Below the pieces are notes generated by a model. It saw nothing but the letters and a program-made list of their open reading frames with translations. It did not search any database and was not told where the DNA came from. Positions 1 through 64,000 of a stretch of 64,000 nucleotides of DNA are shown in pieces. Positions within the stretch are counted from its first letter, which is position 1. Every line of letters starts with the position of its first letter. Position numbers and translations under genes: made by a program. The stretch is from positions 1,472,001 to 1,536,000 of the forward strand of contig OZ219753.1 in assembly GCA_964291315.2 (NCBI GenBank). Direction: 5' to 3'. Source of the stretch: Candidatus Poribacteria bacterium. GTDB lineage: Bacteria > Poribacteria > WGA-4E > WGA-3G.

Positions 1-403
1 GGAGTCTTTCATACATAAATTGGAGGTAGTTGTCATTTGCCCAGATGTCGGTGTATTGTGTCTGCTCAATAACAGTGTGGCCTTCACCTTCTAAGTTCCT
101 CTGTCCGCCGCGTAGTTTCACCCTTCGCACGTAATCCGCGCCACTGTCAAATGGAGGGTCGATATAAATAAGGTCTATCTTCCCACGGAAACCCTGCACA
201 AGAAGTGTGGAGAGGATCTCCTTGTTATCTCCGTGAAAAATCAGGTTGGGGCCTTCCAAAAATTTATCGTAAGTCGGCTCTTTCTCTGGATTTTCAACGT
301 TATAGGTTTCTATGAGTTGTGCGGGATAGGCGTTGACTGTGTCGATAGGGCGTTTGCCGACCCAGTGCAGCATCGCTCTCCCTTTAACAGGGTTAATTTT
401 CAT
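1..403 (-). CDS. mod: Type III R-M adenine methyltransferase (Mod), N-terminal part; runs off the window edge
   Basis: Not in the ORF track; translated by hand: ATG at 403 after AAGGAG, MKINPVKGRAMLHWVGKRP...NLIFHGDNKEIL...KIDLIYIDPPFDSGADY...QYTDIWANDNYLQFMYERL. DPPF catalytic motif; directly downstream of res. Confidence 0.88.
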   Translation of the reverse strand, partial: MKINPVKGRAMLHWVGKRPIDTVNAYPAQLIETYNVENPEKEPTYDKFLEGPNLIFHGDNKEILSTLLVQGFRGKIDLIYIDPPFDSGADYVRRVKLRGGQRNLEGEGHTVIEQTQYTDIWANDNYLQFMYERL

Positions 404-505
404 GGCGAGTACTCCTTGAAACTACACCGACCCTGATAACCCGGACGCTTAATGCGATATAGTCTCTTAGAAATGAGACAGGAAATCTCGGTTAAGTGAG
501 CATTC

Positions 506-3169
506 CTACGAGACTTTTACGTTCGTGTTATCATCACGAATCCATGCCAAGACTTTTTGGACGTCCGGGACATTCTCCTTCATGAATTCTGTATCCGTAT
601 AGATGATATGGTATTTGAAACGCTCATTAGATTGCAGCTGCCCTAAGCGTTCTACTGCCTTCTTTTTTGCTTCTACGCTTGGGTTCATGCGGTCCCTCTC
701 AGACTTTATTTCCACGATATAGAATTCGCCGGTGCTTTTGACAATCACAAAATCCGGAAAATAGCGATGATAATTACCGTCATCACCTTTGTATTCAAAG
801 TGGAAATCGGTTTTTTTAGCGTCTGTCAAGCCCCCAGTAAATAGGAATATCTCTACATCTTCTATTGCGGTATTTAGTGATGCCAAGACAGTCTCAAAAA
901 ACTCTCGCTCGGGTTTGGTATCGAAGTTGTAAGGTGTATAGTGAAAACTAAGATTGCGTTGATCAAGCAAGACATCCGGATTGAACAGCAGCCTGTCGGT
1001 TCTCATCCGTTCGAGGTTTCTCTTTTGGATACGTAATCGGTGGATGTAGTCCCCGCGGTCATTTTTTTCAAAAAGAGGGCTCCCCTCGTCATCGTGCGTA
1101 TGAATTAGCGCCAGCACTTCAGATACCTCCTCTTCAATCACGCTATAATTTTGTACCTGCCTTTCCACTTGTTGGAACAGTGGATAGAGATGTGTGTTCG
1201 GAACTTCGGCTTCAGGATAGAGCCCTTTGAGTTTTTTGAGGGTCTGCATAAAAGGTAGGTGGTAGTTTGCGCTGATGCGTCTTGCCAACGCGTAGCAATC
1301 CGTTGTCCGGTGGACCGTCTCAACCGTGTCTGACTCGCCGATGCCAGCGAGAGGAGAGGTACCGCCCGTTCGCGTGAAACTCGGGGTCAGTAAGTTGCGA
1401 ATAATCGGGGGCGGTTCTTGCACGTCGGTAGGAATGCTCAACTGGATCTCTGTGGAGGCATCTTCATTCCGTACAACACGAGACACAAACCGAGAAATTT
1501 CTAGTTTCGGCAATGCCGTTTTACGAATACAGACCTCTATTTCTTCAGTTGCGGCGGTATGCCTGCTCAGGCTACCGAGGGTTGTACCGAAGTTTTCTTC
1601 TAATTCTTTATCTAGAATGGATCTGTTCTTTGTGTCCAAAAAGATTTTAGCAGGGAGCTTGTTGCCTTCCACCTGACGCAGACACCGCGTTGAGGCTTGT
1701 AGAACAAAGTTACTACTTGTTGTCTGTTCTTTTATCAAGGCACAGGCAAAGAGACTCGGACAATTCCAGCCCTCCACGCCTTTACCGATAAGCAATAGCA
1801 CACGCTTTTGACTGTCAGGATTGTTAAGTAGGTTGAACTCGTCAATCTCCGATTGACTCGATTTTTGTGTATTGACAAGTATCTGCGCTGGGCTTTCCCC
1901 GATTTTTGCCAGAGCGTTTTCAATATGCAGTTGAGAAGTTTCTAAGTGTTCTTGAGTCTTGAAGTAGAACGCAATTTTTGCTTTTGCACCGTCGGAAAGT
2001 GTTACATCTCCGTAGTGCTCAAAAAATAGGTCTATCACGTTTTGAATAACTTCTTCCTCAGCACCACTTCCAATATGGTAGTGAACTATCCCATGGTGAA
2101 GACTTTTAAGGATATTGTCCTTTATCCCCTCCGCAAGACTATACCATGCAACGACTTCGCGGAGCATCTGCCGCTTATAGTATGGCGTGCCGGTGGTGTT
2201 GATAACAGCAATCACGCCTTTCTTCTCTTTGATGTAGTTAACCGTTTCACGTACCCGTTTGAGTTCCTTGTCCATCCTATTGCCGTAGGTATGGTGTGCC
2301 TCGTCCGAGAAAACCCCCAAATTCGGCAGGCTGGCGATTTTTTGGAGACGGAGGTTCGCCTCTAACGTTGCCTGTTTCTCTTTTTCGGCAAATTCCAATT
2401 CCGTTTGATTCGCGCGTCTCCTCACTTTCGACCGAAGAGCGATTTTCTCGGTGTTTGTGATAATAACGTTGTAGGTGCTACCGGTTTGAACTTGGATTTC
2501 TTTCGCACCTGATTGCGGATAGGTGATTTTAAGGTTGGCGAGAAAGGCACGATGCAGACTAGCAGGCAGAACCTGATCAAACGGGATCTCGCTAATTTCG
2601 CGTAGACTCTCAATAATGGTTGTCCCTGGAGCAAAGACGAGGGCATTCCTCATAAATTCTCCATCCGGATAGCGCAGACCCATCGCGAATTCGGTCGCAA
2701 TAATTGTGCCGATAAGCACTGTCTTGCCGGTGCCCATGGCGAGCGCAAAAATATAGCTTGGGTAAGGAAGCATTACTGCTTCGTGAACGGGATCAATCCG
2801 CTTTTGCCTGACGAATGCGGGGTCTTTTTTTATTTTTTCAATAACATCATCCACATTTTGGATCCATTGGAGCTCGTTTGGATCCAGTGGAATGCCGAGC
2901 GCTTCAAAGAAATCCCGTTTATCCTCGCCGTAATAGTGTTTGTAGAGATCAACAATGTGTGGCGTTTTTCTCACGAGTCTCAGGAACCAATAGAGTTCCA
3001 GCGATTCGAATTGGGGGTGCCGGAGGTATTTGGGAGAAATTCGCTCTTGCGGCTCGCCCTCAAATTGATAACGTAGTATCTCGCCGATGAGCGGGTAGTC
3101 TGGACAAGGGTATCCTTCGTCGCGCCAGCTTAGTCTGTTTTCGCGGAGTTTTTCAAAAAGGTATTGCAT
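506..3169 (-). CDS. res: Type III restriction enzyme Res subunit (SF2 helicase plus PD-(D/E)xK nuclease)
   Basis: Walker A FALAMGTGKT, DEAHH, GVEGWNCP; C-terminal YFPDFVI...IVEIK nuclease motif; adjacent to the MTase. Confidence 0.88.
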   Translation of the reverse strand: MQYLFEKLRENRLSWRDEGYPCPDYPLIGEILRYQFEGEPQERISPKYLRHPQFESLELYWFLRLVRKTPHIVDLYKHYYGEDKRDFFEALGIPLDPNELQWIQNVDDVIEKIKKDPAFVRQKRIDPVHEAVMLPYPSYIFALAMGTGKTVLIGTIIATEFAMGLRYPDGEFMRNALVFAPGTTIIESLREISEIPFDQVLPASLHRAFLANLKITYPQSGAKEIQVQTGSTYNVIITNTEKIALRSKVRRRANQTELEFAEKEKQATLEANLRLQKIASLPNLGVFSDEAHHTYGNRMDKELKRVRETVNYIKEKKGVIAVINTTGTPYYKRQMLREVVAWYSLAEGIKDNILKSLHHGIVHYHIGSGAEEEVIQNVIDLFFEHYGDVTLSDGAKAKIAFYFKTQEHLETSQLHIENALAKIGESPAQILVNTQKSSQSEIDEFNLLNNPDSQKRVLLLIGKGVEGWNCPSLFACALIKEQTTSSNFVLQASTRCLRQVEGNKLPAKIFLDTKNRSILDKELEENFGTTLGSLSRHTAATEEIEVCIRKTALPKLEISRFVSRVVRNEDASTEIQLSIPTDVQEPPPIIRNLLTPSFTRTGGTSPLAGIGESDTVETVHRTTDCYALARRISANYHLPFMQTLKKLKGLYPEAEVPNTHLYPLFQQVERQVQNYSVIEEEVSEVLALIHTHDDEGSPLFEKNDRGDYIHRLRIQKRNLERMRTDRLLFNPDVLLDQRNLSFHYTPYNFDTKPEREFFETVLASLNTAIEDVEIFLFTGGLTDAKKTDFHFEYKGDDGNYHRYFPDFVIVKSTGEFYIVEIKSERDRMNPSVEAKKKAVERLGQLQSNERFKYHIIYTDTEFMKENVPDVQKVLAWIRDDNTNVKVS

Positions 3170-3500
3170 TAAGCCTGTTTCCTAGTGGCGAATAATTGTT
3201 AAGAACCTAAATCGAAAAGGGTTCGATAAGATTTCTGCGAAATTGTGCGAGATCTTCCGCGCCTCTAGTAGGCAGCATGTCCAAATCCCGACTATCTATA
3301 AGAATAATAGCACTCTTAAGCAAAAGATTCAATAGAAAAGCATCGGGGCACCGGAGCCATTCTGTTATGGTTTTAACGATCTCTCGGAAATTGTTCAGAA
3401 CAGTGAGGCGCGTGAAACCGAAAACTTGGGCGACACGGTCGGCGATGAATCGCACCGCTACAAGTACCCTGAGATTTTCTGCGTCCAATGTCTTATTTTG

Positions 3501-3509
3501 TGGTATACT
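3501..3509 (+). promoter_or_regulatory. Putative extended -10 promoter
   Basis: TGgTATACT about 55 bp upstream of the GGAGG/ATG of the 3565 gene. Confidence 0.5.
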
Positions 3510-3564
3510 ATTTGCAGAGACGAAAAGCATTCGGCTGTTTGCGGTTTAATTTAGAGGAGGTTAT

Positions 3565-4539
3565 ATGAGCACACCCTCAGAAAGAAAGTGGGATGGATCA
3601 ATTGTCCGGTATCCTGATCCGGCCATAGAAGTATTAGATCCTCGTTTTAAAAAATATACAATCGGTAATTCCGTTGTCGAACGCTTGTGGACAGGATCGC
3701 GGTGGGCAGAGGGGCCTGCCTGGTTCGGCGATGGCGGCTATTTGCTCTGGAGCGACATTCCTAACAATCGGATTCTAAAATGGGAGGAGTCGACAGGCGA
3801 GGTGAGCATCTATCGCGAACCCTCTAACTATAGCAATGGACATACCCGAGATCGACAGGGAAGACTTATCAGTTGTGAACACGGGACCCGGCGCGTCACA
3901 CGCACTGAATATGACGGAACAATTACTGTGGTGATGGACAGCTTTGAAGGTAAACGACTTAATGCCCCTAACGATGTGGCCGTTCATCCGGACGGACATA
4001 TCTGGTTTACTGATCCAGGCTACGGCATTATGCTCAACTATGAAGGACAAGTTGCCGAATTTGAATTGCCCACCTGCGTTTATCGACTCAACCCAGATAC
4101 CGGGAAGGCAACCATCGTCACCGACGAACTCGAAAAACCGAACGGTATCTGCTTTTCGCCTGACTATGAGAAACTTTATCTCGTTGATACCGGCGCAACG
4201 CACAAAGACGGAACGCCGCGCCACCTCTTTGTCTACGACGTAATAGACGGTGAACGGTTAGGCAAACAAGAGGTTTTTTGTGATACCGCCCCCGGTATTG
4301 CTGATGGAATTCGATGCGATGTTGACGGGAACTTGTGGGCAAGCGCGGGGTGGGCTGGCGACGGCTACGATGGTGTACACGTCTTTGCACGCGATGGAAT
4401 ACGAATCGGGCAGATCCATCTTCCTGAAATTTGCGCGAATCTCTGCTTCGGCGGTGTGAAACGGAATAGACTGTTTATGATGGGGAGTCAGTCTCTCTAC
4501 TCGGTTTATGTAGAGGCACAAGGGGTTCCCTATTTTTAG
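3565..4539 (+). CDS. SMP-30/gluconolactonase family protein
   Basis: WAEGPAW, LLWSDIPNNRI, APND, PNGICFSPD, ADGIRCDVDGNLW; RBS GGAGG. Confidence 0.92.
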   Translation: MSTPSERKWDGSIVRYPDPAIEVLDPRFKKYTIGNSVVERLWTGSRWAEGPAWFGDGGYLLWSDIPNNRILKWEESTGEVSIYREPSNYSNGHTRDRQGRLISCEHGTRRVTRTEYDGTITVVMDSFEGKRLNAPNDVAVHPDGHIWFTDPGYGIMLNYEGQVAEFELPTCVYRLNPDTGKATIVTDELEKPNGICFSPDYEKLYLVDTGATHKDGTPRHLFVYDVIDGERLGKQEVFCDTAPGIADGIRCDVDGNLWASAGWAGDGYDGVHVFARDGIRIGQIHLPEICANLCFGGVKRNRLFMMGSQSLYSVYVEAQGVPYF

Positions 4540-4550
4540 CTACATAAATA

Positions 4551-5363
4551 ATGGATACCTTAGAACATATAAACTGCCCTATTTGTGAACAAGATAAGAC
4601 GGAGCCGCTTTTTGATAAAGATTCTCTGTCCGTGGTTACGTGCCAGAAGTGTCAGCTACGATATGTCAACCCGCGGGTCAAACAACGAGTGCTTGAGAAG
4701 AGTTACATTGAGACCTACTATCCGCCCGATAAAATGGAACGTATCCATACAGACAGCATGGAATGGTTGCAGATGATGGAGCGGCTCATGGAATTGGAGA
4801 AACGATGTAAAAACAACGGAAAATTGTTGGATGTCGGCTGCGGCATCGGCACCTTCCTCCACCTCGCACGCCGGCGCGGTTGGCAACCGTATGGCGTTGA
4901 CCCGTCTAAGAGTGGTGTCACTTTCGCGCAAAAGATACATAAATTGGATGTGAAATGTGGAGAGGTTTTTGACGCGAATTTTCCAACCGCACATTTCGAC
5001 GCAATTACGCTTTACCATGTGTTAGAACACATCTCGGACTTAAATCTGCTGCTTGACGAGTTACGCCGGGTTCTCAAGCCACAGACAGGCGTGCTTGTCA
5101 TTGAAGTACCGAACGGTGGAAGTCTCCAAAGTTATCTCCAGAAAGCAGATTGGCCCTACGTTCATCCGCGTGACCATCTCTACTATTTCTCAGCACGTTC
5201 CTTGCCGCAGTTGCTGCAAAAACACCGTTTTCACCGCATTAGATTAGGCATACCAAAGCGCGTGAGCCCAACCCCGGGTCTCCGTTTTAAGATCCGGCAA
5301 GCGGCGACATCCGCCTTAGTCCGACTCCATTTAGGAACAGTGATTCGCGTCTATGCAAGTTAG
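4551..5363 (+). CDS. Class I SAM-dependent methyltransferase with N-terminal CxxC/CxxC motif
   Basis: CPIC...CQKC; LLDVGCGIG; FDAITLYHVLEH; IEVPN; HLYYFS. Confidence 0.88.
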   Translation: MDTLEHINCPICEQDKTEPLFDKDSLSVVTCQKCQLRYVNPRVKQRVLEKSYIETYYPPDKMERIHTDSMEWLQMMERLMELEKRCKNNGKLLDVGCGIGTFLHLARRRGWQPYGVDPSKSGVTFAQKIHKLDVKCGEVFDANFPTAHFDAITLYHVLEHISDLNLLLDELRRVLKPQTGVLVIEVPNGGSLQSYLQKADWPYVHPRDHLYYFSARSLPQLLQKHRFHRIRLGIPKRVSPTPGLRFKIRQAATSALVRLHLGTVIRVYAS

Positions 5364-5366
5364 TAG

Positions 5367-5840
5367 CTATCCCTTAGTCTCTGGTTCTTGGTAAGAGAAC
5401 GTTTGGATGACATCGTTCATCAGAAGCCGGCGCGCAATCGTTTCAAGTAATTCAGCGTTCAGGTTACCCGTGAGCCAATACTTATGTCCAGTATGCACCC
5501 GTGTGACCCCGATAATGCCCAAGTCTGTGATGCCTTTGACGGCACTATCGCCCACGGCATCGGTGACACCGGGCTTGAATCGCACTTCAAGCGTCCAATC
5601 CGTTGTAGAGCCGTTTTGAGGTGTGATAGTATAATCTTGTGTAATCGGATCAGCGAGGAGTTCAGCACCAATTCGGTCGATCACTTGCGCATCCAGGGTG
5701 CCTTCAATCCAGTAAACTGTGGCTGTTTGCACAGAATCAACACTGCGAATACCGAGATCGGTTATAGCTTCAAGGATGCCTTGTCCGATGGCATCCGGAA
5801 CTTCAGGTTTGTAGTAGACTTCAACTTTCCAATTATTCAT
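5367..5840 (-). CDS. purS: FGAM synthase PurS subunit, two PurS domains in tandem
   Basis: Start reassigned to MNNWKVEV (5840). Two copies of VEV..KP.V.DA.G......I.DLG ... LL.D/N...Q.Y/F. Confidence 0.8.
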   Translation of the reverse strand: MNNWKVEVYYKPEVPDAIGQGILEAITDLGIRSVDSVQTATVYWIEGTLDAQVIDRIGAELLADPITQDYTITPQNGSTTDWTLEVRFKPGVTDAVGDSAVKGITDLGIIGVTRVHTGHKYWLTGNLNAELLETIARRLLMNDVIQTFSYQEPETKG

Positions 5841-5959
5841 AGGACGTGTTTTACCGGTATTGCTTCCATGCATCCGCGGGAAGCGAAATTTCCATATGCC
5901 GACTTCCATGCCACTCCGGTGGTTTAGAAACGCATGAACTGTTCGTAGGGAAACGTGAA

Positions 5960-6784
5960 ATGTCAAAAAAACAGATAAATGTTTTGGTTTTCGGGGCCCA
6001 TCCCGACGATTGTGATATTAAAGCTGGCGGTGTCGCTGCACTGTATATGCAACAAGGGCATCGTGTTAAATTTGTTTCAGTTACAAACGGCGATGCTGGA
6101 CACCACGAAATGGGCGGCGCTCCCTTAGCACAACGCCGACACGCGGAAGCACAAGCCGCAGCCGAAGTTGTCGGCATCGAATATGAGTTGTTGGACAATC
6201 ACGACGGCGAACTAATGCCAACGTTAGAAAACCGTTATAAAATTATCCGCACGATTCGTGAATTCGGCCCGGATCTAATTATGACACATCGACCGAACGA
6301 TTACCATCCGGATCACCGGTACACCTCAACGTTGGTGCAGGATGCAGCATATATGGTTACCGTTCCGAATGTCTGTGCACTTACACCGCATCTGGAGAAA
6401 AACCCTGTTATTGCCTATCTTAGCGACGGTTTCATGAAGCCATATCCATTCACACCGGATGTTGTTGTTGGTATTGATACTGTTATTGAGCAGAAAATTG
6501 ATATGCTTCACTGCCATGTATCGCAGTTCTACGAGTGGCTTCCATACAATAGTGGAACGCTGAACAGTGTTCCTGCTGCTGATTCGGCACGCCGAGCATG
6601 GCTCGCCGAAGGACGTTTAAGGCGTTTTCGCGACCTAGCCGACCAATACCGAGATTTGCTAATAGCACGTTATGGTGAAGAGTCAGGCTTGCAAATTGAA
6701 TATGCTGAGGCGTTTGAAGGGTCTGAATACGGCTCACCACTGACTGCAGAAAATACCCTTGCCCTCTTTCCATTTTTCCAATAA
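5960..6784 (+). CDS. PIG-L/LmbE family deacetylase
   Basis: GAHPDD and YHPDH metal motifs; start at MSKKQINV. Confidence 0.9.
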   Translation: MSKKQINVLVFGAHPDDCDIKAGGVAALYMQQGHRVKFVSVTNGDAGHHEMGGAPLAQRRHAEAQAAAEVVGIEYELLDNHDGELMPTLENRYKIIRTIREFGPDLIMTHRPNDYHPDHRYTSTLVQDAAYMVTVPNVCALTPHLEKNPVIAYLSDGFMKPYPFTPDVVVGIDTVIEQKIDMLHCHVSQFYEWLPYNSGTLNSVPAADSARRAWLAEGRLRRFRDLADQYRDLLIARYGEESGLQIEYAEAFEGSEYGSPLTAENTLALFPFFQ

Positions 6785-6803
6785 GGAGTTTTGTTTTAGC
6801 CAC

Positions 6804-7064
6804 ATGCCAACAGAACAAGCCAGTGCAAGGACGCTTATGATTATCGTTAGCGTTATCGGTCTGATTTTTGCGATTGTAATGGTTATTCTCTTTTTCAATG
6901 CCGCACCCGCCCGTTCTAATATTGAGGTACATCGGACTTCGGCGGAAGACGCTGAATGTCTGAAGTGTCATCTCAGAGGCGATGAAACATCACCGACGAT
7001 GCCGCATCTAAATCTTGGCAAATGCGATCTGTGCCACGGACTCTCGAAAGAGGAGCCGCGTTAG
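6804..7064 (+). CDS. Small membrane-anchored diheme c-type cytochrome
   Basis: One TM segment followed by CLKCH and CDLCH; AAGGAG upstream. Confidence 0.7.
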   Translation: MPTEQASARTLMIIVSVIGLIFAIVMVILFFNAAPARSNIEVHRTSAEDAECLKCHLRGDETSPTMPHLNLGKCDLCHGLSKEEPR

Positions 7065-7067
7065 ACA

Positions 7068-7976
7068 TTAGACGTGATGCCGATGTGCAGGCGCAGATTG
7101 CAGAACCGCTTTGATGCCTACCCAAGTGATACTGTTTTCTGTTTCCTGTACAACCTCAAGACATCGAAATTGATTCGCGTCCAAAATAGATTCAACTTTT
7201 GCAAGTTCTGTATCCAGTATCCCAGAGAAGATAACACATCCGGCGTGGTACAGCCGTGAAGCACAGGTTGGAATAATCGGGAGAATCACCTCGGTTAAAA
7301 TATTTCCGATAATGAGGTCGTATTTCCGCTCCACGCCCTTGAGCCCATCGCAGCGAAATAAGTGGACTCGCTGTGTAACACCGTTAGTTTCAAAATTCGC
7401 CGCTGCCACGGGAATAGCTGTTGGGTCGAGTTCAATCGCATCAACCTGTTTTGCTCCCAATTTCACAGCAGCAATGCTTAATATACCAGAGCCCGTTCCT
7501 ATGTCGGCGACAGAGGCGTGTGTTTCAATCGAGCCCTCTAATAGCTCGAGAGACAGGCGAGTAGTCGGATGCTGGCCGGTTCCAAATGCCATGCCGGGGT
7601 CAAGTTGAATTACAGCGTCCGTTTTGTTTTGAGGTACATTGCCCCACGTTGGTGTGATGAGGATCCGTTTTCCGACCCGCCGCGGTAAAAAAGATGCTCT
7701 CCATGCTTCTTCCCAATTCTCGGATTTGATGGTAGTTAAATCGACAATGGCGGGGGATGCCTGGATCCCCCAACCCGGAAGTTCCGAAAGGAGATCGTGG
7801 ATCCTTTCCATCCGTTTATCGGCCTGGTCATCTAACGGATAATAGGCGATGATTTTGACAGTAGAAGGGTCGCTCTCTTGGAGTTCAACGCCTGTCGCAT
7901 TCAATTCAAAGAGACAACTGGCCACTGCCTCAGATGCCTCTGTGGAGGTAGTTACCGTGATTTTTTCCCAATTCAT
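7068..7976 (-). CDS. prmA: Ribosomal protein L11 methyltransferase
   Basis: LDPGMAFGTGQHPTT, DIGTGSGILSI; follows dnaJ. Confidence 0.93.
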   Translation of the reverse strand: MNWEKITVTTSTEASEAVASCLFELNATGVELQESDPSTVKIIAYYPLDDQADKRMERIHDLLSELPGWGIQASPAIVDLTTIKSENWEEAWRASFLPRRVGKRILITPTWGNVPQNKTDAVIQLDPGMAFGTGQHPTTRLSLELLEGSIETHASVADIGTGSGILSIAAVKLGAKQVDAIELDPTAIPVAAANFETNGVTQRVHLFRCDGLKGVERKYDLIIGNILTEVILPIIPTCASRLYHAGCVIFSGILDTELAKVESILDANQFRCLEVVQETENSITWVGIKAVLQSAPAHRHHV

Positions 7977-8030
7977 TTCACTGCTCGTAAACATCTCGTA
8001 CACTGTCCGAGAACGGATTATTTATGCGAC

Positions 8031-9146
8031 TTATTCGTCAGTATCGTGGCGGCCGAGCAACTTGTCAAAAAAACCACCATTTTTGCTGTGATGAGGTTCC
8101 CCACGCAGTTTTGCGAATTCTTCTAACTTTTCACGTTCAGCTGCATTTAGGTTCTTTGGTGTTTCGATTTCTATGGAGACAATCAGATCCCCCCTATGGG
8201 TACGTCTGTAATGCGGAACGCCTTTGTTGGGAATCCGGAGTTGGGCACCGTACTGCGTGCCGGGGGGGATTTCTAACACTTCGGACCCATCAATCGCATC
8301 GACTTTGATCTTCCCTCCGAGTGCTGCTTGAATAAACGAAATTCTGGCGGATGTAAAGAGGTCGTCTTGATCGCGTTGGAAACGTTTATGCGGCGTAACA
8401 TTAATCACGACAAACAGGTCCCCGGGGGGCGCACCGTTCGCCCCAGCTTCACCTTCGCTATGCAACTGGTACTTGAAACCGGTATCTACGCCTTTTTCAA
8501 TATTGAGTTTGATATCGGTTGTATTTTGGACAAGACCTCTTCCGTTACAAGGTGGGCATGGATCTTGTACGACTTCTCCTTTGCCTTGACAATTAGGGCA
8601 GGTTCGAGATATTGAAAACAGGCCTTGGGATTGGCTGATCTGGCCTCTGCCATAGCATTGCGGGCATGTTACAGGGCTTGTTCCCTCTTTAGCACCACTA
8701 CCGGTGCACGACGGGCAAGATTCGATGCGCGGTACCTGAATTGTGACCTGCTTGCCGTGGATAACGTCCTCAAGTGAGACCTTAAGATCGTATTGTAAGT
8801 CTCGCCCGCGTTTAGGCGTTCGCCGGGTCGCCCCGAATCCACCGAGCAGGTCTCCAAAAATGTCTCCAAAAACTTCGTCAAAGTTCACCCCAAAGCCTCC
8901 GAGATCGCTGCCTCTGCCTTCCAATCCGGCGTGTCCAAATCTATCATAAAGTTGCCGTTTTTCAGGCGTACAGAGAACCTCGTAAGCTTCTGTCGCTTCT
9001 TTGAATTTGTTTTCGGCTTCCATATCTCCAGGATTTTTATCTGGATGAAATTTAATGGCGAGTTTGCGATAAGCCTTCTTTATCTCATCTTCATCAGCTT
9101 CACGTGTCACGTTCAGTATCTCATAATAATCGCGTTTTTGAGTCAT
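8031..9146 (-). CDS. dnaJ: Chaperone DnaJ
   Basis: J domain with HPD, G/F region, four CxxCxGxG repeats. Confidence 0.97.
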
Positions 9147-9166
9147 CGGTCCTACCTTCCTATTGA

Positions 9167-10003
9167 CTACTCACCGGCATCAGCGTCACTGTTGTTTGTG
9201 CGTTCATCGACTTTTTCTGGGTCTGGCGGTCCCTGCGAAACGACTACTTGTGAGGCACGTAGAATGCGGGTGTGCAACATATACCCGCGTCGGAACTCTT
9301 CAATTACTTTACCCTCTGCGACGGCATCTGAGGGAACAGCCATCAGTGCCTCATGCCGATACGGATCAAACGATTTACCAGCAGCCTCAATCGGGGTGAG
9401 TCCGTGGTTTTTGAGCGAATCGAGCAGCTGCTTGTGAACCAATTGTACACCTTCCTTGAAGGTAGCAAGCTCCGATTGAGTATCGCTGCTTTCTACTTTT
9501 CCGTTGATACTTTGCATTGCGGCTTCGAGACTATCAAGCACCGGCACCATTCCTTCCAAAATTTCTTCGTTAGCGAATTTAAGCTTTCGCTGATAATCAG
9601 TTTCCATGCGTTTTTTGGTGTTTTCAGCCTCAGCAGCTGTCCGGAGCAGAAGGTCACGTTCAGCTTTATATTCGTCGTGAACGTGTTGCACAGCGGTCTC
9701 CACCTCTTTTTCTAGCTCTATACGAAACAGTTCCTCCCGTTCAACTTCATATTGATTGTGCACATGTTCAACGATCTCCACCACTTCTTCCGTGACTTTT
9801 GAGTTGAGATTAGTGGACATTTCTTCAACAGGCTTGATGTGTGACTCTATCTCCTTTTTTACCTCCGATTTGATCGTGTCAAGTGCTGTCTCTGCGATTT
9901 CACGTAGACGTATGATGAATGTTTTTTCTTCACACTCGTCAGAATCGTTGTCTGGAGTGGATTCTATTTCTGCCTGTATTTGTACCTCTTTAGTGTCAGC
10001 CAT
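9167..10003 (-). CDS. grpE: Nucleotide exchange factor GrpE with a long N-terminal extension
   Basis: [40 protein letters not shown]. Confidence 0.92.
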
Positions 10004-10073
10004 AATCAAGTCCTTTTTATTTTAGTCTGTTTGTTTCTGTCGATTACAAATCCAATTTCTAGCGATATTTCGC

Positions 10074-10820
10074 TTAACCGTGAACGGCATCAGCGAACGC
10101 TTTCATCAATTCAAAAGAGCCATTTTCTTCAAGAATGTTGCCTGTTACGACAAAATCGGTGCCTGCTGCCACCTTTTTCGCAGCAATTTCGGGGGTGCGG
10201 ATGCCACCGCCAACAATTAACGGGATACTGATTTGCGCTTTCACTGTAGAGATCATCTCGTTTGGAACCGGATGGGTTGCACCGCTGCCTGCCTCTAAGT
10301 ACACCATCTGCATACCGAGATATTCTGCAGCTAAGGCGTGCGGGCCTGCTATGTCGGGTTTATTGCGCGGAATAGGTATTGTCCCACTCATAAATTCAAC
10401 TGCAGTTCTGTTTCCGCCCTCGATTAACATGTAACCCGTGGAGATGGGTTCGAGTCCGTGGTGCTGTATCCACGGGGCAGCTTTAACTTGTTCACCGATG
10501 AGATAGTTTGGGTTGCGTCCACTGATAAGACTCGTGTAGAGGATAGCATCCGCGTGGGGTGTCAAGTGCATCGAGTCACCAGGGAAGAGCACAACCGGAA
10601 GTCCTGTCTCTTGCTTGATGGCTTCTGCAATCGGATCTAAATCGTTCGTTAGAAAACTACCGCCCAATAAAATCGCATCTGCCCCTGCTTCTTCAATCTC
10701 ATGTGCAAGTTTCGCGCATTTTGCGACCTTGCACTGCTCCGGATCGAGCAAGACAAAATAGCCGGCCTTATGCCTTTTCAGAGCCTCGTTGAAGTGGTTC
10801 ATTACCCAATTTGATCTCAA
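10074..10820 (-). CDS. Geranylgeranylglyceryl phosphate synthase (GGGPS/PcrB family, group II-like)
   Basis: LLDP, ADAILLGGS, LPVVLFPG, SLISGRNPNYLIGEQ, TGYMLIEGG, YLEAGSGA, LIVGGGIR, VVTGNILE. Start is TTG 10820 or ATG 10802. Confidence 0.9.
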   Translation of the reverse strand: MRSNWVMNHFNEALKRHKAGYFVLLDPEQCKVAKCAKLAHEIEEAGADAILLGGSFLTNDLDPIAEAIKQETGLPVVLFPGDSMHLTPHADAILYTSLISGRNPNYLIGEQVKAAPWIQHHGLEPISTGYMLIEGGNRTAVEFMSGTIPIPRNKPDIAGPHALAAEYLGMQMVYLEAGSGATHPVPNEMISTVKAQISIPLIVGGGIRTPEIAAKKVAAGTDFVVTGNILEENGSFELMKAFADAVHG

Positions 10821-10912
10821 ATGCGGTCATCCCTTTTAACCGTGCTAAGTCCACACTCACATATTGCCCTTTCCGGAAGGATTTGCACGCTCTCTACTTC
10901 CCTCATAACAAA

Positions 10913-10941
10913 ATTTTACCATATTTACGCTGATTTGTCAA
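10913..10941 (-). promoter_or_regulatory. Sigma70-type promoter for GGGPS-grpE-dnaJ-prmA
   Basis: Minus strand TTGACA-N17-TAAAAT with TG extension. Confidence 0.75.
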
Positions 10942-11089
10942 ATTCTATTACCCCGGAGGAATACAAAATAAGCTTCTTCTTATCGGGGTCCCCTCTTATC
11001 CGTTCGCGTCGATTTCTCTTCTTGTAGGATTTCCGGGCAGAGACCTCTTCTTTCTCTATCCAAGAAACCGAAAACTGCATTGGCGTTTG

Positions 11090-11938
11090 TCATAGCAGTA
11101 TCCCGATGTAGATTGCACCAAGACCCACAAATATGTCCCATTTCATCCAACGTTGAATGGATGCACAGCTTTCGCTTGAAGCATCACGCAGCAACCGAAT
11201 TGCTAATCCAATAAGTACTAAATCAACACCGATAACTACCCCAAACAGATAGTGCCACGAGTACCATCCGAATAGGTATGGAACAGGACTAAATACGATA
11301 ACAAGTGCCATGAAACCGAGGGCTGCTCCCACAGCAAGCCGTGGATTAAGAATAGCAAGCGTTTTGACACTGTTTTTCAAATCGCCCTCTATATCCTCAA
11401 TATCTTTGATAATTTCCCTCGCCGCTGTGAATAGGAACGCAAAGATCGCCGGAACAAGTGTGCCGTGCACCGAATCTATCGCTACACCACTGCCAATGAA
11501 GGTTAAACCTGCCAAACTGCCGACGACTAAATTTCCCACAAAAGGAACACGTTTCAGCCAGAAAGCGTAACAGATAAGCGCAAGAGATACGAGAATGGCA
11601 ATACTTGCAGCGTTGCTGTTAATAAGTGTTCCGAACCAAATACCGACTGCAATGAGAATTAGTGCGAAAATCAGGGCGTGTGACCTCTGAATTCGCCCGG
11701 AAGGCAGGGGTCTCCGCGGACGATTAATCCTGTCTATGTTGTAATCACAGTAATCGTTTATAGCGTTTCCTGCGGATAGAAGACATAGCGCTGAAACAGA
11801 AACTAGCAGGATCCGAACATCCAAAAGATCCTCCGTGCGCCCTTGACTCGCAAATACCCCGCCCAGCCATGCGGAGACAAAAGCGATGAGTCCGTTGAGC
11901 GGTCGTGCTAGTTCAAGATAAGCGATCCCTGTTTTCAC
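11090..11938 (-). CDS. Digeranylgeranylglyceryl phosphate synthase-like UbiA prenyltransferase (DGGGPS)
   Basis: LELARPLN, GNAINDYCDYNIDRINRPRRPLPSGRI, YAFWLKRVPFVGNLVVG, AREIIKDIEDIEGD, KTLAI; multiple TM segments; next to GGGPS. Confidence 0.85.
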   Translation of the reverse strand: MKTGIAYLELARPLNGLIAFVSAWLGGVFASQGRTEDLLDVRILLVSVSALCLLSAGNAINDYCDYNIDRINRPRRPLPSGRIQRSHALIFALILIAVGIWFGTLINSNAASIAILVSLALICYAFWLKRVPFVGNLVVGSLAGLTFIGSGVAIDSVHGTLVPAIFAFLFTAAREIIKDIEDIEGDLKNSVKTLAILNPRLAVGAALGFMALVIVFSPVPYLFGWYSWHYLFGVVIGVDLVLIGLAIRLLRDASSESCASIQRWMKWDIFVGLGAIYIGILL

Positions 11939-11976
11939 TGTCTGAAGCCCATCAGTTGCTTGAGTCGTTCAGCCCG

Positions 11977-12402
11977 TTAAGGATAACAAAAGCCGAATCC
12001 TTTTTTATAGCATTCTATAAATAGGACGAGTGTTCCGAACCAGTAAAGGTGACGCGGTAACAGAATGGCCGAACGAAAAGTTAATATGAGAATACCGATT
12101 CGTGTTGTCCAAGTGGCGATGTTTTGTTTGGGTCGGATGTTCATAGCGGGGCAAGAGCTGCAATGAGATCGGCCAATCTCCAATAGCATGACCACCTTTT
12201 AGGTCAGGAAATATTGTAGTGAGGTTGTAAATCAGTATTAATGCATGTATGGGGAAAGTGACACAGGCATAATTACAGTTAGTGCTTGTGAAGATATACT
12301 GCTATGATGGAATGGTAAAAGGAGGCACAGCCGAACCGAAAGAGACGGGTCCAAAATTGCTAAGGTATTTACACTTCGTGGTGTTTTGTCTCCAGTGGTG
12401 TC
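11977..12402 (-). pseudogene. Decayed fragment of a second DGGGPS/UbiA paralogue
   Basis: DTTGDKTPRSVNTLAILDPSLSV aligns with DIEGDLK-NSVKTLAILNPRLAV of the neighbouring gene. The same frame continues through three stop codons into the 11977-12195 ORF. Confidence 0.5.
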
Positions 12403-12403
12403 C

Positions 12404-13480
12404 CTACGAGGCATCCTCCGATTCTTGAATTTTTGCTTCAAGTTCAGCGACCCGTTTTTGAAGTTTAGTGAGTGCTCGGATCAGTTCTGGCAACTTACGA
12501 GTAGCAGCGTGAATTCGCAATTCCTGTTTATGAGGGCGCGCGGGGAATCCGGAAAGATGGCTTCCAGCCGGCATATCCTTGGTGACCGCGGACTTGGCGT
12601 AAACTATACTGTCGTCACCGAGTGTTAAATGTCCTGCAGCACCTGCATGTCCGGCGATATTTACGCGGTCACCGAGTATAGTGCTCCCGGCGATACCGGC
12701 TTGGGCTGCAAGACAGCAGTCTTCTCCAATGACGACGTTGTGCGCGATCTGAACGAGGTTATCCAGTTTAGTACCTCGTTTGATAAGGGTTTCAGAAAGT
12801 GTTGCTCTATCGATGGTAGTATTCGCGCCGATCTCGACATCATCCTCAATCACGACGGTGCCGATCTGCGGGATCTTATGATGTCGGTTGCTAACCGGCG
12901 CGAATCCGAAACCGTCGCTGCCGATAACAGCACCACAGTGGATGATGACCCGATCACCGATAGTTACCTCTTCACGGATACTAACGTGTGGATAGATAAG
13001 CCCATCAGCCCCTATTTTACTACCTTCACCGATGTAGGCGAACGGCTGAATGACGGTATTATCTCCGATTTCAACGCTATCGGCTATATAGGCGAACGCT
13101 TGAATCGAGACATCCACGCCAAGTTTAACGTTCTTTCCGATAATAGCAGTTTCATGGATGCCCGGGAGCGCGCGATGGTCTTTGTCCCATGAGAACATTT
13201 CCAAAACTCTGACAAAGGCCCAATATGGATTTTCAACACGAATCGTCGGCTTTCCGTTGTTACCACTGACGCCCTGACCAATGATAATCGCACCGGCTTG
13301 TGTGGTTGCTATAGCAGCGAGATACTTCGGGTGAGCAACAAAAGTAATTTGAGTCGGAAGTGCTTCTTTAATTCCAGAGACTCCCGTAATTTCAATATCG
13401 CCGTCCCCAGAGAGGTCGCCATCTAGGTGTTCACAAATTTCCTTGAGTTTCATACCTTTTAGCCGTAATCCTTTCTCCAT
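12404..13480 (-). CDS. lpxD: UDP-3-O-acyl-glucosamine N-acyltransferase
   Basis: Hexapeptide repeats, IGSDGFGFA, KIPQIGTV, DNLVQIAHNV. Alternative start 13453. Confidence 0.95.
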   Translation of the reverse strand: MEKGLRLKGMKLKEICEHLDGDLSGDGDIEITGVSGIKEALPTQITFVAHPKYLAAIATTQAGAIIIGQGVSGNNGKPTIRVENPYWAFVRVLEMFSWDKDHRALPGIHETAIIGKNVKLGVDVSIQAFAYIADSVEIGDNTVIQPFAYIGEGSKIGADGLIYPHVSIREEVTIGDRVIIHCGAVIGSDGFGFAPVSNRHHKIPQIGTVVIEDDVEIGANTTIDRATLSETLIKRGTKLDNLVQIAHNVVIGEDCCLAAQAGIAGSTILGDRVNIAGHAGAAGHLTLGDDSIVYAKSAVTKDMPAGSHLSGFPARPHKQELRIHAATRKLPELIRALTKLQKRVAELEAKIQESEDAS

Positions 13481-13527
13481 AGACTTGACTGATTTCAGCC
13501 ATGTTACGGAGTTGAGGCGGTGGAGCG

Positions 13528-14088
13528 TTATTCAGCGCTTTCAGCAGTTTCTTCGTTCATCAAGCCGATTAACCGCTGTGTCAAATCAAATTTTTCTTTC
13601 ACATAGAGTGTAATAAGACGTTTTTCGAGAATGATGTCAAAATTTTCAGCTTCACCGACTTTGATGATGAGTTCTTGGAGGCTACTGTAAATGGGCTCCA
13701 TCAACTTTTGTTCTTCTTCAAGCAGGCCTTGTTGTCCTATTTCGACTGCCCGTTGGTATTCCTGCTGTTTGAGGCGAATCTCGTTATCTAAACCCGCTGT
13801 CTGCGCCTTTTCGACAAAGAGCTCGGTTTTTATCTTTTTTTCTTGCAAGGTTTGTATGTCGTTAGCAAGTTTGCCCAAGTTCGCCTTTAATTGTTCACTT
13901 GCCGCTTTGAGGATCCCTGTGGCATCTGTCGCTTGTTTAGAGCCCTCTAAAACTAATTGGGTGTTCACTACGCCGATTTTAAAGGATTCTTGCCCGATGC
14001 TTCCCGAGCTCAAACAAAAAGCAGCGAGAAAAACTGCGAATAATAGAGTTAAACGTGCTTGGCAAGCACGCAGCCGAATTGATTTCAT
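13528..14088 (-). CDS. skp: OmpH/Skp periplasmic chaperone
   Basis: Signal peptide, KIGVVN, coiled coil, FDIILEK...DLT; lies between bamA and lpxD. Confidence 0.88.
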   Translation of the reverse strand: MKSIRLRACQARLTLLFAVFLAAFCLSSGSIGQESFKIGVVNTQLVLEGSKQATDATGILKAASEQLKANLGKLANDIQTLQEKKIKTELFVEKAQTAGLDNEIRLKQQEYQRAVEIGQQGLLEEEQKLMEPIYSSLQELIIKVGEAENFDIILEKRLITLYVKEKFDLTQRLIGLMNEETAESAE

Positions 14089-14177
14089 AATTAAGTCCTC
14101 TGTTTTGAAAATGATATTGATAACTTCGTCTCCTGAAATTGGCGAAGACACCTACAAAACAGGTGTCTATCGTCCGG

Positions 14178-16634
14178 TTAGAAGCCGGGGCCAACGGTGA
14201 AGTGGAACTTACCGGCTGGTTCGCCTGTAATCCGATCTAAACCGTAACCCCAGCCGAGGCGAACTAGCATGCCTAGCGCAGTGAGACGTGCTTCAACACC
14301 GAGTCCGCGTTTCATGTTGATCTGCCTGAAAATGTTGCTTGTGTTTTCATCCCAGACTTGTCCTATATCGAAAAACAGGGCAGCAGTGAGTTGCTGAGAA
14401 ATAGGAACGCGGTATTCAAGGTTAGCAAAGAATAGTTTATCGCCGCCATAGGGATTAACAACGCCATCCTTATTTGGATCGGGGTAAATTTCCCAGTCTT
14501 CGTAACCCCGGATAGAGTCCACGCCGCCGAGGAAGAAACGTTCGTAAAATAGAAAATAGGAATCGCTGCTTTTACTCCGCATGAGACCAGCCCGTCCGTG
14601 CAGGGCGACAACATGATTCCACCAAGGGTTGTAGAACCAGCTCGTATCCGCGTAGTATTTCTGAAATTGATTGTCCGCCCCTAAAATACCCCCTGAGTAC
14701 TCGTAAGAGACTGTATTGAGCGATCCCCCAGCTGGATCGAATAGCGAAGTTCGGTAGTCCCGGGTGTCCCTTCCTAAAGTGAAGCGGATACTTCGCGTGG
14801 AGCGACTATATTGTTCAAACTCTTCGTTATTTAGTTTCTGGGTGCTTGTTTCAACGTATTCGTTACGGAAGCTCACTGAAGCGTCAATATCTTGTCCAAT
14901 CGGATGTCCGAGCGTCAAAGAAGCACCTCGCCGGCTCCACATATAGCGATCGTAGTTGTAAGGACCATAGAGACTGCTACTGCGAAGCGCGGAACCTACC
15001 GTTCCATAGTAGCGGCGGAAACGGCGGTTGTCATAAAGGCGGGCGTTCAAGCGAGTGGGGGTACCCAAAATCCATGGCGTCCCGAAACTCACCTCGGCGG
15101 TATGATGATCCCGTGTCCCTAATTCGCCCTTCAGATGGACACGATAGGCACGCCCGCGGAAGTTATTTTGCCCTACTTCTGCAACACCGAAGATGCCGCC
15201 TTCACTCCCGTAGCCACCACCAAGGGTTACCATTCCTGTCCGGGGGGATTCAGCGATGTTTACTCTTAATTCTTGTCGGTTCTCATCCTCAGTGGGGCTT
15301 GGCACAAAATCGACAGCGCGGATGAAGGAACCCATCTGGAATAAGCGTTGCCGCGCTTTACGCAGCGATTTGACATCTAATAATTCATCGGATTTAATGC
15401 CCAACCAATCCAATTCGCGTCTGACAACGTACTCCTTCGTTTTTTCTAGACCTGTAATGACGACGTTACCAATGATTGTGACATCACCCTCGTTGATTTT
15501 CAAGGTGATGTTAACCACCCCGTTTGATTCATCAAAGAAAGGTGTAGGCAGGATTTCTGAGAGGAGGTAACCCTTATCAAAATAAGCCTGCTGTAATTTT
15601 CCGATCGACTCGTCAAACGTGGCTCGATTAAAAATTTCACCTTCTGCAGGATCGAGCATGCCGCGTATTTTCTTTTTCGAGAAGAGCGTTTTTGCACCTG
15701 CCTCCAATTCAAGTGTGTACGTTCCAACAATAAATTCGGGGCCTTCGTCAACACTAATATCAAGCATCAACCCTGTTTTGTCTTCAGTAAATCGCTTTTC
15801 ATAACCGAGGATTTTTACCTGCGCAAAGCCTAGGTCTTGGTAGTAATTGCGAAGGTTCAGCGGTAAGTCTTCTTCTTCAAATAGCATCTGATCGAACGGT
15901 TTACCAATCCGAGTTCTGAGTTTCTTTTGGAGCTTATTACCGGCGACCCGTTCATTTCCGACAAAGTTGATCTCCTGGATTCGGACTCTTGGGCCCTCGT
16001 TTATTTCAAACGTCACTTGAACGGTATTTTCATCAGGATCTAGGTCCCCCAGATGTGTTTGGATACCCACGAGGTAATACCCTTTTTCATGATAAAACTT
16101 CTGTAATGCGCGCTCGCTTCCCCATCGATGCCGATCGCTATAAATCTCGGAGGGACGCAGTGTCACTTCATCTTTGAGTTTGCCGACGCTCACGTTTTCA
16201 TTTCCGATGATGTTGATTCCTGATATCTTTGGATTCTCAACGACTTTATAAACGATTTCGAGCCCGCCTGCTCCAGAAGGTCTAACATCTATGTCAACTT
16301 CAGAGAAGAAGCCTGTATCTTTGTAAAGACTCTTTAGGTCCTCAGTGAGCAGTTCTTCGGAGACTTCATAACCGATCTGGGTCTGAATGAGGGTGCGGAG
16401 CATATCTTCAGAAGTCGTTTTCACGCCCTCAAACGAGATTTTCTGCACAAGAAGCATGGAATCGACAAGTGGCTTGGTTACGGCTGCTGGCGCGGCGGAT
16501 TCTGTAGATTGTTTTACAGTGGCGGCAGATTCGGGACCAAGCACTGAGGTTCCCTGTTCTTCTGCAACTACGGAGAGTGCTGCTATGCCGATGATTATAT
16601 TTATCAGAACAAGAGTGTTTTTTAGCGCATCCAT
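14178..16634 (-). CDS. bamA: Outer membrane protein assembly factor BamA
   Basis: Five POTRA-like repeats, RFFLGGVDSIRGY, C-terminal FHFTVGPGF. Confidence 0.95.
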   Translation of the reverse strand: MDALKNTLVLINIIIGIAALSVVAEEQGTSVLGPESAATVKQSTESAAPAAVTKPLVDSMLLVQKISFEGVKTTSEDMLRTLIQTQIGYEVSEELLTEDLKSLYKDTGFFSEVDIDVRPSGAGGLEIVYKVVENPKISGINIIGNENVSVGKLKDEVTLRPSEIYSDRHRWGSERALQKFYHEKGYYLVGIQTHLGDLDPDENTVQVTFEINEGPRVRIQEINFVGNERVAGNKLQKKLRTRIGKPFDQMLFEEEDLPLNLRNYYQDLGFAQVKILGYEKRFTEDKTGLMLDISVDEGPEFIVGTYTLELEAGAKTLFSKKKIRGMLDPAEGEIFNRATFDESIGKLQQAYFDKGYLLSEILPTPFFDESNGVVNITLKINEGDVTIIGNVVITGLEKTKEYVVRRELDWLGIKSDELLDVKSLRKARQRLFQMGSFIRAVDFVPSPTEDENRQELRVNIAESPRTGMVTLGGGYGSEGGIFGVAEVGQNNFRGRAYRVHLKGELGTRDHHTAEVSFGTPWILGTPTRLNARLYDNRRFRRYYGTVGSALRSSSLYGPYNYDRYMWSRRGASLTLGHPIGQDIDASVSFRNEYVETSTQKLNNEEFEQYSRSTRSIRFTLGRDTRDYRTSLFDPAGGSLNTVSYEYSGGILGADNQFQKYYADTSWFYNPWWNHVVALHGRAGLMRSKSSDSYFLFYERFFLGGVDSIRGYEDWEIYPDPNKDGVVNPYGGDKLFFANLEYRVPISQQLTAALFFDIGQVWDENTSNIFRQINMKRGLGVEARLTALGMLVRLGWGYGLDRITGEPAGKFHFTVGPGF

Positions 16635-16730
16635 AAAATTAAATGTCCTCCTGTATTGCTGTGGTTTCTAGGGTACCTATAGAATTTTGAAGTTGAGTGG
16701 GTGTTGTAAAATTTCTTCAAAAGGCCGGCC

Positions 16731-17612
16731 TCATCCCTCAGTAGGGTAGATCAGAGTTCCGTAGTTATTCGCGAATTGTCTGAAAGCATCTGTGAGTTTC
16801 CGCGTTATTTTTCCGGGATGTCCGTCTCCGATAGAACGTTGGTCTATTTTCACAACAGGTATCACCTCAGCAGCGGTGCCGGTCAGAAAGCATTCGTCAG
16901 CAATATAGAGATCGTGTCGTGTAAAGACCCGCTCTTCTACTTGCATCCCGGCTTCACGTGCAAGATCAATGACGCTGTTGCGGGTAACGCCCTCCAAAAT
17001 GCCCATATGGACCGGCGGAGTGACCAATATTTCATTCTTTATCCAGAAGATATTATCCCCGCTACATTCTACAACGTAGCCTTCAGCATTCAACATCAAT
17101 ACCTCTTCTGCTCCTGCTTGTTTCCCTTCAATTTTCGCCAAGATATTATTCAGATAATTCAAGGACTTAATACGCGGATTGATAGCTTCTGCATAATTTC
17201 GGCGCACCGAGGCCGTTACGATCTCCAAGCCTTCTTCATAGAACTTTGGCGGATATAGCGAGATTTTATCTGCAATAATAATAATAGTCGGCTTTGGGCA
17301 TTTATCTGGATCCAGACCCAGGTCTCCTACGCCGCGGGTCACTACTAGCCGAATGTAAGCTTCCCTCAGTTGGTTTAGACGGAGCGTCTCGAGTACCTTT
17401 TCCTTCATAGTTTCAATCGGAATAGGGATTTGTAGCATAATCGCCTTAGCAGAATCGTAAAGTCGCTCAAGATGTTCGTCAAGTTTAAACACTCTACCAC
17501 TATAGGAACGGATACCTTCAAAAACGCCATCGCCGTAGAGCAAACCGTGGTCAAAGACCGAGACCTTCGCTTCTGTTTGTGATAGAAATTCTCCGTCGAT
17601 ATAAATCAACAT
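16731..17612 (-). CDS. ilvE: Branched-chain amino acid aminotransferase
   Basis: DHGLLYGDGVFEGIRSY, KSLNYLNN, ILEGVTR, TGTAAEVIPV; start reassigned to MLIYIDG. Confidence 0.95.
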   Translation of the reverse strand: MLIYIDGEFLSQTEAKVSVFDHGLLYGDGVFEGIRSYSGRVFKLDEHLERLYDSAKAIMLQIPIPIETMKEKVLETLRLNQLREAYIRLVVTRGVGDLGLDPDKCPKPTIIIIADKISLYPPKFYEEGLEIVTASVRRNYAEAINPRIKSLNYLNNILAKIEGKQAGAEEVLMLNAEGYVVECSGDNIFWIKNEILVTPPVHMGILEGVTRNSVIDLAREAGMQVEERVFTRHDLYIADECFLTGTAAEVIPVVKIDQRSIGDGHPGKITRKLTDAFRQFANNYGTLIYPTEG

Positions 17613-17629
17613 ATACGCTTCCTTTTCGT

Positions 17630-17771
17630 AGTTGTCAGTTGTCGGTTGCCGATCCAGAAATTTCTCTGAACGATTCACCTTTTTTTAGGATTATAGACAG
17701 AACACGTACTCTGAAATCCTTGCTTAACTGACAATTAATAACTGAAAACCGTTCTTCTGACAACTAAAACC
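17630..17771. repeat. Degenerate heptamer-based inverted-repeat intergenic element
   Basis: Left arm AGTTGTCAGTTGTCGGTT; right arm AACTGACAA..AACTGAAAACCGTTCTTCTGACAACT. Confidence 0.6.
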
Positions 17772-17784
17772 TAATAGCTACTAA

Positions 17785-18486
17785 CTATAAAACGACCTTT
17801 CCATCAACGAGTTGGACAACCCTGTCCACTTGCTGGGCAAGCGCATGATTGTGCGTTACGATAACAAATGCCTGCCCAGATTTGGCGTTCAAATCCCACA
17901 GAAGTTCGAGAACTGTCTCGCTGCTCTGCCGATCAAGGTTGCCTGTCGGTTCATCAGCGAGTACAATGCTCGGTTGATTAATCAGGGCGCGCGCAATGGC
18001 GACACGTTGTCTTTCTCCACCCGATAATTGGCTTGGATAGTGCGATCGTCTTTCAGCAAGCCCGACGAATTCTAGCAACGCCTCGGCTTCTTTATAAACC
18101 GTTTTATGATTCGGTGTTGTGATTAGGGCACCCATCGCAACGTTTTCAACTGCTGTAAATTCTGGCAATAGATGATGAAATTGAAACACAAAACCGATTT
18201 CTTTGTTCCGAAACCCGGCAAGCTCCTTATCAGGCAAGGCGAAAACATCGGTTTCTCGATATAAAACACTGCCCTCCGTTGGTCGGTCAAGTGTCCCAAT
18301 GATGTGGAGTAAGGTGCTTTTGCCAACGCCAGATGCCCCTACAACTGCAAGTAACTCTGATTTGTATATATCAAGATCTATGCCTTGAAGAACTCTAAGT
18401 TCTACCTGACCATCGTAATACGACTTGTGTAAGTCTACAAGACTGATGAGGGTTTCCGCCGAATTCTTCAAATTTTCTTTTTTCAA
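17785..18486 (-). CDS. lolD: Lipoprotein-releasing ABC transporter ATP-binding subunit
   Basis: GASGVGKST, GFVFQFHHLLPEFTA, LSGGERQR, LADEPTGNLD. Confidence 0.93.
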   Translation of the reverse strand: MKKENLKNSAETLISLVDLHKSYYDGQVELRVLQGIDLDIYKSELLAVVGASGVGKSTLLHIIGTLDRPTEGSVLYRETDVFALPDKELAGFRNKEIGFVFQFHHLLPEFTAVENVAMGALITTPNHKTVYKEAEALLEFVGLAERRSHYPSQLSGGERQRVAIARALINQPSIVLADEPTGNLDRQSSETVLELLWDLNAKSGQAFVIVTHNHALAQQVDRVVQLVDGKVVL

Positions 18487-19947
18487 TTATTCATGTTGTA
18501 ATGCTTCTATGGGCTTCAGATTTGCTGCTTGCCATGCAGGATAGAGCGTTGCAAGCCAGCAAATTAAGAGCGAAAGCACATTGATAAAGATAACAAAGAA
18601 CCAATTCACCTTTACCGGCATTTGATTCATCTGGTAGATATGACTGAGACCGAGTTCTTCGAACGAAATCGGCCTAACGGTGGAGTAGAGGGCAAAACCT
18701 ATTCCGATCACCCATAAAACCCCCGCCGCGAGCTTCCACCCACTTCTACTCGGCAGAGCGCGCCACACTGCGATAACTACTTGTAAAGCGATCGGCACAC
18801 CAAGAACGAGGACGTACCAGTAAGAGGGGCGCCCTCCGCTAGAGCTCAGCAGCCAACAGAAAATCAGTCCCAAGGCGGTTCCCAGCATCGTGCCAAGTGT
18901 CCCAATTATGCCCCCTTGAATCATGAAAATTCTCATGATATTGCCACGAGAGGTCCCAAGCGTTCGCAGAGTACCGATGTCCTTCGTCTTTTCCATCACA
19001 GTCATAATCAGTGTGCTTGCGATATTGAAGGAAGCCACTAAAATGATTAGCGCCTCGATGATAACAGTTGCCATTTTTTCCAATCGAAGCGCTGAGAAAA
19101 GTGGGGCTTGTAATTCCATCCATGTTCTTGCGTCCGGCATACCTTCCAAGACTGTAAATCGAACACTATCTTCAATCTTTCTAGCGACCTGGGGTGCTAA
19201 TTCCGCATCACGCAATCGGACAAAGATCGTATTGATCAGGTCCGCTTTATTGTACAGCTTTTGGGCATCGTTTATATGAATAAATCCAAAATTGTTATCA
19301 TAAACTGCCATTTCTGACTCATAGAACCCGATCACAACAAAATTTGCTAAGTCCGGCACCAGCATTGATTCGTTCACAGGGTGCTTCACAAGCTTAACCA
19401 CAAGTCGGAGGACATCGCCTTTAATAATACCGAGGCGGGCTGCCAAACGCCCACCGAGAATAATACCGCCGGTGATTGTTTCGTCTCTGATGAACTGAGC
19501 TTTTTCAATAAACTCCGAATTTTGGAAATCAGTGGATCCGGACACCAACTTTGAGAAACCTGTAACTCTGTTTTCCTGAACTGGATCAATACCTTTAATG
19601 TAGATGACATCTTGGATCGTATCGCTATGTTCCGGAAAAACACCGATTTGTGACAAGATAACCGGGGCCGTGGCTACGACTTCGTCAATTGCCTGAATTT
19701 GCGTTATCCGTTTCTGATAATCGCCGAAGAAACTCTGATCGTGTAAACGAAAAACGACATGCGCCTCATTTGCGAGAAATCGGTCTCTCAACCCGTGTTC
19801 AACGCCGTCTAATACAGCGATGACGAGAATCACCGTTGCGACACCGAGGGCAACACCTCCAATAGATATGATGCTGATGATTGAGATAAAGGACTGTTTT
19901 CGACGCGAGCGCAGATAGCGGGCAGCTACGAACCATTCAAATCTCAT
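18487..19947 (-). CDS. Lipoprotein-releasing ABC transporter permease (LolC/E family)
   Basis: VAARYLRSRRKQSFIS, FNIASTLIMTVMEKTKDIG, ATLYPAWQAA..PIEAL; abuts lolD. Confidence 0.9.
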   Translation of the reverse strand: MRFEWFVAARYLRSRRKQSFISIISIISIGGVALGVATVILVIAVLDGVEHGLRDRFLANEAHVVFRLHDQSFFGDYQKRITQIQAIDEVVATAPVILSQIGVFPEHSDTIQDVIYIKGIDPVQENRVTGFSKLVSGSTDFQNSEFIEKAQFIRDETITGGIILGGRLAARLGIIKGDVLRLVVKLVKHPVNESMLVPDLANFVVIGFYESEMAVYDNNFGFIHINDAQKLYNKADLINTIFVRLRDAELAPQVARKIEDSVRFTVLEGMPDARTWMELQAPLFSALRLEKMATVIIEALIILVASFNIASTLIMTVMEKTKDIGTLRTLGTSRGNIMRIFMIQGGIIGTLGTMLGTALGLIFCWLLSSSGGRPSYWYVLVLGVPIALQVVIAVWRALPSRSGWKLAAGVLWVIGIGFALYSTVRPISFEELGLSHIYQMNQMPVKVNWFFVIFINVLSLLICWLATLYPAWQAANLKPIEALQHE

Positions 19948-20024
19948 GCTTTAAACTATTGCTCCTGATCTGCGGGATCCTAGGGCCTTGCGCTTTCGCA
20001 ATTTTTCAGAAATCGTTGATAACC

Positions 20025-20591
20025 TCACAATCTTTTCACAACTTCAGCCTCAAAGTCTGCTTTTAAGATTCCATATCCTATTAAGTCCTCAAAGTTATCC
20101 CATTTTTTAAGGTGTTGTCGACGACACCCTTCATAGTGCATTCCAATCTTCTCAAGCACTCGCCCCGATGCAGGATTTCGTTTGAAGTAGTCAGCATAAA
20201 TTCGATTCAATTTCAGCGATTCAAAGCCATACGCAATGACTGCGCGGGCTGCTTCAGTGGCGTAACCACAGTTCCAGTACGGTTTCCCTATCCAATAGCC
20301 GATTTCACCTCTTTCATTCTGTAGGTCGAGCCTGATCCCTATAGCGCCAATTAAATTTCTATCTGTATTAATAAGTGTGATTGCAAAGTTTAGTGCTTCG
20401 TCTTTTTCATAATCGTTGTAACAGGAACGAATCCACTCCTCTGCCATACCGTCTTCGTATGGGTGTGGTATAGCACATACTGTTGATGCTACGTCGTATT
20501 CACCCACAAGGCGTTGCACGACGGCTGCATCTTCAAGTGTAAACGATCGGAGTAGCAATCTTTCTGTGAGAAGGGGCGGTGCAGTCCTCAT
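20025..20591 (-). CDS. RimJ/RimL-type GNAT acetyltransferase
   Basis: TERLLLR, EIGYWIGKPYWNCGYATEA, NPASGRVLEKIGM. Confidence 0.9.
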   Translation of the reverse strand: MRTAPPLLTERLLLRSFTLEDAAVVQRLVGEYDVASTVCAIPHPYEDGMAEEWIRSCYNDYEKDEALNFAITLINTDRNLIGAIGIRLDLQNERGEIGYWIGKPYWNCGYATEAARAVIAYGFESLKLNRIYADYFKRNPASGRVLEKIGMHYEGCRRQHLKKWDNFEDLIGYGILKADFEAEVVKRL

Positions 20592-20720
20592 TTGTCTGTG
20601 AACTCCCAATTTAACAGACCGGCCGGGCGAATCAAAAATTCCGTTCATTCCCAGCACGATGCCAAAATTGTCCTGTCTTTCTTCTACAAACGCCTCCGTA
20701 TAGAGCCGGCGGTTGACATC

Positions 20721-22211
20721 TTAGCTCTCCGGACGCATTTGTGGAAACAGGATAACATCTCTAATAGCGTATTGGTTCGTTAGTAGCATAGTCAATCGGT
20801 CGATGCCGATACCGAGGCCTCCTGTTGGGGGCATCCCATATTCCAGGGCGCGTAGATAATCCTCGTCTACCATGAAGGCTTCACTATCCCCCGCCTCTAG
20901 ATTATCCGCCTGTTCAAGAAAACGTTGACGTTGATCGATCGGATCGTTGAGTTCGCTAAAAGCGTTGCCAATCTCCATTCCACAGACAAAGATTTCAAAA
21001 CGTTCAACAAAATCGGGGGCTTCAGGTCTCTTTTTTGCAAAGGGGGATATCTCGATAGGGTGATCTGTTATAAATGTTGGCTGAATCAGTTTTGATTCGA
21101 CAAATGTATCAAAGAGTTCAGCAATAATCTTGCCCTTTGTTTCGTCGCCTGCCAATCCAACCCCGGCGTTGACTGCTTCTTTGTACAATTCATCTCCTGA
21201 CAGTGGCATTGGGTCAATACCGCTGTGCTCTCGAACAGAATCCACCATACTCACGCGCCGCCAAGGCGGTGTGAAATCCAGATCCTGTTTTTGATAGTGA
21301 ATTTTGGTGGTGCCGTGAATTGCTTTTACTGTTTCCGCGATCAGTGTTTCTGTTAGTTCCATTATCTGGTGATAGTCAGCATACGCTTGATAAAGTTCAA
21401 GCATCGTAAATTCAGGATTATGGTCCCGATCCATGCCTTCGTTTCGGAAATCGCGCGAAAATTCATAAACACGTTCAAACCCTCCGACGATCAGACGCTT
21501 AAGATACAACTCATTTGCGATCCGTAAGTAAAGCGATTGTTCTAGGGTATTATGATATGTTGTGAACGGACGCGCATTTGCCCCACCGTAGATTGGTTGG
21601 AGCACAGGCGTTTCTACTTCGATAAAGTCTTGGGTATTGAGCATGTCCCGAAGGGCTTGGACGATTCGCGTTCTTTTTAGAAAAACGTCTTTTACCTCAG
21701 GATTCATGATGAGATCTGCATAACGTTGTCTGTAGCGTGTCTGTTTATCTTGTAGGCCGTGCCATTTTTCTGGGAGCGGCCGAATAGATTTAGAGAGAAG
21801 TTTTATGCAGTCAACAAGAATAGTGAGTTCACCAGTCCGCGTTCGAAAAACTGTTCCCTCAGCACCAATAATGTCACCACTATCAAAGCGCCGGTAAATT
21901 TTGTATGATTCCGAACCAACTTTGTCGCGGCGAATGTAAATCTGGATCCTGCCTGCACCATCTTGAACATGAGCGAAACTGCTTTTTCCGTGATCCCGTT
22001 TTGTCATAATCCTGCCTGCCACTCGGACTTTCTGTGTCTCATCCGGTGCCTCTTGGACATCCGCAAAATCTCTCTGAATTGTGACAGTTGTGTGTGTGGG
22101 TTCGTACCTATGTGGATACGGGTCTACTCCGAATTCTCGAATCTCGTTGAGTTTCTCACGACGTTGCTGCATTAAGCCCTTTGTGTCTTCCACGATTTCC
22201 CTTCTTTTCAT
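20721..22211 (-). CDS. lysS: Lysyl-tRNA synthetase, class II
   Basis: RYRQRYADL, GGANARPF, FRNEGMDRDHNPEFTMLE, GMPPTGGLGIGIDRL. Confidence 0.97.
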   Translation of the reverse strand: MKRREIVEDTKGLMQQRREKLNEIREFGVDPYPHRYEPTHTTVTIQRDFADVQEAPDETQKVRVAGRIMTKRDHGKSSFAHVQDGAGRIQIYIRRDKVGSESYKIYRRFDSGDIIGAEGTVFRTRTGELTILVDCIKLLSKSIRPLPEKWHGLQDKQTRYRQRYADLIMNPEVKDVFLKRTRIVQALRDMLNTQDFIEVETPVLQPIYGGANARPFTTYHNTLEQSLYLRIANELYLKRLIVGGFERVYEFSRDFRNEGMDRDHNPEFTMLELYQAYADYHQIMELTETLIAETVKAIHGTTKIHYQKQDLDFTPPWRRVSMVDSVREHSGIDPMPLSGDELYKEAVNAGVGLAGDETKGKIIAELFDTFVESKLIQPTFITDHPIEISPFAKKRPEAPDFVERFEIFVCGMEIGNAFSELNDPIDQRQRFLEQADNLEAGDSEAFMVDEDYLRALEYGMPPTGGLGIGIDRLTMLLTNQYAIRDVILFPQMRPES

Positions 22212-22250
22212 AGTTTATTAGACGCAGTTGCCCAAATAACGTTTTTAATA

Positions 22251-22279
22251 ATTATACCGAAGTTTTATCCGTAAAGCAA
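22251..22279 (-). promoter_or_regulatory. Sigma70-type promoter upstream of lysS
   Basis: Minus strand TTGCTT-N17-TATAAT. Confidence 0.65.
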
Positions 22280-22378
22280 CCTAAAATAGTAGGAGTTTAG
22301 TTCTTCAGCAGGAAAACTCTGCCCCCGCGCCTTTCCATTTAAAGCCGCATAGAAAGCTTGATGAACCCCTTTCATATG

Positions 22379-23483
22379 TTATTTCGGTTGTGCTTTCATT
22401 TTCAAATAGGCTTCAATGAATGGATCTAACGCTCCATCTAATACCGCATTAACATTCCCGGTTTCGACGTTTGTGCGCAGGTCTTTGACACGCTGATAAG
22501 GATGGAGTACGTAAGAGCGGATCTGACTCCCGAAGTCGATGTCGAGGCGTTCGCTTCGCTGTTTTGAAATTTCTGCTTCGAGTTCTGTCCGATATTTCTC
22601 ATGGAGACGGGAACGGAGGAGTTTCATTGCGATTTCCCGATTCTTGTGCTGCGAACGTTCGTTCTGGCACTGCACAATAATTCCCGTGGGCTTGTGTGTA
22701 ATCCGAACGGCTGAATCTGTGACATTGACATGTTGACCCCCGGCACCACTTGCCCGATAAAAGTCTATCCGCAGATCCTCTGCTTGGATATCGACCTCAA
22801 CGGAGTCGTCTATTTCGGGGGTGACATCAATGGCAGCAAAGGAGGTGTGTCGGCGTTTGTTAAAGTCGTAAGGAGACAACCGCACAAGCCTATGCACTCC
22901 TGCCTCAGCTTGTAGGTAACCATAAGCCCAAGCACCTTTGACGAGGATAGTCGCCCCCTTAATGCCGGCCTCATCCCCGGGCGTGATATGGACGATTTCA
23001 GTCTGATAACCGCGTTGGTCACACCAGCGGAAATACATCCGCATTAGCATCCCCGCCCAGTCTTGCGCATCGATCCCTCCTGCGCCAGAGTGGACATTGA
23101 GAATTGCGTTATTTTTATCAAAATCGCCGTTTAGCATTAACTGGAGCTCTATCTGGTCGAGATACTTTGAAATGCTCGCCAAACCTTCCACAATTTCAGT
23201 CTGTAAACTTGTGTCGTTTTCTTCGATGGCGAGTGCAAGCAAGGTCTGCACATCTTCAATTTTGAGAGCGAGTGCTTCGTAGGAAGTGATTTCGTCTCGT
23301 AACACAGAAATGCGTTGGTTGACTTTTCGGACCCGTTGGGTATCGCTCCAAAAATCTGGAGTAGTGGTTGTTTCTTCGAGTTCAGCTAATTCTTTACGTT
23401 TTCTAGCGAGGTCAAAGATAGTCTCCGAGTTTCAAGAGCCGGGCATGTATTTCTTCAACCTGTATTTTTAAATCTACAAGCAT
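22379..23483 (-). CDS. prfB: Peptide chain release factor 2, programmed +1 frameshift
   Basis: ATG 23483 MLVDLKIQVEEIHARLLKLGDYL then CTT-TGA-C (23417-23411). The +1 frame joins the 22379-23305 ORF, which has GGQ and SPY (SPF-like) motifs. Confidence 0.95.
23411..23427 (-). promoter_or_regulatory. prfB autoregulatory frameshift site
   Basis: Minus strand CGGAGACTATCTTTGAC: internal SD-like GGAG plus CTTTGAC slippery site. Confidence 0.9.
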
Positions 23484-23500
23484 GTATTACCTCATGAGGG

Positions 23501-25174
23501 TTAGGAATCACTGCGACGGGATCGGAAAACGATTTGGCTGCCGAACCATCCGATACAGATGAGTAGGCAGAGAATCGGAAACCAATCGCCGTAGCGAGTA
23601 TAGAGTGTATGTTTGCGCGCCGACGAAGAAAGAATCGACACCGGCGCAGTAAGCACCTGTTGCGTAGTGTCCGGTGTTATTAAGGGAGTCGTTATCCGAC
23701 CGAACTGGTCAACGACGCAGGTAAATCCCCCGTTTGCACAACGGAATACTGCGATTCGGTTCTCAACTGCGCGAAACGGGGTCATCGACAAGTGCAGTTC
23801 AGGGAAGGCTGTCCCTTTGAACCAAGCATCGTTCGTAAAGATCCCCATTACCTGGGCACCTTTTTGAACGGGACGGCGAAATTCGTCAGGAAATACCGAC
23901 TCAAAACAGATCGAAGCCCCCACCTCTACTTTCCGGTGTTCTGTTCTATTTTTAACGTTAAACACGGGTAAAAGGTTTACTGATTTTCCATGGGCAAAGG
24001 GTCTGAATTGGATAAAGTTGGGAATGAAATCCGGGAGAAGATGTGTCAAAGGCACATATTCACCGAATGGAACGAGGTGCATCTTGGCGTACCCACTATT
24101 TATCTTTCCATCTGGAGATATTGACAAAATTCGATTGTATATATTGGTATTTCTTTCTGCCCCTACAGCCCGCTCGGAAAATTTGCCTATTGTCCGAGCT
24201 ATTTCCTCTCCTTCAATAGCTGTGCCGATGAGCATAGGAGTTGCAATCTTGAAAAGCATTGCGGAGAACCTGTTATAATAGGTCGGCCATTCGCCTGTTA
24301 ATGCTTCGCTTCTCGTCGCCGTCTCTGGCCAGGCAATAAGGTCCGGATTTTCTCGATTCGCTTCGTAGGTCAAGTTGATATAACGTTGGAGAATTTGCGG
24401 AAATCGACGTAAGTCCCATTTTTCAAGTTGCGAGATATTCCCCGGGACAAGTGCAACGCTCAAGGTTTCGGGGTTTTCAGCCGCTGCAGTATCGCCTAGA
24501 GGAGCTGCATCTCGGAGTTGGAAGGCTCCGTAGCCAAAGCAGCATAGGCTCAAGATCAGTGGGAAAACAAAGGCCAGTATCTCTTGTCGCCACCGATGGC
24601 GGTTACAAAGTAGGGTCGCAATACCAGCGTTGAAGAAGACAATGACAAAACTGATACCGTGGACCCCAACAAGCGAAGCCATCTGTATTCCAAGCAAATT
24701 GTTCCATTGTGAGTAGCCGATGCTTCCCCACGGAAACCCTGTTATCATCCAACTTCGCACCCATTCGAGCGCTGTCCATATACAGGCAGCTGCGATGGGA
24801 AAGAGGACACCGGAACGCCACGGGACGATCCTCATCAGAACTGGAAAGATGGCGAAATAGAGGGCTGTGTAGCCCACAAGTAGTAGGTAACCTGCTACCG
24901 TGGCGAAAATATTTGCATACGGATAAAGAAGAGCAATAGCCGGAAGTAGACCTGCAAAAAATAGAAACCCTGTTAGATAACCGGTCCAGAAAGCCGATTT
25001 CCGGGTCGTTGTGCGCCTGAGAGCAATGAAAAATGGCACCATTGCAACCCAAGCGAACGGAAAAAGGTTGACAGTGGGGAAGCTGAGAAACAACAAGAGT
25101 GATGAAAGCGCCGCAAGGATCCAATGGTGGTAACGTTTCTGCGAACTTTCTGTTTTCTCGTCTTTGGCGTTCAT
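23501..25174 (-). CDS. lnt: Apolipoprotein N-acyltransferase
   Basis: TGFPWGSIGYSQ, WPET, KMHLVPFGEYVP, ICFESVF, TNDAWF. Confidence 0.95.
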   Translation of the reverse strand: MNAKDEKTESSQKRYHHWILAALSSLLLFLSFPTVNLFPFAWVAMVPFFIALRRTTTRKSAFWTGYLTGFLFFAGLLPAIALLYPYANIFATVAGYLLLVGYTALYFAIFPVLMRIVPWRSGVLFPIAAACIWTALEWVRSWMITGFPWGSIGYSQWNNLLGIQMASLVGVHGISFVIVFFNAGIATLLCNRHRWRQEILAFVFPLILSLCCFGYGAFQLRDAAPLGDTAAAENPETLSVALVPGNISQLEKWDLRRFPQILQRYINLTYEANRENPDLIAWPETATRSEALTGEWPTYYNRFSAMLFKIATPMLIGTAIEGEEIARTIGKFSERAVGAERNTNIYNRILSISPDGKINSGYAKMHLVPFGEYVPLTHLLPDFIPNFIQFRPFAHGKSVNLLPVFNVKNRTEHRKVEVGASICFESVFPDEFRRPVQKGAQVMGIFTNDAWFKGTAFPELHLSMTPFRAVENRIAVFRCANGGFTCVVDQFGRITTPLITPDTTQQVLTAPVSILSSSARKHTLYTRYGDWFPILCLLICIGWFGSQIVFRSRRSDS

Positions 25175-25227
25175 TTTGGGGTTTAAGTCTTCAGATTCTC
25201 CTTCTGCTAGCGGTCTCTTCTTTTATA

Positions 25228-25256
25228 ATTTTAGCAGAGATGCCTTTTTCTGTCAA
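25228..25256 (-). promoter_or_regulatory. Sigma70-type promoter upstream of lnt
   Basis: Minus strand TTGACA-N17-TAAAAT with TG extension. Confidence 0.75.
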
Positions 25257-25432
25257 CATGAAAACGAACCGCATTCGGAGGCATTTACAGTAAAACCCAA
25301 ACCTCCATACAAAGTGACCACTTTCCAACTGCCAACGCTGCTTTTTTTATAGACAATTTTCGCTGTTGCTGATAGGCTTTACTTCACTCTAAGTATCTCT
25401 AATTTAAGGTAACAGCTCCATTGGAGAAATTT

Positions 25433-26188
25433 ATGCAAATAAGACCGAATCGAGTTAAACAGAAGTTAGCAGCTGGCGATCTCGCCCATGTTATTTCAGG
25501 ATTAACAAGCGCCGATGACATAGATACCTTCGGGCCGAGCGGCTTCGACGGTGTCTGGTTGGAAGGCGAACACGGGCCGGTTGATGCGGGACTACTTGGT
25601 GATCTGACACGTGCATGCGACCTCTGGGGGATCACCCCCATCACACGGGTTAACCGCAACGACCAAGGACTTATCTATCGGACATTAGATTGCGGATCAA
25701 TGGGAATCTGTGTCCCCCACGTCAATACGAAAGCGGACGCACAAAACGTTGTGGACGGCGCGAAGTTCGCACCTATCGGACACCGCGGCATGTTCACCAG
25801 TCGTCAAGGCTACGGTGTAAACAACTATTTTGATGTCGCTAATTCGCAAACGCTTGTCATTGTTTTGATTGAGGATATCCTCGCTGTCAGCAACCTTGAC
25901 GAGATTCTTGCTGTCGATCATATTGACGTGTTTTTTGTTGCACCATCAGATTTGGCGACTTCTATGGGATATATCGGGAATCTTACACATCCAGAGGTCC
26001 AGCGTACAATTGACGCTGCCCTTGCTCGCATCCAAGAAGAAGGACGAGTCGCTGGGACTTTGACAACCAACGCCACTGTCGAAAAATATGTGAAGGCCGG
26101 GGTACAGTTTCTGATGACCAGTGTGAACGGATGGATTACGTCCGGGGCAGCAGCATTTAAAGCAGCTGCGGAAAATGCAAAACCCTGA
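25433..26188 (+). CDS. HpcH/HpaI aldolase family protein
   Basis: FDGVWLEGEHG, KFAPIGHRG, LIED, IDVFFVAPSDL. Confidence 0.88.
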   Translation: MQIRPNRVKQKLAAGDLAHVISGLTSADDIDTFGPSGFDGVWLEGEHGPVDAGLLGDLTRACDLWGITPITRVNRNDQGLIYRTLDCGSMGICVPHVNTKADAQNVVDGAKFAPIGHRGMFTSRQGYGVNNYFDVANSQTLVIVLIEDILAVSNLDEILAVDHIDVFFVAPSDLATSMGYIGNLTHPEVQRTIDAALARIQEEGRVAGTLTTNATVEKYVKAGVQFLMTSVNGWITSGAAAFKAAAENAKP

Positions 26189-26349
26189 GTTGTTTTAAAG
26201 CGGCAATGTGATGCATTTCTTAGGTAAAACTGACCGATGAAGCCGGGCTTGAAAGAGAATATCTACCACGGCATTTTCCGGCCTGTGTGTCAATCTAAGC
26301 TGCTTACATTGTTACACCACAAATATTGATAAATTTTAGATAAACGGAT

Positions 26350-26907
26350 ATGAAAATCTATACAAAATTCGGTGACGCTGGTGAGAGTGCACTGTATGGC
26401 GGAAACAAGTTAAGGAAAGATGCACTACACTTTGAAGCGATTGGCACTGTTGACGAACTCAACGCCCATATCGGCTATGCTCAAACGTTGATTGGCGATC
26501 CCAATCTTTCTGAATTGTTGTCACGTGTCCAACATCATCTCTTTGCAGTTGGGGCAGATTTAGCAACGCCCACAACACATACAAAATCTGCTGATATGCG
26601 AATATCAGAAGACTTCACGACAGAGATGGAGGCTGCGATAGACACACTTTCTGCAGAAATACCACCGCTGAAAAATTTTATTCTCCCCGGCGGAGGTGCA
26701 GCCGGTGCTATTTTACATATTGCGCGCGTCGTGTGCCGTCGAAGTGAACGGTGCGTCGTCCGGCTGGCGCATGAAACAGAGGTCAATGCCGAAATACTCC
26801 GAAGTTTAAATAGACTTTCAGACCTCCTATTTGTTCTCGCCCGCACGGTGAACTTCAGAGCGAACACTTCGGAACCGATCTGGGAAGGGCACACAAATTC
26901 CGAATAA
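26350..26907 (+). CDS. PduO-type ATP:cob(I)alamin adenosyltransferase
   Basis: KIYTKFGDAGES, GTVDELNA, FILPGG, RVVCRRSER, LNRLSDLLF. Confidence 0.93.
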   Translation: MKIYTKFGDAGESALYGGNKLRKDALHFEAIGTVDELNAHIGYAQTLIGDPNLSELLSRVQHHLFAVGADLATPTTHTKSADMRISEDFTTEMEAAIDTLSAEIPPLKNFILPGGGAAGAILHIARVVCRRSERCVVRLAHETEVNAEILRSLNRLSDLLFVLARTVNFRANTSEPIWEGHTNSE

Positions 26908-27027
26908 TTGCTCCGATACCTAACTAACAGATAGCACGGAAAACGGAGTCACGTCCATAAGCCCTGATTATTTTACAATTTTATAAACGTCTTTTGGATG
27001 TCCTTTCGAGTCGAGAGTTTACGCGGT

Positions 27028-28485
27028 CTAAACCGCATCAAACAGAGACGCTTGCATCGGCTTGCCTGTCCAAGGATTCGTCAACGGCGGCAACCTTAGC
27101 AGGACGTCCCAACGCTTCCCACAACTATAGTATTCCTCTATAGAAAAACACTGGATCGGAGCGTAAGTAGAAATACCCATTTCAATCGGAGGCAACTGGT
27201 GCTGCCAACGCTTCTGAGCCGTCTGCGCATCGCGGGTGATAAGGATGCCCATCGCAGCGTTATGATTGCGAATGGTTGTCTGCAGACGTTCATACTTCGA
27301 CTTTTGCTGTCCCTTTGCCCCGGTGACCTGCACTAATATCGCTCTCTGCTCCATATTGTCAGGTTTATCGCGCATCATGCCGAAGCCGTCGATGCCGTCG
27401 TCGGCTGTCTTCTTTGGATTTGCAGCGAACCCATCTATTAGGGATACTGCCCAGTCTTGAAATTTCAGGGGTGCTGTATCCGCCAATTGATATGCTGTTG
27501 GGGCATCGACGGGGACACCTAAGATGGGCATTGTAGGGAATCCGTTAGGTTTTAGGCGATAGTTATTGACGAGTTCTAAGGCGAAGGGTAGTATGTCTAT
27601 GCCTATAGCGTATCTGTTGTGCTTTTTTGCTGCTTCTATGGTTGTGCCGCATCCACAAAAGGGGTCTAAGACGATGTGGTTAGGATTGGAGGAGGCTTTG
27701 ATAATCCGTTCGTAGAGAGCCAGCGGCTTTTGCGTTGGATAACCAAGACGTTCTTTGGCTTGTGAATGTATAAGTGAAACTTCCCACACATTCCCCATGG
27801 CAACACCGTCGTGTTTTCTAATGTCCTTCATAAGCGTATTTTTATCCTGAGTCCACTTCCCATCCACTAAAACTCGCTTGTATTTATCTTTATGTGTTTT
27901 GGGCGAAAATTTTTCGTAGAGCTGATTGAAAACACATTGGTCGCCTCCATAATAGAGCAGAACATCATGGTTACTTTTGAAATTTTTACCCCCTTGACCG
28001 AATTTTCGGTAGAACCAAATGATCTCATTTCGGAAGTTTTTTATACCAAATATAGCATCCATTACGAGTTTTAGGTAATGACTGGCATACGGGTCGCAGT
28101 GTAGATAAATGCTTCCTGTGCTTTTTAGTATCCGATGCATTTCAAATAACCTTTCCGCCATATAAGAGGTATAGGAAAGCATCTTAGACTTCGGAATACA
28201 GAGATCAAACGCTTGTATCACCTTTGACGCAGGATTCGCAATCGCAGACTTTACACGCTCAACGCGTTCGGCTGACGCATCGTCCCAATCCCAGATATCA
28301 TCAAACGCTTTTATCTGTGGATCAATGTTCCGTAATCCGCTGCCTTTGAAGATGGTATTGTAGGTGCGGTTGGAATTGAAAGGCGGGTCGAGGCAGATCA
28401 GGTCTACAGCGTCCTCGGGAAAGTTGCTCATGATGTCGAGGCAGTCTCCATAGTATAATGTATTTGGGTCGAAACGTAGGTTCAT
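27028..28485 (-). CDS. Orphan beta-class DNA methyltransferase fused to an Mrr-like C-terminal domain
   Basis: LYYGDCL, DLICLDPPFNS, GYPTQKPLAL, VLDPFCGCGTT; C-terminal FQDWAV...DDGIDG...LVQVT...AAMGILIT. Confidence 0.85.
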   Translation of the reverse strand: MNLRFDPNTLYYGDCLDIMSNFPEDAVDLICLDPPFNSNRTYNTIFKGSGLRNIDPQIKAFDDIWDWDDASAERVERVKSAIANPASKVIQAFDLCIPKSKMLSYTSYMAERLFEMHRILKSTGSIYLHCDPYASHYLKLVMDAIFGIKNFRNEIIWFYRKFGQGGKNFKSNHDVLLYYGGDQCVFNQLYEKFSPKTHKDKYKRVLVDGKWTQDKNTLMKDIRKHDGVAMGNVWEVSLIHSQAKERLGYPTQKPLALYERIIKASSNPNHIVLDPFCGCGTTIEAAKKHNRYAIGIDILPFALELVNNYRLKPNGFPTMPILGVPVDAPTAYQLADTAPLKFQDWAVSLIDGFAANPKKTADDGIDGFGMMRDKPDNMEQRAILVQVTGAKGQQKSKYERLQTTIRNHNAAMGILITRDAQTAQKRWQHQLPPIEMGISTYAPIQCFSIEEYYSCGKRWDVLLRLPPLTNPWTGKPMQASLFDAV

Positions 28486-29304
28486 ACAGCAAATCTCCTG
28501 TGTATAACATCTATTGTCGGGTTTAGGTTTCGGGGATGCCCGCGGCTCTCTATGGGGGTCGTCTTTTCCACGTCGCCTGCCATTTCTGATACGCGAAAAA
28601 AGTTGTCCATTTTGCAGAAAAGTGTTATCATAAACATTGGAAATTCCTTATCGATTTGATTTGGATTAATGATCAAAGCGTTTGCGTCTATAGGACGTGG
28701 CATGCCAGAGCAGATAGCAGCTCCGCCACGGCAGAGAGAGAACCTTCTAAAACGTTCCTCGGTTGGGAACGCTAAAGTGTTAAGTCGGACGCGGAGGCTT
28801 AGGTGGGATTTACGCAAAGACAACGGAATAGCAAAAACAAGCAAAACAGGAGCAAATAGATGCCCGCGCGAAGGCACCTGATAATGTGTATTCGCGTAAG
28901 TTTTGTTAGAAATAGTGAGGGAACAATCGAGATGTGTTAACTTTAAGTTAAATTTAGCGGGGGGGGTAATAACCGATTGTTAAAGCCGATGCATTGACGA
29001 AACAGCAGAAGGCGTTAACTTTCCACAAGGCGCAGCAGCTGCCTCGGAGAGTCTTTCGCTTTACTTTCTTATCTGTAAAATTAACAACACGGTTATTCAT
29101 TGTTGTTCGTTACCATCTTCAATGTAGGACGCTTAGTTGGTTTCGACCAACTTTCAGGTTAGCATAAATTAAACATTGTCTGAAACGTGAATATTAACAT
29201 TAGACGATTATCAAGTTTTTCAATTGTATCACAGATTGACCTATATTGCAAAGTTTTTCTTCTTGTTTTTATGTTCAAAGCGACCTTTACAAAAGGAGTG
29301 TAAA

Positions 29305-30075
29305 ATGATGACTTTAAGATTAGCAAACCTATTTTTGATAATTTTTATCTTGCTTATTGCTGTTGCCGGGTGTGAGAAGGCACAAAAAGTGGCGATAGAC
29401 ATTATGCCAACAGATCCCGCTATGGATCAGAGTATGAGCGACACAGAAGCGATTCCGGTGAAGTTACTCTGGCTCATCGACTATCCGGAGGGTGGGAAAG
29501 ACGCTTATATCGCTTGGGTGGCATCTATCGCAGCAATATTGCAAGCCCCGGAAGAGGTCGTTCGGATCAGATCGTACGACAATAGCGATGTAGGGGTGAG
29601 TCCGAATCGGCTTGTTGAGTTTGAATTTAAGAGTTTCCTTGACGCGGCAACCTACCTGAACCGTCCAGAGATTGCCGCTATTCTTGAAGACCTTCCGAAT
29701 CGCTCAAGTGATACCACTGTACATACATACATTTTGCGTTCAGACTATTCAAAAGATACGGAAGGCGAGTGGATGGTAAAAACCATTAATCTTGTTGACT
29801 ATCCGCTTGGTGGGAAAGAAGCGTATCTGGAATGGGTTGCCTCCATTTCTTCGACACTTATCGAACCTGCTCAATTGAAAGCGATAGCCTCTTATGACAA
29901 CTATTACGGGCAATCTCCACACCGACTCGTCGAATTCGAGTTTTCAAGTCGCGCGGACTTTGATACGTATGAACAGTTGGAAGAGATTCAGGCCATTCAA
30001 AATGAGCTCGACAACCAAACTGGCGGCTGGACCCTGCATACATTTGAGTTGCGATCAGATTATGTTAAGCAGTAG
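29305..30075 (+). CDS. Lipoprotein with two tandem EthD/dimeric alpha-beta-barrel-like domains
   Basis: AAGGAG RBS, lipobox VAG-C, duplicated DYP.GGK.AY..WVASI...SYDN...SP.RLVEFEF...LRSDY. The fold call is inference. Confidence 0.72.
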   Translation: MMTLRLANLFLIIFILLIAVAGCEKAQKVAIDIMPTDPAMDQSMSDTEAIPVKLLWLIDYPEGGKDAYIAWVASIAAILQAPEEVVRIRSYDNSDVGVSPNRLVEFEFKSFLDAATYLNRPEIAAILEDLPNRSSDTTVHTYILRSDYSKDTEGEWMVKTINLVDYPLGGKEAYLEWVASISSTLIEPAQLKAIASYDNYYGQSPHRLVEFEFSSRADFDTYEQLEEIQAIQNELDNQTGGWTLHTFELRSDYVKQ

Positions 30076-30129
30076 GGCATCTCAGCTTATTTACCTAAGT
30101 GAATATCTCTAACCCGCACGAAAATTTGT

Positions 30130-30158
30130 TTGACACCAAATAGCAAGTGTGCTAAATT
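30130..30158 (+). promoter_or_regulatory. Sigma70-type promoter upstream of the PhyH gene
   Basis: TTGACA-N17-TAAATT with TG extension. Confidence 0.7.
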
Positions 30159-30217
30159 GATGACTAACTTTTATTCAATAATCTTCGGACTCTTGTAGAT
30201 AATAGGAGGATAGGCGT

Positions 30218-31006
30218 ATGAGCGACCTGCAGTTGCAACAGTACCTCTTCGACGTGCAAGGCTACCTCGTCATTGAGGATGTCCTAAGTCCAGCAGCGGT
30301 TGCAACGCTCAACCAGCACATTGACGATCAACAGCTCCCGGTGCCTGGAAAAGCTCAAAGATTTGGAAGCGCGCCGGACGGTCCGGGGTTTCTACAATGG
30401 GGCACAGGATTTTGCGATCTGCTCGACCATCCTAAGCTGATGCCGATACTTCGATTCCGCTTAGGCGACTGCTTCCGCCTCGATCGGATTTACGGTATGT
30501 ACATGCGCGAAGGAATGCCGCGCGGGCAGCTCCATGCCGACTACGGGGCAACCTCTCCAACAGCCAAGGTAAAACCAGGGGAATACTACCCTTTCCGGGA
30601 TAACCAAATTCTTAATGGATTTGTGGTTGTGACCTATAATCTCGCAGACACCGGGCCAGAACACGGGGGGTTTTGCTGTATTCCCGGCAGCCATAAGAGC
30701 AATTTTAAGCTGCCACAGCAGATAGCCGATGCGCCTGAAGATTCCCCAGCTGTTATTGTTCCGAACGCCCCTGCCGGCTCTGCAATTCTGTTCACCGAGG
30801 CACTGACACACGGCACAGCAGCGTGGCGTGGGAAACACCAACGTCGGTCTCTGCTATATAAGTATTGCGTCTCACATATCGCCTGGAAGGGGCAGCGGGT
30901 TGCACAACCGGAGGGCATCGCGTTAACAGAACGTCAAAAGATTCTCTTCCGTGAACCTGCCGATCCGTATCGGCACTTCCCAGCCTTGTTTGATACAACG
31001 CAATAG
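30218..31006 (+). CDS. Phytanoyl-CoA dioxygenase (PhyH) family Fe(II)/2OG oxygenase
   Basis: FDVQGYLVIEDVL, HAD, IPGSHK, FTEALTHG, RRSLLYKY. Confidence 0.9.
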   Translation: MSDLQLQQYLFDVQGYLVIEDVLSPAAVATLNQHIDDQQLPVPGKAQRFGSAPDGPGFLQWGTGFCDLLDHPKLMPILRFRLGDCFRLDRIYGMYMREGMPRGQLHADYGATSPTAKVKPGEYYPFRDNQILNGFVVVTYNLADTGPEHGGFCCIPGSHKSNFKLPQQIADAPEDSPAVIVPNAPAGSAILFTEALTHGTAAWRGKHQRRSLLYKYCVSHIAWKGQRVAQPEGIALTERQKILFREPADPYRHFPALFDTTQ

Positions 31007-31099
31007 ACGGGAGCAGAACAACTTCGTATCTATTGTCTGGGAAAGCAGAACGTATATGCCAAATTTCAGGCAGAACCAATTACAGAGAATAGTAACTGA

Positions 31100-32041
31100 A
31101 TGCCGGATCCTGAACGACTAAATTTAAAACCCAAACGTTTGTCTGAGAATATGCAACATCAGGAGCAACTTTTTTTACAACTGCTGGAGAAAGCGGACGA
31201 TTTGCTAACTCGCTTTGGATCCCTCCGGCCACATCCATCGAATGCAAGGCTTGATGACTATATCGCCTTTCGATGGCGAGCACAGAACGGATCAGGCCAC
31301 CTCATTCCGGTCAAGCACCCGAACCTCGTGGGTGTGTCCGATCTGATTGGAATAGAAACGCAGTCCTCCGAGCTCGATAGGAACACGCGTCAGTTTCTAC
31401 AAGGCTTGCCCGCTAACCATGTCTTGTTATGGGGCGATCGTGGCACCGGAAAATCTTCACTTGTAAAGGGGATGCTGGCGCGCTATGCCGATAACGGACT
31501 TCGGTTAATTGGTGCCACTAAAGAGGGGCTTGCCCACCTTCAAGAAATTGCCGAAATGGTGTGGGAGCGCCCTGAACGTTACATCCTTTTCTGTGACGAC
31601 CTCGCCTTCAACGAAGACGAACCGGAGTATCGAGAGCTCAAAGCGATGTTAGAAGGCGGTATTTCTGCCTGTCCAGATAACATGCTCATCTATGCCACCT
31701 CAAACCGACGGCATCTAATGCCTCGACAGGTCGGAGACAATCGCTTCCCTCAAAATGACGAAGATGAATTGTATCCGCGTGAGGCGACAGAGGAAAAGGT
31801 CTCTTTAAGCGATCGATTCGGATTGCGTCTCGCTTTCCAACGAATCTCGCAGGATACGTACTTGCAGATTGTCTCACACTATGCCGGAAAACGCGGGCTT
31901 TCTGTGTCGACAGCGACGCTACACCGCGCAGCCCTTGAGTGGGAAGCCTCCTCAAGTGGGCGTTCAGGACGCGTCGCCTATCAATTTGTTGCAGACCTCA
32001 CGGGACGGTTAGCACTTGACTCAGGTAAACATTCTATGTAG
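31100..32041 (+). CDS. DUF815 family AAA+ ATPase
   Basis: PANHVLLWGDRGTGKSS, LFCDDL, YATSNRRHL, EEKVSLSDRFGL, RSGRVA. Confidence 0.9.
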   Translation: MPDPERLNLKPKRLSENMQHQEQLFLQLLEKADDLLTRFGSLRPHPSNARLDDYIAFRWRAQNGSGHLIPVKHPNLVGVSDLIGIETQSSELDRNTRQFLQGLPANHVLLWGDRGTGKSSLVKGMLARYADNGLRLIGATKEGLAHLQEIAEMVWERPERYILFCDDLAFNEDEPEYRELKAMLEGGISACPDNMLIYATSNRRHLMPRQVGDNRFPQNDEDELYPREATEEKVSLSDRFGLRLAFQRISQDTYLQIVSHYAGKRGLSVSTATLHRAALEWEASSSGRSGRVAYQFVADLTGRLALDSGKHSM

Positions 32042-32112
32042 ACGGAGTTTTTATAACGCCAAAATCAGCAAAAAACCGCACAGTTTCCAACTGTGCATTT
32101 ATGGAGGTACTT

Positions 32113-32748
32113 ATGAAAAAGGGATGGATAGTCTATTTAACACTCACGTTGCTACTAAGTGGGACACCGCTTGTGCAAATAGTCAACGCTGCCCCGACAA
32201 AAGGCACACTACGCATCAGTGGCGACAATTCTTGGGTAGCGTTCATTAACGGTGAAGAGGTCGCAGCACACGCAAACTGGCAGGAACCGACTGTCACGGA
32301 ATTTGAACTCGACAAAGGTTTCGCTCAGATTGCTATCTATGTACACGATGCTGAACCCGGTGCTGCCGGTAAAGGCGGTTTTCTTGCCGACATTGTCCTG
32401 AACGATAAACCCGACTATATCGCAACCGGTGAAGACGGGTGGCGATGTGATACCGGAGAACCTATCGCAGACCGGGCAGACGATTGGACAAAGGTTGATT
32501 TCGATGACAGCGATTGGGAAGATGAACTCGAAATCTATGAACAGTTCGGGGCCGGTATTTGGGGCTTCGGTGCTGCAATCATGGAACAAATCCTCAAAGA
32601 CCCGGAATGTGAGGCACATTGGGTCTGGTGCGGTCCTAACGACGTCGAGGACGACATCTACTTCCGGTACACTATCGGAACCCTCTCCGTTGAACCTGAA
32701 GACAAGCTCGCTACCACGTGGGCACGCATTAAGAGAGAGTCTCGGTAA
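32113..32748 (+). CDS. Secreted beta-sandwich (carbohydrate-binding-like) protein with C-terminal VEPxDKLATTWAxIK motif
   Basis: Signal peptide; DNSWVAFINGEEV, WTKVDFDDSDW, AHWVW, YFRYT. Confidence 0.75.
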   Translation: MKKGWIVYLTLTLLLSGTPLVQIVNAAPTKGTLRISGDNSWVAFINGEEVAAHANWQEPTVTEFELDKGFAQIAIYVHDAEPGAAGKGGFLADIVLNDKPDYIATGEDGWRCDTGEPIADRADDWTKVDFDDSDWEDELEIYEQFGAGIWGFGAAIMEQILKDPECEAHWVWCGPNDVEDDIYFRYTIGTLSVEPEDKLATTWARIKRESR

Positions 32749-32975
32749 GGTGCTGTAACGCGCGTTTGATAGGTATGGAAGTCAACGGAACCACACAGTC
32801 AATTCTGTTGATTATCGGTTATCATGATCCTTCGGTTCTCGTACGTGTATTCTACCATATGCAGCGCCGCGATCAGGAGCTTGCCGACCGTGCCTATCGA
32901 ACCGACCGAGTGGAAAGGGCAATACGGCATACGATGCTTTAAAGATAAGAAAATAGATTCAATATAGCGCATGGG

Positions 32976-32998
32976 GTAGGCGCGGTTTCCTAACCGCG
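32976..32998 (+). repeat. GTAG-type REP-like palindrome between convergent genes
   Basis: GTAGG CGCGGTT-TCCT-AACCGCG. Confidence 0.55.
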
Positions 32999-33014
32999 TT
33001 TATCCTAACCCAAT

Positions 33015-34313
33015 CTATGCGCTACTCTCTTTAACCGCCTCCGCAATCACCGCGAAAACCGTTTCAATGTGTGATGCCTCAAGACATGAATAAGCCACTC
33101 GCAACCCCGTCTCACCGAGCGCGATTGTACCGATGCCGTGGGCATCAAGAAGTCGTTGCCGGACCACTTCAGCGTTCCCGCGTTTAAGGTTCAGACATGT
33201 GAAATAACCGGCATGACTCGGGTACACATCCCAAAGTTTGGCGTACTGTGAATCAGATGCAACTTCTTTCACTTTTAAAGCACGCCCCTTGAGGGTCTCG
33301 TAATTGTGCTGTTTCTGTTCAGTGTAGTCCGACGTTTTCATCGTTTCCAAGATGAGCGTTTGAGAGACTTGTGAGGCGCCAGAAGTGTTTGCTCGGATGA
33401 GTCCACTGAATTTCTGTTCAAGCGGTTGCATCGCTGCCATTCCAAGCCCGAAGGTAAGAAAAGCCACACGCAAGCCCCATGCGTATTCCGCTTTCGTCGC
33501 ACCATCTATCTTCACAGGAACCACGTTCGGGTGGCATCCGACCAACAGTCCGAAAAGCGACTCATGCATCACCGAGGCATCGTACCGCAGTCCTGCGTAA
33601 GCATCGTCAATCATAACGAGGAGATTGCCGCCTCTATCGGCACATGCTACAATCGCATCCACGATCTCTGCTGCCTCTGTGCGATTAATCGCATAGCCGG
33701 TGGGATTATGCGGAAAATTCAGGAGTACCAGCAGCTTCTCTCTCGCTGTATTAGTAAGTGTTTTGCGAAACCCGGTTGTATTAAAGCCGTTATCAGCGTC
33801 GAAAAACGGATAGGTTTGGACCTCCGCCCCTGCCTTTGTCTCGAAAATGAGGCGATAATTTCCCCAAATTTTATCCGCTATAACAAGTACGTTTCCGCTG
33901 TCTACAAAGAATTCGGCAATTAAACTAAACCCATGTGTCATACCACTCGTTACAATCGGTAGACTTAATCTTGCTTCGGAGAGTGAAGGATTCTCTTTCA
34001 AGAGATGTGTTCTCCACGTTTCTCGCAATTCAGCCTGCCCGAGGATGGGGGCGTATCCGTAGACACTCTCCAGGGCGAGTTCTGGCACCAATGCACGCGA
34101 AGCCGGGAGGTGCATGATGTCATTACCTTCTAAGGCGATTGCACGTGTTGCATTGAAACGAGGCGCCTTCACAGTCGCCTCCTCTGTCTGGCTCAAGATC
34201 CCCGCTGGTAGGTAGATGCGTTTCCCTAACTCGGAGAGCAGTTTAAAAACTGTTGGGGCAGTAGCACGAATCTCTTCGTTTAACGCGATTGCTATAGGAT
34301 TTAAGTCCTGCAT
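33015..34313 (-). CDS. PLP-dependent aminotransferase class I/II
   Basis: NFPHNPTGY, DDAY, KIDGATKAEYAWGLRV. Confidence 0.9.
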   Translation of the reverse strand: MQDLNPIAIALNEEIRATAPTVFKLLSELGKRIYLPAGILSQTEEATVKAPRFNATRAIALEGNDIMHLPASRALVPELALESVYGYAPILGQAELRETWRTHLLKENPSLSEARLSLPIVTSGMTHGFSLIAEFFVDSGNVLVIADKIWGNYRLIFETKAGAEVQTYPFFDADNGFNTTGFRKTLTNTAREKLLVLLNFPHNPTGYAINRTEAAEIVDAIVACADRGGNLLVMIDDAYAGLRYDASVMHESLFGLLVGCHPNVVPVKIDGATKAEYAWGLRVAFLTFGLGMAAMQPLEQKFSGLIRANTSGASQVSQTLILETMKTSDYTEQKQHNYETLKGRALKVKEVASDSQYAKLWDVYPSHAGYFTCLNLKRGNAEVVRQRLLDAHGIGTIALGETGLRVAYSCLEASHIETVFAVIAEAVKESSA

Positions 34314-34458
34314 GGCTTCTGGAGCGTAAAGTATATAATTGTTGAAGTTTTGATGAAGTTTAAGAGTCTAAAAAGATTAAGTGGACGTATTGACACAGCG
34401 CGTTCGTAATAGAGCAATTTGTTGCACCGCGACATAAGTCAGGACCAACCTTCTCGTA

Positions 34459-34487
34459 ATTATGGACTGCGATTGCGTTAATGTCAA
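34459..34487 (-). promoter_or_regulatory. Sigma70-type promoter upstream of the aminotransferase
   Basis: Minus strand TTGACA-N17-CATAAT. Confidence 0.6.
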
Positions 34488-34549
34488 CTAATTTCTGTCA
34501 CTATTTGTTAAATTAGAAAGGAACATGGACTTCAGGGATAGGAGCGAAT

Positions 34550-35629
34550 ATGAAAGTACTTCTGAAAAGTCTGACGTTGCTGATTATACTTACCATCGCC
34601 ATCGGTGGCGGTATCTGTTTCTATCTTCTTCATGCACCGCCGCTTGAGCAGACAGGGGTTCCGAAACTCCAAATCCACAAACGGACAGCTCTCCGCGGTA
34701 GACCGACAGTCGATTCAAAGCCGATTGTGTACACCAAAGATGTCTATCGGTTTAGCCTGGATCCGCAATACATCAGCAATTTGAACAATCACAAATTAGC
34801 ACGTGAGCTCCTATTTAGCGCCTCGCTGGGACACCGCGCAGATTGGAAGGCGCAACCCTTGGATGTAGCGTTAAACACAGCAACGGATTGGCAAAAAATG
34901 TTTGCTGATTTGACTGAAAACATTCGATTCCACCCGAGTGCGTCCCCGATTGAAGTCTTGCTAAGCGGAGAGGAGTGGTTGCTCAGAGATGCAACAGGGG
35001 CCGCCTATACAGTCGTCAGAAGAAACAACACTGTTGGCGTTTACTTACCTGACCTCAAAGAGGCGTTTGATGTCAGCAAAGTCTCGCTCTCCACCGATCT
35101 GGAGGTCTTGACAGAAGAAGAAAGCAGACGGTGGCTTATTAAAGACAAAAAATATAAACAGACTTATAGGATTGAAAAGACTGCCGAAAAATTGAACGTC
35201 TATCAACAATCAAAGTTTGAGATCCTCGCTTTTCTTTTTGAGACAGAGCCAACTTTCCAAACCGCTCTTGCAGATGGAGAGTTACCGACTCAATTCATTC
35301 AGGAATTTGTTAAGGAGGATCTCCCTTTCTCCCGCCAGTCAGAAGTATCCGTAGCGGAAGACGGGGCGAGCTGGACAATAAGCAGTTCACCGCTAAAATA
35401 TGACGTTCTCAGAGAACACAACCGTCTGAAGGTCTATCTGAATCTTGACAGCAAATGGATCCGTGTCAAGATTGATGACGAAACAAAAGGATGGGTTCAA
35501 AGAGAGCGCGGAACCATTTTCATGCCGCCGCCACCGACCGTTAGTTCACGTCAAAAAGGTAAAGAACGCCTGCTGCTCCTTATAGAAAAAATAAAGGGCA
35601 AAATCGGAGTATCTGAGGCAGAAAATTAA
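34550..35629 (+). CDS. Membrane-anchored hypothetical protein with internal repeats and SH3b-like segments
   Basis: N-terminal TM; three W-x-(L/I)...Y-x-(V/I)...VY repeats; KWIRVKIDDETKGWV. Confidence 0.7.
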   Translation: MKVLLKSLTLLIILTIAIGGGICFYLLHAPPLEQTGVPKLQIHKRTALRGRPTVDSKPIVYTKDVYRFSLDPQYISNLNNHKLARELLFSASLGHRADWKAQPLDVALNTATDWQKMFADLTENIRFHPSASPIEVLLSGEEWLLRDATGAAYTVVRRNNTVGVYLPDLKEAFDVSKVSLSTDLEVLTEEESRRWLIKDKKYKQTYRIEKTAEKLNVYQQSKFEILAFLFETEPTFQTALADGELPTQFIQEFVKEDLPFSRQSEVSVAEDGASWTISSSPLKYDVLREHNRLKVYLNLDSKWIRVKIDDETKGWVQRERGTIFMPPPPTVSSRQKGKERLLLLIEKIKGKIGVSEAEN

Positions 35630-35638
35630 GCGCAAAAT

Positions 35639-36844
35639 GTGATGAAGATCCTTTTCCTGTCCCCTACCGTGCCATTTCCGCTCACCGATGGGGGGCGCAT
35701 TCGGGTGTTTAACCTTCTCAAACAGATCGTCGAAAAGAATGAAGTAACGCTAATCGCTTTGGAGACACAACCGACAGACGCAGACGGGGTCTCGGAACTC
35801 CAAGCTTTAGGCGTTCAAGTCCATCTCGTGCCAAATGCCCCGAACCTCCCCGACGTATCATTTGGTACACTTGCTAGCGCTTTTTTCAAACAACAGCCCA
35901 TTACCGTCGCCCGCTACAATGTAACCGCCTATCGTCAAAAACTGAAAACATTGCTAGCAAAAGAGCGCTTCGACCTTATCCACTATGAGATGCTCCACAT
36001 AGCACAGTTCCATACAGAAACCGAGCTACCGGGGGTACTTTCGCTGCAAAATGTCGATTCTGCTATCTGGCGCAGACTCTGTAGTGAGACTGCTAACCCG
36101 TTCTATAAATTTGCCTATTGGACGCAGCAGCTTGCTTTTCAACGGTACGAACGGGCGCTAAGCCCGAAATTCGATGCCGTTACGTGTACCTCTGACATCG
36201 ATGCCTCTGTTTTTAAGCAGTACTGTTCGAAGGGTGCTATTGAGGTAATTCCGAACGGTGTAGATGTGAGGCACTACCATCCAGACTTCACCGCTGAAGC
36301 CTCTGCACACCTCCTCTATATCGGAAGCATGGATTGGTATCCGAACGAGAACGCAGTCGTCTTCTTTGCCGATGAAGTATTCCCGCGAATTCAGAAGAAC
36401 GTCCCCGATGCAGTGTTCTGGATTGTCGGTGGAAACCCATCAAGGAGCGTGAAAAAGCTGGCAGAACGAGAGGGAATCGTTGTCACAGGGCGCGTGCCAG
36501 AAGTCAAACCCTATTTTGCGGAAGCAACAGTTTTTGTTGTGCCGTTGCGCATCGGGAGCGGCACCCGCCTGAAAATCCTCGAAGCACTAGCGATGGGGAA
36601 AGCAGTGGTCTCCACGACTGTCGGCGCCGAGGGGTTAAACCTCAAAGATGGCGAGGAAATCTTCATCGCTGATGAACCAACCCCGTTTGCTGAAGCCGTC
36701 ACCCAGATGATCACGTCGCCGAAACTCCGCCGCAGGATTGGCGAAAACGGGCGCACCCGTGTTGAGCAAGACTACGACTGGCGGCGCATTGGCGAGAAAC
36801 TCCATAGCCTCTATACCAAAATTCTTTTAACCGAGAACCATTGA
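35639..36844 (+). CDS. Glycosyltransferase family 4
   Basis: PFPLTDGGRIR, VIPNGVD, GSMDWYPN, GSGTRLKILEALAMGKAVVST. Confidence 0.92.
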   Translation: MMKILFLSPTVPFPLTDGGRIRVFNLLKQIVEKNEVTLIALETQPTDADGVSELQALGVQVHLVPNAPNLPDVSFGTLASAFFKQQPITVARYNVTAYRQKLKTLLAKERFDLIHYEMLHIAQFHTETELPGVLSLQNVDSAIWRRLCSETANPFYKFAYWTQQLAFQRYERALSPKFDAVTCTSDIDASVFKQYCSKGAIEVIPNGVDVRHYHPDFTAEASAHLLYIGSMDWYPNENAVVFFADEVFPRIQKNVPDAVFWIVGGNPSRSVKKLAEREGIVVTGRVPEVKPYFAEATVFVVPLRIGSGTRLKILEALAMGKAVVSTTVGAEGLNLKDGEEIFIADEPTPFAEAVTQMITSPKLRRRIGENGRTRVEQDYDWRRIGEKLHSLYTKILLTENH

Positions 36845-36893
36845 ATTCGCTTATAGGATCTGCCTCCCGCTGCGACCTTCTTACCCTCTTCTT

Positions 36894-36914
36894 GTAGGCA
36901 GGATTTATAAATCC
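36894..36914 (+). repeat. GTAG-type REP-like palindrome between convergent genes
   Basis: GTAGGCA followed by the perfect palindrome GGATTTATAAATCC. Confidence 0.4.
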
Positions 36915-36983
36915 GGATCTTCTTTCTTTCTGGCAGGGGTTTCTCACACTGATACGCTTTTCTAGTGAAACAGATGCCAGGTA

Positions 36984-37739
36984 TTAGTTATTTGTTTTCT
37001 CTTGTAGGCGTTTTATTTCAGCCAATGCCTCGGCGAGTTCGGAGTCTGCTTGTTGTCGTGCTTTTGCCTCTGCTGCTGCGCGTGCCTCAGCCTCTTCTGC
37101 TTGTTCTTCTGCTTGTTGTCGTGCTTTTGCCTCTGCTGCTGCCCGTGCCTCAGCGTGTCTAACCTGTCTGTCCAAAGGCTCCAGCCACACCGAACGCACC
37201 GGATCATACAAACCGAGAACACCATCACGCTCGCCTAACTCTAAACCCAGCACAACCGACGGCAAACGATCATCCACAAACCCTATCTCCTGATACACGC
37301 CATCAACAAGACGATACCCGAGAAAAGCGGGCGACACCTCGCCATAGGGATCGTAAATGTAATACTCACGCACACCCAGCACCGACGCATATAACTCACG
37401 CTTCGTCGTCAAATCCTGCCGATAGGTGCTCCTGCTCGCCAACTCTAACACAAAATCGGGAGCGTGTCCCTCTTCCCACACCCGATAGGTGCGCCGCTGC
37501 TTTTTGCTCACACCGAAGACAACGAATACATCCGGAGACACCGATTTCCTCGGGTTGCCCTCCTCATAATACATCATCAGATTGCCAGAGACATGCACAT
37601 CGTCGACGTTGCGGAAGTGGTGCTTGAGCATTTGAATGCAATCCATCATGAGGTCTCTGTGTTTCTCGGTCTCTGCCATAGGTTTACCGTCCGATTCGGG
37701 ATAGACGAGCGTTGGAGCGGCTTTTATTCTTCTGTCCAT
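36984..37739 (-). CDS. Uma2 (DUF820) family endonuclease with coiled-coil tail
   Basis: YPESDGKPMAET, VSPDVFV, PDFVLELAS, GVREYYIYDP; RBS GGAGG. Confidence 0.9.
   Translation of the reverse strand: MDRRIKAAPTLVYPESDGKPMAETEKHRDLMMDCIQMLKHHFRNVDDVHVSGNLMMYYEEGNPRKSVSPDVFVVFGVSKKQRRTYRVWEEGHAPDFVLELASRSTYRQDLTTKRELYASVLGVREYYIYDPYGEVSPAFLGYRLVDGVYQEIGFVDDRLPSVVLGLELGERDGVLGLYDPVRSVWLEPLDRQVRHAEARAAAEAKARQQAEEQAEEAEARAAAEAKARQQADSELAEALAEIKRLQEKTNN
37045..37154. repeat. 47-bp direct repeat (63-bp period) in the Uma2 tail
   Basis: 37045-37091 versus 37108-37154, one mismatch; encodes AEARAAAEAKARQQA twice. Confidence 0.9.
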
Positions 37740-37877
37740 GGGACTACCTCCTGCCTCTACTATCATATTAACTTATATGATGAAGTATATCACACAGAGA
37801 CCTAGATATCAAACGGATTCTAAGCTGGGCCTTCGAGCGGTGTTTCTCTCGACTCGTGGTTTGTATAACAGGGGCCC

Positions 37878-40703
37878 CTACACTTCTTCAACCTCAATGC
37901 CGAGTGCGCGGAGCTGCTCCTTGAGCTCTTCGTAAGCGCCCTCCGAGATTTCCCCATCAGAGGCGTGCAGCTGGATCTGTACGTCTTGAAAACTTGATTG
38001 CAGATGGTGCAAGAGCTGTAAGACATCGCTCACTTTTCCGGATGGCAGTGTAAAGCGGATACCGATTTCGGTCTTGGTAAGAACCGGTGTTGGCGGCGGG
38101 GACGGCTCGGGCGGCGGTGAGTAGTCGTCGGTGGTTGGCACCTCTGCCGTTCCTAATTCTGTCGAAGGGGGATGGACGATCAATCTTTTGCAAAGTGATG
38201 CAGCGAGGATCAGTTCATTGTCCTCAAAGGTAAGCGGCGGGCACTTCTCCATAAACGCACGCGGCACGAGTGTATCACCGAGGTTCTCACCGAGACCAAA
38301 CACACCGCTCTCAACGCCTTCACGGATCGCCGCCTCCCACACAGCGCGAAGCGGGCGTGCACAATTATCGCCTCCCGACGCATATGAGAACGGGTGAGAC
38401 GTGGAAATCGCATCGGTGTCTCCCAGGTACTCGCGGAGGATATCCTCGGTTGTGATGCGCTCACGGATGAGATGCGGCTTCATAATCACTTCGCTATCCT
38501 CTAAGGTTACCTCTGACGGCAGCTCCCTAAAGGTGCCGGGGATCAGTTTATCGGCTGTTTTCTCACCGAGGGCGAAGAACCCCTTTTCAACACCTTCCTT
38601 GATGCTCGCTACCCATGCATCCCGAAGAACCCGCTGCTCTCCCGGCGCACGCAGACTCGTGTGGAAGAGTTGTGCCGTCGGCAGTAGCTCCCGCTCGTTC
38701 TGATCAAGATAGCGGATTGAGATGTTTCGCGGCCCGATGCTTGTTAAGACGTGCTCTTTCATACAGAGCATCTCATAGACGTCCTCATCAAGCGGCTTGT
38801 CCATACCGGAGGCAGGCAGTCCGAGGTCTTCGGTATCGAAACCGTCCCTGGTCGGTATCAGCACCATTCGATAGTCTTGACGTGCCGCGGCTTTCAAGGC
38901 ATCTCTGGACTGCTTGAGCGTGTTGTTAATCTCTTGCCGCTGTGCCTCAGATAGGTTCAGTGCCTTATCTTTCTTAATCTCTTCGTAGGCAAGCATCTCT
39001 TTTGTCTTTTCTTCTAATTGCTCGGGTGTCCCTGATACTGGCACGAGGAAAAAGAGCGTATTGCGGTAAATGCGCGGCTTGTCACCGCGAGACTCGCTGA
39101 GCCTTTGGCAAAGTGTGTCATCTTGTTTGGAGAGAACCACCAGCTTCAGTTCCTCGGTGTCCGGGATATCAGTGCTCTTCGTCGGCGAGATATACGTCTG
39201 CATTTTAGTTGACGTAGCGGTGAGTTGCTGAAGTTGAGCGTGCATCCCTTTCGCAACGTCTTCAGGCGCGAGGTTCTCCATCCGGGTGCGCACAATCCGC
39301 CTCAGATTCGGTTGCGTGTCAAAATAAGCAGTGCCGTTCTCGGTGCGGAGGTAAAAGAGATGCTCAGCCAGCTGGCTCTTCGCTGAATCTATGATCGCCG
39401 CGGGTTGATCCATCGGCACCGTGCTGCGTTTGACCTCTTCGGGACGCGCGCCTCGCTCCACACCGCCCGTAAACGAATACAAGAAGATAGTCGTGGCCGT
39501 GCGACTGCCGAGCGCCAACTTCTCGTAGGCAGCACCCAGGGCGTTATCGGCAGCCTTTGCACCCGCGTTGTAGCCTGTGATGTCGCTGGCGATGACGCTT
39601 TTGTATTGAGCGTCTATGTGTTCGAGGAGTTCCTCGCGAATATCGGTATCGGCTAAGTCAAAATCGGCAAGCGTCAGATACGGACGCTGCTTGCCACATG
39701 CACGATGCACCACGCGTGAGAGCAACCTGAGCACGCCTCTTGTTCGTTGAAAGTTGGGAAAACTGCCCCATCTATGATATAGCACCTCTATAACCTCGGG
39801 CAGGAACGGATAACTCGCTAGGAACCGCTCTCTATATTCGGACTCTTGTGTGCCTATTGGCAGAATGCCTTCTTTTCTCGCGTGCCGGGCGAAGTCGCGA
39901 ACTATCTTCTTAGCCTCGGTGTGCTTGAAATCGTCTTTAGAGAAGAGCCGGCGCCGGATGATGCTGGCGATATCGGCATCGTTGACAGGCGTGATCGTCC
40001 GTCTCATTCTGTTTAGCAGCTCTCGGAAGAGCGGAAAATCACTCGCAAGTGGGGCGACTTCGCTCTCTTGCAGCGTTACAACAAAGACGACGTGCGGAGA
40101 GGCTGCCACCGCCTCTGTCAGCGAAAGCATAAACGCGATGCTCTGCTCGGCTAAGGTGCTGCCTTCCACAGCGACGCCCGCAGCACGCGCCAGGTAGTGC
40201 AGCACCTCGTCCATCAAGATCAGCACCGGTCTGCCGCTATTGTTGAACAACTCCGAGATGCGGTTGCTGCCGGGGGCGATCTGTGTGTCGAAGTGGGTGA
40301 TCCGTCCCGTGAGCTGCCTCTCTATCTCTCCCCAGAAGGTGTCGGTGGTGTCTATCTCGGAGCCGACAATGGCGACGGGCGTTGCGTTCCACTCCTTCGC
40401 TTTGTGGTAAAGAGCGATGAGCGTGTGCGTTTTGCCGCCGCCAAACGGGGTCTGCAGCTGCAGGATCGGGTCCTGGTTCTGGCGGGCTCGCCCTTTTAGT
40501 CGTCCCTCGATGCCAGAGATCAAGCCTTTCAAGCCATCGGTGAGATAGGTTTTCTGAAAGAACTGCTGGGCGTTTTTGTACTCCGAGGGTCCTTGGTTTT
40601 TGACCACCTGTCCGAGCTTCGCGGCATAGGTGTCGGCTGTGAAGAGGCCGCGTAGGATGTCTCTATGCGGTTTGGCGATCGTTTCAAATGCTACCGGTTT
40701 CAT
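37878..40703 (-). CDS. DUF499 family AAA+ ATPase
   Basis: PHRDIL, FFQKTYLT, LQTPFGGGKTHTLIALYH, LILMDE, FQRTRGVLRLL. Confidence 0.9.
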   Translation of the reverse strand: MKPVAFETIAKPHRDILRGLFTADTYAAKLGQVVKNQGPSEYKNAQQFFQKTYLTDGLKGLISGIEGRLKGRARQNQDPILQLQTPFGGGKTHTLIALYHKAKEWNATPVAIVGSEIDTTDTFWGEIERQLTGRITHFDTQIAPGSNRISELFNNSGRPVLILMDEVLHYLARAAGVAVEGSTLAEQSIAFMLSLTEAVAASPHVVFVVTLQESEVAPLASDFPLFRELLNRMRRTITPVNDADIASIIRRRLFSKDDFKHTEAKKIVRDFARHARKEGILPIGTQESEYRERFLASYPFLPEVIEVLYHRWGSFPNFQRTRGVLRLLSRVVHRACGKQRPYLTLADFDLADTDIREELLEHIDAQYKSVIASDITGYNAGAKAADNALGAAYEKLALGSRTATTIFLYSFTGGVERGARPEEVKRSTVPMDQPAAIIDSAKSQLAEHLFYLRTENGTAYFDTQPNLRRIVRTRMENLAPEDVAKGMHAQLQQLTATSTKMQTYISPTKSTDIPDTEELKLVVLSKQDDTLCQRLSESRGDKPRIYRNTLFFLVPVSGTPEQLEEKTKEMLAYEEIKKDKALNLSEAQRQEINNTLKQSRDALKAAARQDYRMVLIPTRDGFDTEDLGLPASGMDKPLDEDVYEMLCMKEHVLTSIGPRNISIRYLDQNERELLPTAQLFHTSLRAPGEQRVLRDAWVASIKEGVEKGFFALGEKTADKLIPGTFRELPSEVTLEDSEVIMKPHLIRERITTEDILREYLGDTDAISTSHPFSYASGGDNCARPLRAVWEAAIREGVESGVFGLGENLGDTLVPRAFMEKCPPLTFEDNELILAASLCKRLIVHPPSTELGTAEVPTTDDYSPPPEPSPPPTPVLTKTEIGIRFTLPSGKVSDVLQLLHHLQSSFQDVQIQLHASDGEISEGAYEELKEQLRALGIEVEEV

Positions 40704-43402
40704 GGTAAAATCTCCTGTTGCGTGTTTTCCGAGGCTTTTGCGACTTCGCGCTGAATGGTGGCTTTGTCCGCAAGCCAGCCGTCAAGCCATTGCCGTTCCT
40801 GATTGTCGCTCGGCAGCGCGTCTCTTATTTCGTTAGCTATCTCCCATATCAGCTCGTTGAGGCCGACATTCCGTTTCGAAAGACACTGGATCATTTCAGA
40901 GCGGTTGCTAGATGACCAGAACAGCAGGGCACGGTGCAGAATATCTATCAACTCTTCACTGCCGGAGAGGTCAGTGTCCCTTCGATCCTGAGGCCCTAGG
41001 ACCCGCACCTTTGTTTTTTCTTGCTGGATAAAACCCTCTGCACCCCACACTTCGGTTAGCTCAATGCCGAGGGAGAAAGCGAGCTTACGGGCATCGTTAA
41101 ACAGTACTGCCTCTGCACCGTGTTGCCGCCGCCATCGGAGGTAAAAACGCATGAGATGCGTGCCTGCCACACCAAATCGATCGTCTTCGAACCGCCAGAG
41201 TATCTCCCGGATGTCAGCGATCATTTTATCGGCACGCACGATGTTGTCGTCCTTGTCGAGCACCTGTTGATAGGCGGCGAACACCTCAATGCCGATGCCG
41301 ATCGCAGCGATGAACAGATCGACCCCAGAGAACCCCCACTCCCACAAGCTAAAGAGTCTCTCTTGCAGGTAGTTCTCCATTTCCGTTTTAACGTCCTGAT
41401 AGAGTCCAAAGGGTTTCCGGTCTCTCTTGCGGGCGACCATATAGATAGAGGAGGAAAGAGCCGCAGAACCTTGTGCTCGGAGCCGAGAGGTCAGCTCTGT
41501 ATCTATGGGCCATGCGGCTGTGATGACAAGTTCGGAGTCCAAGAGGGCGTTAATCAAGGCCTCCCAGCCCGCTGTGGATTTGTGGGCGTAGACAATAACA
41601 GCGATGCCGTCCGTTTTTAGCACGCGATGCATCTCCCGAAACGCCTGCGCGAGGCCGGCTTCAAACGTCTGCTTTCCTGCCTTCAAGCCGCCTGGGCGAT
41701 GTCCGTAAGCCACGATCTCGCCCTCCTTCGGTGTCAAGGAGGTTTTAAAGAGCTCGGGGTAATGTGCGCCGATGCTCCGCTTCAGCCACACATAGAAAAT
41801 ATCGGAGAGATAGGCGTACGCAGCGTTGTCGTAATAGGGAGGATCGGTGAGAACGGCATCGAAGGTGTTGTCCGGATAGGGGAGGCTCTGGGCGGCTGCC
41901 TGTCTCACAGTGGCCACAGGCTCCCTGTCCATCTGGCAGAGATGCTCCATCGGCTTGAGAAGGGTTTCTAATCGGTTTGCCCCGACACGAAACGGGTTCG
42001 CCTCTCCGTAATCCCAGACCATCGGCAACGTTGCCATTGAGAAAATATTCTCGGCAGATTCATGTGTGTTCACCCATGGACAGAGGTTAGAACCTGTATC
42101 AGCGATGCGATCCAACCAGAGGGCTAAGTAGGTACAGACCGCTTTGGCGTATTCAGGGTCATAGTTCTCACGCGCTTGCATTTCTGCAGCGGCGCCGCGA
42201 ATCTTCTCCGTTAGGGTGACGAGGGTGAGTTGCTGCCGGGCATTGAACAGATCACCATAGGTCTTCAGGTTGTAGTTGTAAATGGAAATTCCGCGTTCTG
42301 CTCCTGAACCTTTTAAGTTAGGCGTTGGTTCATCAGGAACCGGGTCAATGCCCCACGCGGCTCTAAGACGTTCGCGGTTTTCCGCAAGTCGTTCTTCTGC
42401 CCTCTTGAAAATCGCGATATCTTCCGCTGTCGGGAGCCGATACGCTCTGTCTGTCCGTTTTAGGTTCTGTGTTACCACCGCCAGCATCCGCTCACCAGAG
42501 AGCCCTTCTTGAAAGAGGCGGCGCGTCTGCTCCGCAGCGATGCGGTTCTGGCAGATCGGACACGTAACAATGGCACGGGAGATCGTGCCCTTCTTAGGCT
42601 CAAAGCTGTCCGGCTCTTCCGCGTGCCCTGTGCCGACAATACGGAAACCGATCTGTCCCTCGGCATCACAGGGGAAAAGCGCTATCTTCTTCTCTTTATC
42701 TTTCTTCTTTTTATTTTCCTTTTGTGCCAGCCAGAATTGACGTATGAGCGGAATAACCGCATTGCAATGAAGGTTTTGACACGGTAGCGTGCGCGCCCAA
42801 ATATAGGTGTAGACCTCCGAGCCGTCCGGTTCTTTCGGATAGAAAGCAGCGAGCTCCGCGGTTATCTCCGCGAGAATACGCTCTCCCCACCTTTTGACAT
42901 CGTCGTAAAGGCGCTGTCCATATCTTTGCGGGTATTCGAGGGTGCACTTCTGGATTAAGACAGAGACGGGGTTGAGGTCAGCGGCGTGCGTTTCGCAGCC
43001 GAGCCGTTGAGCCTCTAAAGGAATGGTGCCTCGTCCGCCGAAGGGGTCTAGGATTTTAGGGGGTTTTCCGTTGTGAGACCGTAGGATATCTTCTCTCGCC
43101 TGTTGGATCCAGAGCGGCTTGAGAGCGTTCTCCCATTTGGCGAGTTCTGCGATGAAATTGTGTTTAGGGGGGAGTAGGAGTGCATGGGTAGAGGTGTTTT
43201 TATGCTTATCATCAGCGAAGTGGGGGGGCAGAGGCGAATCCCCGCATACTAGTGCAGCATAAGCCGTCGCACGCGATGGCCCCAGCGGACGACTCGCCCA
43301 ATATCTGTGCAGACCCGCGAGTTGGGATCTGCCTCGTCCCTCTTTGCTCACGGCTTCCACCGGAAATCCGACTTCAATGATACGTCTGTTGCTTTTCTTC
43401 AT
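40700..43402 (-). CDS. DUF1156 adenine-specific DNA methyltransferase
   Basis: LHRYWASRPL, ILDPFGGRGTIPLEA, two CxxC-like pairs, TDPPYYDN; ATGA overlap with the DUF499 gene. Confidence 0.9.
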   Translation of the reverse strand: MKKSNRRIIEVGFPVEAVSKEGRGRSQLAGLHRYWASRPLGPSRATAYAALVCGDSPLPPHFADDKHKNTSTHALLLPPKHNFIAELAKWENALKPLWIQQAREDILRSHNGKPPKILDPFGGRGTIPLEAQRLGCETHAADLNPVSVLIQKCTLEYPQRYGQRLYDDVKRWGERILAEITAELAAFYPKEPDGSEVYTYIWARTLPCQNLHCNAVIPLIRQFWLAQKENKKKKDKEKKIALFPCDAEGQIGFRIVGTGHAEEPDSFEPKKGTISRAIVTCPICQNRIAAEQTRRLFQEGLSGERMLAVVTQNLKRTDRAYRLPTAEDIAIFKRAEERLAENRERLRAAWGIDPVPDEPTPNLKGSGAERGISIYNYNLKTYGDLFNARQQLTLVTLTEKIRGAAAEMQARENYDPEYAKAVCTYLALWLDRIADTGSNLCPWVNTHESAENIFSMATLPMVWDYGEANPFRVGANRLETLLKPMEHLCQMDREPVATVRQAAAQSLPYPDNTFDAVLTDPPYYDNAAYAYLSDIFYVWLKRSIGAHYPELFKTSLTPKEGEIVAYGHRPGGLKAGKQTFEAGLAQAFREMHRVLKTDGIAVIVYAHKSTAGWEALINALLDSELVITAAWPIDTELTSRLRAQGSAALSSSIYMVARKRDRKPFGLYQDVKTEMENYLQERLFSLWEWGFSGVDLFIAAIGIGIEVFAAYQQVLDKDDNIVRADKMIADIREILWRFEDDRFGVAGTHLMRFYLRWRRQHGAEAVLFNDARKLAFSLGIELTEVWGAEGFIQQEKTKVRVLGPQDRRDTDLSGSEELIDILHRALLFWSSSNRSEMIQCLSKRNVGLNELIWEIANEIRDALPSDNQERQWLDGWLADKATIQREVAKASENTQQEILP

Positions 43403-43506
43403 ATGTTCACCTGTGTTTATAAAGTGATTACGTCGCTAACCCTGTTTTCAAACTCACGTTATAATAACTATAGAAAATAGTTTATTAGAACCGGTGGTAA
43501 ACGTTG

Positions 43507-43734
43507 TTAGCGTTCAAGTTTTATGTGGTGACAATCAAATTCAACGAGTCTAATCACGCCGGGTTCGTTGTCGTACACCACACCGATGGAAGCGATAGTT
43601 TCTCCGGATCCTAAGAGACTCTCGAATTCGGAGATGTCACGGATTTCGCCATGATTTCCATCCACTGTGATCCTGTCCCCAACTTTCCAGTCTTTCACCT
43701 GTTGAAAGGGGATGTAATTTGCTGTATGATCCAT
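43507..43734 (-). CDS. Small hypothetical protein (75 aa) inside the defence operon
   Basis: GGAGG RBS, 33 bp after the helicase stop, protein-like composition (WKVGDRITV..HGEI). Confidence 0.7.
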   Translation of the reverse strand: MDHTANYIPFQQVKDWKVGDRITVDGNHGEIRDISEFESLLGSGETIASIGVVYDNEPGVIRLVEFDCHHIKLER

Positions 43735-43767
43735 TCGTTGGTCCTCCGTGCACAGAAAGAGCCGGAA

Positions 43768-46700
43768 CTACACGGCTTCCCCGTTTTTAACTATCTCTGA
43801 AAGCGGCACTTGATACCGAACCTCTGTGACCTGCTGAGCCCTTACCTCATTCGCCGGATCTTTGATAATATGGAGCTCGGGGTGTGTCGAGGCATTGAGT
43901 ACGACGTATAGAAAATAGTCGTCCTTGATTTGCTTTGCTTTAAACCACTCATTAGAGGTAAGAACGACGGGGGCGCGCTCTGATCGTGCCTTGACTTCGA
44001 TGCATCGGATTTTCCCATCGGGCGTTTTTGAACGTAGATCGAAACCGAGGTTTTCTGACGATACATCGTCAACAGTGCGCCCTTGCGCCTCTTCGTGACG
44101 GGTGGCGTATGCCATACCAAGCTGTTCAATCTCCAATCTATTGTGCGCGGGTGTTTCTACGCCCTCAGCAGCGGGCCGGACCCGAACTGCCCCGGCGAAA
44201 GTAGGCGGTTTTCTGGACAGCCTTACCTCTTGCTGGCAGGCGGTTTCCAATTTCGCTTTCTCCCGTTCATAATGCTCTTTCTGGTGTCGTTTGTTCTGCG
44301 TAACCAGTCTCACATCTTCGCCTCTTTCGGATCGCACCCCAAGTTCAAGCAATTCACCATCTAGTTTAATGATGAGTTTCTCCAGCGAGGCGATGCCGTA
44401 TTTTTTCTTAATATCTACCTGCCTTTCCCGTTCTTTTGTGAGTTCTTGTTTGTATTGATCCAAGTGGAGACGTGATGTTTCACCAATTTTGGCTTCCAAG
44501 GTTTTTATCTCGATCGGTTCTGCTGTGGCATCTGCATCTGCTTCTTGGAGGTCCCAGAGGACCACGGGGTTGATCGGTTCCACAGCTTCAGAGTTCTCGG
44601 GCAGATAAAAGGCGAACAATTGTCTGCCGACAACTGTATCTGTGCCATCTTGAATTTCACCTTCATAGAACACAATAATCCCATTGAGTTTGGCATCCGG
44701 GTCTTCAAAACAGGCACCGGCTTTAAGGTCTTGGGCGTATTCTTGCTCCACATAGCGAAGGGTTGCTTCAAAAAGTGGATGCCCAAAAGAGATAAACTCA
44801 ACCGATGAATCTTGGGCTGCATGGGCCTTATCAAACGTCACTTTTGCGTAATTTTTCCTAAGGGTACTGCCCGGATGCATCTGTCGGAATTCGTCGTCTT
44901 GAATAGTTCTGGTAATTTGACTCGGGATACGAGGAATACTAAAACTTTTATCTCTACGTTGGTGGAGTTCTATGTCATGGAGGTTTAAGGTTTTACGGAA
45001 GAACTCACGTGTGTATTCCGGAATGAGTCCTTGTTCACGAGCTTCTTGCTGAAGTTTACTCACCTGTGGCAGGTTAATATAGTGTGAAACGAGCGTATCT
45101 TCGTTAAATTTCTGGAAACGTTTAAGTTGAGATGAGTTAAACGGGGCTTCAAATTCTTTAAGTAGTTGGTTGTGGTCGCGCGTGCTTGCGGCGGCCTCTA
45201 GCAGGAGCTGTGCGAGATTTTGCTTCGGGAAAAGTTCACCGATGACATCGTAGACGCTATCCTTTCCTAGTTCGTTTCGAATGGTATCCAGCTTCTCAAA
45301 AAGGCGGGTAAAAACCGCACCTTCCCGCGTGTCGGAGGCGACAAGGTTGATAACATGTGCCTCCTTTTTCTGTCCGTAGCGGTGAATTCTACCCATTCGC
45401 TGCTCCAGCCGATTCGGGTTCCACGGTAAATCGTAGTTAATCATTAGGTGACAGAATTGAAGGTTAATGCCTTCGCCTGCGGCCTCTGTCGCGATGAGAA
45501 TCTGTGTTTCGTTTTGGAACGTTTGCTGTGCCTCTACCCGCTTTTCATGCGGCATTTTTCCATCAATGACAGATACCGAAAAACCCCACTCCTTCACTTT
45601 CTGCTGCAAGTAGTTTAACGTATCGAAGTACTCGGTAAAGATGAGGATCTTTTGATTCGGATGTTGAACATTGAGCTCATCAAGTGCTTCTTTGAGAGCT
45701 TGTAATTTAATTTCCCCTTTGTTTTGAATAATACTTTCGGCTTTTTGCTCAAGGTGTTTAAGGGTTTGAATTTCATTCGCCAACTCTTCCCTATTTTCAG
45801 CGACGGAGAGCACCTCCCACTGTTCTTCGAGCTCCCAACGCTCGACCTCACTGAGGTCTTCTATGTCGTCTCGCTGTGCCTCGGTGGGGATAGTATCGGC
45901 CTCGGGCGTAGTGTTGTCAAGTAATACCTGCAGCCGTTTTTGTCGACGTTGGAGAGAAACATGGAGGGCGCGGGTGCTAGATGCAAGCCGCCGTTGCAAG
46001 ATAACGAGAGCAAATGCGACATTGTTCCGTTTCTGTGAGTTTTCGGAGAATCGGTTGTATTGCTCACGAATGTACTCAGAAAGCTCGTTATAGAGCTCCA
46101 TCTCGCTTTCGGATTCGCTGCCGAGATGGAACGTTTTTGTTTGAACATGGCGCGGTAAGAAGAGAGCTTTTCCTTCAAAGTCTTTTAGGTCTTCCTTGAC
46201 GCGGCGAATCAGGAGCGGGTTATCCTTCTTTTGAATGGATTCCTCAATTTGAGCGGGCTCCGCGAAAAAACCGGGTTCAAGCAGGTCGAGGAAGAGGCGG
46301 AAATTCTCAGAGTCGCCCCGATGCGGGGTAGCCGTGAGGAATAGAAGGTGCGTTGTACAGCGAGAGAGGCATTCCCCCAGTTGATACCGCTTGGTCTTCT
46401 CAACCTTGTCACCATATTGGTAGGCAGCCATTTTGTGTGCCTCATCCACAATAATTAGATCAAAGTGGGTATGAGCGATAGCCCCGCGAATATCGTCCTG
46501 ACGCGCAAAATCTATAGAGGTTATCAACTGCTGCTCGCGCTGCCAGACGTTTTCAGACGCATGCGCATTAACAAAAGCACGGGTGACATGCGTGAAATTC
46601 TCTTCAAATCGCGTCTTCATCTCTTCTGTCCATTGCGTGATTAAGTGTCCCGGGGCAACAATAAGGATACGTTTCGCCTGGTTGCGGAGCTTTAGCTCTT

Positions 46701-47121
46701 TTGCGATCAGGCCCGCCATAATTGTTTTACCTGCTCCTGGGTCATCCGCGATCAGGAAGCGAATCCGCGGTTGCTTGAGTACTTGCCATACGGCTTCAAT
46801 CTGGTGCGGCAACGGATCGACCTTAGAGATGCTAATCGCAAAGGTCGGGTTGTAGAGTGCAGCGTACTGATAACGTTTTGCTTCGAGGTGAAGAAACGCG
46901 CGCCGCGCATTGCCGATAAAATTTAGTTGTGATTGAACAATTTGCAGCGTCTCCGCCTCCGCCGGGGTGAGCTCTTGGTTGATTGGCTGTTTGGAATTGA
47001 TCAACGTTCCGACAATATGTATGTCCCCGTTGGATCTTGGTTGATAGGCGTGAACATGAACGGGCTCGGGCCACAAGGAAGAAGATTCAACGATTGAGTC
47101 GTAGGTAATATTTTGTCTCAT
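43768..47121 (-). CDS. SNF2-family helicase with C-terminal DUF3883 nuclease
   Basis: [51 protein letters not shown]; C-terminal LGFDLRS...IEVK...LTSNEW. Start 47121 or 47133. Confidence 0.92.
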
Positions 47122-49343
47122 AATTTCCGCCATTGTAGGCGTAGGCTATTTAGCACAACAGATACGCTGCTAAATGCCATAGCGAATGCTGCCAGCATCG
47201 GGTGAAGCTCCCGTAGCATAGCCGGCACGAAAGAGAGCGGGTACAGCGCGCCGGCCGCGATAGGAATTAAAAGGACGTTGTAGAAAAAGGCCCAGAAAAG
47301 GTTCTGTTTGATCGTTTGCATCGTGGCGCGGCTCAGCCGGATTGCCTCGGGAAGTGCACGCAAATCGCTGTGCATCAGCGTCACATGTGCCGTCTCCCGG
47401 GCAATATCAGTGCCTGTGCCGAGCGCTATCCCGATATCGGCTTGTGCCAATGCGGGGGTGTCATTGATACCATCGCCTACCATCGCGACGCTGCTTCTGT
47501 TTTCTGTTTGTAAAGTTTTAACGGCGTGCGCTTTGTCCTCAGGCAGGAGCTCCGCCCTGACATCGCTAATCCCCGCGGCTGCTGCAATCGCATGCGCGGT
47601 GCTGCGATTATCGCCTGTCATCATTATAACTTCACACCCGAGTTTATGGAGGTCAGCGACGGTCGCTTGTGCTTCGGGCCGCAAAGTATCTGCAACCGCG
47701 AGGAGCCCCTTAATCTGTCCATCAACCGCAACCCACAAGACCGTTTTTGCCTCGGTTTGTAGACGTTCCGCCTCTGTTTCAAACATTCGAGTCCGGATGT
47801 TGTGTTGTTGAATCAGAGACAGGTTGCCAATCACGACCCTGTTTTCACCCACTTGTGCGGTGATACCGTGTCCTGTGACTGCTTCAAACGCGCGGGGCGT
47901 AACGATGTTCAGTCCGCGTTCTTCGGCTGCTCGAACAACCGCTCTGCCAATCGGATGTTCACTGCCCCGCTCGGCGGCTGCTGCTAATTCGAGGAGTTCT
48001 GATTCGGCTTCGTCCGTGAGAATGTCCGTGAGCCTGAGTTTACCTTCTGTCAAGGTACCTGTTTTATCAAGGACGACAGTGGTTAAGGCTCCTGCGCGTT
48101 CAAGCGCCTCACCGTTTCGGAAGAGGATGCCGCGTTCTGCCCCGATGCCGGTTCCCATCATAATGGCAGTCGGCGTAGCAAGTCCCAGGGCGCAGGGGCA
48201 AGCGGAGACGAGAATGGCAACGAGGCGGAGCATTGCTGGGGTAAACCCTTCTCCGATCAGAAACCACCACACCAGAAACGTCAAAACCGCAATTCCGCTA
48301 ACGACAGGTACAAATACATTTGTAACTGCATCGGCGGCGCGTTGAATAGGAGGCTTGCTCTGTTGTGTTGTTTGTACCAATTGGACGAGGCGAGCGAGGG
48401 CTGTTTCAGTGCCGACATGTGTGGCTTCTATGGTGAGCATGCCGCTCTGGTTCATCGTCGCCGCGGTCACAGGATCCCCTGAGGTTTTGTCTACAGGTAG
48501 GCTTTCTCCGGTAAAGACGCTTTCATCGATGGCACTTTTACCACTGCACACCACGCCATCCACTGGAATGCTCTCGCCGGGACGTACAAGAAGGACATCT
48601 CCTACAACAACTTGTTCAATAGGAATGTGCTGTTCTTTGCCGTTATTTAAGCGACAAGCGGTCTTCGGGAAAAGTTTCGGGAGTTTTTTGAGGGCTGCGT
48701 TTATGTTTCCTTTGGCGCGCGCTTCAATCAGTTTCCCTAACTTAATCAATGTAATGATAACGGCGGCTGTCTCGAAGTAAACGTGGGTTCCCAAGCGCGT
48801 TCCGGTGTCTATGCCCAAAGCAATGGTTACAGCGAGACTATAAAGAAATGCCACGGAGGTGCCCATCGCAACAAGCACGTCCATGTTCGCGGATCGGTTA
48901 CGGAGTGCTTTAATACCGCCAACGTAGTAATCCCACCCGACATAGCCCTGCACCGGCAATGCTAAACCAAACATGAGCCAGTTAACCCATTGTGCCTGTG
49001 CCCAGTTTCCAAGCATCCCCATATCTCGCCCCATGCTGAGCAGAAAAAGGGGGAGGGTGAAGATGGCCCCGAGGGTGAATAGTTTTTTTTGTCGCTGGAA
49101 GTCTTCCGCGCGCGCTGCGTCTTCTGTTCCTTCATCGACAACGTCAAAGCCGAGGTCTCGGATCTTATCCACAACAGCGGCCTCATTGAGGATGTCCGTA
49201 TCGAAGGTGACGGCTGCATATTCGGTGGCGAGGCTGACTTCTGCGGCCAGGATGCCTTTCATCTTCTTGAGATGACGGGTGATAGTGGTTGAACAGTTCT
49301 CACAGTGCATTCCTGTGATGGGGAGGTTCACTTGACGTTCCAT
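47118..49343 (-). CDS. copA: Cu(I)-translocating P1B-type ATPase
   Basis: [47 protein letters not shown]. Confidence 0.93.
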
Positions 49344-49402
49344 TGTATACGTTCACCCCTTGTAAAAAAGTAACGAAGCGCCTTGTCAGGTTTGGTTTGA
49401 TC

Positions 49403-49455
49403 GGAAGGATGGAAGGCAGAAAACAGTGAGGCATCTACAATTCTTCCATCCTTCC
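49403..49455. repeat. Perfect 13-bp inverted repeat (hairpin)
   Basis: GGAAGGATGGAAG-N27-CTTCCATCCTTCC between the Gfo gene and copA. Confidence 0.75.
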
Positions 49456-49479
49456 ACGTTTTGATAAGACTCTTTACTG

Positions 49480-50448
49480 CTATATGAGGTGCACAGGTAA
49501 CCCTGTTTCAAGAGATTCGTTGGCGGCGATGGATAAAATAGCGGTTTTAGCAGCGTCCGAGTAGGGCGAACGGATCGCGCTGCCATCCCCTGTACGAACT
49601 GCCTCAATGAAGGTGCTATCCATGTCAATCGTGCAATTATTTTCTGGCTTCCAAGTAGTTGTTCCGTCGGCGGTAGAGAGCACGAGGGCGTTGCGGAGGT
49701 GGTACTCCAGCGAACCGTCTTCGCAAAAGATGTCTAGCCCGGAGCGCCGCATTCCATTTTTTGTGAAGCAGGCGGAGAACATAACACCGAAAACACCGCT
49801 CTCAAATTGTAAAGAGACCGCTGATGCTTCTTCGATATCGTAGTCGGTGTCCGGAATCAGATCGTAACGGGCGACGGCATAGAGAGACTTAACTTCCCCG
49901 AAAAGGTAGCGCGCCATATCGAATTCGTGTGTGGTCTGCTCCATGAGTTGTCCGCCCGACTTTGCTTTTTCACGCCACCAGCCGCCGGGCATCCCGCCCA
50001 TCCAGTAGCCCATGAAGAATCCGACACGACGCGACGCTAGAAGCTCGCGCGCTCTGTCTATAATATCAAGGTAACGTTCCTGATATCCGGCAGCGGTGAT
50101 AATCCCTCTTTCTTCAATTTGCGCCGCAATATCCTTAGCTTCATCGGGGTCCATGTGTACCGGTTTTTCAACAAACATGGGTAAGCCAGCATCTATAACG
50201 GCACGTTCAGGAGCTCCGTGGGCAAACGGGGGGATTGAAATGTAAACGGCATCTAATTCCTCGCGCGCAAGCATCTGGTTATAGTCTGCATAGGCCTTAC
50301 CGCCATATTTGGTTACGGCCTGTTCAGCCTTTTCAAGCACAATATCACAAAAAGCGACAAATTGTGAGCCACCAATTTCGGTTAATTCGCGTAGGTGGCG
50401 ATTCATGTTACCACCAGTGCCGATAAAACCTAACCTAACGTTTGACAT
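49480..50448 (-). CDS. Gfo/Idh/MocA family oxidoreductase
   Basis: RLGFIGTGG, DAVYISIPPFAH, FVEKP, SGGQLMEQTTHEFD. Confidence 0.92.
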   Translation of the reverse strand: MSNVRLGFIGTGGNMNRHLRELTEIGGSQFVAFCDIVLEKAEQAVTKYGGKAYADYNQMLAREELDAVYISIPPFAHGAPERAVIDAGLPMFVEKPVHMDPDEAKDIAAQIEERGIITAAGYQERYLDIIDRARELLASRRVGFFMGYWMGGMPGGWWREKAKSGGQLMEQTTHEFDMARYLFGEVKSLYAVARYDLIPDTDYDIEEASAVSLQFESGVFGVMFSACFTKNGMRRSGLDIFCEDGSLEYHLRNALVLSTADGTTTWKPENNCTIDMDSTFIEAVRTGDGSAIRSPYSDAAKTAILSIAANESLETGLPVHLI

Positions 50449-50471
50449 CTTTTTATCCTTTAACTCGATAT

Positions 50472-50612
50472 GCTTTCAGCAGTCAGAGAAACGGTTGTCA
50501 GCACACCCGCTGTGTAGGTTTTCAGTAAATTCGCGCAATACACAATCGTTACAAGAATTGACCCACAACCGAAAGCAAGGGCAATGTATTGATAACTGAC
50601 AGCTATTAAGCC
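50472..50612. repeat. Degenerate heptamer-based inverted-repeat intergenic element
   Basis: GCTTTCAGCAGTCAGAGAAACGGTTGTCAGC ... ACAACCGAAAGC ... GATAACTGACAGC. Confidence 0.5.
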
Positions 50613-50613
50613 G

Positions 50614-52050
50614 TTAAAAAACAGAGTTTTGTGCTGGAGTCAGCATGAGCGAGGGTAGAATACCGATGAGTAAGACCCCCGCCGCTGCGATGATTAATCC
50701 TATAACTAAGGTTGAGGCATACGGGCTGAACTCCAGCTCCGATTCAGGTTCGCGCATATACATTGTGACAACGACGCGTAGGTAGTAGAACGCCGAGATA
50801 GCGGTGTTAATCGCCCCAACAATAACCAGCCATATATGTCCCGCTTGGACTGCTGATTTGAAAATGTAGAATTTTCCGATAAAGCCTGCAGTCGGTGGGA
50901 ATCCTGCAAGTGATAAGAGCATGAGTGTCATAAACATAGCCAGTAACGGTTTGCGCATCCCGAGTCCGGCGTAATCCGAAATCATGAGACACTCGCCATC
51001 AGCAGTTTTTGCCAAGATAATCGCGCCGAATGCCCCGATATTCATTATGCAGTAGATGAGAAGATAGAGCATCGTACTGGAAATGCCATTCTCATTTGCT
51101 GCTGCTAAGCCTATTAGGATGTAGCCAGCGTGCGCTATACTCGAATACGCAAGCATCCGTTTGATATTTGTCTGCGCAATTGCAACGATATTTCCAAACG
51201 TCATTGTCAACATCGCCAGCAGAATGACAACCCCGCTCCATTCGACTTGCAGATTTGGTAACGCTTCCATGAAGATTCTGAGGAACGCCGCAAATCCGGC
51301 TGCCTTTGGTCCTGCGGAAATAAACGCAGCTATCGTTGTCGGTGCTCCTTCGTAAACGTCGGGTGCCGATTGATGAAACGGAACGATCGCAACCTTAAAT
51401 CCGAATCCAACGATAAGCAGGAACATACCTGCTAACAACATTGGTGATTTATTCGGGGCTGCAATTGCCTCCGCAATCATAGGCACGCTCGTTGTTCCAG
51501 TCCCGCCGTAGATCATGGCGATTCCGTAGAGGAAAAACGCGCTTGCAAAAGCGCCAAGCAGTAGGTATTTCATCCCCGCCTCGCTTGAGGCCGGGCTCTC
51601 TCGAAAATAGCCCGCCAAGACATAGAGCGATAACGACATCAATTCCAAGCCGAGGAAAACGATAATCAACTCGTTTCCGGCAGCCATCAGCATCATTCCG
51701 AGAGTCGCAAGCAGAATAAGTAGGTAATAGGGGCCCGCCTTTCTATTTTGACTCTGGAGATAGCTGATTGAGATCAGTGCGACTAAAATCGTTGAGACTA
51801 GGAAGATGATGTTAAAAAAGAGCGAAAAATTATCTACCTTGAACATTTCGTTGAATTGGTTACCAACTGTGCCTGCTTGATGCATGTTAATCGTAACCCA
51901 TAGGGCTATTGCAGCACCAACGATTGTCATCCAGCCTAGTAGCTGTTTGGAAATGGAGTCAAACAGATCAAAGACAAGGACGATAAGCAACGTTGAGGCG
52001 ATAACCAGCTCCGGCATCAGCAATTGCCAATTGATCACTATTGTCGTCAT
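50614..52050 (-). CDS. nuoN: NADH-quinone oxidoreductase subunit N
   Basis: LGLELMSL, EAGMKY, FKVAIVPFH..PDVYEGAP, KRMLAYSSIAHAGY, SLAGFPPTAGFIGKF. Confidence 0.95.
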   Translation of the reverse strand: MTTIVINWQLLMPELVIASTLLIVLVFDLFDSISKQLLGWMTIVGAAIALWVTINMHQAGTVGNQFNEMFKVDNFSLFFNIIFLVSTILVALISISYLQSQNRKAGPYYLLILLATLGMMLMAAGNELIIVFLGLELMSLSLYVLAGYFRESPASSEAGMKYLLLGAFASAFFLYGIAMIYGGTGTTSVPMIAEAIAAPNKSPMLLAGMFLLIVGFGFKVAIVPFHQSAPDVYEGAPTTIAAFISAGPKAAGFAAFLRIFMEALPNLQVEWSGVVILLAMLTMTFGNIVAIAQTNIKRMLAYSSIAHAGYILIGLAAANENGISSTMLYLLIYCIMNIGAFGAIILAKTADGECLMISDYAGLGMRKPLLAMFMTLMLLSLAGFPPTAGFIGKFYIFKSAVQAGHIWLVIVGAINTAISAFYYLRVVVTMYMREPESELEFSPYASTLVIGLIIAAAGVLLIGILPSLMLTPAQNSVF

Positions 52051-52157
52051 TCAAAATCTCCTTTTGCTTGGCTATCGGTTATCTGCTATCCGTAAAGAGC
52101 AATCCGGAAGTAGTGAAGTTGTCCACCACTGTCACACACACCGAACGCCGACTGCCG

Positions 52158-53642
52158 TTATAGGAATACAAGCGTCACAATCACAAAAAGCGGGACTAAA
52201 ATTCCGGTCGACCAGATCATATATCCGAAGAAACTCGGCATGCGGATGCCGCTCTGCTCTGCAATCGCTTTTACCATGAAATTTGGCGCATTGCCGATAT
52301 AGGTATTCGCGCCCATAAAAACAGCACCTACAGAAATTGCTGTTAGCAATCTAACGAACTCTAAATGCTCAGGGGCTGTCAGCTGTCCGGATAAGATTTC
52401 TGGTACCAGGGCTTCAGTGAGATACAGTTTCCCAAGTGCTGTGTTAAAGAACGTCAAATAGGTGGGGGCGTTGTCCAAGAAGCTCGACAAAACGCCGGTC
52501 ACCCAAAAGTAGTGTATCGGTTCTTTAATAGCTGCAATCAACCAACTTAAGACCCCCTCTTCGCCGGCTTTTAAGATCGCTAATGCTGGAATAATTGTGA
52601 TAAAAATACCAGCAAACACCTTTGCCACCTCTTCAATTGGTTCCCACGAAAATTCGTTTGCTTGGCGCAATTTACCGCTAAACGGGGTAAATTTGAGGGA
52701 CAAGAGTCCCATGCAGACGATCAACACATCGCGGGCAATATTTTGCCAATATACATGCACACCGAGGATGTTGACATCACCCAACTTCAGCGTTCCGCTC
52801 ATCAAAACCGCCGCCACGATACCGAGCAGGAAAATTAGGTTGAAGAGTCCGTCTACCCGAAGCGGTTCGCTAGTGCCATCATCCGGCACTACGCCGCCTT
52901 CCCGTTTAAACATGATCGTGTCTACCACAAAAAATAGCGCAATTAAAATGATGCTAATAAATAGCATGTGTGGGAAGAGAGCCGTTGTCGTCCAGAAGAA
53001 AGGTACGCCATGCAGGAATCCCAAAAATAGCGGGGGGTCGCCCAACGGTGTTAAAGAACCTCCGATGTTGCTAACTAAAAAAATGAAAAACACAATCAGG
53101 TGGACTTTGCTTTTTCTATACGCATTTGCTCGAATTAGTGGGCGGATGAGGAGCATAGAGGCCCCAGTCGTTCCAACCCACGAGGCGATAGCCGTACCGA
53201 TCAGCAATAGAAATGTGTTAACGATCGGAGTGCCGCGCAAGGTGCCACGTACAAGAATTCCGCCCGCAACTGTGAACAATCCCCACAACAGAATGATGAA
53301 CGGAATGTAGTCTATTAAGTAGATGTGCAGGATATCGTAGAAAGCATCCCCACGGAAAGCAATGAGATACGGGATCGCGAAAATTAGCGCCCATACCAAC
53401 GACATCTTGCCACCGTGATGAATAAGAAAGTGGGAATCTAACACAAGCGGTAAGATCGCAATTGAGAGTAAGATCCCGACAAAAGGAATAATGCTCCAGA
53501 GAGGCAATTTCGAACCGTCTACCCCTCCGTGGTGTGCCCCGTCACCGTGAGCATCATCTGCACCGAACGCCTCTATTGAAACCGATAGCGCGAGTCCGAC
53601 AATTATACAAAAAATAAAACAGTATGTGAGTTTAAGTTTCAC
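52158..53642 (-). CDS. IT-superfamily secondary transporter (putative Na+/H+ antiporter, CitMHS_2-like)
   Basis: GTTGASMLLIRP, SNIGGSLTPLGDPPLFLGF, LSSFLDNAPTY, GANTYIGNAPNFMVK; GTG start immediately after the nuoM stop. Confidence 0.85.
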   Translation of the reverse strand: MKLKLTYCFIFCIIVGLALSVSIEAFGADDAHGDGAHHGGVDGSKLPLWSIIPFVGILLSIAILPLVLDSHFLIHHGGKMSLVWALIFAIPYLIAFRGDAFYDILHIYLIDYIPFIILLWGLFTVAGGILVRGTLRGTPIVNTFLLLIGTAIASWVGTTGASMLLIRPLIRANAYRKSKVHLIVFFIFLVSNIGGSLTPLGDPPLFLGFLHGVPFFWTTTALFPHMLFISIILIALFFVVDTIMFKREGGVVPDDGTSEPLRVDGLFNLIFLLGIVAAVLMSGTLKLGDVNILGVHVYWQNIARDVLIVCMGLLSLKFTPFSGKLRQANEFSWEPIEEVAKVFAGIFITIIPALAILKAGEEGVLSWLIAAIKEPIHYFWVTGVLSSFLDNAPTYLTFFNTALGKLYLTEALVPEILSGQLTAPEHLEFVRLLTAISVGAVFMGANTYIGNAPNFMVKAIAEQSGIRMPSFFGYMIWSTGILVPLFVIVTLVFL

Positions 53643-55208
53643 TTATTTCGTTTGTACCTCCTTTTCTATTTTTTCATGTTGTGTGGGCTGCGGTCCTTGT
53701 AATGCAAGCTGACTGTTTGATGGTTTCGGTTTTTCCAGATGCCCGGTAGCCGGCGCTGTCTGCACCTGTATCACAACAGAGCTTACTGATTTCTCTATCT
53801 TGCTGAGAAAGGGCTTTGGATAAACGCCAATCCAGACGATGAACACCAGGAGAGGCAGCATCACCACGATTTCGCGAGCGTTCAAGTCCGGTAATTTCGC
53901 GTTCGTCTTATCCAACGTTCCGAACATCACCCGTTGGAACATCCACAGCATGTACACGGCTGCTAGAATGACACCGGCAGTTGCGAAAACTACGTGTGTT
54001 TTAGAGAACGCTCCCTCAACGAAACTCCCCAGCAGTATCATATATTCCCCGACGAACCCATTCAACCCCGGGAGACCGATGGACGACAACGTCACAACTG
54101 CAAAAATTACAGCGAACACCGGCATCTGTTTTGACAAGCCGCCGAAGTCGACAATCATTCTGCTGTGCCGCCGTTCGTAAATCATTCCGACCAAGAGGAA
54201 TAACGCTCCTGTGCTGAGTCCGTGGTTAATCATTTGCAGCACGCTACCCTGAATACCGGCCGGGTGTCTCGAAAAGAGTCCCAACACGACAAAACCGAGG
54301 TGGCTGACGCTCGAGTAAGCAACAAGTTTCTTGAGGTCTGGCTGCACCATAGCAACCAACGCGCCATAAATAATACCGATGACCGCAAGTGTAACTATGA
54401 GCGGGGTGAACTTCGCTGCTGCCTCTGGAAAGAGAGGCAAGCAAAATCGGATAATGCCGTAAGTCCCCATTTTTAGCAGCACCCCGGCAAGAATCACGCT
54501 CCCCGCGGTAGGAGCTTCAACGTGTGCATCTGGCAGCCATGTGTGGAATGGGAAAAGCGGTACTTTAATGGCAAACGCAATAAAAAACGCGAGAAATAAC
54601 AGATCCGAATGCCTAAATGGACCGCTTAACGTCGTCACATCGAAGCTACCGTTGTTCTGAAAGTAGAGTGCTAGGATACCCACAAGCATCAACGCACTGC
54701 CAGCCATCGTATAAAGAATGAACTTTACCGTGGCATAAATCCGTCGTTCCCCGCCCCAAATACCGATAAGGAAGTACATCGGGATCAGCATAGACTCCCA
54801 AAACACAAAAAAGAGGAACAGGTCTAATGCACAAAAAACCCCGAGCATCCCGGTTTCAAGCGCGAGAAGCGACATCATAAATCCGCTCAAGCCTTTATCA
54901 ACGGAATTCCATGCGGCGAGAATACACACCGGTGTCAGGAACGTTGTCAGTAACACCAACCACAGCGAAATACCGTCAATACCGATGTGGTAACTGATAC
55001 CTAAGCTCGGAATCCACACTTGTTGGGTAATGCTTTGGAACTTTGCCGTTGTTGCGTCGAATCCTGTATAGAGCCCTAACGAGATAACGAACGTCAATAT
55101 CCCGATAACAAGCGCGATACCTTTGATAGCAGATGCCCCTAGTCCTCTGAGCAAGGCAATCGCTATCACACCGAGCAGTGGTAAAAAAATGACTATTGAA
55201 AGTAACAA
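53643..55208 (-). CDS. nuoM: NADH-quinone oxidoreductase subunit M
   Basis: GIDGISL, FWESMLIP, PFHTWLPDAHVEAP, LLKMGTYG, NGFVGE. Confidence 0.96.
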   Translation of the reverse strand: MLLSIVIFLPLLGVIAIALLRGLGASAIKGIALVIGILTFVISLGLYTGFDATTAKFQSITQQVWIPSLGISYHIGIDGISLWLVLLTTFLTPVCILAAWNSVDKGLSGFMMSLLALETGMLGVFCALDLFLFFVFWESMLIPMYFLIGIWGGERRIYATVKFILYTMAGSALMLVGILALYFQNNGSFDVTTLSGPFRHSDLLFLAFFIAFAIKVPLFPFHTWLPDAHVEAPTAGSVILAGVLLKMGTYGIIRFCLPLFPEAAAKFTPLIVTLAVIGIIYGALVAMVQPDLKKLVAYSSVSHLGFVVLGLFSRHPAGIQGSVLQMINHGLSTGALFLLVGMIYERRHSRMIVDFGGLSKQMPVFAVIFAVVTLSSIGLPGLNGFVGEYMILLGSFVEGAFSKTHVVFATAGVILAAVYMLWMFQRVMFGTLDKTNAKLPDLNAREIVVMLPLLVFIVWIGVYPKPFLSKIEKSVSSVVIQVQTAPATGHLEKPKPSNSQLALQGPQPTQHEKIEKEVQTK

Positions 55209-55356
55209 AAAAACCTCCTTTAGGCTGACTTAATTATCATATCATGGACGGTAGCGAAAGTTAATCAAGGTTTGGAACAATCAAGATTGACAGTAGCTCC
55301 GCGTCAGATAGTGTTCCTCAAAACCGCACTCTGTCGCAATATAGGTGCTGGGTAAT

Positions 55357-57246
55357 TTAACCGAAAAACAGATAGTATGCCAAGAATAGCACAATTCCTA
55401 AAACCATTGAAACAATGTACGCTTGGACGACTCCGGTCTGGAGCCGTCTTAACATTCCAGCGATGATCTGAATAAGTAGAGCCACGCCGTTGATAATTCC
55501 ATCAATAACCCCGTTGTCTACAACCCGCCACAAGAGGTAGTGAGAACCATTTTTGATGGGTTGCACAATCAGCACTGTGTAAATTTCATCGATATAGTAC
55601 TTGTTCACGAGGAGTTTGTGTATCGCGTTCGTAGGTTTCCAGGAGGGGACCCGATTCCGGTAACGCATCCAGGCGAACGCTATGCCCATCAAACCCACGG
55701 CGGATGAGATTAACATAAACACGATCACATTGCCCGAGGCCTCGTGGTGTGCCTCTGGGAAAACGTCCTTCGTAAAATGGTGGAACCAGCTGTCGTGTCC
55801 ACCCCAACCTAATATTAAGCCTATCAGAGCGGACGGGATCGCGAGGATTGCCAACGGTACCCACATCACCGGCGGGGATTCGTGTACATGCGAAGCAGCC
55901 TCGGAGTTAACTCGGGACTCCCCGTAGAACGTCACGAAGATCAAACGGAACATGTAAAACGCTGTCAGGAATGCTGTGACCAACCCAATAATATAGAGGA
56001 GCGGTGAGCTGCCCCATGCACTGTGTAAGATTTCATCTTTGCTCCAGAAGCCGCTTAAAAATGGAAATCCTGCGATAGCGAGCGCACCGATTAAGAACGT
56101 CCAGTGCGTTATCGGCATCTTCGTTTTCAAACCGCCCATCCGCCGCATATCTAGTTCATTTGCCATCGCATGCATCACGCTGCCGGCGGTGAGGAACATG
56201 AGTCCTTTGAAAAATGCATGTGTTACCAAATGAAAAACTCCAGAGGCATAGGCACCTACCCCCACCCCAACGAACATATAGCCCAATTGGCTTACCGTGG
56301 AGTAAGCGAGAATGCGTTTAATGTCGTTTTGTGTCAATGCTATCGTTGCTGCGAAGAAAGCTGTCAAGACACCGATCCATGCCACAATTTCACCAGTATG
56401 TGCCAAGTTGTAAAGCACAGCCGAGCGAGCTATCATATATACGCCTGCTGTTACCATTGTCGCTGCGTGGATGAGGGCACTAACGGGCGTGGGCCCCTCC
56501 ATCGCGTCCGGGAGCCACACATAAAGCGGGATCTGCGCCGATTTACCTATCGCGCCGACGAAGAGCAGCAGAGTCGCCACCACAAGGGTACTGCCGCCGA
56601 AAACTTTCTCAAAGTTATTCGTCTCAGCGGCATCAAATATTGACGAGAAATCGAGGGTGCCGAAAGCCGCAAACAGCGTAAAAATTCCGAGCAAGAAACC
56701 GAAGTCACCAATCCTGTTCACAATAAACGCTTTTTTTCCAGCATCCGTCGCAGACTTCTTCTCATACCAGAACCCAATCAGTAGGTAAGAACACAGCCCA
56801 ACGCCTTCCCAACCGACAAACATCATCAGATAGTTGTTGCCGAGAACAAGGATTAGCATAGCGAACACAAATAGATTGAGATATGCAAAATAGCGAGTAT
56901 ACCCGGCATCGCCGTGCATGTAACCGATCGAGTAGACATGGATCAGGAACCCGACACCTGTGATTACCAACAGCATTACCGTTGTCAGCGCGTCTACTTT
57001 GAAGCCGATGTTAAACGCGAACGACTCGCCGGTAATCCATTCATACACCGTTTCATCAAGCGCGGTAGCGCCGCTCTGGAGACTTGTAAAAGCGATAATT
57101 GAACAGATTAAGGAGATAAGTACCGCTAAGGAGCCGATCCACCCGCTCAGCTTCTCATTCCCTTTGAGCCATTTTCCAAGCAATCCGTTAATCAGAAATC
57201 CAACAAGCGGAGCCAGTAACAGGACAACGATTAATTCAAGTGACAT
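55357..57246 (-). CDS. nuoL: NADH-quinone oxidoreductase subunit L
   Basis: GWEGVGLCSY, NRIGDFG, KSAQIPLYVWLPDAMEGPTP, FWSKDEI. Confidence 0.96.
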   Translation of the reverse strand: MSLELIVVLLLAPLVGFLINGLLGKWLKGNEKLSGWIGSLAVLISLICSIIAFTSLQSGATALDETVYEWITGESFAFNIGFKVDALTTVMLLVITGVGFLIHVYSIGYMHGDAGYTRYFAYLNLFVFAMLILVLGNNYLMMFVGWEGVGLCSYLLIGFWYEKKSATDAGKKAFIVNRIGDFGFLLGIFTLFAAFGTLDFSSIFDAAETNNFEKVFGGSTLVVATLLLFVGAIGKSAQIPLYVWLPDAMEGPTPVSALIHAATMVTAGVYMIARSAVLYNLAHTGEIVAWIGVLTAFFAATIALTQNDIKRILAYSTVSQLGYMFVGVGVGAYASGVFHLVTHAFFKGLMFLTAGSVMHAMANELDMRRMGGLKTKMPITHWTFLIGALAIAGFPFLSGFWSKDEILHSAWGSSPLLYIIGLVTAFLTAFYMFRLIFVTFYGESRVNSEAASHVHESPPVMWVPLAILAIPSALIGLILGWGGHDSWFHHFTKDVFPEAHHEASGNVIVFMLISSAVGLMGIAFAWMRYRNRVPSWKPTNAIHKLLVNKYYIDEIYTVLIVQPIKNGSHYLLWRVVDNGVIDGIINGVALLIQIIAGMLRRLQTGVVQAYIVSMVLGIVLFLAYYLFFG

Positions 57247-57358
57247 TTTTTATCCTTGTTCATAAGAGTATTAGATTATACTGCTTTGAGTATCCCAACT
57301 GTGTTAAAGATGTGAAAACCTGTCGGTGATTCTCTGGGCAGCGGTTCAAACCCGTTCT

Positions 57359-57658
57359 TCAACCTTTCAACGAATTAACTTCATCCACGTTAATCGTTTC
57401 ACGATGTTTGAAAACACTAACAATAATTGCGAGTCCAATTGCCACTTCTGCCGCAGCAACCGTCATCACAAAAAAGACAAATACTTGTCCAGTTGCCTCG
57501 CCAAGGCTACGGCTGATTGCAACAAAAGCAAGATTCGCTGCGTTCAACATCAGTTCAATACACATAAAGATGATAATCGCGTTCCTCCGGACGAGAACAC
57601 CAATTACACCTATCGTAAACAGAAGCACACTTAAAATGAGATAATATTCTAATTCCAT
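57359..57658 (-). CDS. nuoK: NADH-quinone oxidoreductase subunit K
   Basis: [28 protein letters not shown]. Confidence 0.96.
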
Positions 57659-57833
57659 GTTTTTCTCTTTTATGTTTATCTGATCGTTGGCTCTGTTGTC
57701 AGCAACGATCTAGAGGGGGTTAAAGACCTCCTCCAAAGTTTGACAGAATTTCTTACTGATTCTGCATAGCAAAGTATGTGATAGATAGCTTACCCAAAAA
57801 CCGGCACACTACGAAGTAAAACATCGATCAAAT

Positions 57834-58355
57834 CTAATCGTTAGCAGAACGTTTTACTAAGACAATAACCCCAATCAATGCCGCCAATAGAATGAACGAA
57901 GTAACCTCGAAGGGTAAGAGATACTTACTGAATAGGAGTTCACCGATATCATAGGTCGTTGTGTTGAGTGATTTTGTTACCGGTTGCGCAGTAGCGATTG
58001 CAGTATTATTGAGAACATTTGTAGCGGTATAGATACCCTCAATGCCGAGGAGGATCCCTAAAATTATGGCGAAGCCCTTCAGTTTTCCACTTATAGCTCC
58101 TTTCACTGAAAGCGTTCCGAGGTTCAAAAGCATAATCACAAAGAGGAACAGCACCATAATAGCGCCGGCATAGACGATCACCTGCACAGCTGCAACGAAG
58201 GGGGCACCTAACAGTAGAAAGAGACCTGCTTGTGCAAAAAAGGTCACAACGAGCGAGAGTGCGCTATAAATCGGATGTCGAAAGGAGATGACAGCAATTG
58301 CCCCAATCAGCGAAACCGCTCCAAAAAAAACAAATAGAATCTGTTCTGCATTCAT
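57834..58355 (-). CDS. nuoJ: NADH-quinone oxidoreductase subunit J
   Basis: QVIVYAGAIMVLFLFVIMLL, YLLPFEVTS. Confidence 0.95.
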   Translation of the reverse strand: MNAEQILFVFFGAVSLIGAIAVISFRHPIYSALSLVVTFFAQAGLFLLLGAPFVAAVQVIVYAGAIMVLFLFVIMLLNLGTLSVKGAISGKLKGFAIILGILLGIEGIYTATNVLNNTAIATAQPVTKSLNTTTYDIGELLFSKYLLPFEVTSFILLAALIGVIVLVKRSAND

Positions 58356-58366
58356 TCGTACGTCTC

Positions 58367-59551
58367 CTATTCCGTTGGGTCGAGAGCAGCCGGTGTAAGC
58401 CGGTTGTCACTATCTTGTGTTGGTTTTGGCGAATCTATCATCAGTACTCCTGCTATGATAGCTACAACGATGAACCCTGCAACCGCATTGCCAATGCCTA
58501 TTGCGAGCCGAGAATTCGTGATTATCCATAGCACCCCCGTTACAACGATGGAGGTTAGCGAAACGGGCAATAGAAATTTCCAACCGAAGTTCATGAGTTG
58601 ATCATAGCGGAATCGAGGCAGCGTCCAGCGCACCCAGATGAACCCGAATAGGAAAATTGCTGTTTTGACAAAGAAGATACCGAATGAGATAATTCCGCTC
58701 CACACTGGTCCCCCTATATTTTCTAAGCCGAAGAAGTGCCATCCGCCGAGGAAAATCGTCACTGTTACAGCGGAGCCTACAATCATGTTCATATATTCTG
58801 CCATGAAAAACATCGCAAACTTCATGCTACTGTATTCAGTGTGATACCCCGCTACCAGCTCTTGCTCGGCTTCCGCCAGGTCAAACGGCAGTCGGTTTGT
58901 CTCTGCAAACATCGCCGTGGTAAACGCTAAGAACGCCGGGAAGTGAATCAGGAAATTCCAATGCCATGGATATGCCCCTTGTGCTTCCGCGATCTCTCGA
59001 AGGCGAAGTGAACTAGTCAGCATGAGCACCCCGATAATTGCGAGACCGAGCGTCAGCTCGTAACTAATCATTTGTGCGGAGGAACGTAGACCGCCCAAAA
59101 GCGAATATTTGTTATTAGATGCCCAAGCACCGAGTACAACGCCATAGACACCGAGTGACGTTATCGCTAATATATAAAGGATCCCGATATTAATATCGGC
59201 AATGTGAAGCGGGATTTCATGCCCGAAAACTGTGATGGCACTGCCAAAGGGCACAACTGCTATTGTAACCATTGCCGGTATTAACAGCATCGCCGGCGCA
59301 ATCACATAGAGCGGCTTATCCACATGGTCGGGGATGAGATCTTCTTTAAAAAGGAATTTGATCCCGTCAGCGATCGGTTGTAGGAAGCCTTGGAAGCCGA
59401 CTCGATTCGGTCCAAGCCGATCCTGCATCCATCCGCTCACTCTGCGTTCCGACCAAATCATCGCCATCACACCGATAATTAGTAAGTGAGCAATGATGAG
59501 TATTTTGACGATTGAACTGAGAATAAAAACGAGAAGTTGCGAATTTTCCAT
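58367..59551 (-). CDS. nuoH: NADH-quinone oxidoreductase subunit H
   Basis: QDRLGPNRVG, ADGIKFLFKED, AETNRLPFDLAEAEQELV, PRFRYDQLM. Confidence 0.96.
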   Translation of the reverse strand: MENSQLLVFILSSIVKILIIAHLLIIGVMAMIWSERRVSGWMQDRLGPNRVGFQGFLQPIADGIKFLFKEDLIPDHVDKPLYVIAPAMLLIPAMVTIAVVPFGSAITVFGHEIPLHIADINIGILYILAITSLGVYGVVLGAWASNNKYSLLGGLRSSAQMISYELTLGLAIIGVLMLTSSLRLREIAEAQGAYPWHWNFLIHFPAFLAFTTAMFAETNRLPFDLAEAEQELVAGYHTEYSSMKFAMFFMAEYMNMIVGSAVTVTIFLGGWHFFGLENIGGPVWSGIISFGIFFVKTAIFLFGFIWVRWTLPRFRYDQLMNFGWKFLLPVSLTSIVVTGVLWIITNSRLAIGIGNAVAGFIVVAIIAGVLMIDSPKPTQDSDNRLTPAALDPTE

Positions 59552-59593
59552 AGTTTCTCCTTCTTGACGGTTCTCAGAATTAAAGTTACAGAC

Positions 59594-61243
59594 TTAGGTT
59601 AACTTAATTCCCGCGTCCCCAATCTTTTCATGTGTTGCGTCTTCGTAGCCGCTCACGTTTTCTGAAATTGCTAGAGCAATTTCACCGGCAAAGCGATAAA
59701 TCAGGGAACCACCCAGCTGGTTGGCAAGCTGCTGTATAATTTCCCAATCTACGCGTGCTTCCCCTGGCGGATCAACCGCCTTACGAATCCGCTGGACCCA
59801 ACCCGTTGAATTTGTGAAAGTGCCATCTTTCTCAGCGAAAGTGGTCCCGGGTAACACGATGTCTGCTAATTGTGTGACCGCTGACGGTAAAATATCTTGC
59901 ACGATGAGGAAGTCAACGTTCGCTAATGCCGCTTTCTCTAGGTCTTCAAGCGGACGTTCCGGCGCACCGCTGACAAGGTAGACCACTTTTGCACCTGAAA
60001 CCTTTTCCCAAAGCGCATCGCCCTCTAAAACACCGTTGTCGTTTTCAGAACCGAGTATCGTTCGAGCACCCGCCGTGTTCGGGTTCTTATCCGATTCGAT
60101 GCTAAATTGTGGGAATGTGTGCGCTTTGCCCGGCAGCTGCCCAAAGAGTCCTAAGTGAGTCGTTTTGAGTATGTCACGCGCGAGCTGCTGTAAAACGTAA
60201 TTGTCTTCATTCGTGCCTTGTGCGGAACCGATAACCACGATGTCCTCCGCCGCTACTTCCGACAACCTTTCTGTAATGATAGTAAGCGCATCTGCCCAAT
60301 GCGTCGGGGTTAACTCGCCATCAACCCGTTTCAGGGGGAGCTGGAGACGGTCATCGCTGTTAACATAGTGATAGCCGAGGCGCCCGTCGTCACACATCCA
60401 ATACTGGTTAATATCTCCGTGGAAACGCGGCTTCAGTCGGTAAACGCCATCGGTTTTGTATTCTACAGTGATGTTGCACCCGACGCTACATCCTGAACAG
60501 ACGCTATTCACCTTTTCTAAAAACCACGGACGCGACTTGAATAAAAAGTCTTTGCTGATCAATGCACCGACAGGGCAGATGTCGACCACATTTCCCGCAA
60601 GTTTATTATCTAGAACCTGTATTGGAGTGCCGTCATGGCTCCGCGGAATATCAATTTCGTCGTGAGAACCGCGGTGAACCAACCCTAATTCGCCGCTGCC
60701 AGAGACCTCTTGACAAAACCGGATGCACCGGGTGCAGACGATACAGCGTGTGGAGTAGAGCAAAACGTCCGGGCCAAGGTCCTTCTTAGGCGGCACATTT
60801 TTCACCTCCAAGTAGCGGCTCTTATCGCGTCCATGGCGGTGGGAGAAGTCTTGCAAGTCGCACTCGCCTGCTTGATCGCAGACCGGGCAATCGAGCGGAT
60901 GATGGACCAATAGGAATTCTAGGATATCCTCGCGCGCTTTTTTGACACGTGGACTATCCGTGCGGACAATAAAGTCGTATTTTCCATCAAGCTTTCTATC
61001 TGGGGGTGCCGTCCGGACGACCGTTGTGCATCCTGTTGCAAGCTGCCGATCAGGAACGATTGCACCAGCAGGCGGAAAGAAAACATGAGGCTCAACGAGG
61101 CACATTCGGCAATTCGCGGGACGACTCAACCCTGGATGATAACAGTAGTGAGGTACCTCAATGCCGTGTTGCTTCGCCGCCTCAACTATATTCGTTCCAT
61201 CTTCCACCTCTACCTCAAGGTCGTTTAATTTAATAAATGCCAT
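59594..61243 (-). CDS. nuoG: NADH-quinone oxidoreductase subunit G (short form)
   Basis: CYHPGLSRPANCRMC, HPLDCPVCDQAGEC, CIVCTRC...CPVGAL, CSGCSVGC...WMCD. Confidence 0.9.
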   Translation of the reverse strand: MAFIKLNDLEVEVEDGTNIVEAAKQHGIEVPHYCYHPGLSRPANCRMCLVEPHVFFPPAGAIVPDRQLATGCTTVVRTAPPDRKLDGKYDFIVRTDSPRVKKAREDILEFLLVHHPLDCPVCDQAGECDLQDFSHRHGRDKSRYLEVKNVPPKKDLGPDVLLYSTRCIVCTRCIRFCQEVSGSGELGLVHRGSHDEIDIPRSHDGTPIQVLDNKLAGNVVDICPVGALISKDFLFKSRPWFLEKVNSVCSGCSVGCNITVEYKTDGVYRLKPRFHGDINQYWMCDDGRLGYHYVNSDDRLQLPLKRVDGELTPTHWADALTIITERLSEVAAEDIVVIGSAQGTNEDNYVLQQLARDILKTTHLGLFGQLPGKAHTFPQFSIESDKNPNTAGARTILGSENDNGVLEGDALWEKVSGAKVVYLVSGAPERPLEDLEKAALANVDFLIVQDILPSAVTQLADIVLPGTTFAEKDGTFTNSTGWVQRIRKAVDPPGEARVDWEIIQQLANQLGGSLIYRFAGEIALAISENVSGYEDATHEKIGDAGIKLT

Positions 61244-61264
61244 AAATTTTACTCCAATTCTGTT

Positions 61265-62740
61265 CTATAGGTCAGCGAACTCTTTCGGAACGAACCGTTG
61301 TTGATACGCGTAATTTTCTTCCGGGGGAACCGTCGCTTCGTCAACCGATAAAGTAACCAGCCTGCCTTCGCGGATAGCGGCTTCAAACTCGGGACGGAAT
61401 TTGCGCATGTAACTCACAGCGGGCCAGGAAACTGCAATGCCGAAAACACAAATCGTGTTCCAGGTCATCGTATCCACGTTCGCGATGTTATTGGCGACGC
61501 TCTCCAGCAGGTCTAAGTCCTCGTAGATTTCTTCTGTTTTGCCGGTATCGCCCCATCTTCCATTTTCAGCCACCCCGAATTTCGGGCGCGTGATAGTACT
61601 TTTCCGTCCGTCCCCGTCGGCGATCCGTTGAACAATATCGCGCACCCAGGGAGTCCCCCAGCGGCACGGTGTACACTGCCCACACGATTCATGGGCATAG
61701 AACTTCATAATGTTGAGCAAGCAGTCAACGATATTCCGGGTCTCATTCATCACGATAATCCCCCCAGAACCCAGCATAGATTTGGCAAGCGTGAGCGAGG
61801 TAAAATCGAGGCGTGTGTCCAATTCGTAGCGCGTCAAGATCGGAGCGGAGCTGCCCCCGGGAATCACGGCTTTCACCTCTTTGCCTTGTAAACCGCCTGC
61901 AACCTCAATGAGTTCAGCACAAGTCAACCCGAGTTCTAGTTCATAAACGCCGGGGTTGTTAACATCGCCGCTGATGCAGTAAAGTTTCGTTCCCGTGTTC
62001 GGATCCGGAGTCGGCGGGTCGGACCGAGTATCTGCATAGGTTGGTCCCATCTGTGTGTACCAAGCGACACCGTTGCCGACAATAAAAGGCAGATTACACA
62101 ACGTCTCGACGTTTTGAACGACTGTCGGTTTTCCGAAGACCCCTTCAACAGCTGGAAATGGCGGTTTGTTTCGCGGTTGTCCGCGTTTGCCCTCAAGTGA
62201 TTCAATTAACCCAGTCTCTTCGCCACAGATATAAGCACCTGCTCCCGGGTGCGTATAGATGTCAACGTTGAGTCCGGTGCCGCGAATATCTTTTCCGAGG
62301 TATCCTTTTTCGTAAGCTTCCTTGATAGCGGCATCCAACCTTTTCTTTCCGAGGGTAAATTCGCCGCGAATATAGACATAGGTCGTCTCAATGCCCATGG
62401 CGTAGCAACAGATCAAGATACCTTCAATTAACAGATGTGGATTTTTCTCTAAGACGTAGCGGTTGCTGAAGGTCCCTGGCTCGCTTTCATCAGCGTTGCA
62501 GCATAGGTAGCACGGTTTTATATCTCTCGGGACGAAACGCCATTTCAGACCCGTTGAAAACCCTGCCCCTCCTCTCCCTTTCAGCCCTGAATCCATCACC
62601 ATCTTAGCGATATCGTCCGGCTGATATTCTGCAATAGCCTTTTCAAAGCGTGTGTAACCGTCATATTGACGGAAAACATCGAACGTGTTAATATCGGGCA
62701 CATCCAGATGCTCATAGAGAATTCGTCTTTCTTGAACCAT
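61265..62740 (-). CDS. nuoF: NADH-quinone oxidoreductase subunit F
   Basis: GLKGRGGAGF, NADESEPG, AYICGEET, ESCGQCTPCR...TIC. Confidence 0.94.
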   Translation of the reverse strand: MVQERRILYEHLDVPDINTFDVFRQYDGYTRFEKAIAEYQPDDIAKMVMDSGLKGRGGAGFSTGLKWRFVPRDIKPCYLCCNADESEPGTFSNRYVLEKNPHLLIEGILICCYAMGIETTYVYIRGEFTLGKKRLDAAIKEAYEKGYLGKDIRGTGLNVDIYTHPGAGAYICGEETGLIESLEGKRGQPRNKPPFPAVEGVFGKPTVVQNVETLCNLPFIVGNGVAWYTQMGPTYADTRSDPPTPDPNTGTKLYCISGDVNNPGVYELELGLTCAELIEVAGGLQGKEVKAVIPGGSSAPILTRYELDTRLDFTSLTLAKSMLGSGGIIVMNETRNIVDCLLNIMKFYAHESCGQCTPCRWGTPWVRDIVQRIADGDGRKSTITRPKFGVAENGRWGDTGKTEEIYEDLDLLESVANNIANVDTMTWNTICVFGIAVSWPAVSYMRKFRPEFEAAIREGRLVTLSVDEATVPPEENYAYQQRFVPKEFADL

Positions 62741-62919
62741 ATTTTTTGTTTTTTAATCTGCTTACCGATCCACTTCGTTTTGCCGTGCACTCGCCCGTAA
62801 GCGATCTGCTTCACGGTAGTTTTTCGTTAAGTTCAACCGCTTTAGTGGTATGAACGTACTTAATTCCGATTTCCCAGCCAGGCTTCCTATAGTCTGCTTT
62901 AACCTCAGTATGGCCCGTG

Positions 62920-63444
62920 TTAGATCGCGAGTTTCGCTAAGATCTCATCAATCTTCTCCGGGGTCAAATTTTTGTACAGATCGTCGTTCACCATGATGAC
63001 GGGGGCCACATCACAAGAAGCGAGGCACTCCACTTTCATGAGAGTGAACTTACCATCGACAGTTGTGCCTTTCGCGAGATGCGTTTCGGAGGCAACCTCT
63101 GTGTCCAATTTTTCCTTGAGGTGATCCAATACGCCTTTACAATCCCGCAAAGCACAAGGCAAGGTATGACACACCCGAATTACATACTCGCCTACCGGTT
63201 CTTCAAAGAACATCGGATAGAAAGTGACAACATCCTTGACTTTCATCACGGTGACCTCAAGTTGTTCCGCGACATACGTCATGACAGCCGGGGTGATGTA
63301 GCCTGCCTGTTTTTGCGCGAGATGGAGCGTTGGCAGCATCGCTGCTTCTTTTATCGGATACCGCCCTATCAACGCCTCGAATTCACGCCGGTTTTCTTCG
63401 TTAAACGCGAAAGGCGTTTCTATTTGAATGAGTTCATCTGACAT
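62920..63444 (-). CDS. nuoE: NADH-quinone oxidoreductase subunit E
   Basis: VCHTLPC, VECLASCDVAP; start reassigned to MSDELIQ. Confidence 0.92.
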   Translation of the reverse strand: MSDELIQIETPFAFNEENRREFEALIGRYPIKEAAMLPTLHLAQKQAGYITPAVMTYVAEQLEVTVMKVKDVVTFYPMFFEEPVGEYVIRVCHTLPCALRDCKGVLDHLKEKLDTEVASETHLAKGTTVDGKFTLMKVECLASCDVAPVIMVNDDLYKNLTPEKIDEILAKLAI

Positions 63445-63463
63445 AAATATTTCCTTGGAATAA

Positions 63464-63568
63464 TTATCAGTTGTCAGTCGTCGGTTTTCTGCGTTGTAAT
63501 TACAAACGTTCCTTGCAACAAGCACTTTACTGACGCTGATGCCATCTTCTCTGACCGCTAAGAGCCGG
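63464..63568. repeat. Degenerate heptamer-based inverted-repeat intergenic element
   Basis: TTATCAGTTGTCAGTCGTCGGTT ... ACTGACGCTGATGCCATCTTCTCTGACCGCT. Confidence 0.55.
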
Positions 63569-63600
63569 CGTAACGAACGCCCTAGTTTCTGGCTACTATA

Positions 63601-63942
63601 TTAGTAGTTTCCGTAAAACTGAATGCGGTTGCCTTCTGGGTCACGGATGTCGAAAATCGCACGTCCATCGTTGTTCTCCAGTTTCCGTAAGCGTTTCCCT
63701 TTCGATCTCAGATGCTGATGGACGGCACTAACGCTCTCAACGTGAAAAACAAGTTTTTGTCTTCCCTCATTGGGCCTGCTCGCGCTGTGGAGGCATAACT
63801 TACACGCGCCCGTGTCAAATCGAAAAAAGCGGTGCTCCGGAAAAGGTTGGTCTTCATCAGGCGTTAATCCGATAACATCGCGATAAAATGTGATGGTAGC
63901 CTTCATATTTTTGACGAAAAGAATTATGCTGCCAAGGTACAT
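63601..63942 (-). CDS. VOC/glyoxalase family protein
   Basis: ILFVKNMKATITFYRDVIG, LVFHVESV, IRDPEGNRIQF. Confidence 0.88.
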   Translation of the reverse strand: MYLGSIILFVKNMKATITFYRDVIGLTPDEDQPFPEHRFFRFDTGACKLCLHSASRPNEGRQKLVFHVESVSAVHQHLRSKGKRLRKLENNDGRAIFDIRDPEGNRIQFYGNY

Positions 63943-64000
63943 ATTTAAAGTGGGGTCTAATATAAAATTTACGCAATTTCCTAAGCACTACGGACAATTT

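Follow-up and report, generated by a model that had tools for sequence, protein, structure and literature searches.

A candidate pair of archaeal-type ether-lipid synthases conserved across the Candidatus Poribacteria

Bacteria that carry both of the enzymes forming the ether bonds of archaeal lipids are the main living evidence for a leaky lipid divide, and the case has so far rested on lineages of the FCB group, mostly uncultured. [quoted passage not shown] The locus described here raises the question of whether another diderm lineage carries a working pair, and what such a pair may contribute to its envelope. A first, sequence-only reading had placed a UbiA-family prenyltransferase with DGGGPS-type motifs next to a group II GGGPS in a "Poribacteria-like" host, and the host was named rightly, as the named relatives are Candidatus Poribacteria. 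The window, meaning the whole stretch of 64,000 nucleotides that was analysed, corresponds to C4:1472001-1536000 of the source genome.

All genes of the locus are encoded on the minus strand. The upstream part consists of bamA (14178..16634), an Omp85 gene with five POTRA stretches (PF01103 and PF07244), skp/ompH (13528..14151; PF03938, 77 bits, syntenic in relatives), and the conserved neighbour lpxD (12404..13480; Pfam LpxD and Hexapep). These are followed by an intact open reading frame for the 282-residue DGGGPS-like prenyltransferase, hereafter UbiA (11090..11938), holding GNAINDYCDYNIDRINRPRRPLPSG, LKRVPFVGNLVV and AREIIKDIEDIEGD, and, after a gap of 269 bp, by an equally intact and co-oriented frame for a 248-residue GGGPS of the PcrB family (10074..10820), holding YLEAGSGA. 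The conserved downstream neighbours are grpE (9167..10009; PF01025 and synteny) and dnaJ (8031..9146; synteny). Open reading frames and Pfam matches thus recovered the coordinates, motifs, co-orientation, gap of about 270 bp and position after bamA-skp-lpxD that had been read from the sequence. The UbiA-GGGPS junction is spanned by contigs from three runs of a single study, one identical and one with 33 differing positions; the assembly may itself derive from one of the three. A search for RNA runs containing the locus returned none. A promoter-like site, TTGACA-17-TAAAAT with TG (10913..10941, minus strand), precedes the start of the GGGPS gene by about 90 bp and matches the consensus at 11 of 12 positions. 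The region holds 8 such sites against 7.0 in shuffles, and as this is no excess, the site is a hint only. Rfam found no RNA elements in 9800-12600, and no terminator-like sites were found in 9000-13600.

The assignment of the GGGPS is well anchored in both profiles and solved structures. The protein scores 158.3 bits against PF01884 (cut-off 23.9) and exceeds the curated cut-offs of TIGR01769 (226.7 vs 161.55 bits) and NF003198 (293.2 vs 247). In the PDB it comes closest to two enzymes of group II, 4jej, from the bacterium Flavobacterium johnsoniae, and 4mm1, from the archaeon Methanothermobacter thermautotrophicus (E ~2e-53, ~184 bits), and together with 6nke and 6jo3 these matches span 155-184 bits. 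In contrast, the score drops to ~37-38 bits for group I 2f6u and to 32-34 bits for HepGPS/PcrB, which bears out the group II call. Y130, Y174, E176, G178-S-G180 and the Thr of VVTGN align with the solved enzymes, so that the protein retains the catalytic Tyr/Tyr/Glu of the Flavobacterium and Methanothermobacter enzymes as well as their phosphate-binding motifs. The part played by Tyr/Tyr/Glu in catalysis and in setting the stereochemistry, by the phosphate-binding loops and by the Thr that replaces the group I Asn has been described (PMC9385802); since residue numbers in that source differ from the chain indices, residues were matched by alignment and motif. Where the hexameric Methanothermobacter enzyme has its aromatic anchor, a Trp, and the dimeric Flavobacterium enzyme an aligned Arg, the protein has Phe143, and it may therefore be able to form a hexamer. 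Bacillus subtilis PcrB, a heptaprenylglyceryl phosphate synthase, belongs to the same Pfam family and is likewise a bacterial G1P-ether maker. Yet PcrB is only distantly similar (E ~1e-7, 32-34 bits), and it is a group I enzyme with a C35 donor that has neither a second ether bond nor a UbiA partner. Compared with its three nearest relatives, the GGGPS has a dN/dS of 0.04-0.07, and it is thus under strong purifying selection.

The UbiA protein (PF01040, 146 bits) finds its best PDB sequence match in the DGGGPS of M. jannaschii (MjDGGGPS, 6m31; E 3.8e-36, residues 6-280), with a full-length identity of about 32%. The next match is chlorophyll synthase at E 4.5e-8, and no further UbiA-family structure falls below 1e-3. 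An AF2 model (pLDDT 96.5) searched with Foldseek returned 7bpu/6m31, again MjDGGGPS, as the best hit (E 5e-15, TM 0.79), followed by an Aeropyrum UbiA homologue (1.9e-7). The motifs NxxxDxxxD, Y..K and DxxDxxxD are present, and N61, D65, D69, Y124, K129, D179, D182 and D186 are identical to N62, D66, D70, Y125, K130, D180, D183 and D187 of MjDGGGPS; by alignment, every MjDGGGPS residue named as catalytic or substrate-positioning in a review has an identical counterpart. The protein evolves under purifying selection as well (dN/dS 0.07-0.12 overall, and 0.10-0.12 against the three nearest relatives). Unlike MjDGGGPS, it comes from a bacterial host and stays under the cut-offs of the NCBIfam archaeal equivalogs. 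Its best models, PRK12884, PRK12882 and PRK12883, all score below cut-off; for the three equivalogs (NF009521, NF009522 and NF009523), the scores set against their cut-offs are 219.7 vs 269, 212.2 vs 296 and 175.9 vs 353. Among nine comparison proteins run against the same models, none of the four bacterial ones passes, while four of the five archaeal ones pass at least one model, the exception being that of Aciduliprofundum. Because UbiA and other bacterial-clade proteins all score below cut-off, UbiA was not filed under these narrow archaeal models.

Taken as a pair, the two genes likely encode a working GGGPS and DGGGPS of the bacterial clade, and in the source genome they probably direct the synthesis of DGGGP-type diether lipids. 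What the enzymes use and make, with which stereochemistry, how much and where in the cell, is prediction. The soluble TIM-barrel GGGPS would attach geranylgeranyl to C3 of glycerol phosphate, forming the first ether bond, and G1P would be the most plausible acceptor, given that the Tyr/Tyr/Glu residues setting the stereochemistry are retained. UbiA, a membrane enzyme with nine helices, would then add a second geranylgeranyl at C2 to give DGGGP (unsaturated archaetidic acid), which ordinary bacterial CdsA and head-group enzymes may convert to ether phospholipids, as with the Cloacimonetes pair in E. coli. It could further be speculated, though we consider this rather doubtful, that Poribacteria naturally build mixed membranes, in which archaeol-type isoprenoid diethers accompany lipid A and fatty-acid lipids, and that the genes have had a settled place in a block for outer-membrane biogenesis, bamA-skp-lpxD-UbiA, ever since the phylum arose.

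Such a pathway would draw on further genes, and the sequence-only reading had already stated that the window holds no G1PDH, GGPP synthase, CarS or GGR gene. This stands, as all Fe-ADH_2, polyprenyl_synt, CarS-like and GG-red-SF matches lie outside it. The genome-wide search located a G1PDH-like gene, a short-chain prenyl synthase, CdsA and a GGR-like flavoprotein elsewhere, none of which co-varies with the pair. The G1PDH-like gene (C1:612095-613150) scores best with NF002022 (116 bits vs a cut-off of 413), and in the PDB its product matches G1PDH entries at 58-69 bits and, at the top, 3ce9, a "glycerol dehydrogenase", at 72 bits; its relatives are named G1PDH by JGI and "iron-containing alcohol dehydrogenase" by NCBI. 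The gene is found in 61 of the 151 Poribacteria genomes, including three genomes of genus g1 that lack the pair, and in none of the 38 genomes of genus g2, most of which have it. In at least one Poribacteria genus, such a gene thus accompanies the pair. A short-chain IdsA/GGPPS-like synthase (C3:331705-332760), below equivalog cut-offs, is a candidate GGPP synthase and occurs in 138 of 151 genomes, pair-less ones included. CarS was not found in the whole genome, where the sole PF01864 match is CdsA-like (NF008635 111 bits, CarS 27.7 bits); Dxr adjoins CdsA. The best TIGR02032 (GGR) match reaches 133.5 bits against a cut-off of 158.8, its best named model is a halogenase, and this GGR-like flavoprotein is present in 140 of 151 genomes, genus g9 among them. 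As their distributions do not track the pair, the G1PDH-like, GGPPS-like and GGR-like genes are not claimed as pathway partners. A search for a tetraether synthase gave no named NCBIfam match for the 8 largest of 15 radical-SAM proteins, with a library that may lack such a model.

How important the predicted lipids would be can be approached through the distribution of the pair, which is conserved phylum-wide. UbiA is encoded by 122 and GGGPS by 121 of the 151 Poribacteria genomes, the tallies per genus being equal bar one genome, and the pair occurs in 21 of 22 genera. It is missing from 29-30 genomes, including 19 of the 20 of genus g9 (88-99% completeness), and is hence dispensable. This dispensability would fit a tentative alternative, in which the predicted chemistry is right and the product is a minor specialised lipid, such as an envelope or stress ether lipid or a Bacillus-like modified monoether, rather than bulk membrane. 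We hold this to be possible, and it would agree with the fact that dedicated CarS and GGR were not found, that no accessory gene co-varies with the pair, and that the genome has the usual bacterial genes for envelope and lipids, lpxD, bamA and cdsA. Moreover, according to Villanueva 2020 (PMC7852524), natural production of such lipids had been demonstrated in no bacterium. However, the strong purifying selection and the occurrence in 21 of 22 genera would be just as compatible with an important role.

An improbable alternative concerns the partnership itself. Here, UbiA would prenylate another acceptor in vivo, GGGPS would act alone, and their neighbourhood would be inherited gene order. Besides the scores under the curated DGGGPS cut-offs, the functional diversity of UbiA families and the warning of misannotation in Coleman 2019 speak for such a reading, as does the gene order in relatives. 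In most of these, an unrelated gene for a SpoU-family RNA methyltransferase separates UbiA from GGGPS. In the source genome, a remnant of this gene, its first 39 codons (11052..11168, minus strand), was detected by tblastn with 59% identity over residues 1-39 to the SpoU-like ORF of a related locus (L023), where the gene is intact (PF00588 and an MRM3-like domain). The remnant overlaps the 3' end of the UbiA gene, and the 269-bp spacing seen here results from deletion of the SpoU gene. The claim of an adjacent pair thus holds for the source genome and fails for most relatives. The intervening gene, together with the promoter-like site of GGGPS itself, argues against a tight two-gene operon, and the ancestral Poribacteria block is lpxD-UbiA-(SpoU)-GGGPS-grpE. 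Within this block, proximity is well conserved, in line with the pairing expected among relatives: in a scan of related loci with a 12-sequence alignment, GGGPS lies within 10 kb of UbiA in 16 of 19 Poribacteria loci, while lpxD is upstream of UbiA in 17 of 19 and bamA, 1.8-3.9 kb upstream, also in 17 of 19. The envelope-gene context is conserved synteny and no proof of function. FCB genomes show no linkage between the two (a GGGPS in 0 of 26 loci), which again would suit independent roles. An Omp85-UbiA adjacency in FCB genomes was considered as a homologue of the bamA context and dropped, the neighbour being a separate Omp85 paralogue of ~590 residues; larger BamA-sized paralogues are encoded elsewhere in those genomes.

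Nevertheless, presence and absence of the two genes are almost perfectly coupled over the 151 genomes, and both are kept even where the distance between them ranges from 50 kb to more than 1 Mb. In one genome (G078), UbiA and GGGPS are both lost around a retained SpoU gene, leaving lpxD-SpoU-grpE. The coupling extends beyond the phylum, as 21 of 22 non-Poribacteria bacterial genomes with the bacterial-clade UbiA also have GGGPS. DGGGPS is also the closest solved enzyme to UbiA by a wide margin, and classical UbiA roles are covered in the source genome by separate MqnP-like and heme O synthase paralogues. The gene trees point the same way. In the UbiA tree, which has three outgroup rows only, with ChlG, EboC and MenA left out, the Poribacteria form one clade (SH-aLRT 96) within a bacterial clade (94) next to the archaeal DGGGPS groups. 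This bacterial clade also includes Ignavibacteriota, Kryptoniota, Fidelibacterota, KSB1 and one Cloacimonetes-labelled bin, while the MqnP-like, CtaB and second UbiA paralogues of the source genome fall outside the DGGGPS grouping. The tree of GGGPS agrees with that of UbiA, with support of 100 for the bacterial clade and 99 for the Poribacteria; the tested NIOZ-UU Cloacimonetes sequences are absent from both trees. UbiA hence groups with archaeal and FCB DGGGPS, and this placement, the PDB scores and the Foldseek match uphold the view of a DGGGPS-like enzyme distinct from MenA/UbiA/CyoE. Recent horizontal transfer was rejected, as the GC content of the gene pair equals that of the flanks and each of the two trees recovers the Poribacteria as a monophyletic group; the phylum has passed the pair on by descent.

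A very improbable third explanation, salvage or remodelling of archaeal lipids from an archaea-hosting sponge in place of de novo synthesis, would fit the finding of a G1PDH-like gene, and with it a candidate G1P source, in just 61 of 151 genomes. Coleman 2019 raised salvage for bacteria without G1PDH and named a catabolic reverse reaction as one possibility. Against it speak general enzymology, by which prenyl transfer from diphosphates strongly favours the forward direction, the isoprenoid diphosphates that the source genome makes itself, and the presence of the pair in free-living-type deep lineages of the phylum.

For the reading as a working GGGPS and DGGGPS, the closest precedent is the Ca. 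Cloacimonetes pair, as described in Villanueva 2020 (PMC7852524). Both are the same two enzyme families in a diderm with a fatty-acid lipid pathway, the Poribacteria proteins share the bacterial clade of the FCB homologues, with congruent gene trees and genes near each other, and in both cases CdsA is present and CarS is not. Unlike the Cloacimonetes, reported without egsA/araM, the source genome has a G1PDH-like gene, while no archaeal-like GGR was recognised in it. The Poribacteria pair is also embedded in a different context, bamA-skp-lpxD ... grpE-dnaJ, usually with a SpoU gene in between, and NCBI taxonomy lists the Poribacteria as a candidate phylum incertae sedis, not within FCB.

Automatic annotation already gives the Poribacteria pair its names, and a search of the accessible literature found no report linking Poribacteria to GGGPS/DGGGPS genes. 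The present locus probably extends a known bacterial pathway to a new phylum of sponge symbionts, an independent candidate phylum in which the pair is near-universal, inherited, under selection and lost together. Its phylum-wide near-co-localisation is relevant to an earlier proposal in the literature, by which bacteria ancestrally had the two genes co-localised. Genus g9 and the few other species without the pair, set beside relatives that have it, offer a natural contrast for comparative lipidomics. In sponges of high microbial abundance, Poribacteria rank with the most abundant symbionts. They also reach a high biomass in sponges, so that their lipids could realistically be analysed directly. 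Should the lipids indeed be produced, archaea could no longer be taken as the sole origin of the isoprenoid ether lipids of sponge holobionts. Should the mixed-membrane reading be true, Poribacteria would contribute isoprenoid ether lipids to sponges from a bacterial side that has so far gone unrecognised, and would offer an accessible natural test of the mixed-membrane stage of the lipid divide.

The window (G000:C4:1472001-1536000; the source genome G000 comprises 4.4 Mb in four contigs and is 95% complete) carries on its minus strand, in gene order, bamA (14178-16634), skp (13528-14151) and lpxD (12404-13480), followed after a 465-bp gap by a UbiA-family ORF of 282 aa (11090-11938) and, after a further 269 bp, by a PcrB-family ORF of 248 aa (10074-10820), and then by grpE and dnaJ. 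The sequence-only reading had described these two ORFs as adjacent archaeal-type genes for the synthases of the second (DGGGPS) and first (GGGPS) ether bond; the pair is real, both ORFs are co-oriented after bamA-skp-lpxD, and all the motifs named are present in them. The GC content of the pair is 0.470, the same as that of its flanks, and named close relatives of both proteins come from Candidatus Poribacteria, a candidate phylum that NCBI taxonomy places outside the FCB group.

With 226.7 against 161.55 for TIGR01769 and 293.2 against 247 for NF003198, the PcrB-family protein scores above both curated cut-offs. Its closest solved structures are the group II enzymes 4jej (Flavobacterium johnsoniae) and 4mm1 (Methanothermobacter), each at ~2e-53, while group I GGGPS and Bacillus PcrB/HepGPS match at merely ~1e-7 to 1e-8; these scores and matches bear out the group II assignment. 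By alignment, the protein retains Y130, Y174 and E176 as the Tyr/Tyr/Glu triad, together with the group II Thr and the GSG of the phosphate loop; the roles of these residues are described in the available part of a review (PMC9385802). In the hexameric Methanothermobacter enzyme the aromatic anchor is a Trp, whereas the aligned residue here is F143.

The UbiA protein scores highest with three DGGGPS-type NCBIfam models, PRK12884, PRK12882 and PRK12883, but stays under the cut-off of each, as do all four other bacterial-clade proteins examined and one of the five archaeal proteins (those of Methanosarcina, Methanolobus, Halohasta and Methanobrevibacter pass). A PDB search returned a full-length match to M. 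jannaschii DGGGPS at 3.8e-36, with chlorophyll synthase second at 4.5e-8. An AlphaFold model (54-sequence alignment, pLDDT 96.5) has 7bpu/6m31 as its best structural match (E 5e-15, TM 0.79), with the UbiA homologues of Aeropyrum and Archaeoglobus ranking below. The residues listed for the M. jannaschii enzyme in the available part of PMC9385802 (N62, D66, D70, Y125, K130, D180, D183, D187) are identical here (N61, D65, D69, Y124, K129, D179, D182, D186). With M. jannaschii DGGGPS as closest sequence and fold and its residues kept, the protein is a putative DGGGPS, as had been proposed. Three further UbiA paralogues lie elsewhere in the source genome (MqnP/UbiA-like, heme O synthase and a second, divergent DGGGPS-like protein), and classical UbiA roles are therefore met by other genes. 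The second DGGGPS-like paralogue (G000:C2:81963-82883, minus strand; L139:6961-7884; PRK12884 132 bits) is flanked by right-handed beta-helix/NosD-like and sulfatase genes on the same strand.

Homologous loci were collected with one motif pattern and one genome per species, and from at least 587 confirmed matches the best 80 were kept: 19 from Poribacteria, 26 from other bacteria and 35 from archaea. This sample is skewed to near relatives, with TACK archaea absent; one locus, L030, was assigned to Poribacteria from its tree position. In a quick IQ-TREE UbiA phylogeny of 83 rows built on this best-80 sample, leaving out the truncated row L068, Poribacteria form a single clade (SH-aLRT 96) nested in a bacterial clade (SH-aLRT 94) of Fidelibacterota, Ignavibacteriota, Kryptoniota, KSB1, Latescibacterota and a Cloacimonetes-labelled bin, beside archaeal DGGGPS groups. 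Among the genomes behind these 80 loci, a GGGPS homologue was present in 32 of the 34 searched, including 21 of the 22 from non-Poribacteria bacteria. The GGGPS tree (51 rows) is congruent, with the bacterial clade at 100 and Poribacteria (19 rows) at 99; the placement of one divergent Poribacteria row beside the main clade is not resolved. Both proteins thus fall in the bacterial GGGPS/DGGGPS clade, and the source genome's UbiA paralogues lie outside the DGGGPS clades.

Among the 19 Poribacteria loci of the best-80 sample, the UbiA gene has bamA, skp and lpxD upstream in 17 and GGGPS 1.3-5.5 kb downstream in 16, confirming that the pairing is conserved in relatives. Immediate adjacency does not generalize: the 1.3 kb that usually separate the two genes are taken up by a SpoU-family RNA methyltransferase gene (e.g., L023:10771-12066), of which the window keeps the first 39 codons (11052-11168, minus strand), and the 269-bp gap results from deletion of the rest. 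The junction is spanned by contigs from three runs. Elsewhere in the source genome, the nearest SpoU-like matches, on C1 and C3, are 27-35% identical.

In 15 of the 26 non-Poribacteria bacterial loci among the best 80 (L039:8146-9909, L044:5519-7222, L045:8215-9972, L040:8033-9775 and 11 further loci), the DGGGPS-like gene is immediately preceded on its own strand by an Omp85/POTRA gene of ~590 aa, a paralogue distinct from the BamA-sized genes of the same genomes; 13 of these matches are strong. These loci derive from Ignavibacteriota, Kryptoniota, KSB1, Bacteroidota-labelled bins and one Cloacimonetes-labelled bin, and in four the ORFs overlap by ~10 bases. No paper combining DGGGP synthase with BamA, or DGGGPS with outer membrane protein assembly, turned up in the literature searched. 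In the source genome, a 634-aa Omp85 paralogue adjoins a 667-aa B12-binding radical SAM protein (G000:C4:541205-542122, minus strand, and C4:543392-545392, plus strand), for which no specific NCBIfam model scored above cut-off.

Of 151 Poribacteria genomes, 122 carry UbiA and 121 carry GGGPS, both genes being represented in 21 of the 22 genera, and per-genus tallies are equal (g1 53/56, g9 1/20, g11 0/1) save for one fragmented g2 genome (32/38 vs 31/38). Several g2 genomes retain both genes 50 kb to >1 Mb apart. In G078, which has neither, the order lpxD, 194 bp, SpoU, 149 bp, grpE indicates that both lipid genes went from around a kept middle gene. As kin are not independent, losses are claimed only for at least three genus-level groups. 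In g9 (e.g., G015, G034, G059), 19 of 20 genomes have neither gene at E<=1e-20, those genomes being 88-99% complete and many single-contig; in G015 the gene order downstream of lpxD differs. Against the three nearest relatives, dN/dS is 0.10-0.12 for UbiA and 0.04-0.07 for GGGPS, with dS near 1; farther pairs are saturated. Evidence that the two genes are functionally coupled is unusually clean.

Of the further pathway genes searched for, G1PDH-like, short-chain synthase, CdsA and GGR-like matches were found in the source genome and CarS was not, and none of the G1PDH-like (61/151 genomes; g1 51/56, including the three without the pair; g2 0/38), short-chain synthase (138/151) and GGR-like (140/151) genes is co-distributed with the pair. 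For the G1P source, chain saturation and head-group activation, the picture is much like the one described for Cloacimonetes. The G1PDH-like Fe-ADH_2 protein (C1:612095-613150, plus strand; L138:7096-8154) has G1PDH as its best model at 116 bits against a cut-off of 413 and matches PDB G1PDH entries at 58-69 bits; JGI annotation calls its relatives G1PDH. Its gene ends 12 bp before one for an M19 membrane dipeptidase, and the flanks carry genes for PP2C phosphatase, GT9 heptosyltransferase, ThiI and RNase HII, with no lipid gene among these neighbours. The genome encodes two polyprenyl synthases, one long-chain and one short-chain IdsA/GGPPS-like, and its Dxr gene adjoins that of CdsA. Many g1 matches to the GGR-like/halogenase-like flavoprotein (G066, G087, G133, G107 and others) show one in-frame TAA/TAG within the aligned part near the N-terminus, which may simply reflect an alternative start site.

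These proteins already carry names in the automatic annotation of NCBI and JGI, and no paper tying Poribacteria to GGGPS/DGGGPS genes turned up among the main texts searched. The available part of Coleman 2019 (main text) does not mention Poribacteria, and in that of Yokobori 2016 a table lists them without an EgsA/AraM tick. A 2026 preprint on sponge ether lipids (10.64898/2026.06.23.733905) concerns, in its available part, the elb, agps, ger and mss pathways, and GGGP, DGGGP, G1PDH, PcrB and isoprenoid go unmentioned there.

The Poribacteria trees match the pattern described for the FCB superphylum and related candidate phyla in the available part of Villanueva et al. 2020 (PMC7852524), which also reports that Cloacimonetes enzymes made GGGP in vitro and PG-archaeol in E. 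coli. The GGGPS/DGGGPS enzymatic reading of the pair is well supported, its lipid product being predicted, and Poribacteria are a new phylum-level addition to this already known bacterial system.
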